In this document: one piece after another, positions 1 through 32,000 of the stretch
How the letters are laid out: each line of letters opens with the position of its first letter
Position numbering within the stretch: position 1 is the first letter of the stretch
NCBI GenBank assembly: GCA_001766815.1
Contig: LYOS01000003.1
Location: forward strand, 55,254-87,253
Source of the DNA: Candidatus Syntropharchaeum caldarium
GTDB taxonomy: Archaea; Halobacteriota; Syntropharchaeia; Syntropharchaeales; Syntropharchaeaceae
Direction: 5' to 3'
DNA length: 32,000 nt
Notes under the pieces: generated by a model
The model's input: the letters and a program-made list of their open reading frames with translations, nothing else
What the model was told of the DNA's origin: nothing
Databases searched by the model: none
Position numbers and translations under genes: made by a program

Positions 1-16
1 GGAATTTCTGACAAAA

Positions 17-676
17 TTATCCATCTATAGCACCTCCAAGCTTTGCAATAATATCAGGTCTTGTATCTGCGATGTACTTCACGATCGCTGCGGTGAATAT
101 GAACTCAGCGACTGCAAGCGGCAGCTGCGTCGGGACAAATCCAAGCGAGTATAGCCCCCAGTGATAGAGAACCGAACCTGGATTTATCGAGAGTGCAAGC
201 TCCATCGCGGTTGTGAGATAGCAAAGGATATCCCCTATAAATCCTGCCATACCTGCTGCAATCCAGACCGAGAGATTGACCCTTCTAAGAAGAACGTATG
301 TTCCATAGCCCGCGAACGTTCCCACAATCCCCATCGATACCGTGTTCGCTCCAAGCGTCGTGATTCCCCCGTGTGCAAGAAACGCATGGAAGATGAGCGC
401 AATCGCACTCAGAACAACGGTTGCAAACGGGCCAACGATGATCGCTGACATCGGTGTTCCGATCGGATGAGAGCACGAACCTGTAACAGGAACCGGGATA
501 TGCCAGACCGCAATCACAAAGATCGCAGCGCCCATAAGCGCAAGAAGCGGCATGTATGACGGGGTCTCCTCTGTTCTTCGTTTGATCTCGCGGATGCCAA
601 GGGCTATAAAGACGAGGGCAACCGCGTACCACACAATACACCACTGGGTGCTCAGTATTCCATCTGAGATGTGCAT
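17..676 (-). CDS. cbiM: CbiM, substrate-capture component of the CbiMNQO cobalt ECF-type importer
   Basis: 219-aa polytopic membrane ORF starting MHISDGIL (the Met-His N-terminus typical of CbiM/NikM). It contains HAFLAHGG and several hydrophobic helices. The expected partner cbiN would lie left of the window edge. Confidence 0.9.
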   Translation of the reverse strand: MHISDGILSTQWCIVWYAVALVFIALGIREIKRRTEETPSYMPLLALMGAAIFVIAVWHIPVPVTGSCSHPIGTPMSAIIVGPFATVVLSAIALIFHAFLAHGGITTLGANTVSMGIVGTFAGYGTYVLLRRVNLSVWIAAGMAGFIGDILCYLTTAMELALSINPGSVLYHWGLYSLGFVPTQLPLAVAEFIFTAAIVKYIADTRPDIIAKLGGAIDG

Positions 677-812
677 CCTATCAACTCCAATTTACTTGAT
701 ATAAACTCAGTAGCATACCTACAATTGTTTTGATATATATAAGTTTCGATTTAGTTAATTTTACCACGAGTGACAAAAGAGTTATGAAGATCTGGAGAGA
801 TCAAGCTCTTAG
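677..812. promoter_or_regulatory. Divergent promoter region between cbiM (-) and cbiD (+)
   Basis: AT-rich spacer. On the minus strand TTTATATC (698-705) lies about 22 nt upstream of the cbiM ATG, which fits a leaderless or short-leader archaeal promoter. On the plus strand tgatatatataag (731-743) lies upstream of cbiD. Confidence 0.4.
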
Positions 813-1808
813 ATGTTTGATCCGATTGAAAGAAGAGAGATTCCTGAGGAGTGGATCAGGAAGTCTTCAATCCCCAGTGATGTGTTAAAAGCTGGTATTG
901 AAAGTGGTAAGTTCCTTCTTCTACCAGATGGTAACGTCTTGAGGCGTGGATTTACGACCGGGACAACAGCGTCTGCTGCTTCAAAAGCCGCGGTCTTATC
1001 AATAAGCGAAAGCGTTGATAGAGTATCTGTGATGACCCCCATAGGAATAAGGGTTGAGCTACCGGTTGAATCAGCCAGTGGAGTTGGAAGAGCCATTAAA
1101 TACGCCGGAGATCACGAGTTTGACGTGACAGATGGGATCGAGATCGTGGCAACTGCAAGGCTAATTGATAAGGGTATCGTGATAAAAGCGGGAAAAGGAG
1201 TCGGGCGATTTGAGGATGGAAGGCCTGCGATAAACGCTGCTCCAATGGCATCGATAGAACAGGCTGTGCGTGAGGCACTCACTATGGTCAATAAAGAGGG
1301 TGCTGAGGTTACAATCGAGGTTGAAGATGGTGAGAGAATCGCAAAAGAGACCCTGAACACGGAATATGGGGTCTATGGTGGAATCTCAATTCTTGGAACA
1401 ACCGGGTTTGTCGAACCATGGAATGAACACCTTGAAGAGATGGTGAAGCTTGTGATCGAGAGATCATCAAAGGTTGCACTTACAACAGGAAGACGTGGTG
1501 CAAACTTTGCACGTGAGCTACTCAAAGACCATGAGGTTGTTGTAATAGGTAGCAGGTTTGATATTATCAGGGAGGTTGAGGAGAGAGTTGAGGATCTGAT
1601 CCTCTGCGGCCTTCCTGCCCTCATACTTAAATGGATAAACCCTGAGATCCTGAAAGATACAGGTTTCAGGACGGTGAGAGAGATGGTGCTGAGAGACCCT
1701 GATAACAGCTTAATCGATGAAGCGCTACAGAGGATAAAAGATCAGCACCCAGCCCTGCGGGTTCTGCTATTCGACTTTGATGGAAATGTTTTGAGGGATG
1801 TTAAATGA
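813..1808 (+). CDS. cbiD: Cobalt-precorrin-5B (C1)-methyltransferase CbiD
   Basis: 331-aa ORF with the CbiD hallmark RGFTTGTTASAASKAA near the N-terminus. Its stop overlaps the next start (ATGA at 1805-1808). Confidence 0.9.
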   Translation: MFDPIERREIPEEWIRKSSIPSDVLKAGIESGKFLLLPDGNVLRRGFTTGTTASAASKAAVLSISESVDRVSVMTPIGIRVELPVESASGVGRAIKYAGDHEFDVTDGIEIVATARLIDKGIVIKAGKGVGRFEDGRPAINAAPMASIEQAVREALTMVNKEGAEVTIEVEDGERIAKETLNTEYGVYGGISILGTTGFVEPWNEHLEEMVKLVIERSSKVALTTGRRGANFARELLKDHEVVVIGSRFDIIREVEERVEDLILCGLPALILKWINPEILKDTGFRTVREMVLRDPDNSLIDEALQRIKDQHPALRVLLFDFDGNVLRDVK

Positions 1809-2380
1809 AGATTGTTGGGGTTGGTGTATCAGAAGGGATGCTCACAGAGGAGGCAATCCGTGCGATTGATGGCGCAGAGGTTATATACGGATCAAAACGG
1901 GCTATTGAGATTGCATCTTCTTACATAAAGTGTGAAACTCACGAGATCGACTTCAAACACCTCGATGAAATACCTGACGATGCCGTTGTACTATCAACAG
2001 GCGATCCGATGCTATCAGGACTTGGAACACTCCTCAGAGGAGAGGTCATACCAGGTATCTCATCACTCCAGCTCGCGTGTGCAAGGCTTAAGATAGATCT
2101 GACTTCAATCACGGCGATAACCGCACATGGACGGGATATTGAAGCGTCAAAGAAGCGAATACTTGATGAAGCTGGGCGTGGAAGATATCTATTCATCCTC
2201 CCAGATCCAAAAAGGTTTGGATCGATTGAGATCTCGAAGATACTTCTTGAAGCAGGATATGAGCTTCCTGTGGTTGTACTTGAGAATCTCGGGTATGAGA
2301 ATGAAAAAATCAGGTATGGAAGCACACAAAATCCGCCAGAGCCTGAGACCATGCTTTATGTGATGGTTGTTCACCCTTAA
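1805..2380 (+). CDS. cbiE: Cobalt-precorrin-7 (C5)-methyltransferase CbiE-like (tetrapyrrole methylase fold)
   Basis: 191-aa ORF. Its N-terminus MKIVGVGVSEGMLTEEAIRAIDGAEVIYGSKRAIE fits the CbiE/CobL N-domain pattern rather than the class-I SAM GxGxG pattern of CbiT. It is translationally coupled to cbiD. Confidence 0.75.
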   Translation: MKIVGVGVSEGMLTEEAIRAIDGAEVIYGSKRAIEIASSYIKCETHEIDFKHLDEIPDDAVVLSTGDPMLSGLGTLLRGEVIPGISSLQLACARLKIDLTSITAITAHGRDIEASKKRILDEAGRGRYLFILPDPKRFGSIEISKILLEAGYELPVVVLENLGYENEKIRYGSTQNPPEPETMLYVMVVHP

Positions 2381-2412
2381 CACTTTGGTTTGCTGTAATA
2401 TCTGAAAATGGC

Positions 2413-4278
2413 CTATTTTAAAACCCTTGTGGAGTTCAATATCGCCAGCAATGCAACCCCCACATCTGCAAATACCGCTTCCCACATCGTCGCCATCCCG
2501 AGTGCACCTATTGTCAGGAACAATCCTTTAACCCCGAGCGCAAAGCTGATGTTCTGCCAGACTATACCCCTGGTTCTTCTCGCAATCCTGATCGCCTCAC
2601 AGATTCGTGATGGTTCATCGCTCATCAAAACTATATCCGCTGCCTCTATCGCAGCATCTGATCCAAGTGCACCCATCGCTATGCCGATATCTGAGCGCAT
2701 CAATGCGGGGGCATCGTTTATACCCTCTCCCACAAAGGCTATCAGGTCGTCACTGTTTGCCTTATTTTTTATCATCTCCTCGACCATTTCTACTTTCTTG
2801 TGGGGCAATAATTCTGCAAAATACTCGTCCAGACCCAGTCTCTTAGAGACCGCTTCTGCCACCTCCCTGGTGTCTCCTGTCAGCATAACCTGTCTTTTCA
2901 CCCCCAATTTCCTAAGATTATGTATAGCCGCTGCCGCATCTTCTTTGATCTCATCAGATATGACGATATAACCAGCGTATTTATGATCGATCACCAGGTG
3001 AACCACAGTTCCATCGACATCGCATGTATCGTGCTCAATATTCTCGCTGTGGAGTAGTTTATCATTTCCAAGCAGAACATAATGCCCCTCTATCCTCGCC
3101 TTTATGCCATACCCGGAAATTTCTTCATAGCCTTCGATTTTACTTTCATCTATTTTTTCACCAAAGAACTCACGCACTGATTGCGCAACAGGATGGCTGG
3201 AATGACTCTCTGCCAGTGCAGCAAATTTCAATACTTCATCTTCTGAAAAATTATTTTTTGTGATAATTCTGGTAACTCTGAAGACACCTTTGGTCAGGGT
3301 CCCAGTTTTATCCCAGATCACAGTATGAAGATTATTCAACCCCTCCAAATAATTCGATCCTTTTACCAGAATTCCCGCTCTGGAAGCTGCACCAATACCG
3401 CCAAAGAACCCCAGTGGGATCGAAATTACAAGTGCGCATGGGCAGGCGATCACCAGAAATATGAGCGCTTTGTACACCCACTCTGAGAATGTCGGCTCAT
3501 GGGGAAACATGGGTGTAAGTGCTGGAATGTTGTAAAGTATCACCGGTACTGTGGCAAGGACAAAGGCGCCAAAGACGACAGCAGGGGTGTAATACCTTGC
3601 GAATCTCGTGATAAATTGCTCGGTAGGAGCCTTTTCACTGGCGGCATTCTCCACAAGATCCAGTATTTTAGATACTGTAGATTCACTGAACCTTTTTGTT
3701 ACCTGAACCGAGAGGAGCCCACTTTTATTTATCATTCCTGATAGGATATCATCTCCTTTTTTTACACTTCTTGGCACTGATTCACCCGTGAGAGCAGATA
3801 TATCCACCATTGAAGACCCATCAAGAATGATTCCGTCGAGGGGGACTCTTTCACCAGGTTTCACTATAATAACATCGCCAACACTGACCTCCGCGGGGTT
3901 CACCTTCTCTGTCTCACCATCTATCTTTAAATTTGCATAATCTGGCCTCATCTCTATCAAAGATTTTATTGACCGACGGGATCGGTTCAATGCCATCTCC
4001 TGAAACAGTTCACCAACCTTGAAAAATAGCATAACTGCCACAGCTTCTGGAAACTCCTTTATCGCAAAAGCCCCTGCTGTTGCCACGGTCAAAAGGAAGT
4101 TCTCGTCAAAAACCTCCCCTCTAAATAGATTTCTGACCGCTTTCCAAACGATATCGCCTGCGATGAGGATGTAACTCAGCAGAAATATTAAAACTTCTTC
4201 CCAAAAGGGTAATCTGAACAATAAAGCTACAGCGTAAATAAAAACTCCCAGCGTGAGGGTTACAGTCTCCTTTTTCAT
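2413..4278 (-). CDS. Heavy-metal P1B-type ATPase, Zn/Cd/Pb (ZntA/CadA)-like, without an N-terminal metal-binding domain
   Basis: 621-aa ORF with LTGES, CPCALVISIPL (TM6 CPC), DKTGTLT, MLTGDT and GEGINDAPAL. The C-terminal ALGVKGLF...WEAVFADVGVALLAILNSTRVLK closely resembles the ZntA TM7 Lys / TM8 Asp region. No HMA (CxxC) domain is present. Confidence 0.9.
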   Translation of the reverse strand: MKKETVTLTLGVFIYAVALLFRLPFWEEVLIFLLSYILIAGDIVWKAVRNLFRGEVFDENFLLTVATAGAFAIKEFPEAVAVMLFFKVGELFQEMALNRSRRSIKSLIEMRPDYANLKIDGETEKVNPAEVSVGDVIIVKPGERVPLDGIILDGSSMVDISALTGESVPRSVKKGDDILSGMINKSGLLSVQVTKRFSESTVSKILDLVENAASEKAPTEQFITRFARYYTPAVVFGAFVLATVPVILYNIPALTPMFPHEPTFSEWVYKALIFLVIACPCALVISIPLGFFGGIGAASRAGILVKGSNYLEGLNNLHTVIWDKTGTLTKGVFRVTRIITKNNFSEDEVLKFAALAESHSSHPVAQSVREFFGEKIDESKIEGYEEISGYGIKARIEGHYVLLGNDKLLHSENIEHDTCDVDGTVVHLVIDHKYAGYIVISDEIKEDAAAAIHNLRKLGVKRQVMLTGDTREVAEAVSKRLGLDEYFAELLPHKKVEMVEEMIKNKANSDDLIAFVGEGINDAPALMRSDIGIAMGALGSDAAIEAADIVLMSDEPSRICEAIRIARRTRGIVWQNISFALGVKGLFLTIGALGMATMWEAVFADVGVALLAILNSTRVLK

Positions 4279-4302
4279 CCCGAATTCTTCTCCCTTTCGC
4301 CT

Positions 4303-4331
4303 GTATCAGGTATTACCTGCATAATTGATAC
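4303..4331. promoter_or_regulatory. Nested palindrome upstream of the P1B ATPase (candidate operator)
   Basis: A perfect 13-nt palindrome CAGGTA-T-TACCTG lies at 4307-4319. It is nested in GTATCA(4303-4308)...TGATAC(4326-4331), 25-53 nt upstream of the ATPase start at 4278. Confidence 0.25.
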
Positions 4332-4476
4332 ACAGGATACGATATTCTTTAAGACCGATTGAATATTAACCTGGTGCATATATTATTTTTCACAGTGAAC
4401 ACCAGTATGAAAAATCTTCTTGAATATCGCTGAAAGGTTCCGCAAACAACTTAATCAAGAAGGGCACTCCAAAACC

Positions 4477-5424
4477 CTATCCAGAATTTGCATCATCGTG
4501 AATACATCTATATATCTCTTCAAGTGCATCCACAATCCTTGGACCTGGTCTCGTTGCAATATCTGCATCGATCACATAGACCTTGCCTTCCTTGACTGCA
4601 CTGATACCAGCGAACCGTGGATTGGTGGTGATATACTCGTATGATAGATTACTGCCTGCAACCCCCATTCCTCCTCCGCTTGTCGTGATTATAACATCTG
4701 GATCGCTGTCAATCACTTTCTCAAGTGAAATAATACTATACGAATCAAGATCTGATGCAATATTCTTACCACCTGCAATTGAGATCATCTCATCCTCAAA
4801 TGTCCCATTTCCCGCGGTCCAGAGCGGGTCATGCCATATCACATAAAAAACGCTTGGCTTATCTTTTGTCGCTGCCATACTCTCCACCGCAACGATTCTT
4901 GCCCTCATCTCATCGGTCAATCGGGTTGCATTCTCCTCGCAACCTGTGATTTTCCCAAGCAGATTGATGCTATCGAGTATCTCATCAAGCCCACCAGGAT
5001 TCAATCCAACGACCGGGATTCCAAGATTGGACAGGGCATCTATCACCTCGATTCCATTTCCATAGGCTGCAACAACAAGATCGGGTTTAAGGTCAACGAC
5101 CTGCTCGATATTTATCGTTGCATAGCTTCCAACCTTTACCAGATGAGTCGCTTCTGGTGGATAGTTAGAGTAGTCGTCCACCCCAACAACTCGATCTCCT
5201 GCGCCGATTGCAAAGAGGATCTCTGTTGTGCTCGGTGCAAGCGATACAATCCGCTGAGGCTTCTGAGGAATCACAACTTCCCGATTGAGCTCATCTGTGA
5301 CAACCATCCAGTGGTCCTGCTTTGATGATGTACTCACATCCCCCTTCTCCATACACCCAGCAGCAGATGTGGCAATGATCGCAAGGATTATCAAAATTAC
5401 AAAGAGCTTATTGTTTCTTCTCAT
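4477..5424 (-). CDS. ABC importer substrate-binding protein, BtuF/FhuD (TroA-like, PBP type 8) family; probable lipoprotein
   Basis: 315-aa ORF. It has an N-terminal signal with the lipobox-like SAAGC, followed by the characteristic IVSLAPSTTEILFAIGAGDRVVGVDDYSNYP motif of corrinoid/iron-chelate binding proteins. Confidence 0.85.
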   Translation of the reverse strand: MRRNNKLFVILIILAIIATSAAGCMEKGDVSTSSKQDHWMVVTDELNREVVIPQKPQRIVSLAPSTTEILFAIGAGDRVVGVDDYSNYPPEATHLVKVGSYATINIEQVVDLKPDLVVAAYGNGIEVIDALSNLGIPVVGLNPGGLDEILDSINLLGKITGCEENATRLTDEMRARIVAVESMAATKDKPSVFYVIWHDPLWTAGNGTFEDEMISIAGGKNIASDLDSYSIISLEKVIDSDPDVIITTSGGGMGVAGSNLSYEYITTNPRFAGISAVKEGKVYVIDADIATRPGPRIVDALEEIYRCIHDDANSG

Positions 5425-5570
5425 TGATTCTGCTCCAGATGAACAATAATATCACAAACACAAATATACCGCCAAATCCCGGTCGCCGGTGTTGTCTCTG
5501 CTGATTCAGCTGATGCAGTCGATGCGATGTGGATGAACGGGTGAAAGATTGGAAGTAGTAGTTTCTTCAT
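5421..5570 (-). CDS. Small ORF (49 aa) with a signal-peptide-like N-terminus, overlapping the binding-protein start (ATGA)
   Basis: It is not in the ORF track because it is shorter than 60 aa. The context AAAGGAGGCATGT-ATG gives a GGAGG Shine-Dalgarno 5 nt upstream. The translation is MKKLLLPIFHPFIHIASTASAESAETTPATGIWRYICVCDIIVHLEQNQ. Its stop TGA (5421-5423) overlaps the ATG of the downstream gene. See the finding on the out-of-frame PGF-CTERM-like segment. Confidence 0.3.
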   Translation of the reverse strand: MKKLLLPIFHPFIHIASTASAESAETTPATGIWRYICVCDIIVHLEQNQ

Positions 5571-5972
5571 ACATGCCTCCTTTGATTCACAACAGTAATA
5601 AATACACTCGATCCGAAATAAATTGTCTTTCTTACCATATTTTTTACCACCTCATGGGATACCAGGTGGTGAATTGATAAGAGTGGGGAGGTTTTGCGGG
5701 TTTTTGGTGCATCGGAATGCATAAGGTTTCCTCCATCACAACTCTCACTTTTCACCACTGCGCCTGTCCCTTTTTATAAAAATTGGTTTGTTTTAAATCT
5801 AATCTTTTTAACACACCTATCATGGTTATCGTATATAAACTTTACTATTTTGTTTAAAAAAGTAAAATAAACTTGTGTTATTCGCAGGTAAATGCTGGAA
5901 GGCGAATATTTAAATACAAAAGTCTTTGTTCTAATTCCAGATAACTGTATGTGAACTTGGGCGAGGAGAGCA

Positions 5973-7040
5973 ATGCGAAAAAGAGATGATAGAAGACGGT
6001 CTGAGCGTATCGTAAGATGGTATTTGATCCTTTTTCTACTTTCAGCCTTTCTTTTTGTAAGTATACTGATCACGGTTGGGATGGGAGCAGTTACAATCCC
6101 GCACGATCGCATCCTTTCAATGACGCTTGAGAAGGGGAGTGAAGCGATCCGATCGAACTCGCTTGAACCATTCTCTGTGCAATCGCTCGATGCAGAAGAG
6201 AATATCTTCTTCAATATCCGACTCCCAAGGGTTATATTTGGGATACTTGTTGGGATAGCACTGGCTGTTGCAGGTGGCGTGATGCAGGGCGTATTCAAGA
6301 ATCCAATGGCAGATCCTTTCATACTCGGGATCTCGACAGGGTCTGCAGTGGGTGCGGTTCTTGGGATGACTTTTTTTGCATCACTCGGACTGGTTGCGCG
6401 ACCCTTCATGGCTTTTCTTGGGGGGGTCGTTACGATCTTCATCGTCTATAACATTGCAAGGGCGGGGGGCAAGATTGCAATCGACACGTTGCTTCTTGCA
6501 GGAATTGCATTTGGATACTTCCTCTACTCGCTTGAGTGGTTGCTTCTCATTGTATTTACCAATTCGCCGCACGAGATTCTCTCCTGGCTCATTGGTTATC
6601 TCGGCACAGCCCAGTGGCAGGATGTTAAGTATGCAGTGCTCCCCGTGCTCACTGGAACATTTATCATTTTCCTCTTTGCAAGAGATCTCAATGCAATGCT
6701 TCTCGGAGATGAGACAGCGCATTATCTTGGTATCGGTGTTGAAAACGTGCGAAAGATCCTTCTCGTTCTCGCATCACTCATTACCGCAATAACCGTTGCA
6801 TTCAGCGGAATCATCGGATTTGTAGGGCTTATAATCCCGCATACAACAAGGCTTCTCGTTGGATCTGATCACAGAATACTTCTTCCTGCATCTGCGCTCT
6901 TTGGTGCCATATTCGTTATCTGGACAGATACACTTGCAAGAACTGTGCTTGTCCCATCAGAGATACCTGTGGGTGTGATAACACCGCTATTTGGAGCACC
7001 GCTCTTTATTTATCTGCTTGTAAAGAAGAGGAGGGGTTGA
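5973..7040 (+). CDS. ABC importer permease, FecCD/BtuC family
   Basis: 355-aa polytopic ORF with GIALAVAGGVMQGVFKNPMADPFILGISTGSAVGA (FecCD signature region). GAGGAGAG lies just upstream of the ATG. Its stop overlaps the next start (TGATG). Confidence 0.9.
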   Translation: MRKRDDRRRSERIVRWYLILFLLSAFLFVSILITVGMGAVTIPHDRILSMTLEKGSEAIRSNSLEPFSVQSLDAEENIFFNIRLPRVIFGILVGIALAVAGGVMQGVFKNPMADPFILGISTGSAVGAVLGMTFFASLGLVARPFMAFLGGVVTIFIVYNIARAGGKIAIDTLLLAGIAFGYFLYSLEWLLLIVFTNSPHEILSWLIGYLGTAQWQDVKYAVLPVLTGTFIIFLFARDLNAMLLGDETAHYLGIGVENVRKILLVLASLITAITVAFSGIIGFVGLIIPHTTRLLVGSDHRILLPASALFGAIFVIWTDTLARTVLVPSEIPVGVITPLFGAPLFIYLLVKKRRG

Positions 7041-8299
7041 TGACATCGCTTGAGGTGAGAGGGGTCGATGTATTTTACGGCGATCGTAGAATAATAAAGG
7101 ATTTTACCTTCAGATCAAAAAAAGGCGAGTTTATCGGAATCATTGGTCCAAATGGATCTGGGAAGACGACGCTCTTAAAGACGATGGGAAGACTGCTCAA
7201 ACCACACGTTGGGGTGGTCCTGATCGATCAGACCGATATATTCTCGATTGGGCATAAAGAGTTTGCGAAGCAGGTTGCTGCAGTTGCGCAGGATACAACC
7301 ATCGATTTTGATTTCAAGGCAATTGACATCGTGCTCATGGGTAGAAATCCGCATCTTGGGAGGTTACAGATGGAGACGGTGGAGGATGAAAAAATCGCAC
7401 GGGATGCGATGGAGATGACGGGATCACTTGACCTCATGGATCGCTCGATCAATAGTTTGAGTGGGGGGGAGCGTCAACGGGTCATAATCGCCCGTGCTCT
7501 TGCACAGCAACCGCGCATTCTTCTTCTGGATGAGCCAACATCCCATCTTGATATAAACTACCAGATTGAGACGATGGAACTTTTAAAACACCTCTCTAAT
7601 GAGGGTTTGATCGTAATCGCAGCGATCCATGATCTGAACCTTGCTGCACAGTACTGTGATCGTCTCATCATGTTACGATCTGGCGAGGCAATCGCGATCG
7701 GAGAACCTGAAGAGGTCCTGAAGGCAGAGCGGATAAAGGAGGCATTCAGATGTGACGTGGTCGTCAAGCGACATCCGCTCACGAACGTATACTATGTTGC
7801 GCCACTACCAAAGCAGAATCGCTCACGTCCAGAGACCGGGGTCAGGGTTCATCTGATATGTGGGGGCGGGAGTGGTGCATCGATCATGCATGAGCTACAC
7901 GATGAGGGATTTCGGGTCTCGGCAGGCGTTCTCAATATGCTTGATACTGATTACGAGGTTGCAAAAGTGCTTGGGATCGAGACGGTTGTGGATGCACCCT
8001 TCTCTCCGATAAGCGAGGAATCGTATCAGGCAAACCTGAGAATGATGGAACAAACGAATGCTGTTGTGATCGCGCCGGTTGCGTTTGGGCATGGGAACGT
8101 GAAGAACCTGGATGCCTGCCAGACTGTGCTCGAAGCTGGTAAGTGTGTTTATATTCTGCAGCGATCACTCGATCCTGATAATGATTTTACGGATGGTATC
8201 GCGGGGGATAAGCTCTCTACACTCATTGAGAGGGGGGCAGTTGTGATTGAAAATATAAGAGAAATGGTTGATGCACTGTTAGCACCCAAAACTCAATAG
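7037..8299 (+). CDS. ABC importer ATPase (FepC/BtuD-like) fused to an uncharacterised ~160-aa C-terminal domain
   Basis: Residues 1-258 carry Walker A GPNGSGKTT, the signature LSGGERQRV, Walker B ILLLDEPTSHLD and the H-loop AIHDLN. Residues ~259-420 (RVHLICGGGSGASIMHELHDEGFRV...) are extra and look like a Rossmann/flavodoxin-like beta-alpha-beta fold. Confidence 0.9.
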   Translation: MMTSLEVRGVDVFYGDRRIIKDFTFRSKKGEFIGIIGPNGSGKTTLLKTMGRLLKPHVGVVLIDQTDIFSIGHKEFAKQVAAVAQDTTIDFDFKAIDIVLMGRNPHLGRLQMETVEDEKIARDAMEMTGSLDLMDRSINSLSGGERQRVIIARALAQQPRILLLDEPTSHLDINYQIETMELLKHLSNEGLIVIAAIHDLNLAAQYCDRLIMLRSGEAIAIGEPEEVLKAERIKEAFRCDVVVKRHPLTNVYYVAPLPKQNRSRPETGVRVHLICGGGSGASIMHELHDEGFRVSAGVLNMLDTDYEVAKVLGIETVVDAPFSPISEESYQANLRMMEQTNAVVIAPVAFGHGNVKNLDACQTVLEAGKCVYILQRSLDPDNDFTDGIAGDKLSTLIERGAVVIENIREMVDALLAPKTQ

Positions 8300-11025
8300 G
8301 ACTCAAAAGATCTTAAACCCTGATTGAGTGCTTCTTCTGCCTTTTCTATTCTTTTCCCTCCACCCTGTCCAAGTTCTGGCCTACCTCCCCCTCCACCACC
8401 AAGAACCTTCGAGACCTCCCTTGCGATATCGCCTGCCTTAATCGCGCTATTTGCTGGTGCGCTTGTGACAACCGATGCTTCACCATCCAGGATGCCAATA
8501 AGGATCGAATATAATCCTTTACCTGATATGAGTCTTCCAATCTTAACAAGTTCTTCTCTATCAACGCCATAAAAAATTTCGGCAACGACTGCGTGATCTC
8601 CAATCTCTTTTGCGTCTGATATTAACTGGCCAACTTTAGCTTCTGCAAGCGCCTCCTTCAGACGCTCATTCTCTTTGCTAAGTTCCTTCCATTCTTCAAA
8701 GAATCTGGTTGCAGTTTTTGGAAGCTGATCTGGTGGAACTCTCAGGATCTCTGCGGTGTTAAAGAGAAGTTCCTCCTCTGCCTGCATGCTGCGAATTGCT
8801 GCATCACCAGCTGCAAACTCTATACGCTCAATCCCATCCTGAATCCGCTCACACTTAAGAATTTTTATCGCACCAACTCTTCCTGTGCTTGTGCAGTGTG
8901 TACCACCACAGCCCTGGGCGTCATCACCTGTTCGCACCACACGGATTTTATCACCTGGCGGGATTCCTCCCTGATAAAGTGTAAAACCAAAGCGCTTCTC
9001 TGCTGCGTTTCGATTAAACCAGTTAATATCGATCTTTATGTCACTCATCACGATTTCATTTGCGAGAAGTTCAATCCTGCGCCTTTCATCCATGCTTATC
9101 CGCTTAAAATGAGAAATATCGAGCCTTGCTCTATCCATAGACTTCTGTGCTCCCGACTGCCATACATGATCTCCAAGAACTTTTTTTGCGGCATTAAGAA
9201 CGATATGGGTTGCAGTGTGATGTCTTGTATGTGCCATTCGCCGTTTTTGATTTACACGACCCTGAACAATCTCGCCTCGTGAAATCTTGCCGTCGGATTC
9301 AAGATGATGAATGATCACACCATCCAGTATCTCAACATCTATAACATTGAAGATGTTTTCCTGTGTTGAGATCGTACCGGTATCAGCCGGCTGTCCACCC
9401 CCTTCAGGATAGAATGCAGTTCGATCAAGGACGATACAATCATCGAAGGTATCGAGCACAACAGCCTCAAACTCAAACGTCAGAGGATCTTCATAGTAGA
9501 GCTTGATCGTATCTGGTAGATTTTTGACTCTCTCAAGACGCGGGTCTATAGTCTCTTCAACCCTCTCCTGCTTGCTGTGCCTCTTTGCTACAAGGGAGTA
9601 AAAGTTATCAGGGACTTCAATCTTGAGATTCTGCCTGCTGGCAACTTCTTTTGCAACCTCAGGTGGTATACCATATGTATCATAGAGCTGTATCACATCT
9701 TCAAGTGGTAGCGATTGTTTCTTCTTCACCATTCGTTCAACGATTCGCATTCCACTTGCCAGCGTTTCACGGTACTTTGCAGTTTCGATCTCAAGTATCT
9801 CTGAGATTCGATTGAGGGAGTTCTTAAGTTCAGGATATGCAGTGATATATTCAGTGTGGAGCTTTATAATATCAAATAGATCCAGCTCTGTATCCAGTGA
9901 CTCAAGTAACCTCAGAGTCCGCCTGATAACAAGTCTTGCAAGATAACCAGCCTTTACATTTGAGGGTACAATCTCATCGGCGAGCATGAATAGCAGACAG
10001 CGTGCATGGTCAGCGATTCTGTAAACCGTTTCGACGGGGGTCATGATGCGATTTAGCTCATCAACCTCAACCCCGATCTCTGATGCAAGGCGGGACCTGA
10101 GTTCCAGCAAGTTTGAGTTATCTTTGATGTCAATCAGTCCTGAAAGTCTTGCGTTTGAGGAGAAAATCTCGTTCAGAGTTGGATCATCGGCCGGGTTTGT
10201 TATTCCCGCTGATTTCATGAGCTTGTCAACAACCTCAGGAAAGATAGCATCATAGATCGTTGAAGAACCATTTGAAAGCCATACAAACCGCTCAAGGCCA
10301 TATCCTGTGTCAACGATCTGCATATCCATCTTTCTATACCTATCCCCGTTTATCAGAATCTTACCATCTGCGGACTGTTCCATATCCATGAATACAAGTG
10401 TCGCGAGCTCGAGTCCGCCAATAAGTACCTCAAGGCATGGTCCTGCATTTCCACCCCCTGCCCATGGCTCTTCTTTGTATGTGACAGCGTCGATCTCTGC
10501 ACCCAGGGTTCGCAAAAATTCATCGCAGTACTCGACCGTCTCTTCCTTCCAGTAGATTTTTTCCTCTTTGCTGTTGAACGCATGATGCGCCATCATCTCA
10601 AAAGTAGAGAGGTGTCTCCCGCTCCTTCCCACAGAATCCAGATCATCAAGTCTTATACAGGGCTGTGAGATCGTGAGCGGGTTTGCAGGTGGTGGCACTT
10701 TGCCAGATGTTACAAACGGTTGAAAATCGTATATAGATGCGTTTGTCAGGAAAACATCGTCCCGCCATCTTGCAACAACGGGATATCTTCCTATTCGCTT
10801 GTGTCCCCGTGCCTCAAAGAAGCCGAGGAATGCTTCTCGCATCTCATCAAGATTCTTCTTCTTAAAGATTGGCGAGCCTATGAATGAGTAGGGATCACAT
10901 GGCGCATCACCACACGTTATTCGTTCAGGATCACGGCTCCAGAAATACCCACCGCATTTTACGCAACGCGCCCTGTGAAAATCGTTTCTGTGAAAATAAT
11001 CGAGCTGATATTCCTCCTCTAACAT
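8293..11025 (-). CDS. alaS: Alanine--tRNA ligase (archaeal type)
   Basis: 910-aa ORF. It has the N-terminal zinc-knuckle-like region CVKCGGYFWS...CGDAPC, the editing-domain motifs HHTATH and CGGTHC, and a C-terminal DHHA1-like GGGGGRPELGQGGG. Confidence 0.95.
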   Translation of the reverse strand: MLEEEYQLDYFHRNDFHRARCVKCGGYFWSRDPERITCGDAPCDPYSFIGSPIFKKKNLDEMREAFLGFFEARGHKRIGRYPVVARWRDDVFLTNASIYDFQPFVTSGKVPPPANPLTISQPCIRLDDLDSVGRSGRHLSTFEMMAHHAFNSKEEKIYWKEETVEYCDEFLRTLGAEIDAVTYKEEPWAGGGNAGPCLEVLIGGLELATLVFMDMEQSADGKILINGDRYRKMDMQIVDTGYGLERFVWLSNGSSTIYDAIFPEVVDKLMKSAGITNPADDPTLNEIFSSNARLSGLIDIKDNSNLLELRSRLASEIGVEVDELNRIMTPVETVYRIADHARCLLFMLADEIVPSNVKAGYLARLVIRRTLRLLESLDTELDLFDIIKLHTEYITAYPELKNSLNRISEILEIETAKYRETLASGMRIVERMVKKKQSLPLEDVIQLYDTYGIPPEVAKEVASRQNLKIEVPDNFYSLVAKRHSKQERVEETIDPRLERVKNLPDTIKLYYEDPLTFEFEAVVLDTFDDCIVLDRTAFYPEGGGQPADTGTISTQENIFNVIDVEILDGVIIHHLESDGKISRGEIVQGRVNQKRRMAHTRHHTATHIVLNAAKKVLGDHVWQSGAQKSMDRARLDISHFKRISMDERRRIELLANEIVMSDIKIDINWFNRNAAEKRFGFTLYQGGIPPGDKIRVVRTGDDAQGCGGTHCTSTGRVGAIKILKCERIQDGIERIEFAAGDAAIRSMQAEEELLFNTAEILRVPPDQLPKTATRFFEEWKELSKENERLKEALAEAKVGQLISDAKEIGDHAVVAEIFYGVDREELVKIGRLISGKGLYSILIGILDGEASVVTSAPANSAIKAGDIAREVSKVLGGGGGGRPELGQGGGKRIEKAEEALNQGLRSFESY

Positions 11026-11047
11026 TGTAGTTGATCCTCTATCCCAT

Positions 11048-11057
11048 CTTTAAAATG
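11048..11057 (-). promoter_or_regulatory. TATA-like box for alaS
   Basis: The minus strand reads CATTTTAAAG about 23 nt upstream of the alaS ATG (11025), inside the 42-nt spacer after ppsA. Confidence 0.35.
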
Positions 11058-11067
11058 TTTGTGGTTC

Positions 11068-13365
11068 TTATCCTTCACTATTCAGCTTTAGCTTTCTAAC
11101 AACCTCAACGATCAGGAGTTCTTCCTCTCTTGCCACAGTGTTTCTGACGTCCTCGACCGCATCGATATTTGCAGATATACTCGATATGCCATATTCAACA
11201 AACTTCTTCACGAGCTCAGGCCTTGATCCTGCCTGTCCACAGACAGAGGTCATGACACCACGCCTCCTGCAGACCTCGATTGCAGATTTGATCAGTTTCA
11301 GGACCGCAGGATGTCGTTCATTGTAAAGTGAAGCTACATGTTCGTTGTTTCGATCGATAGCAAGAGTGTACTGTGTCAGATCATTTGTCCCGAAGGATAC
11401 GAAGTCAAGTCCACCAACATCGATGAAATCCTCGATTATAAGAGCAGCCGCAGGCGTCTCAATCATTATACCGATCATCGTGGTCTCAAAATCGATGCCA
11501 ACCTCGAGCATGATCTGCTTTGCACGCGCATATTCGGATGGGTGCTGGAGCATCGGCAACATAATCCCAACATTCTTGAATCCAAGCTTGAATAACTTCT
11601 TGAATGCCCTGAGTTGAAGTTTGAAATGTTCAGTATCTGTCAGATCCCGCCTTATCCCACGCCATCCAAGCATCGGGTTGGGCTCAATCGGTTCGTTTTC
11701 ACCCCCTTCCATAGACCTGAACTCATCAGTCGGTGCATCAAGCGTTCTAACCCATACAGGCTTTGGATAGAAAACATCCGCCACCATCTTGATGCCTTTG
11801 ACAAGTTCATCAATGTACTCCTCCTCTTTCCCCTCCGCGATGTAGAGAGATGGGTGTTTACCCAGTCCAAGTATCATGTGCTCGACTCGGAGCAGTCCGA
11901 CACCATCAGCCCCGGTTGCCGCCGCCTTCTCTGCAGCTTCAGGTATTGAAATATTGACCTTGATCTCGGTTGCTGTGATGGGTTTCCAGTTTACAGCCGT
12001 AACAGAGGTTTCTGCACTCGGTTTTTCCATAATGATGCTTCCTTTGTAGATCTTACCCTTATCACCATCCACAGTAACGATCATTCCATCTTTGAGAACC
12101 TCTGTGCTGTTTTTAGTACCGACAACTGCAGGTGTACCGAGTTCTCGTGATACGATGGCGGCATGGCAGGTTAATCCGCCTTCATCGGTCACAATCGCCG
12201 CCGCGCGTTTCATTGCAGGTACCATATCAGGGGTTGTCATCGTCGTAACCATGATATCTCCTTCTTTAACCTTCGAGAGTTCGGAGATATCCCTCAGAAT
12301 CTTAACACATCCTGTAGCCATCCCAGGCGATGCACCAAGTCCTGAAACCAGCACCTCCTCGATTGCCGATTCTGGAGAGTCCGATGATTCTGCTTCCATT
12401 TTTATCGTTGTGATCGGGCGAGACTGAAGCATGTAAATCTTGCCGCTCTCATCGATCCCCCATTCAATGTCCTGTGGAATACCATAATGGTTCTCAAGGA
12501 TTTCACCATACTCAACGAGCTTCAGTATCTCCTCATCGGTTAGGACCCGTTCTTCTTTCATATCATCAGGAACGGGTACAACAACGGTCTCTCTTGTCAC
12601 TGGATCTCTGATATGCATCGTCTCCTTTGTCGCGATAATCTCGTTTATGATCTTCTTTGATCTTCGATCGATAACATAATGATCTGGGGATACCGACCCT
12701 GAAACAACCGCCTCTCCAAGTCCCCATGATCCCTCAATGATCGTGTTCATCGCCCCTGTTGAAGGATCACGGGTAAACATCACACCTGCCTTCTTTGAAT
12801 CGACCATCTTCTGGACGATAACTGAAATATTGACACTTGAGTGGTCAAAGTCATGCTCAACACGGTAGAAGATCGCACGGGAATTATAGAGTGATGCCCA
12901 GCACCTCTTGACAGCATCAAGAACTGCTTCTCCCCCTCTAATATTCAAAAATGTGTCCTGTTGCCCTGCAAAGCTTGCATCAGGTAGATCCTCTGCGGTA
13001 GCTGATGATCTGACCGCGACATAGACCTCTTCCCCCTCATTCCTGCACATTTCATCATAATAACTAAGAATTGCTTCTTTAATTTCTTCTGGCATTTCTG
13101 CTGTTAATATCAACTTTTTTGCCGCATTTTCAACCTTTTTGAGCTTTTTTGTATCGTCCACATCGACCTCAAGTGTCGCAAAGAGTTCATCGGAGATACC
13201 GGTCTCTTCGATGAACCTCCTGAACGCCGTGGCTGTAACAGCAAAAGAAGGTGGAACTGGTAGCCCAACCTTAATCATCTCACCAAGACTCGCTCCTTTT
13301 CCACCAACAAGCCTGAGATCCGAAGAATCCACATCCTGTAACCAGACAACAGTTTGATCAGTCAT
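11068..13365 (-). CDS. ppsA: Phosphoenolpyruvate synthase (pyruvate, water dikinase)
   Basis: It contains VGGKGASLGEM (ATP-grasp), the phospho-His loop GGLTCHAAIVSRELGTPAVVG and a C-terminal PEP-utilising TIM barrel. I place the start at the ATG at 13365 (MTDQTVVWLQDV...). The ORF-track GTG at 13386 is an alternative. Confidence 0.95.
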   Translation of the reverse strand: MTDQTVVWLQDVDSSDLRLVGGKGASLGEMIKVGLPVPPSFAVTATAFRRFIEETGISDELFATLEVDVDDTKKLKKVENAAKKLILTAEMPEEIKEAILSYYDEMCRNEGEEVYVAVRSSATAEDLPDASFAGQQDTFLNIRGGEAVLDAVKRCWASLYNSRAIFYRVEHDFDHSSVNISVIVQKMVDSKKAGVMFTRDPSTGAMNTIIEGSWGLGEAVVSGSVSPDHYVIDRRSKKIINEIIATKETMHIRDPVTRETVVVPVPDDMKEERVLTDEEILKLVEYGEILENHYGIPQDIEWGIDESGKIYMLQSRPITTIKMEAESSDSPESAIEEVLVSGLGASPGMATGCVKILRDISELSKVKEGDIMVTTMTTPDMVPAMKRAAAIVTDEGGLTCHAAIVSRELGTPAVVGTKNSTEVLKDGMIVTVDGDKGKIYKGSIIMEKPSAETSVTAVNWKPITATEIKVNISIPEAAEKAAATGADGVGLLRVEHMILGLGKHPSLYIAEGKEEEYIDELVKGIKMVADVFYPKPVWVRTLDAPTDEFRSMEGGENEPIEPNPMLGWRGIRRDLTDTEHFKLQLRAFKKLFKLGFKNVGIMLPMLQHPSEYARAKQIMLEVGIDFETTMIGIMIETPAAALIIEDFIDVGGLDFVSFGTNDLTQYTLAIDRNNEHVASLYNERHPAVLKLIKSAIEVCRRRGVMTSVCGQAGSRPELVKKFVEYGISSISANIDAVEDVRNTVAREEELLIVEVVRKLKLNSEG

Positions 13366-13394
13366 TTTAATCCCCAGTTCAACCACGTCTGCAT

Positions 13395-13409
13395 ACTATT
13401 TATTACTTA
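13395..13409. promoter_or_regulatory. Shared A/T-rich TATA region for divergent ppsA and polX
   Basis: The sequence actatttattactta lies about 25-30 nt from both the ppsA ATG (13365) and the polX ATG (13430). Confidence 0.35.
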
Positions 13410-13429
13410 TCATGCGGATATTCATGGTG

Positions 13430-15118
13430 ATGGAAAACAGAGAGATTGCGAAGATATTTGATGAGATCGCTGATATTCTGGAGGTGAAAAACGAGGATAA
13501 ATTTAAGATCAAAGCTTACAGAAGGGCTGCACAAACCATTAAAAATCTCACAGAGGATTTATCAAATTTTAAATCAATAAAAGAACTTAAAACATTACCT
13601 GGAATTGGTGATGCACTGGCAAAGAAGATTTATGAGATTATAAGAACAGATAAACTTGAATACTACGAGAAACTCAAGCATTCAGTTCCAGAAGGAATTC
13701 TGGAGCTTCTTGCAATCCCCGGTATCGGTCCAAAGACGGTTGCAAAGTTATACACAGAGTGCGGAATCACAGATATCGAATCGCTTGAACGGGCAGCAGC
13801 AGAACACAAACTTCAGAAACTCTATGGCATGGGAGCAAAGAGCGAAGAGAAAATATTGAAAGGTATTGAGCAGTACAGAAGACATCAGGAGCGCGTGTCG
13901 CTTGGAATAGCTTATTATAAGGCACAGGAAATTATAAAATCACTTGAAAAGCTTGATGCGATCGAATCGATCACTTATGCAGGTAGTCTTCGCAGAATGA
14001 AAGAGACGATCGGGGATATCGATATTCTTGTCGCATCTCATACACCAGAAAAAGTGATGGATGCGTTTCAGGCACTTGATGGTATAAGTGAGGTAATTGC
14101 CAGGGGAGATACAAAGTCCAGTGTCATAATGGATGATCTGCAGGTTGATCTCAGGGTTGTTGAGCCTGGTAGCTTTGGATCTGCACTCCAGTATTTCACA
14201 GGATCAAAGCATCATAACATAAAACTGCGTGAGCTTGCAATTAAGAAAGGACTCAAACTCAATGAGTATGGGGTCTTCGAGAACGATCGAAAGATTGCAG
14301 GAGAGCGTGAGGAGGATGTCTACCGATCTCTTGGACTCGCTTTTATACCACCTGAACTGCGAGAGGATCAGGGAGAGATTGAGGCAGCAATCGATGGCAC
14401 GCTCCCCGATCTTATCAAACATGAAGATATCCGGGGAGATCTCCATATCCACTCAACCTGGAGTGATGGGAGGAACTCGATTCAGGAGATGGTGGATAAA
14501 GCACGTTCACTTGGCTATTGTTACATCGCAATCTGTGATCATTCGCCGGCAGTTGGTGTTGTGCATGGCGTGGATGAGGTTAAACTTCTGGATGAGATGG
14601 ATGAGATCGATCGTATAAATGATAGTTTAACTGATTTCAAGGTGTTAAAAGGGATTGAAGTAGATATACGATCTGATGGTAAGCTTGATCTGCCAGATAA
14701 AGCACTTGAACCACTTGATATCGTTGTTGCAGCAGTTCACACGGGTTTATCCCAGAGCAAAGAGGAGATGACCGCTCGAATCATATCTGCAATTGAGAAT
14801 CCAAACGTTGATGTTATCGCACACCCAACAGGTCGCATAATTGGAAAGCGGGACCCCTGTGATCTTGATATTGAGGCGATCGTCGATGCCTGCATAGATT
14901 ATGAGACGATCCTTGAGATCAATGCAAATCCAAGACGGCTTGATCTGAACGACACCCATGCAAGATATGCCAGAAACAGAGGAGCTAAGCTTGCGATCTC
15001 GACAGATGCTCATGATACATCACAGATGGATCTGATGCACTTTGGAGTTGCAACCGCAAGACGGGGGTGGCTTTTAAAAGAAGATGTCGTGAACACAGAG
15101 CTGGTATATGTGAACTGA
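13430..15118 (+). CDS. polX: Family X DNA polymerase with C-terminal PHP phosphoesterase domain
   Basis: The N-terminus MENREIAKIFDEIADILE is followed by the HhH motifs LPGIGDALAKK and IPGIGPKTV, the palm motif GSLRRMKETIGDIDILV and the PHP motifs GDLHIHSTWSDG and ISTDAH. In-frame ATGs at 13412 and 13424 are alternative starts. Confidence 0.9.
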   Translation: MENREIAKIFDEIADILEVKNEDKFKIKAYRRAAQTIKNLTEDLSNFKSIKELKTLPGIGDALAKKIYEIIRTDKLEYYEKLKHSVPEGILELLAIPGIGPKTVAKLYTECGITDIESLERAAAEHKLQKLYGMGAKSEEKILKGIEQYRRHQERVSLGIAYYKAQEIIKSLEKLDAIESITYAGSLRRMKETIGDIDILVASHTPEKVMDAFQALDGISEVIARGDTKSSVIMDDLQVDLRVVEPGSFGSALQYFTGSKHHNIKLRELAIKKGLKLNEYGVFENDRKIAGEREEDVYRSLGLAFIPPELREDQGEIEAAIDGTLPDLIKHEDIRGDLHIHSTWSDGRNSIQEMVDKARSLGYCYIAICDHSPAVGVVHGVDEVKLLDEMDEIDRINDSLTDFKVLKGIEVDIRSDGKLDLPDKALEPLDIVVAAVHTGLSQSKEEMTARIISAIENPNVDVIAHPTGRIIGKRDPCDLDIEAIVDACIDYETILEINANPRRLDLNDTHARYARNRGAKLAISTDAHDTSQMDLMHFGVATARRGWLLKEDVVNTELVYVN

Positions 15119-15125
15119 GTGGGAT

Positions 15126-15130
15126 TTTTG
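15126..15130 (+). terminator. Oligo-T tract after polX
   Basis: A T5 run lies 8 nt after the polX stop, which resembles archaeal intrinsic termination signals. The evidence is weak. Confidence 0.3.
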
Positions 15131-15190
15131 TTCGTTAATTTATACAGTCAAAGTCACAACATTTATACAATCATTTAGTAAATCAAAAGC

Positions 15191-15198
15191 TTTATATA
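15191..15198 (+). promoter_or_regulatory. TATA box of the sulfur-trafficking operon
   Basis: TTTATATA lies about 25-35 nt upstream of the candidate GTG starts (15223 and 15232). Two further tttatac-like motifs occur at 15139-15146 and 15162-15168. Confidence 0.45.
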
Positions 15199-15231
15199 CA
15201 ATTGTATTGTATATTCAGACAGGTGGACTAT

Positions 15232-15468
15232 GTGGTCGAAGTAACAAAGACAATCGATTCAAGAGGTTCTGCATGTCCAGGACCCATAACCGACCTTGTT
15301 AAAGCGTACAGGCGTGCCAGGAATGGTGATGTGCTGGAAATTCTTGCAACAGATGCTGGTATCAAACCTGATGCAACAGCATGGGCCAAGAAGACGGGAA
15401 ACGAGATCCTTGAGATCATAGATGAACCTGATCATATCAGGGTACTGATAAAGATCGTGAAGGATTGA
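15232..15468 (+). CDS. TusA/SirA-family sulfur-carrier protein
   Basis: IDSRGSACPGPITDLVKAYRRARNGDVLEILATDAGIKPDATAWAKKTGNEIL matches the TusA CPxP active-site pattern and fold length. I place the start at GTG 15232, preceded by AGGTGG at 15221-15226, which gives 78 aa. The ORF-track TTG at 15202 would lie inside the TATA region. Confidence 0.75.
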   Translation: MVEVTKTIDSRGSACPGPITDLVKAYRRARNGDVLEILATDAGIKPDATAWAKKTGNEILEIIDEPDHIRVLIKIVKD

Positions 15469-15472
15469 AGCG

Positions 15473-16672
15473 ATGAAACGAGTTCTGATTGTTGGGGCAG
15501 GATCTGGCGGTACAATTGCTGCAAACACGCTATCAGCGCAGTTGAAAAAGGAAATAAAGCGGAATGAAGTGGAAATTACGGTGCTGGATGACCGTGGGAA
15601 GCACATCTATCAGCCCGGCTATCTTCACGTTGCTTTTAAAGGAGCAGACCCTGAGAAAATCGTAAAGGACGAGCATGAACTCCTGAACCCTGCTGTCAAC
15701 TTTCAGATCGATGCTGCGCGACACATTGACCTCAATGAAAGAGAGATCAAGACAGAGAAGGGTAAAACACTCTCTTACGACTATCTGATACTCTCGACAG
15801 GCTGCAGAACAAATCCTGATCTTATACCTGGACTATCCGGTGAGAACTACGACTTCCATACATCCCCTGAAGCCTCATACAGGACCTGGAAGGCTATAAG
15901 CGAGTTCAAAGGTGGAGATATTGTCATGGGAATTACAACACTCCCTCACATGTGTCCACCATCTCCAAACGAGTCGGTATTCCTTGCAGATGAGTTCTTC
16001 AGGAAGAAGGGAATACGGGACAGGGTGGATATTACATTCATAACACCCTACCCAAGGGTTTATCCAGCAGAGGCTATAAGCGAGTGTATCGAGCCACTCT
16101 TTGAAGAGAGAGATATCAGGGTTGAGACGTTCTTCAATATCGACTCGATTGACCCAGAAGCAGGTAAGATCTTCTCGATGGAAGGTGATGAGATCGATTA
16201 TGATCTTATATCACTCATTCCACCACACGAAGGCAGTCCTGTTATCTTTGATTCAGAGATAGGTGACGAAGAGGGCTGGATTGAGGCAGATCGTTTCACA
16301 ATGCTTGTTCAGAACTTTGACGATGCTTTTGCGATCGGCGACTGTACAGCGATTCCAATATCAAAGTCAGGGGTTGTAGCTCATCTCCAGGCACACACCG
16401 TCTCTGCAACAATTGCAGATGGTATCAGAGGGATTGGAGGCGTTTACAGGTACAACGGTAGAATAAACTGCCCGCTTGAGATCGGTGATGGAAAGTGCAC
16501 GTTCGTAGTGAGCGATTATGAGGAGCCGATAAAAAAGATCGAACCGTCTCGTATCGGGTACCTCCAGAAGTGGATGATCGGAAAGGGCTACTGGAAGATG
16601 CTGAAGGGTGGGCTCGATATACCGATGAAGTTCTACTTTGGTGAGACATGTTGCAAGCAGCAGGAGTATTAA
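15473..16672 (+). CDS. Sulfide:quinone oxidoreductase-like FAD-dependent pyridine nucleotide-disulfide oxidoreductase
   Basis: 399-aa ORF with the N-terminal VLIVGAGSGGTIAAN FAD fold, the SQR-family-like HMCPPSPNE and AIGDCTAIP segments, an amphipathic Lys/Trp-rich C-terminus and a terminal vicinal Cys-Cys. It starts 4 nt after the TusA stop. Confidence 0.7.
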   Translation: MKRVLIVGAGSGGTIAANTLSAQLKKEIKRNEVEITVLDDRGKHIYQPGYLHVAFKGADPEKIVKDEHELLNPAVNFQIDAARHIDLNEREIKTEKGKTLSYDYLILSTGCRTNPDLIPGLSGENYDFHTSPEASYRTWKAISEFKGGDIVMGITTLPHMCPPSPNESVFLADEFFRKKGIRDRVDITFITPYPRVYPAEAISECIEPLFEERDIRVETFFNIDSIDPEAGKIFSMEGDEIDYDLISLIPPHEGSPVIFDSEIGDEEGWIEADRFTMLVQNFDDAFAIGDCTAIPISKSGVVAHLQAHTVSATIADGIRGIGGVYRYNGRINCPLEIGDGKCTFVVSDYEEPIKKIEPSRIGYLQKWMIGKGYWKMLKGGLDIPMKFYFGETCCKQQEY

Positions 16673-16721
16673 GAATGTTATATAGTATTTAGTATTTGTT
16701 TGTTTATGAGGTGTATATAAT

Positions 16722-18062
16722 ATGGTAAAAGTTGTTGTGATTGGATGTGCTGGCACAGGTGGGCCAGCTGCTATGATGTTGAAGAAGCTGAATCCAGAAG
16801 TGGATCTTACGCTGATTCGCGAGGAAGAGAACTTTCTGACAAGGTGTGCGGTTCCGTACATCGCTGTCGGTGATGCTACCGTCGAGGCATCGGTGAAAGG
16901 CGATGAAATGTTTCACAAAGCTGGAACGAAGCTCGTTGATAGTAAAGCGGTTAAGATAGATCGCGAGAAGAAGACCGTTACAACTGCAGACGGTGGGACC
17001 TACCCCTATGACAAGCTCGTTCTTGCAACAGGTGGTGTCCCTGTGAAGCCCCCCATACCAGGAGTCGATCTTGAAGGTGTATTCACGGTTAGAACAAGCA
17101 GGGACGCGACAAATATCCTTGAGCGATTGAAGGCAAAAGGGGATCGTGGAGTGGTTGTGATTGGTGCAGGCGCAGTTGGTCTTGAGATGGCAACACTCAT
17201 CGCAAAAAGCGGCTACAGGACAGCCGTCGTTGAAGCACTTGATCACATACTTGCGGTGAGCTTCGATCCTGATATGATAACTGAACTCGAAGAATATCTT
17301 GAATCAAAAGATATCGAGTTGAAGCTGAATACAATGGCAGAACGGATCATCGGCGAAGAGGAGGTTGAGGGTATTGAGTTATCGGATGGGAGCAGAATCG
17401 ATGCTGGAATGGTGATACTATCTGTTGGTGTACGGGCAAATACCGAGCTTGCCATAGATTGCGGGCTTGAGGTGGGTAAGTTCGGCGTTAAGGTGAATGA
17501 GTATCTCCAGACATCTGATCCTGATATATATGCAGGAGGCGACCTGATCGAGTACGAGAACCTTATCACAGGTGAGATTATGCCAGGGCAGATCAGACCC
17601 AATGCCGTTATCGGAGGGCGCATCATCGCAAAGAATATACTTGGATATAAGATCAAATTTCCGCGACTTCTAAACAGTTTCACGACAAAGCTTCTCGAAA
17701 GGTCGGTAGCTGGTGTTGGACTGACAGAAAAAGCAGCAAAGAAGGCAGGGATCGATACTGTCACAGGTAAGTTTTCAACCGCGAGCATGCACTCGATGAT
17801 GCCAGAAAAGAAACCATACACCCTTAAACTGATCTTTGACAGGGCGACAAAGCGGGTTATAGGTGGACAGCTTGTGGGCGAATCTGACTGTATGGTGAAG
17901 GTGATCGATACGGTCGCACTCGCAATAAGGTGTGGGATGACAGCACTTGATTTGACGACGTTCAGAGCAGCAGGTCAACCAGAACTATCACCAGAGCCGA
18001 GCGCTGAACCGATCTCGATGGCGTCAGAGGCGGTATTTACAGAGCTTTACCCACTACCGTGA
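16722..18062 (+). CDS. CoA-disulfide reductase / NAD(P)H sulfur (persulfide) reductase / NADH oxidase family flavoprotein
   Basis: 446-aa ORF with VVVIGCAGTGG, a single redox Cys in NFLTRCAVPYIAVG (the CoADR/Nox/Npx Cys42-type motif), a second dinucleotide fold VVVIGAGAVGLEMA and GGD. GAGGTG lies 9 nt upstream of the ATG. Confidence 0.8.
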   Translation: MVKVVVIGCAGTGGPAAMMLKKLNPEVDLTLIREEENFLTRCAVPYIAVGDATVEASVKGDEMFHKAGTKLVDSKAVKIDREKKTVTTADGGTYPYDKLVLATGGVPVKPPIPGVDLEGVFTVRTSRDATNILERLKAKGDRGVVVIGAGAVGLEMATLIAKSGYRTAVVEALDHILAVSFDPDMITELEEYLESKDIELKLNTMAERIIGEEEVEGIELSDGSRIDAGMVILSVGVRANTELAIDCGLEVGKFGVKVNEYLQTSDPDIYAGGDLIEYENLITGEIMPGQIRPNAVIGGRIIAKNILGYKIKFPRLLNSFTTKLLERSVAGVGLTEKAAKKAGIDTVTGKFSTASMHSMMPEKKPYTLKLIFDRATKRVIGGQLVGESDCMVKVIDTVALAIRCGMTALDLTTFRAAGQPELSPEPSAEPISMASEAVFTELYPLP

Positions 18063-18066
18063 TAAA

Positions 18067-18555
18067 ATGGATGAACATGTGAGTGACAATGCATCTATCA
18101 TTGTATTCAGCGGTGATCTGGACAAGATCCTTGCCGCGTTTGTGATAGCAACCGGTGCAGCATCGATGGGCATGGAGGTTACGATGTACTTTACATTCTG
18201 GGGACTGAGTGCAATCAGAAAGCCAGATGGAAAGAGTAAGGGCAAAGGATTGATGGACAGGCTCTTCGGGATGATGATCCCAAAGGGACCGGCGAAGCTA
18301 AAACTGTCGCAGATGCATATGTGTGGGATGGGAACATCGATGATGCGAAGTGTGATGCGGAAGAAGAACGTGCCATCGATCGAGGATATGATAAAGGATG
18401 CATCCGATCTCGGGATCAGGATCGTTGCCTGCTCAATGGCGATGGATGTGATGGGATTGAAACGCGAGGAACTCCTTGATGAGGTTGATGAGGTCACAGG
18501 TGTTGCAAGTTTCATAGCCGAGGCAGAGAAGGCGCATATCACGCTGTTTGTATAG
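18067..18555 (+). CDS. DsrE/DsrF-like (COG2210-type) sulfur-relay protein
   Basis: 162-aa ORF with IIVFSGDLDKILAAFVIATGAASMGMEVTMYFTFWGL, Cys-containing segments MHMCGMG and IVACSMAMDVMG, and a C-terminal ITLFV. It starts 4 nt after the preceding stop. Confidence 0.75.
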   Translation: MDEHVSDNASIIVFSGDLDKILAAFVIATGAASMGMEVTMYFTFWGLSAIRKPDGKSKGKGLMDRLFGMMIPKGPAKLKLSQMHMCGMGTSMMRSVMRKKNVPSIEDMIKDASDLGIRIVACSMAMDVMGLKREELLDEVDEVTGVASFIAEAEKAHITLFV

Positions 18556-18771
18556 AACCGAACCCTCTTCAGGATCACCTTCTCTGAAAGTTACATGGGT
18601 GACGATGAAGCTCCTCAAAGAGAATGGGGAGCTTGATCAAATCACCTGCTAAAGCCCTTATTTTGTGAATTCAGTACAGACTCTTTTGATCATCAAATCT
18701 GGTGGGTTTTCACATCATCCTTAAGTACGTGATCATCCCGAATGAAGATTAGACTTGGTGGGGTCAAAAAG

Positions 18772-19944
18772 ATGATCGAAACTAAAACCATAGAAAAGAT
18801 GACGCTACATGTAAAAAACGTTGAACCAGCGAGAAATATACCAATCGCAAGACCAGTTATAACAGAAGAAGAGATAGGTGCAGTCGTTGATGTGCTAAGA
18901 TCAGGCATGCTCGCACAGGGGAGGGTTGTTTGCGAGTTTGAAGAAAAATTTGCTGATTACACAGGTGTTAAACATGCAATAGCTGTTGCTAACGGCACCA
19001 TCGCACTGGATGTAGCACTCAAGGCACTCGGCATCAAAGAAGGAGACGAGGTGATCACAACACCATTCACATTCATAGCCACGGCAAACACGATTCTATA
19101 TCAGGGAGCACGACCAGTCTTTGCAGACATCGATGATAAAACCTTCAACATCGATCCATCAGACATTCTGGACAAAATAACGCCAAAAACAAAGGCAATA
19201 ACAGGAGTGCACCTCTTCGGTCATCCATTTGATATTAGGGCGATCCAGGAGATCTGTGAAGATTATAATCTGCTCCTGATCGAGGACTGCGCACAGGCAC
19301 ATGGTGCCGAGTATCGAGGCGTGAAAGTAGGAAGTTATGGATCGGTGGGTTGTTTCTCGTTCTATCCAACAAAGAACATGACAACCGGTGAGGGGGGAAT
19401 CATAACAACCGACGATGACGAAATTGCAAGGATATGCAGGCTACTCCGAAATCATGGACAGGATGAGAAGTATCTTCACACAATGCTCGGCTACAACTAC
19501 AGAATGACTGATATACAGGCTGCAATCGGTATCGTACAGCTTGAAAAGGTGGATGAGCTTAACCAGAAAAGGATCGAGAATGCAACGTACCTCAACAAAT
19601 ATATAAAGCGATCAGGAATTACACTCCCGGTGAGAAATAACAATGTGAAACACGTCTATCATCAGTATGCAATCACAATCAACGAAGAAGATGGATTTTC
19701 ATCATCAAGAGAAGAACTTATGGCTGATTTAAGGAAGAACGGAGTTGGATCTGCCATCCACTATCCGTTACCTATCCACAGACAACCCCTGTACAGGGAT
19801 CTGGGCTACACAGAGAAAGATGTTATCTGTCCTGTTGCAGATCAGGTCGCTACAAAGATACTGAGCCTCCCGGTTCATCCCGCGCTAACAAAAGAGGATC
19901 TTAAGATCATTGCAGAAACCGTCAACCATGGAGGTGTTAATTGA
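18772..19944 (+). CDS. DegT/DnrJ/EryC1-family PLP aminotransferase (WbpE-like, UDP-3-keto-GlcNAcA aminotransferase)
   Basis: It contains IPIARPVITEEE, GVVVCEFEEKFA and the PLP-Lys region FSFYPTKNMTTGEGG. I favour the ATG at 18772, which has GGTGGGG 8 nt upstream. The ORF-track ATG at 18742 is an alternative. Confidence 0.85.
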   Translation: MIETKTIEKMTLHVKNVEPARNIPIARPVITEEEIGAVVDVLRSGMLAQGRVVCEFEEKFADYTGVKHAIAVANGTIALDVALKALGIKEGDEVITTPFTFIATANTILYQGARPVFADIDDKTFNIDPSDILDKITPKTKAITGVHLFGHPFDIRAIQEICEDYNLLLIEDCAQAHGAEYRGVKVGSYGSVGCFSFYPTKNMTTGEGGIITTDDDEIARICRLLRNHGQDEKYLHTMLGYNYRMTDIQAAIGIVQLEKVDELNQKRIENATYLNKYIKRSGITLPVRNNNVKHVYHQYAITINEEDGFSSSREELMADLRKNGVGSAIHYPLPIHRQPLYRDLGYTEKDVICPVADQVATKILSLPVHPALTKEDLKIIAETVNHGGVN

Positions 19945-19945
19945 T

Positions 19946-20869
19946 ATGAATGTCGGTGTAATCGGTGCAGGGAGCATGGGAAAGAATCACGTTAGGGTCT
20001 ATTCAGAACTTAAAGATGTTGAAGAGGTCTACGTCTATGACCCTGATGCAGCAAAGATAAGAGCAGTGGAAAAGTATGGCATAACTGCCTGTGACTCGAT
20101 GGATCAGCTTCTGAAGCAGGTCGATCTGGTGAGTATCTGTGTTCCAACAAAATACCATTACAGCGTGGCTAAAAGCGTAATCGAGAAAGGTATATCCTGC
20201 CTTATCGAGAAACCACTCACATTAACAGTGGAAGAAGGAGAAAAACTCTTGCAATTACTGGGTAATGGCAACAACGGCGTAGTCGTTGGGGTTGGGCACA
20301 TCGAACGGTTCAATCCAATGATCGGCGTGATCAAGAAGATGATCAAAGAGCCCCTCTATGTTGACATAAGGCGACATAACCCGGCATCTGATAGGATAAC
20401 AGACGCATCGATCGTTGAGGACCTGATGATCCATGATATCGATATCGTATTCAATGTTCTGTTTGACGGTGAGTACGAGATTGCAAGTGCGGGAAACGGT
20501 GATCTATGCACAACACTGATCAGGTTTGGCTCATCTGTTGTCTCCATATCGGCATCGCGACGTGCTGCAAAGAAGATCAGATCAATATATATCGAGGAGG
20601 AGGATTTCACGATCGAGGGGGACTTCATGAATCAGGAAGTGTATGTATACAGAAAACCTTCAGAGTATGGTATCGAGAATGGCGGAAGATACCGTCAGGA
20701 AAATATCATTGAAAAGGTGATGGTGAACAAGATAGAACCACTGAAAGAAGAATTGAAAGCGTTTATTACGTGCGTCAAGCGTGGCGAAGCATTTACAATA
20801 ACCCCAAGTCAGGCACTGAAAGACTTAAAAATATGTGCGAAGATAAATAAATTGAATGCAGTTCTTTAA
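19946..20869 (+). CDS. Gfo/Idh/MocA-family NAD oxidoreductase (WbpB-like)
   Basis: It has the Rossmann start MNVGVIGAGSMGKNHV and the EKPL motif (CLIEKPLTL). GGAGGTG (19931-19937) lies 8 nt upstream of the ATG at 19946, which is 2 nt after the upstream stop. The ORF-track start at 19910 would overlap the previous gene by 35 nt. Confidence 0.8.
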   Translation: MNVGVIGAGSMGKNHVRVYSELKDVEEVYVYDPDAAKIRAVEKYGITACDSMDQLLKQVDLVSICVPTKYHYSVAKSVIEKGISCLIEKPLTLTVEEGEKLLQLLGNGNNGVVVGVGHIERFNPMIGVIKKMIKEPLYVDIRRHNPASDRITDASIVEDLMIHDIDIVFNVLFDGEYEIASAGNGDLCTTLIRFGSSVVSISASRRAAKKIRSIYIEEEDFTIEGDFMNQEVYVYRKPSEYGIENGGRYRQENIIEKVMVNKIEPLKEELKAFITCVKRGEAFTITPSQALKDLKICAKINKLNAVL

Positions 20870-21341
20870 GCATCCCACAGCGATTGTGGAGAGCGAAAAT
20901 ATTGGTGAGGGGACAAAAATCTGGCACTTTGTCCATGTGAGAGAAGGGGCGAGGATTGGGCGTGATTGCATTGTGGGGAAGAGTGCGTATATCGATCTGG
21001 ATGTTGAGATAGGAGATCGCGTAAAGATCCAGAACTTCGTTTCGATCTATAAAGGTGTAAAGATAGAAGACGGTGTCTTTATCGGGCCTTCTGTAACATT
21101 CACAAATGATCTCTATCCAAGAGCAGATGCATGGGGGGAGGATATGATAACCCATACCCTGGTCAAGCGTGGCGCATCGATCGGTGCTAACTCGACAGTT
21201 ATCTGTGGTGTCACGATCGGTGAGTATGCGATGGTTGGGGCGGGTTCTGTTGTGACACGTGATGTCCCATCATTTACACTTGTATATGGGAACCCAGCCA
21301 GGATACGGGGGCGTGTCAACAAAGAGGGGTTGAAGGTATGA
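20856..21341 (+). CDS. Left-handed beta-helix (hexapeptide) N-acetyltransferase (WbpD/WlbB-like)
   Basis: 161-aa ORF with hexapeptide repeats (IGEGTKIWHFVHVREGARIGRDCIVG...) and a C-terminal VVTRDVPSFTLVYGNPARI. It overlaps both neighbouring genes. Confidence 0.8.
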   Translation: MQFFKHPTAIVESENIGEGTKIWHFVHVREGARIGRDCIVGKSAYIDLDVEIGDRVKIQNFVSIYKGVKIEDGVFIGPSVTFTNDLYPRADAWGEDMITHTLVKRGASIGANSTVICGVTIGEYAMVGAGSVVTRDVPSFTLVYGNPARIRGRVNKEGLKV

Positions 21342-22519
21342 AGATCGCGGTAATTGGTCTTGGGAAGGCGGGACTTCCACTCGCAGCAGTTATTGCTGAT
21401 GGTGGTTTTGAGGTCATCGGGGTGGATGTGGATACAGCAAGATGTAAAGATATTAACAACGGCATAAATCCGATTCCAGAAGAGAGCGGGCTTGATGAGC
21501 TTATCAGGATTCATGGTGGAGAGAGACTTTTTGCAACACCAGACTATGATGATGCCAGAGGATGCGATGCGTACGTTGTCATCGTACCGCTCTTTCTCGA
21601 TAAGAATGTAAATCCGGATTTCAGCATCCTTGAGCGTGCTTTCAGAAGTGTTGGCAAGATCCTTAAAAAAGGAGATATTGTGGTTTTAGAGACAACTGTC
21701 CCGCCGATGACAACAGCAACACTTGCAAAGAGATGGCTTGAAGATGCAAGTGAACTCTCAATTGACTCAGGTGAGTTCTACCTTGCACACTCGCCCGAAC
21801 GGATAATGACGGGCGTCTCGATCTCAAGATTGAAGGAGTTTCCAAAGATAATAGGGGGTGTGAACAGAGATAGTGGGATTAGGGCGTTCAATCTCTATAA
21901 AGGGTTTATCCCGCATCTACATCTCGTATCATCTTCAGGGGTTGCCGAGTTTATCAAGGTGATCGAGGGCTGTTACAGGGATGTCAACATCGCACTTGCC
22001 AATGAGCTCCTGAAGATCGCGGATGAGCTTGGTATCGACTTCTATGAATCAAGAGCGTATGCAAACCATGATTACTGTGATATTCACCTCCCATCAACCG
22101 GGGTTGGAGGTCACTGCATCCCTGTCTATCCATGGTTTCTGATAAAAGCGATGGAAGAACGAGAGAAGTTCGATCGTTCAAACCTCTTGAGAACTTCGAG
22201 AACCTTGAACGATCAGATGATTTATTACTGGGCTGAGAAGATCCTTCTGGCATGCATGAAGTTAAATAAACCGTTAAGCGATGTGAAAATTTGTATAAAT
22301 GGTATAACATTCAGAGATGGAGTGAAAGAGCTTTACCACAGCAGAAATCTGGCTTTGACCAGGCTTTTGATGGAAAAGGGTCTCAATGTAGGGGTCTATG
22401 ATGAGCTTTTCACAAGAGAGGAGATCGAGAATATGGGTTTGAAGTCTTGTGAGGTAGAGGAGGCGGATCTTGTATTCAATACATTCAGCCTGGAGTTAAC
22501 CACAAAGGAGGTAACCTGA
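21338..22519 (+). CDS. Nucleotide-sugar 6-dehydrogenase (WbpA/WecC-like UDP-N-acetylhexosamine dehydrogenase)
   Basis: It has the N-terminal Rossmann MKIAVIGLGKAGL and the catalytic Cys region GVGGHCIPVYPWF. The ATGA start overlaps the upstream gene, and the stop overlaps the next ATG. Confidence 0.85.
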   Translation: MKIAVIGLGKAGLPLAAVIADGGFEVIGVDVDTARCKDINNGINPIPEESGLDELIRIHGGERLFATPDYDDARGCDAYVVIVPLFLDKNVNPDFSILERAFRSVGKILKKGDIVVLETTVPPMTTATLAKRWLEDASELSIDSGEFYLAHSPERIMTGVSISRLKEFPKIIGGVNRDSGIRAFNLYKGFIPHLHLVSSSGVAEFIKVIEGCYRDVNIALANELLKIADELGIDFYESRAYANHDYCDIHLPSTGVGGHCIPVYPWFLIKAMEEREKFDRSNLLRTSRTLNDQMIYYWAEKILLACMKLNKPLSDVKICINGITFRDGVKELYHSRNLALTRLLMEKGLNVGVYDELFTREEIENMGLKSCEVEEADLVFNTFSLELTTKEVT

Positions 22520-23739
22520 TGGAGGCGGTTATTCTTGCAGCCGGGGAGGGGAGACGGATGCACCCGCTGACGTACACCCGTCCAAAGGTGATGCTATCTG
22601 TTGCAAATAGACCTATATTAGAGCATCTTATCGTTGAACTCAGAAAAGCCGGGGTGAGTACTGTTGTTCTCGTTGTCGGCTATCATGATGATACGATCAG
22701 AGCACACTTCGGAGATGGGGATAAGTGGGATATCGAGATAAAGTACGTCTCGCAGCGAAAACAACTTGGAACAGCCGATGCACTCAGATCAGCTGCACAT
22801 CTCCTTAAGGATAGATTTCTTGTGATAAACGGGGATGCAATTCTTGAAAAGGGCGATATTGAGCGGATAATGCAGGAAGAGGAGATGGTTCTGGGTGTCA
22901 AGGAGGTTGAGAACCCAGCAGATTTTGGGGTTGTTGAGATCGTGGATGGAAAGGTGGCAGGAATTCTTGAAAAGCCAGAAAATCCACCGACAAACCTGAT
23001 AAACGCAGGGGTTTACTGCTTCAACGAAGAGATATTTGAGTTCATCGAGGCTACGCCGATCTCAAGAAGGGGTGAGTATGAGATAACCGACTCGATACAG
23101 ATAGCACTTGATAGCGGGATTGAGTTTAAAGCCATGAATATAGGAAGATGGATAGATATGGGCTATCCCTGGGATCTGCTTGATGCGAACAAGGCATTAC
23201 TGAACGATCTCCTTGCAGGCTCTGATATACAGGGTGAGATCGAGGAAGGGGCTGTTATACAGGGTGAAATCTTTCTTTCTGAAAATAGCATCATAAGATC
23301 TGGCTCATATATCGTGGGGCCTGTTATGATTGGGAGGAACTGTGATATCGGACCAAACTGCTACATACGCCCTCACACTTCAATAGGTGATGACTGCCAT
23401 ATCGGTGCAGGGGTTGAGATAAAGAACTCGATTATAATGACAGGGACGAAGGTGCCGCACCTGAGCTATGTGGGAGACTCGATCATCGGGGAGAACTGCA
23501 ATCTTGGGGCCGGGACAAAGATCGCAAACCTCAGGCATGATGGGGGCGATGTCCATGCAACCGTCGGGGATAGGATCATATCAACCAGAAGGAGGAAGTT
23601 TGGTGCGGTAATCGGGGATAATACAAAGACCGGCATAAACGTCACGATCAATACAGGTACAATGATCGGAAACTATGTTCTCATAGCCCCTGGCGCAGTG
23701 GTGGAGGGTACCATCCAGCCTTTTACGAAGGTGTTTTAG
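22519..23739 (+). CDS. Bifunctional sugar-1-phosphate nucleotidyltransferase / LbH acetyltransferase (archaeal GlmU-like), paralogue 1
   Basis: 406-aa ORF with the NTP-transferase start AVILAAGEGRRMHPLTYTRPKVML and C-terminal hexapeptide repeats. AGGAGG lies upstream of the ATG. Confidence 0.8.
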   Translation: MEAVILAAGEGRRMHPLTYTRPKVMLSVANRPILEHLIVELRKAGVSTVVLVVGYHDDTIRAHFGDGDKWDIEIKYVSQRKQLGTADALRSAAHLLKDRFLVINGDAILEKGDIERIMQEEEMVLGVKEVENPADFGVVEIVDGKVAGILEKPENPPTNLINAGVYCFNEEIFEFIEATPISRRGEYEITDSIQIALDSGIEFKAMNIGRWIDMGYPWDLLDANKALLNDLLAGSDIQGEIEEGAVIQGEIFLSENSIIRSGSYIVGPVMIGRNCDIGPNCYIRPHTSIGDDCHIGAGVEIKNSIIMTGTKVPHLSYVGDSIIGENCNLGAGTKIANLRHDGGDVHATVGDRIISTRRRKFGAVIGDNTKTGINVTINTGTMIGNYVLIAPGAVVEGTIQPFTKVF

Positions 23740-24909
23740 ATGATCAGAGAGGCGGTTATACTTGCAGCAGGAGAAGGTCAACGGCTACGGCCCTTCACGG
23801 AAACAAAGCCCAAGGTCATGATAAAGGTGGCAAACATACCGATCCTGGAGTACGCAGTGAACGCATTGAAGGGTGTGGGCATCCGTGATATTGTCATCGT
23901 TGTTGGCTATAAAAAGGAGAGGATAATCGATCACTTCGGCGATGGTTCAGAATCTGGCGTTAATATACGATATGCGGAACAGAAACAGCAGATTGGAACA
24001 GCCCATGCTTTGAAACAGGCAGAAAATATGGTCGAGGATACGTTTATCGTTCTACCAGGTGATAACATCATCGATTTCAGGGCGCTTGAATCGATCGAAG
24101 AACCCTGGACGCTACTATATCAAAGGGTGAAGGAGGTCTCAAAGTATGGTGCGGTCATTCTGGAGGCTGGAAAGGTTGTAGCAATCGTAGAAAAGCCACT
24201 TGATGCAAGGAGTCATCTTGCAAATACAGGGATCTATGCACTCACAACCGAGATCTTTGATGAAATCGGGAATGAGACAAGTCTCGTTGCGGTCTTGAAT
24301 TCGTATGCTAAAACGCATGAGATCAGGGCGGTGGAGAACAGGGGCATCTGGATGGATGTCGTCTATCCATGGGATGTTTTAAAGGTGAACGAGCACGCCA
24401 TGTTCTTTTCTGGAAAGAGCATCGCTGGCAGAATAGAGGATAAAGCCACGATCATCGGTAATGTGAGGATCGGCAGGAACACGCTCATAAAGGGCAATAC
24501 GTACATCAGAGGTCCAGTTGTAATCGGTGAGGGGTGCGAGATAGGTCCCAATGCGGTGATAATGCCATCCACATCGATAGGCGATAATGTGAAGCTCGGT
24601 GCACACACGTACATCTCAAATGCGGTGATAGATGGAGGTGTCATCATCGCTGCTGGAACTTACCTCGAGAATTCTGTTGTTAGTAGTGGCTGTGTAATTG
24701 GTGCGAGGGTTACGGCATCAAGCGGAGCGGCTGAACTCAAGGTGGCGGATGAATGGCATAACCTTGAGACCGGGGTCTTTATCGGAGAGGGATGTTCAAT
24801 CGGTGCGAATGTGCTTGCAGACCCAGGGACAATAATCGGCAGCAACTCGACAATTGCACCAATGAACACGATTAGAGGAGTGATCCCCTCAGACTCAAGG
24901 GTGTTGTAG
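23740..24909 (+). CDS. Bifunctional sugar-1-phosphate nucleotidyltransferase / LbH acetyltransferase (archaeal GlmU-like), paralogue 2
   Basis: 389-aa ORF with AVILAAGEGQRLRPFTETKPKVMI and a C-terminal hexapeptide-repeat domain. It starts directly after the previous stop. Confidence 0.8.
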   Translation: MIREAVILAAGEGQRLRPFTETKPKVMIKVANIPILEYAVNALKGVGIRDIVIVVGYKKERIIDHFGDGSESGVNIRYAEQKQQIGTAHALKQAENMVEDTFIVLPGDNIIDFRALESIEEPWTLLYQRVKEVSKYGAVILEAGKVVAIVEKPLDARSHLANTGIYALTTEIFDEIGNETSLVAVLNSYAKTHEIRAVENRGIWMDVVYPWDVLKVNEHAMFFSGKSIAGRIEDKATIIGNVRIGRNTLIKGNTYIRGPVVIGEGCEIGPNAVIMPSTSIGDNVKLGAHTYISNAVIDGGVIIAAGTYLENSVVSSGCVIGARVTASSGAAELKVADEWHNLETGVFIGEGCSIGANVLADPGTIIGSNSTIAPMNTIRGVIPSDSRVL

Positions 24910-24910
24910 T

Positions 24911-26686
24911 ATGTGTGGTATCATCGGGTATCTTGGTTACAGGCGCGCGGATGAGGTGATTACCCGAGGGTTGAAACGGATGGAGTACAGGGGTTATGAT
25001 TCATGGGGGATTGCTGTAAACAATGGAGGTGTGCTTAACGTCCACAAATGCACTGGAAGCATCGGTGATACAGGGATGCTCGATCTTGGTGATAGTACCA
25101 TCGGTATAGGACATACCAGATGGGCAACCCATGGAAAGCCCTCTGATACAAACGCACACCCGCATCTTGATTGCAAGCGTGAGATAGCAGTGGTACACAA
25201 TGGCATCATCGAGAACTTTCTTCTTTTGAGAGAAGAGCTCAGTGAAGAGGGGCACATATTCGCCTCTGAGACCGATACAGAGGTGATTGCACACTTAATC
25301 GAGAAGAATTTTGATGGGAATCTTGAAAACGCACTTCTGAGATCTCTAAAAGAACTTAAAGGATCATACGCAGTTGTTGCAACAGGCATCGGTGAACGGA
25401 AGCTTGTTGGGGCAAGGTACAAAAGCCCGCTCGTTCTCGGAATCGGTGATGGTGAGTACTTTCTCGCATCTGATGTTACAGCAGTTCTTGAATATACCAG
25501 CAGGGTTGCGTACTTAGAAGATGGCGATCTCGTTACAATCACAGATAGCGGCTATGAGATCACAAACAATGGAGTGAGTGTTGAGCGGGAGATCGAGCTT
25601 CTCCCATGGGATCTTGATGCTGCAGAGAAGGGGGGCTATGAGCACTTCATGCTCAAGGAGATCCATGAGATACCACGTGTAGTTGAAGATATGCTCCTTG
25701 AGTACGTATCAGATACCATCCACCTTGATGTTAGCTTTGCAGCCGGTATATCTGAGATCATCTTTCTTGCATGCGGGACCTCCTACCATGCAGCTTTGAT
25801 TGGAAAGTACCTGATCGAGGAAGAGGCCAACATCCCTGTCAGGGTGGAGTATGCATCAGAGTTCAACTATCATCGCACACCCATGGAAAGAACGCTCGTC
25901 ATCGGGATAACCCAATCTGGCGAGACCGCGGATACGCTTGAGGCTTTAAGAGGCGCCAGGAGCTTTGGTGCAAGGGTGCTCGTGATAACAAATGTGCTTG
26001 GAAGTAGCGCCACAAGGATCGCAGACGAGGTGATTTTTACCCGTGCAGGACCTGAAATCGGTGTTGCTGCAACAAAGACCTTCATCGCCCAGCTCATCGT
26101 GATATATCTCCTGGCTTCAAGGCTTTCCATGCCAGCTCCTGATGAGATGGAGAAGTTTATTACCGAATTCAGGATGCTACCTGAGAAAGTGCAGCGGATA
26201 CTCGATGATTCAGAGAAGATACAGCGTGTGGGAAACATCCTTGCAGGATATGATAACATGATCTACATCGGCAGGGGCACAGGATTTCCAACCGCTCTGG
26301 AGGGCGCACTAAAGATGAAAGAGATCTCATACATCCATGCTGAAGGGTATCCTGCAGGTGAACTGAAGCACGGCCCGTTTGCTTTACTTGGTGCAAAAAC
26401 ACCGGTCGTTGCCTGTGTTGTTAAAGATAAGACGTACGATATCATGCTCAACAATTTAAAAGAGGTCAAAGCAAGGGGTTCGCTGGTTGTTGCAATCGCA
26501 GAGGAGGATGATCCTGAGGTGGAGAAATATGTTGATCTCGTCGTAACAACACCGACGGTTGAAAGTGTCTTCACTCCCCTCACGTACTCGGTTGCCATGC
26601 AGTTACTTGCTTACTACACGGCGGCGAGGATCGGATGTGCGATTGATAAGCCAAGAAATCTTGCAAAGAGTGTGACGGTTGAATAG
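24911..26686 (+). CDS. glmS: Glutamine--fructose-6-phosphate aminotransferase (isomerising)
   Basis: It starts MCGIIGY (N-terminal nucleophile Cys), has two SIS domains (GTSYHA, ITQSGETADT) and ends with the canonical KPRNLAKSVTVE. Confidence 0.95.
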   Translation: MCGIIGYLGYRRADEVITRGLKRMEYRGYDSWGIAVNNGGVLNVHKCTGSIGDTGMLDLGDSTIGIGHTRWATHGKPSDTNAHPHLDCKREIAVVHNGIIENFLLLREELSEEGHIFASETDTEVIAHLIEKNFDGNLENALLRSLKELKGSYAVVATGIGERKLVGARYKSPLVLGIGDGEYFLASDVTAVLEYTSRVAYLEDGDLVTITDSGYEITNNGVSVEREIELLPWDLDAAEKGGYEHFMLKEIHEIPRVVEDMLLEYVSDTIHLDVSFAAGISEIIFLACGTSYHAALIGKYLIEEEANIPVRVEYASEFNYHRTPMERTLVIGITQSGETADTLEALRGARSFGARVLVITNVLGSSATRIADEVIFTRAGPEIGVAATKTFIAQLIVIYLLASRLSMPAPDEMEKFITEFRMLPEKVQRILDDSEKIQRVGNILAGYDNMIYIGRGTGFPTALEGALKMKEISYIHAEGYPAGELKHGPFALLGAKTPVVACVVKDKTYDIMLNNLKEVKARGSLVVAIAEEDDPEVEKYVDLVVTTPTVESVFTPLTYSVAMQLLAYYTAARIGCAIDKPRNLAKSVTVE

Positions 26687-26696
26687 AGGGGTTAAA

Positions 26697-27698
26697 ATGG
26701 ATATCGAGCCAATCATGGTTGTAGTGGTGCTGGTGGCATCCTTTGCACTGACGATGGTGGTAACACCTCGACTGATACGAAAACTGAGAGATAAGGGAGA
26801 GGTGGTCAACGATTACTACAAGCTTGATTCGCGGGAGGTACCAACCAAGGGGGGCATTCTTATTCTTGGTGTTGTCTTCCTGATGCTTGCTCTTCTAACC
26901 ATCATCGAACACCTCTCAACTCCTGACTTCAACATACAGGTCACAGGTGTGGACTGGGCGATCCTGATTGTTGCAGGTCTTTTTGGGGCATTCGGTCTGG
27001 TTGATGATCTTGTGGATGTTGGAAGACCGCTGAAAATAATCTTTCTCTACTTCTTCTCCTTTCGCCTGATCTTTGAGATAGGATCAACGATGGTGACACT
27101 TCCCCTGATCGGAAGCTTTGACGCTGGCATTTTTTACCTCTTCCTGATCATTCCATTGTATGTTTTAGTGACAGCAAACCTCACAAACATGCACTCAGGG
27201 TTCAATGGTCTGGCATCCGGGGTCTCATTAATTATAATCACAACGCTGCTTCTCAAATTCATTGTCTCAGGACATGACGGTGTTCTGACACTTGGCTGTA
27301 TGTCTGGTGCTATTCTTGGATTTTTATGGTATAACAGTTATCCAGCCAGAATATTCTGGGGAAACATAGGTTCTCTATCCATAGGTGCTGCCATTGGTGC
27401 AGCAATCGTTGTATCAGGATTTCTGGTCGCAGGGTTTATCATGTTGATACCACATACGATCAACTTCCTGATGTACTTTTACTGGAGGGTAATGCACAAA
27501 CTTCACCCGGAGGATAAGCGATGGAAACTTGTTAAGTTCGGAAAGGTTCGGGAAGATGGAACACTTGAGGTTCCAAATCCCCTGACATTGAAATGGGTGC
27601 TCCCATATTACTTCAATGTGACCGAGAAGCAGACAGTACTGGCGATGTATGCGCTGACGATGATCTGCTGTGCAGTGGCATTCTTTGTGCCGTATTAG
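26697..27698 (+). CDS. Glycosyltransferase family 4 polyprenyl-phosphate HexNAc-1-phosphate transferase (AglH/WecA/MraY-like)
   Basis: Polytopic membrane ORF with GLVDDLVDVG and NMHSGFNGLASG motifs. I favour the ATG at 26697 (GAGGGG upstream) over the ORF-track TTG at 26679. Its stop overlaps the stop of the convergent gene. Confidence 0.8.
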   Translation: MDIEPIMVVVVLVASFALTMVVTPRLIRKLRDKGEVVNDYYKLDSREVPTKGGILILGVVFLMLALLTIIEHLSTPDFNIQVTGVDWAILIVAGLFGAFGLVDDLVDVGRPLKIIFLYFFSFRLIFEIGSTMVTLPLIGSFDAGIFYLFLIIPLYVLVTANLTNMHSGFNGLASGVSLIIITTLLLKFIVSGHDGVLTLGCMSGAILGFLWYNSYPARIFWGNIGSLSIGAAIGAAIVVSGFLVAGFIMLIPHTINFLMYFYWRVMHKLHPEDKRWKLVKFGKVREDGTLEVPNPLTLKWVLPYYFNVTEKQTVLAMYALTMICCAVAFFVPY

Positions 27699-29008
27699 CT
27701 CTGTTCTCTGAGCGATACTTTCACAAGCCCTGATGCGATATCACGTAACGCCTCTGAACGTCGATATTCATTATTTATGCGCCCTGCGACCTCCAGAGCT
27801 TCTTCAAACTTTCTGGCTTTAGCAAGCTCAGAGACGATCTCACACAAAACCTCTGAGTGTAGATTTTCATCATCGATACGCCCTGCGACCTCCAGAGCTT
27901 CTTCAAACTTTCTGGCTTTAGCAAACTTGAAAGCGATCTTACGCAAAGCCCATAACCGCCGTGAACGATCGTCTATACTCTCTGCAACCTCCAGCGATTC
28001 TTCAAGGATCTCTTTGTATGGTTCACCTGCTTCAGCAAACCTCAATGCAGTCTTACGTAAACACACTGCCCGTCGAAATCTGTCAGTTATACATCTTGTA
28101 TCTGCCAGTGATTCTTCAAGGATTTCTTTATACGGTTTTCCGGCTCTGGCGAGTCCTACTGCAATATCCCGTAGCGGCCATGAACGCATATATGTATCAT
28201 CTATACATTTTGCAACCCCCAGGGCTTCTTCGAACTCTCCAGCTTCAACAAGCCCAAGTGCAAGCTCGCGCATCGCCCATAGACGTCGGGATTTATTACT
28301 TATAGACCGTATAGCTTCCAGTTCTTCTTCAAAAACCTCTTTATATGGTTTGCCTGCCCCTGCAAGTCCTACCACAATCTTACGTAAAGCCCATGCACGC
28401 TGAGAGGCATCCTTTATACCCCTTGAAACCTCGAGCGCCTCGTCAAATTCCCCCACTCCCGTAAGTCCCACTGCAAGCTCGCGCAGAGTTTCAAAACGCT
28501 GCAGATCATCATTTATATATCCTGCAACTCTCAGTGCTTCATCAAGGATCTCTCGATAGGGTTCACCTGCTTCAGCGAGCCCCACCACGATCTCCTGCAG
28601 AGTTTCAAAACGCCTGAGTTTATTGCCCATATTTTGTGAAATCTCAAGTGCTTCATCAAGGATCTCCCTGTATGGTTTCCCGGCTTCAGCGAGCCCCACC
28701 ACGATCTCACATAAAGCCGATGAACGCTGCGATCTATCACCTATACTGCGTGCAATCTCAAGTGTTTCATCCAGGATCTTCCTGTATGGTTTCCCGGCTT
28801 CAGCAAGCCCCACCACAACCTTGCGCAAAGCCGATGAACGCAGATATTTATCACCTATATGACCTGAAACCTCAAGTGCATCCTCAAACTTACCTGCGTT
28901 AGCAAGCTCTGATACGATCTCATAGAGAGCTTCAAAACGTATATATTTATCATTTATATTTTTTACAATATCCAGGGCTTTTTTGGGACCGTCTATGCCA
29001 TTTCTCAT
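27695..29008 (-). CDS. Alpha-solenoid repeat protein B (12 units of a 33/38-aa helical repeat), function unknown
   Basis: 437-aa ORF made almost entirely of units such as LEIARSIGDRSQRSSALCEIVVGLAEAGKPYREILDEA and LEVSRGIKDASQRAWALRKIVVGLAGAG. Purine-rich codon usage supports coding on the minus strand. A TATA-like GATATTTATTGAC (minus strand, about 29045-29057) lies upstream. Confidence 0.8.
   Translation of the reverse strand: MRNGIDGPKKALDIVKNINDKYIRFEALYEIVSELANAGKFEDALEVSGHIGDKYLRSSALRKVVVGLAEAGKPYRKILDETLEIARSIGDRSQRSSALCEIVVGLAEAGKPYREILDEALEISQNMGNKLRRFETLQEIVVGLAEAGEPYREILDEALRVAGYINDDLQRFETLRELAVGLTGVGEFDEALEVSRGIKDASQRAWALRKIVVGLAGAGKPYKEVFEEELEAIRSISNKSRRLWAMRELALGLVEAGEFEEALGVAKCIDDTYMRSWPLRDIAVGLARAGKPYKEILEESLADTRCITDRFRRAVCLRKTALRFAEAGEPYKEILEESLEVAESIDDRSRRLWALRKIAFKFAKARKFEEALEVAGRIDDENLHSEVLCEIVSELAKARKFEEALEVAGRINNEYRRSEALRDIASGLVKVSLREQS
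27780..27924. repeat. Exact 46-bp intragenic duplication, 99-bp register
   Basis: The string cgccctgcgacctccagagcttcttcaaactttctggctttagcaa occurs at 27780-27825 and again at 27879-27924. The offset is 33 codons, and each copy encodes KARKFEEALEVAGRI. Confidence 0.9.
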
Positions 29009-29082
29009 CCTTCTTCAACTCACACGCCATTCTGCACCAGTCAATAAATATCTTCTTCCTCTTTTCAAAGCCGATTGATATC

Positions 29083-29823
29083 TTACTCCACTCTTGCAGC
29101 TATTACTGTAATGTTGTCATAACTTATCGGCTTCACAACCTCAATCAGATGCTTACAGATATTCTCGGCCCCAGAATTTAAAACAAGTTCTTTTATCTGC
29201 TCCTCCCTGAGTACATCACTGATACCATCAGAACAGAGGATGAGTATATCCTTATCTCCCAGATCTATATTGAAGAGATCGGGTTTTACACCTCTCATCC
29301 CAATTACTTTCGTTACAATATTCTTATGGGGATGTCCAAATGCCTTATCCTCCCTGAGCATTCCTGCATCAATGAGCTCCTGAACAAATGAGTGATCTTT
29401 TGTCACTCGCACAATCTCATCCCCAACAAGATATGCTCTGCTATCACCAACATTTGCCACAGCACCTCTACCATTATCATCAAGAAGTGCTGCCACAAGT
29501 GTTGTGCTCAGGTCACACCCTTCAGGGAACGACTTTGATCGATCGCAGACAGCATCGTTTGCCTTCCTGAAACCATCTTTAAGCAGTTCCTTCAGTGATT
29601 CCCTTGAAACAGACTTCAAGCTGGATAAGCCCGTTCTCACGGCATCGAGAAGTGTCATAACAGCAAGCTCACTTGCAATCTCTCCCGCATCGCAGCTCCA
29701 CACACCGTCTGCTACTGCTAAAAGATGATAAATTCCAGATTTATGCTCAAGTTTAAGTATACTGTAAAAATCCTCGTTATCGGGTCTACCACCCACATCT
29801 GTTGCACCGCAGCATCTCAGCAA
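29083..29823 (-). CDS. PP2C (PPM) family Ser/Thr protein phosphatase
   Basis: 246-aa ORF with ATDVGGRPDNEDF, LAVADG, VANVGDSRAYLV, VTKDHSFVQELIDAGML, ILCSDGISD and a terminal DNITVIAARVE. It uses a TTG start 12 nt after the upstream stop, preceded by GAGGTGAT. Confidence 0.85.
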   Translation of the reverse strand: MLRCCGATDVGGRPDNEDFYSILKLEHKSGIYHLLAVADGVWSCDAGEIASELAVMTLLDAVRTGLSSLKSVSRESLKELLKDGFRKANDAVCDRSKSFPEGCDLSTTLVAALLDDNGRGAVANVGDSRAYLVGDEIVRVTKDHSFVQELIDAGMLREDKAFGHPHKNIVTKVIGMRGVKPDLFNIDLGDKDILILCSDGISDVLREEQIKELVLNSGAENICKHLIEVVKPISYDNITVIAARVE

Positions 29824-29835
29824 AATTTATCACCT

Positions 29836-31275
29836 CTACCCCATCTTATCTCTAAGCGATACTTTCACAAGCCCTGATGCAATCTCACGTAACGCCTCTG
29901 AACGTCGATATTCATTATCTAAACGCTCCGTAAGCTTTAAAGCCTCTTCAAATTTCCTGTTTTTCACAAGTCCTGCTATGATCTCGCATAAGACTATGGA
30001 ACAGCGGGATTGATCATCCATGTGCTCTAAAACTTCGAGCGCATCCTCAAACTTACCCGCTTTAGCGAGCTTGGAAGCAATTCTATGCAAAGCCCATGAA
30101 CGCCTCGTCTCATCATCTATACATTCTGCAAACCCAAGAGCTTCTTCAAGTATATCTCTGTATGGTTCACCGGCACCGGTAAGTTCCAGTGCAATCCCAC
30201 ATAACGCCGATGAGCGCTGCGATCTATCACTTATACATCGTGCAACCTCGAGCGCTTCATCAAAAATCTCTTTAGATGGTTCACCTGCCCTGGCAAGCCC
30301 TGATGCAGTATTACGTAATGCCCAGGAACGCCGAAGCTCATCCTTTATACTCCTTGTAGCCTCCAGTGCTTCTTCAAGTATATCTCTGTATGGTTTGCCT
30401 GCCTCAGCAAGCCCTGATGCGATCACACGCAGGGGCAATGAGCGCAGATATTTGGTATTTATACTCCGTGCAACCTCGAGTGCCTCATCAAATTCTCCAG
30501 CTTCAGCAAGCCCCACCACAACCTTGCGCAAGGCCCATGAAGAGTGGAAATCATCACATATACGTCCTGATATCTCAAGTGCCTCATCAAATTCTCCAGC
30601 TTCAGCAAGCCCCACCACAACCTTGCGCAAGGCCCACGAACGCTGGTATCTATCTTCTATCTGCTCTGCAAACTCAAGTGCCTCATCAAGTACCTCTTTG
30701 TACGGTTTCCCGGCTTCGGCAAGCCTCAGTGCGATCTCACGCAGTGCTTCCGCAACTCGGTGTCCATCACCTATACGCCGTGCAACCTCAAGCGCCTCAT
30801 CAAATTCTCCAGCTTCAGCAAGCCCAGCTGCAATCTTACTCATAGCCTCCAGATGCTGATATCTATCCTTTATCCTCTCTGCAACATCGAGCACTTCTTC
30901 AAGTACCTCTTTGTACGGTTTGCCGGCTTTGGCGAGCCCCACTGCAATCTTGAGCAAGGCTTCAAGACGCCCAAACTCATTGCTTATACTCCGTGAAATC
31001 TCAAGCGCCTCATCAAGTATCTCTCGATAGGGTTTCCCGGCTTCGGCAAGCCTCAGTGCGATCTCACGCAGTGCTTCCATTCGCTGATATTTATTTACTA
31101 TGCGCCCTGATATCTCAAGCGCCTCATCAAACTCTCCAGCTTCAGCGAGCCCCACTGCAATCTCACGCAGTGCTTCCATTCGCTGATATTTATCGGTTAT
31201 ACGATCTGCAACCCCCAGAGCTTCTTCAAGATAACGCCCCACAGCACCCATATTCTTCTCAAGCAACCACACCAC
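29836..31275 (-). CDS. Alpha-solenoid repeat protein A (13 units of the same 33/38-aa helical repeat), function unknown
   Basis: 479-aa ORF (GTG at 31275; the ATG at 31251 is an alternative start). Example units are LEFAEQIEDRYQRSWALRKVVVGLAEAGEFDEA and LEVARSINTKYLRSLPLRVIASGLAEAGKPYRDILEEA. The C-terminal unit is nearly identical to that of protein B. Confidence 0.8.
   Translation of the reverse strand: MVWLLEKNMGAVGRYLEEALGVADRITDKYQRMEALREIAVGLAEAGEFDEALEISGRIVNKYQRMEALREIALRLAEAGKPYREILDEALEISRSISNEFGRLEALLKIAVGLAKAGKPYKEVLEEVLDVAERIKDRYQHLEAMSKIAAGLAEAGEFDEALEVARRIGDGHRVAEALREIALRLAEAGKPYKEVLDEALEFAEQIEDRYQRSWALRKVVVGLAEAGEFDEALEISGRICDDFHSSWALRKVVVGLAEAGEFDEALEVARSINTKYLRSLPLRVIASGLAEAGKPYRDILEEALEATRSIKDELRRSWALRNTASGLARAGEPSKEIFDEALEVARCISDRSQRSSALCGIALELTGAGEPYRDILEEALGFAECIDDETRRSWALHRIASKLAKAGKFEDALEVLEHMDDQSRCSIVLCEIIAGLVKNRKFEEALKLTERLDNEYRRSEALREIASGLVKVSLRDKMG
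30479..30636. repeat. Exact 59-bp intragenic duplication, 99-bp register
   Basis: The string agtgcctcatcaaattctccagcttcagcaagccccaccacaaccttgcgcaaggccca occurs at 30479-30537 and at 30578-30636. Each copy encodes WALRKVVVGLAEAGEFDEAL. Confidence 0.9.
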
Positions 31276-31335
31276 CCACTTTTTTGGTGATCTTACTTCA
31301 CCCTGTTAATACGTACTGATTATTCAAGCTCAATT

Positions 31336-31343
31336 GATAAATA
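31336..31343 (-). promoter_or_regulatory. TATA-like box upstream of repeat protein A
   Basis: The minus strand reads GGTATTTATCAATTG, 60-90 nt upstream of the candidate start codons. Confidence 0.3.
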
Positions 31344-31457
31344 CCTTCGCCTTCAACCGATCAACGATATTTGTTGCATCCCTGCTCGTTCTAATTTTGA
31401 AAATATCCCCTAAAGCATCACTTCACCATCAGGGTAAGAACACAACTATACCCACCG

Positions 31458-31463
31458 AAAAAA
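31458..31463 (-). terminator. Oligo-T tract (minus strand) after the small ORFs
   Basis: The minus strand reads CATTTTTTCGG, 8 nt after the TAG at 31471-31473. This separates the upstream unit from the repeat/PP2C cassette. Confidence 0.3.
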
Positions 31464-31580
31464 TGATCTTCTACTCTTCCCTCAACCTGTCCCCCACAGA
31501 TCGGATCTGATTCGCTGATTCATTCAGTCTTCCGCGCATCTTCATCAGTTCTCTACCAGCATCCCTCTCCTCTGATCCCT

Positions 31581-31724
31581 CTATCCGCGCAAGTTTTGTG
31601 TCCCCATCATTTTATCCCAGATCGCCCTTCCGCTTCCCCAATAAAGTTCTGTAGCCATATCCTCACAACAACCAAGCTCATCATACCTCGCTGGATCTCC
31701 TACATGATTCAGAAGCGGTATCAT
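31581..31724 (-). CDS. Small ORF (47 aa), possibly the 5' part of an ~84-aa frame-interrupted gene
   Basis: It is not in the ORF track. It translates as MIPLLNHVGDPARYDELGCCEDMATELYWGSGRAIWDKMMGTQNLRG and starts 7 nt after the upstream stop, preceded by GAGGTGAT. The -1 frame continues to 31471 (see finding). Confidence 0.3.
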   Translation of the reverse strand: MIPLLNHVGDPARYDELGCCEDMATELYWGSGRAIWDKMMGTQNLRG

Positions 31725-31730
31725 ATCACC

Positions 31731-32000
31731 TCATGTGGTTGTTCCAGGCATCAGGTGCTCTTCGGTCAGGAAAGTCCAGTAGCCATACCCTGGCGTCATA
31801 TCTATGAACTCAGAGATTCCTGGAGCGGGTGGATAGCTGTACACGAGCCTGAGATCTGTAGATGCCATTCCCTGGTACTCGACCGTTGATAGCATCGTTG
31901 CCTTATCACTGAGTCCTGTGGCAAGGACAAACTCCTCAACAGTCCAGCCCTCATCTGTGATATGACCGATCATGTTCCAGCCAACATACAGCTCCTGTAC
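31731..32000 (-). CDS. C-terminal end of a hypothetical protein (5' part outside the window)
   Basis: The frame is open to the window edge (VQELYVGWNMIGHITDEGW...PGYGYWTFLTEEHLMPGTTT*). The beta-rich GWNxIG / GYGYW motifs suggest an extracellular beta-sandwich domain, but I recognise no family. Confidence 0.5.
   Translation of the reverse strand, partial: VQELYVGWNMIGHITDEGWTVEEFVLATGLSDKATMLSTVEYQGMASTDLRLVYSYPPAPGISEFIDMTPGYGYWTFLTEEHLMPGTTT

Follow-up and report, generated by a model that had tools for sequence, protein, structure and literature searches.

Three consecutive minus-strand genes in a 32,000-nucleotide stretch of archaeal DNA (the window) place a PP2C phosphatase between two paralogous repeat proteins, A and B. 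The arrangement raises the question of what the repeat arrays are and whether they have anything to do with the phosphatase.

Layout and conservation of the cassette

The coordinates and lengths of the three open reading frames, and the TTG start of the phosphatase gene, are exactly those given in the first-pass annotation of this DNA. The features of the locus, with the evidence for each, are:

31336..31343, minus strand: candidate archaeal TATA element TATTTATC before gene A (pattern search and sequence reading)
29836..31275, minus strand: gene A, predicted TPR-clan repeat protein of 13 units (ORF, units, Pfam, AF2, Foldseek, omega)
29824..29838, minus strand: stop codon TAG of A (29836-29838) and 12-nt spacer, with SD-like GAGGTGAT at 29829-29836 (sequence)
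29083..29823, minus strand: predicted PP2C/PPM Ser/Thr phosphatase, Stp1/PrpC-like, 246 aa, TTG start (Pfam, NCBIfam, alignment)
29009..29082, minus strand: PP2C-B spacer of 74 nt, with a TATTTATT box at 29043-29050 (sequence, pattern search, conservation)
27695..29008, minus strand: gene B, paralogue of A, 12 units, 437 aa (ORF, units, Pfam, AF2, Foldseek, omega)

The start of gene A is ambiguous among four in-frame codons, GTG at 31275 (479 aa), GTG at 31272, TTG at 31266 and ATG at 31251 (471 aa), and the TATTTATC box, a candidate promoter element of this gene, lies 61-85 nt upstream of these possible starts. The junction between A and the phosphatase gene reads as first annotated, with TAG, a 12-nt gap carrying a perfect SD sequence, GAGGTGAT, and TTG at 29823. 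The cassette recurs in one relative, represented by two metagenomes (L165 and L166), where PP2C is 78% identical, the end of A overlaps the start of PP2C (GTGA stop/start) and B begins 96 nt downstream; the translational linkage of A and PP2C claimed at first pass is therefore conserved, in another form. Comparison with the L165 orthologues gave an omega of 0.29 for A, 0.30 for PP2C and 0.37 for B; purifying selection acts on all three. The relative is close (dS 0.4-0.6), so that the shared gene order could be default inheritance and says little about function.

The 3′ end of gene B shares 4 nt with a convergent GT4 gene. B is probably transcribed from a promoter of its own, at a candidate TATA-like TATTTATTG/TATTTATT box; although the PP2C-B spacer of L165/L166 differs by a 21-nt indel, the TATTTATTG box and its flanks are fully conserved there. 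A, PP2C and B therefore do not necessarily form a single transcript, and of the earlier proposal of a three-gene unit, the grouping of PP2C with two paralogous solenoids stands, whereas a single transcript is not supported. An independent assembly from Logan (L001) is identical over window positions 28799-29914, and the longest exact DNA repeat within the arrays is 59 nt, which makes the arrays plausible as assembled.

The neighbours of the cassette are housekeeping genes with a GC content of ~0.43-0.50, like the rest of the window, and no mobile-element or island signature was found around the cassette within the window. As the first-pass annotation stated, the cassette has no kinase, STAS or NTPase partner; none is encoded elsewhere in the window either, which covers 27 kb on one side of the cassette, the other side lying beyond it.

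Repeat units, fold and relatives of the array proteins

Anchoring on the G-L-A-E-A-G motif identified 13 units in A (spaced by 33 or 38 aa) and 11 in B, where an extra N-terminal unit (residues 11-43) brings the total to 12. A unit HMM likewise found 13 domains in A (E = 3e-217) and 12 in B (E = 1e-205), upholding the unit counts and the 33/38-aa lengths reported from the first reading. A and B are 57% identical. Across the 25 units, the best conserved scaffold positions are L2 (25/25), L18 and L25 (23/25 each), I8 (22/25), A28 (21/25) and G29 (20/25), whereas many others are conserved at only 50-80%; the consensus proposed earlier holds, but its description as a nearly invariant scaffold was overstated.

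Variability is concentrated at unit positions 6, 7, 9, 11-13, 15 and 16, and the variable patch described at first pass is real and rich in Arg, Ser and aromatic residues: compared with the scaffold, it contains 15% vs. 4% Ser, 17% vs. 9% Arg and 13% vs. 1% Tyr, Trp or Phe. All 8 Trp residues occupy unit position 16. Some patches, such as RSQRSS and KSRRLW, contain R-x-x-S-like strings. Between units, identity is 22% in the patch and 55% in the scaffold; between orthologous units, it is 62% in the patch (omega = 0.34) and 72% in the scaffold (omega = 0.30), with no diversifying selection detected on the patch between orthologues. The patch thus differs among units but is kept between orthologues, indicating that the surface of each unit is maintained. 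Both proteins are acidic (pI 5.0 and 5.4), and neither contains a TM-like segment (maximum 19-aa hydropathy of 1.08 or less), in line with the earlier annotation.

The repeat had been considered unmappable onto known families, which proved incorrect. Gene A scores above the cut-off for TPR_30 (PF24603; 61.4 bits, Pfam cut-off 29.7), TPR_12 (PF13424; 56.7 bits, cut-off 30.1), PPR (PF01535; 40.1 bits, cut-off 25) and TIGR00756 (52.9 bits, cut-off 20), and gene B for TPR_30 (39.5 bits) and TPR_12 (38.8 bits), with 14.8 bits for the Pfam PPR profile. The AF2 model of A consists entirely of helical hairpins (pLDDT 88.8), the single-sequence model of B reaches a pLDDT of 92.3, and the Foldseek neighbours of both are TPR/PPR solenoids, LGN and Ton1535. 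By profile and predicted structure, A and B are stand-alone TPR-clan alpha/alpha solenoids. Ton1535 of Thermococcus onnurineus (PDB 3zpj), like A and B an archaeal stand-alone alpha-solenoid, is the top Foldseek match for B and the third for A (E = 2.6e-7; sequence-level match E = 1e-6), but at only 20% identity and TM-scores of 0.24-0.36; to our knowledge it has no assigned function, and it therefore offers no functional lead.

An exhaustive search with the array retrieved 6,602 cluster representatives at E <= 1e-3, of which 377 reached E <= 1e-30, and no relative exceeded 48% identity to A; the exact sequences of A and B are absent from a collection of 15 billion proteins. The relatives thus number in the thousands and are mostly arrays of STAND NTPases; in the closest large ones, the array forms the C-terminal module of an NB-ARC, NACHT or AAA_16 protein that also carries a TIR or trypsin effector domain. 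The TPR_30/TPR_12 arrays of STAND NTPases and kinases resemble A and B in the above-cut-off profile match, the two-helix unit, the predicted alpha/alpha solenoid and the core I-x-D-x-x-x-R-S-x-A-L-x-x-I-A-x-x-L-A-x-A-G-x-F-D-E-A-L. Unlike these arrays, A and B stand alone at 437-479 aa, lack NTPase, kinase, TIR and protease domains, and bracket a PP2C as a pair of paralogues. The genomic contexts of array relatives are mostly unrelated: stand-alone among housekeeping genes, directly after a NACHT NTPase (P0128), or fused to TIR, trypsin or NB-ARC. The first-pass annotation had proposed checking the unit against known profiles and the constancy of its PP2C neighbour; known families are matched, contexts are scattered, and adjacency to PP2C, which was observed in just the window organism and a single relative, is general neither for the repeat family nor for the PP2C clade. 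Most likely, the module is neither a new kind of repeat nor a new system.

The phosphatase and its kinase-linked relatives

The central protein matches PP2C_2 (48.8 bits) and PP2C (41.8 bits) in Pfam, aligns over its full length with S. aureus Stp1, tPphA and PstP, and conserves the catalytic and metal-binding residues R13, D18, D39-G40, D127, D199 and D236, from which we predict a catalytically competent Stp1/PrpC-type phosphatase. It shares with Stp1, PrpC and PstP, the partners of the Hanks kinases Stk1, PrkC and PknB, a single domain of ~245 aa, end-to-end alignment and the metal ligands. It differs from them in scoring 186.6 bits with the NCBIfam Stp1/IreP model, under the equivalog cut-off of 230, in having a TPR array as its upstream coupled gene, with no kinase in the window, and in reading DGVWSC where the clade consensus is DGLGGH (DGxGGH); the replacement of G-G-H by W42-S43-C44, beside the metal-binding D39-G40, could alter activity. 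The sequence is 100% identical to a protein of Ca. Syntrophoarchaeum caldarius, a butane-oxidising archaeon. The earlier remark that PPM phosphatases are sparse in archaea holds in relative terms, archaeal proteins contributing 439 of the 57,520 PF13672 entries (PMC12088040), but many archaeal relatives were found in our search.

Among PP2C orthologues at 47-57% identity, the five contexts examined all have an adjacent Hanks kinase, which in four of them lies directly upstream and is coupled; these orthologues have no A/B-type array beside them. The repeat itself is found on kinases: the Hanks kinases P0125 and P0143 of Archaeoglobaceae have arrays of the A/B-type unit at the N-terminus (~240 aa, 41-43% identical to A), likewise with short and long forms and in Ser/Thr phospho-signalling clusters. 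Their short unit is 33 aa and their long unit 40 aa, vs. 38 aa in A and B, and their arrays are covalently fused to a kinase, whereas A and B lie beside a phosphatase; no PP2C was found in the P0125 and P0143 loci. The metagenome locus L090 encodes a PEGA+TPR protein containing A/B-type units in a cluster with a kinase-PP2C pair, in which an 812-aa kinase is stop/start-coupled to PP2C. The Archaeoglobaceae TPR-kinase clusters and ANME-like kinase-PP2C clusters have homologous Vps4-like AAA ATPases and ~190-207-aa proteins in common, and are thus one cluster type. Of the accessory domains fused to bacterial PP2Cs, TPR is also one of the eight most common (PMC12088040), and Ser/Thr kinases bearing TPR have been described in bacteria and Sulfolobus (PMC1262709).

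Possible roles of the arrays

We favour, with a probability of about one half, a lineage-specific Syntrophoarchaeum form of an ordinary Ser/Thr phospho-signalling module in which A and B serve as scaffold or adaptor subunits. The first-pass hypothesis of phospho-signalling with scaffold solenoids is, on this view of the locus, the best-supported reading, given the repeat on Archaeoglobaceae kinases and in the L090 kinase-PP2C cluster; the scaffold role, physical interaction of A and B with PP2C, and the transcription units are inferred. A and B could instead be general TPR scaffolds, such as assembly- or chaperone-type adaptors, that arose by duplication around or beside a lone PP2C in the Syntrophoarchaeum lineage, so that adjacency means nothing functionally. 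The many unrelated contexts of array relatives, a PP2C clade generally without array neighbours, the sole conserved instance in a close relative and the apparent promoter of B all fit this reading; but A and PP2C are coupled in both organisms, and by different means (12-nt gap with perfect SD, GTGA overlap), and the repeat type is independently tied to Hanks kinases and a kinase-PP2C cluster, and we consider it unlikely, if well worth weighing. That the arrays are substrates or phospho-regulated targets rather than adaptors, with Ser-rich R-x-x-S-like patches that a kinase from another locus would phosphorylate and PP2C would reset, seems to us decidedly improbable: the genes are adjacent and A is coupled to PP2C, but patch composition (the Ser and Arg enrichment over the scaffold) is the basis of the idea, the window holds no nearby kinase, and enrichment in Arg, Ser and aromatic residues is just as typical of protein-binding surfaces.

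Two further readings have little to recommend them. A conflict or defence module, an option raised at first pass, would have the TPR arrays sense invader proteins as in STAND/Avs-type systems, with PP2C as effector or regulator, and finds precedent in the NB-ARC, NACHT and AAA_16 relatives and in P0128. The cassette and its neighbours, however, include no NTPase or effector, PADLOC returned only two partial sub-20-bit matches (none for PP2C or B), the surroundings are housekeeping genes without an island signature, and selection on the patch between orthologues is purifying rather than diversifying, all of which leaves this option unsupported and very improbable. We give still less credence to a PPR-like reading in which each unit recognises one base of RNA or ssDNA through a code at the variable positions, even though A passes both PPR cut-offs, consensus-designed PPRs are the best PDB sequence matches (E = 1e-22 to 1e-16; shared core LIsGLgKAGrlEEALElfEeM), and the top Foldseek matches include designed PPR-RNA complexes (21-26% identity). 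The period is 33/38 rather than 35 aa, and the counterparts of PPR code positions 5 and 35 hold E/K and E/W (E-E in 8 units, W-K in 4) rather than N/T/S and D/N/S. TPR_30 and TPR_12 outscore PPR, for which B falls below the Pfam cut-off, the PPR matches cover only ~18-20 model residues, TM-scores against PPR structures are <=0.45, and, as a weak argument, both proteins are acidic.

In the favoured phospho-signalling module, the turn and the beginning of the long helix in each unit would expose an Arg/Ser/aromatic patch particular to that unit, and the patches together are proposed to form a long, non-uniform protein-binding ridge. A would be made together with the phosphatase through the conserved translational coupling, and B probably from its own promoter. 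The arrays would most likely have the phosphatase, its phosphoprotein substrates or both as binding partners and, as we propose, thereby set the targeting or activity of the phosphatase. Known parallels are the TPR of PP5, TPR-bearing Hanks kinases and bacterial PP2C-TPR fusions. The TPR of PP5, a eukaryotic enzyme of the PPP family, binds partners and regulates the enzyme (cited in PMC1262709); PP5 and the fusions likewise tie a TPR module to a Ser/Thr phosphatase, whereas A and B are separate, duplicated, archaeal polypeptides of 12-13 units vs. 3 in PP5, with an association read from their genes. Where related archaea couple this PP2C clade to a Hanks kinase, Syntrophoarchaeum has array protein A in the upstream coupled slot.

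Gene organization of the cassette and its phosphatase

ORF calling returned three minus-strand genes that match the first-pass annotation, whose account of the ORFs, their positions and the junction between the first two is accurate. These genes and two further features are the following.

Features of the cassette and its flank in the window
29836-31275, minus strand: gene A, a 479-aa repeat protein
29083-29823, minus strand: PP2C phosphatase gene
29043-29050, minus strand: TATTTATT box in the PP2C-B spacer sequence, candidate TATA element of B
27695-29008, minus strand: gene B, a 437-aa paralogue of A
31731-32000, minus strand: gene fragment, last 89 codons, C-terminus '...PGYGYWTFLTEEHLMPGTTT*'

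Gene A has four candidate in-frame starts, of which the ATG at 31251 would yield 471 aa. Its TAG stop is followed by a 12-nt gap containing GAGGTGAT and then by the TTG start of the PP2C gene, and the spacer between PP2C and B measures 74 nt. Upstream of A, within window positions 31276-32000, lies a 455-nt non-coding stretch with no Rfam match at gathering thresholds; Rfam searches at these thresholds and a tRNA scan found nothing relevant in general, and the gene fragment has no Pfam match.

The phosphatase has the same sequence as a protein ascribed to Candidatus Syntrophoarchaeum caldarius (100% identity). It matches the Pfam models PP2C_2 (48.8 bits, cut-off 24) and PP2C (41.8 bits, cut-off 20.3), and its alignment with S. 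aureus Stp1, tPphA and PstP spans the whole protein. With a score of 186.6 bits against the NCBIfam Stp1/IreP equivalog (cut-off 230), it is Stp1-like but not an equivalog. Among the catalytic positions, which comprise metal-binding Asp residues and the phosphate-binding Arg, the clade alignment shows no variation at D18, D39-G40, D127, D199 or D236 and at least 90% conservation at R13; the window protein has all six. A derived feature is the absence of the DGxGGH motif: DGLGGH of the clade reads DGVWSC, with W42-S43-C44 for G-G-H (29692-29700) directly after the metal-binding D39-G40. This change is common to P0002, the PP2C of a relative (78% identity), and to no other aligned orthologue; across the clade, conservation of G42 and G43 reaches at least 90%. 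A SpoIIE Pfam match (28.9 bits) reflects the shared PP2C fold only, and the window holds no adjacent STAS antagonist or GHKL anti-sigma kinase, as would be features of partner-switching PP2Cs (RsbU/SpoIIE). No kinase is encoded in the 32-kb window.

Repeat units, fold and family of A and B

Anchoring on the GLAEAG motif delimits 13 units in A and 11 in B, spaced by 33 or 38 aa only; an extra N-terminal unit raises B to 12, and an HMM built from the units reports 13 and 12 domains. The scaffold of the unit had been described as nearly invariant, which is true of L2; I8, L18, L25, A28 and G29 are conserved at 80-92%, and the remaining scaffold positions vary more than that description implies. 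Variability is focused on positions 6, 7, 9, 11-13, 15 and 16, a patch in which Ser, Arg and aromatic residues are over-represented and whose position 16 accounts for all eight Trp. The arrays are believable as assembled, because an independent assembly of the same organism (L001) is an exact copy of 28799-29914, the longest exact DNA repeat in the arrays is 59 nt, and adjacent units share 76-84% DNA identity. Within either protein of the window, A6 and A7 form the most alike pair of units (72%), and clear colinearity between A and B is confined to the last three units of each.

Although the first-pass annotation could not place the unit, it is a TPR-clan repeat from a very large family. Above-threshold matches were obtained for A to TPR_30 (PF24603; 61.4 bits, cut-off 29.7) and TPR_12 (PF13424; 56.7 bits, cut-off 30.1), and for B to the same models (39.5 and 38.8 bits, respectively). 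The canonical 34-residue TPR signature (W4-L7-G8-Y11-A20-F24-A27-P32) is not matched: the period is 33/38 aa, no conserved Pro ends helix B, A scores 20.1 bits against TPR_2 (cut-off 27), and TPR_1 is absent from its best 25 Pfam matches. By our own mapping, the small and large hydrophobic positions of the unit are analogous to those of the canonical TPR. AF2 models (pLDDT 88.8 for A and 92.3 for B) predict an alpha/alpha solenoid of tandem antiparallel helix pairs, in which long helices of 17 residues alternate with short ones of 8-13; in the 38-aa units, the five additional residues extend the predicted short helix from 8-9 to 12-13 residues. The Foldseek neighbours of these models are TPR/PPR solenoids, including designed PPRs (21-26% identity), LGN, OGT and archaeal Ton1535, with TM-scores of at most 0.45, low values being expected where superhelix geometry differs.

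An exhaustive HMMER search recovered 6,602 cluster representatives of the family at E <= 1e-3, of which 377 reach E <= 1e-30; identity to A never exceeds 48%. The top matches are mostly proteins of 1,000-4,500 aa, and seven that were sampled include AAA_16-TPR, TIR-NB-ARC-TPR, trypsin-TPR and NACHT-TPR architectures. Among smaller relatives, P0124 stands alone amid housekeeping genes, P0128 lies right after a NACHT NTPase and P0122 is surrounded by unknown genes; none of the three adjoins a PP2C. Given such varied architectures and neighbourhoods, the repeat family is a common building block across many contexts. Exact look-up of A (with two starts) and of B in a 15-billion protein collection found neither, and a word-indexed search with A gave no self match; the collection contains the PP2C and nothing at least 50% identical to A. 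The short-read assemblies L001, L165 and L166 (the latter two from the relative) end inside arrays, L001 at exact repeats of 32-34 nt. Array genes like A and B are probably under-represented in metagenome protein catalogues.

Comparison of paralogous units shows 22% identity in the patch vs. 55% in the scaffold, whereas orthologous units of the two species are 62% identical in the patch vs. 72% in the scaffold. The orthologous omega (dN/dS) is 0.34 for the patch and 0.30 for the scaffold (calculated on only about 240 codons aligned for a single species pair), and this contrast gives no sign of positive selection or rapid diversification of the patch; the dN/dS values between paralogous units (0.40 for the patch vs. 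0.30 for the scaffold) are descriptive only, dS being saturated at 1-2. Divergent between paralogous units and kept between orthologous ones, each patch is thus a maintained, unit-specific surface, not a fast-evolving one, and a fixed interaction surface fits the pattern better than an arms-race receptor.

Conservation, promoters and kinase-containing neighbourhoods

The cassette recurs in one relative, on two short metagenome contigs, where the gene upstream of P0002 ends like A ('...EALREIASGLARASLRNKIGQG*') and the downstream gene starts like B. Both organisms have A and PP2C tightly joined but by different means, the SD-bearing gap in the window and a GTGA overlap in the relative, and omega between the two is 0.29, 0.30 and 0.37 for A, PP2C and B, respectively. 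The relative's A (L165:2-427) is without exactly one 33-aa unit, A11 (window 30040-30138), the flanking units being colinear, so unit number differs between species. A metagenome search with the PP2C orthologue alignment had two close loci among the matches listed, and a genome-contig search with the PP2C yielded relatives at no more than 43% identity. When the unit HMM was run on about 170 fetched loci, nearly all of them PP2C loci, arrays were detected only in the window, L001, L165 and L166, and weakly in the metagenome locus L090. Adjacency of these arrays to a PP2C is lineage-specific: beyond the one relative, the cassette was not found in the fetched loci.

In the PP2C-B spacer, the TATTTATTG box and its flanks are identical between the window and the relative despite a 21-nt indel, and a similar box lies upstream of A (31336-31343, minus strand). 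From these sequences we infer two transcription units, A-PP2C and B. The motif TATTTATY has 12 sites in the window vs. 1.8 expected (for example, 13397-13404 on the plus strand, and 5597-5604, 29043-29050 and 31336-31343 on the minus strand). Four plus-strand sites within A and B are the antisense of repeated D-K-Y codons at 99-nt spacing; the remaining, intergenic sites may be archaeal TATA boxes. One site is only 7 nt ahead of the annotated PolX start (13412), a spacing that points either to a leaderless transcript or to another start for that gene.

Hanks kinases adjoin PP2C orthologues of 47-57% identity in five of five contexts (L002, L003, L085, L167 and L168), in four of them directly upstream and stop/start-coupled; these clusters also hold AAA ATPases, PQQ beta-propellers and proteins of about 197-207 aa. 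One orthologue of 51% identity follows a gene with matches to a class-I tRNA-synthetase domain (PF01406), a housekeeping context. A does not derive from the N-terminal helical region of the kinases linked to PP2C (hhalign probability <1%).

The A/B-type unit itself does occur in kinases. The Archaeoglobaceae Hanks kinases P0125 and P0143 carry N-terminal arrays of it, which share 41-43% identity with A across about 240 aa and contain short units of 33 aa as well as long ones of 40 aa. Their clusters encode further kinases together with a Vps4-like AAA ATPase and a pair of proteins of about 190 aa; the ATPase and this pair have homologues in the kinase-PP2C clusters of ANME-like archaea. One type of gene cluster recurs in ANME-like/Halobacteriota contigs and in Archaeoglobaceae: alongside a Vps4-like AAA ATPase, it encodes between one and three Hanks kinases and a set of paralogous helical proteins of about 190-207 aa, its ANME-like version additionally holding PP2C and PQQ beta-propeller proteins.

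Kinase-containing clusters in other contigs
L002:3298-11602: recurring kinase/AAA cluster
L003:715-15328: recurring kinase/AAA cluster
L168:1-14662: recurring kinase/AAA cluster
L176:5610-15994: recurring kinase/AAA cluster
L177:8001-17036: recurring kinase/AAA cluster
L090:2342-8588: metagenome cluster of an archaeal ATPase_2/STAND-like NTPase, a PEGA+TPR protein, a HEAT-repeat protein, a 209-aa unknown protein, an 812-aa Hanks kinase and a PP2C

A Vps4_C domain is recorded in the AAA ATPases of L176 and L177. One group of the 190-207-aa proteins scores 23.1 bits against Snf7, below the cut-off of 27.3, and the other has CdvB as its top PDB match (E = 0.07), so that likeness to ESCRT-III is only hinted at. 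In precomputed Pfam assignments, the AAA ATPases (567-575 aa) at L002:3902-5629 and L003:1340-3043 also have a DAC domain (PF02457, diadenylate cyclase), which would tie the cluster to c-di-AMP signalling; the closest counterpart in L168 is a 401-aa AAA protein homologous to both, with no DAC match recorded. At L090, the PEGA+TPR protein contains A/B-type units ('...MGSTYLRTWALCEVAKAYAKVGKIDEA...') in the same cluster as the 812-aa kinase, which is coupled to the PP2C; the latter appears broken by a stop or frameshift. In published surveys, TPR ranks with the most frequent accessory domains that bacterial PP2Cs carry (PMC12088040), and TPR-bearing Ser/Thr kinases are described from bacteria and Sulfolobus (PMC1262709).

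Proposed role of the cassette

We favor, at a probability of about 0.5, the reading in which A and B serve a Ser/Thr phosphatase module as its adaptor or scaffold subunits. Translational coupling would ensure that A is made stoichiometrically with the PP2C, and the Arg/Ser/aromatic ridge of the arrays would bind the phosphatase and/or its phosphoprotein targets. The phospho-signalling scaffold envisaged by the first-pass annotation is reasonable, and it has gained some indirect support from the unit in Hanks kinases and from the kinase-PP2C cluster of L090.

Because the two organisms are close (dS 0.4-0.6), the synteny they share says little by itself about a functional link. That A, B and PP2C are functionally unrelated neighbours is an explanation that we consider unlikely. 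That A and B are phospho-substrates strikes us as improbable. A defence module is very improbable: no STAND NTPase (NACHT/NB-ARC/AAA_16) or effector was detected in A, B, PP2C or their neighbours, PADLOC reported nothing significant, the surroundings consist of housekeeping genes, and the diversification expected of a sensor surface is not seen in the patch, whose omega is close to that of the scaffold.

We give hardly any credence to A and B being PPR-like nucleic-acid binders, even though PPR profiles match A and, in part, B: A scores 40.1 bits against PF01535 (cut-off 25) and 52.9 against TIGR00756 (cut-off 20), B scores 14.8, below the cut-off, and 22.5, above it, against the same models, and the top PDB sequence matches are consensus PPR designs (common core 'LIsGLgKAGrlEEALElfEeM'). 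These profile matches extend over no more than about 18-20 positions of the models, and the TPR models give higher scores. Neither the 35-residue PPR period nor the code residues at positions 5 (N/T/S) and 35 (D/N/S) are present; in the HMMER alignment to cPPR, the code positions correspond to unit positions 20 and 16, which hold E/K and E/W/S, respectively. With a period of 33/38 and E/K and E/W at the code positions, the PPR likeness is kinship inside the TPR clan and no evidence of PPR.

The scaffold reading can be extended, as a long shot, to a holoenzyme of PP2A-like design with a PPM catalytic subunit, in which two long solenoids with unit-specific Arg/Ser/Trp ridges, conserved between species, would choose the substrates. 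Such a holoenzyme would serve as phosphatase arm in an archaeal signalling system not yet described, in which Hanks kinases (some with an A/B-type array) are elsewhere combined with a Vps4-like AAA ATPase and with the paralogous 190-207-aa helical proteins, which are maybe ESCRT-III-like.

Neither the PP2C nor the array proteins fall outside known families, and nothing here demonstrates a new principle. To our knowledge, Ser/Thr phospho-signalling in archaea other than Sulfolobus has been little studied, and we know of nothing on regulation in alkane-oxidising Syntrophoarchaeum. If the scaffold reading is true, the cassette would offer a simple system of two or three proteins in which to study how separate repeat subunits confer specificity on a minimal PP2C, and an entry to the conserved kinase/PP2C/Vps4-like AAA cluster of ANME-like archaea and Archaeoglobaceae.
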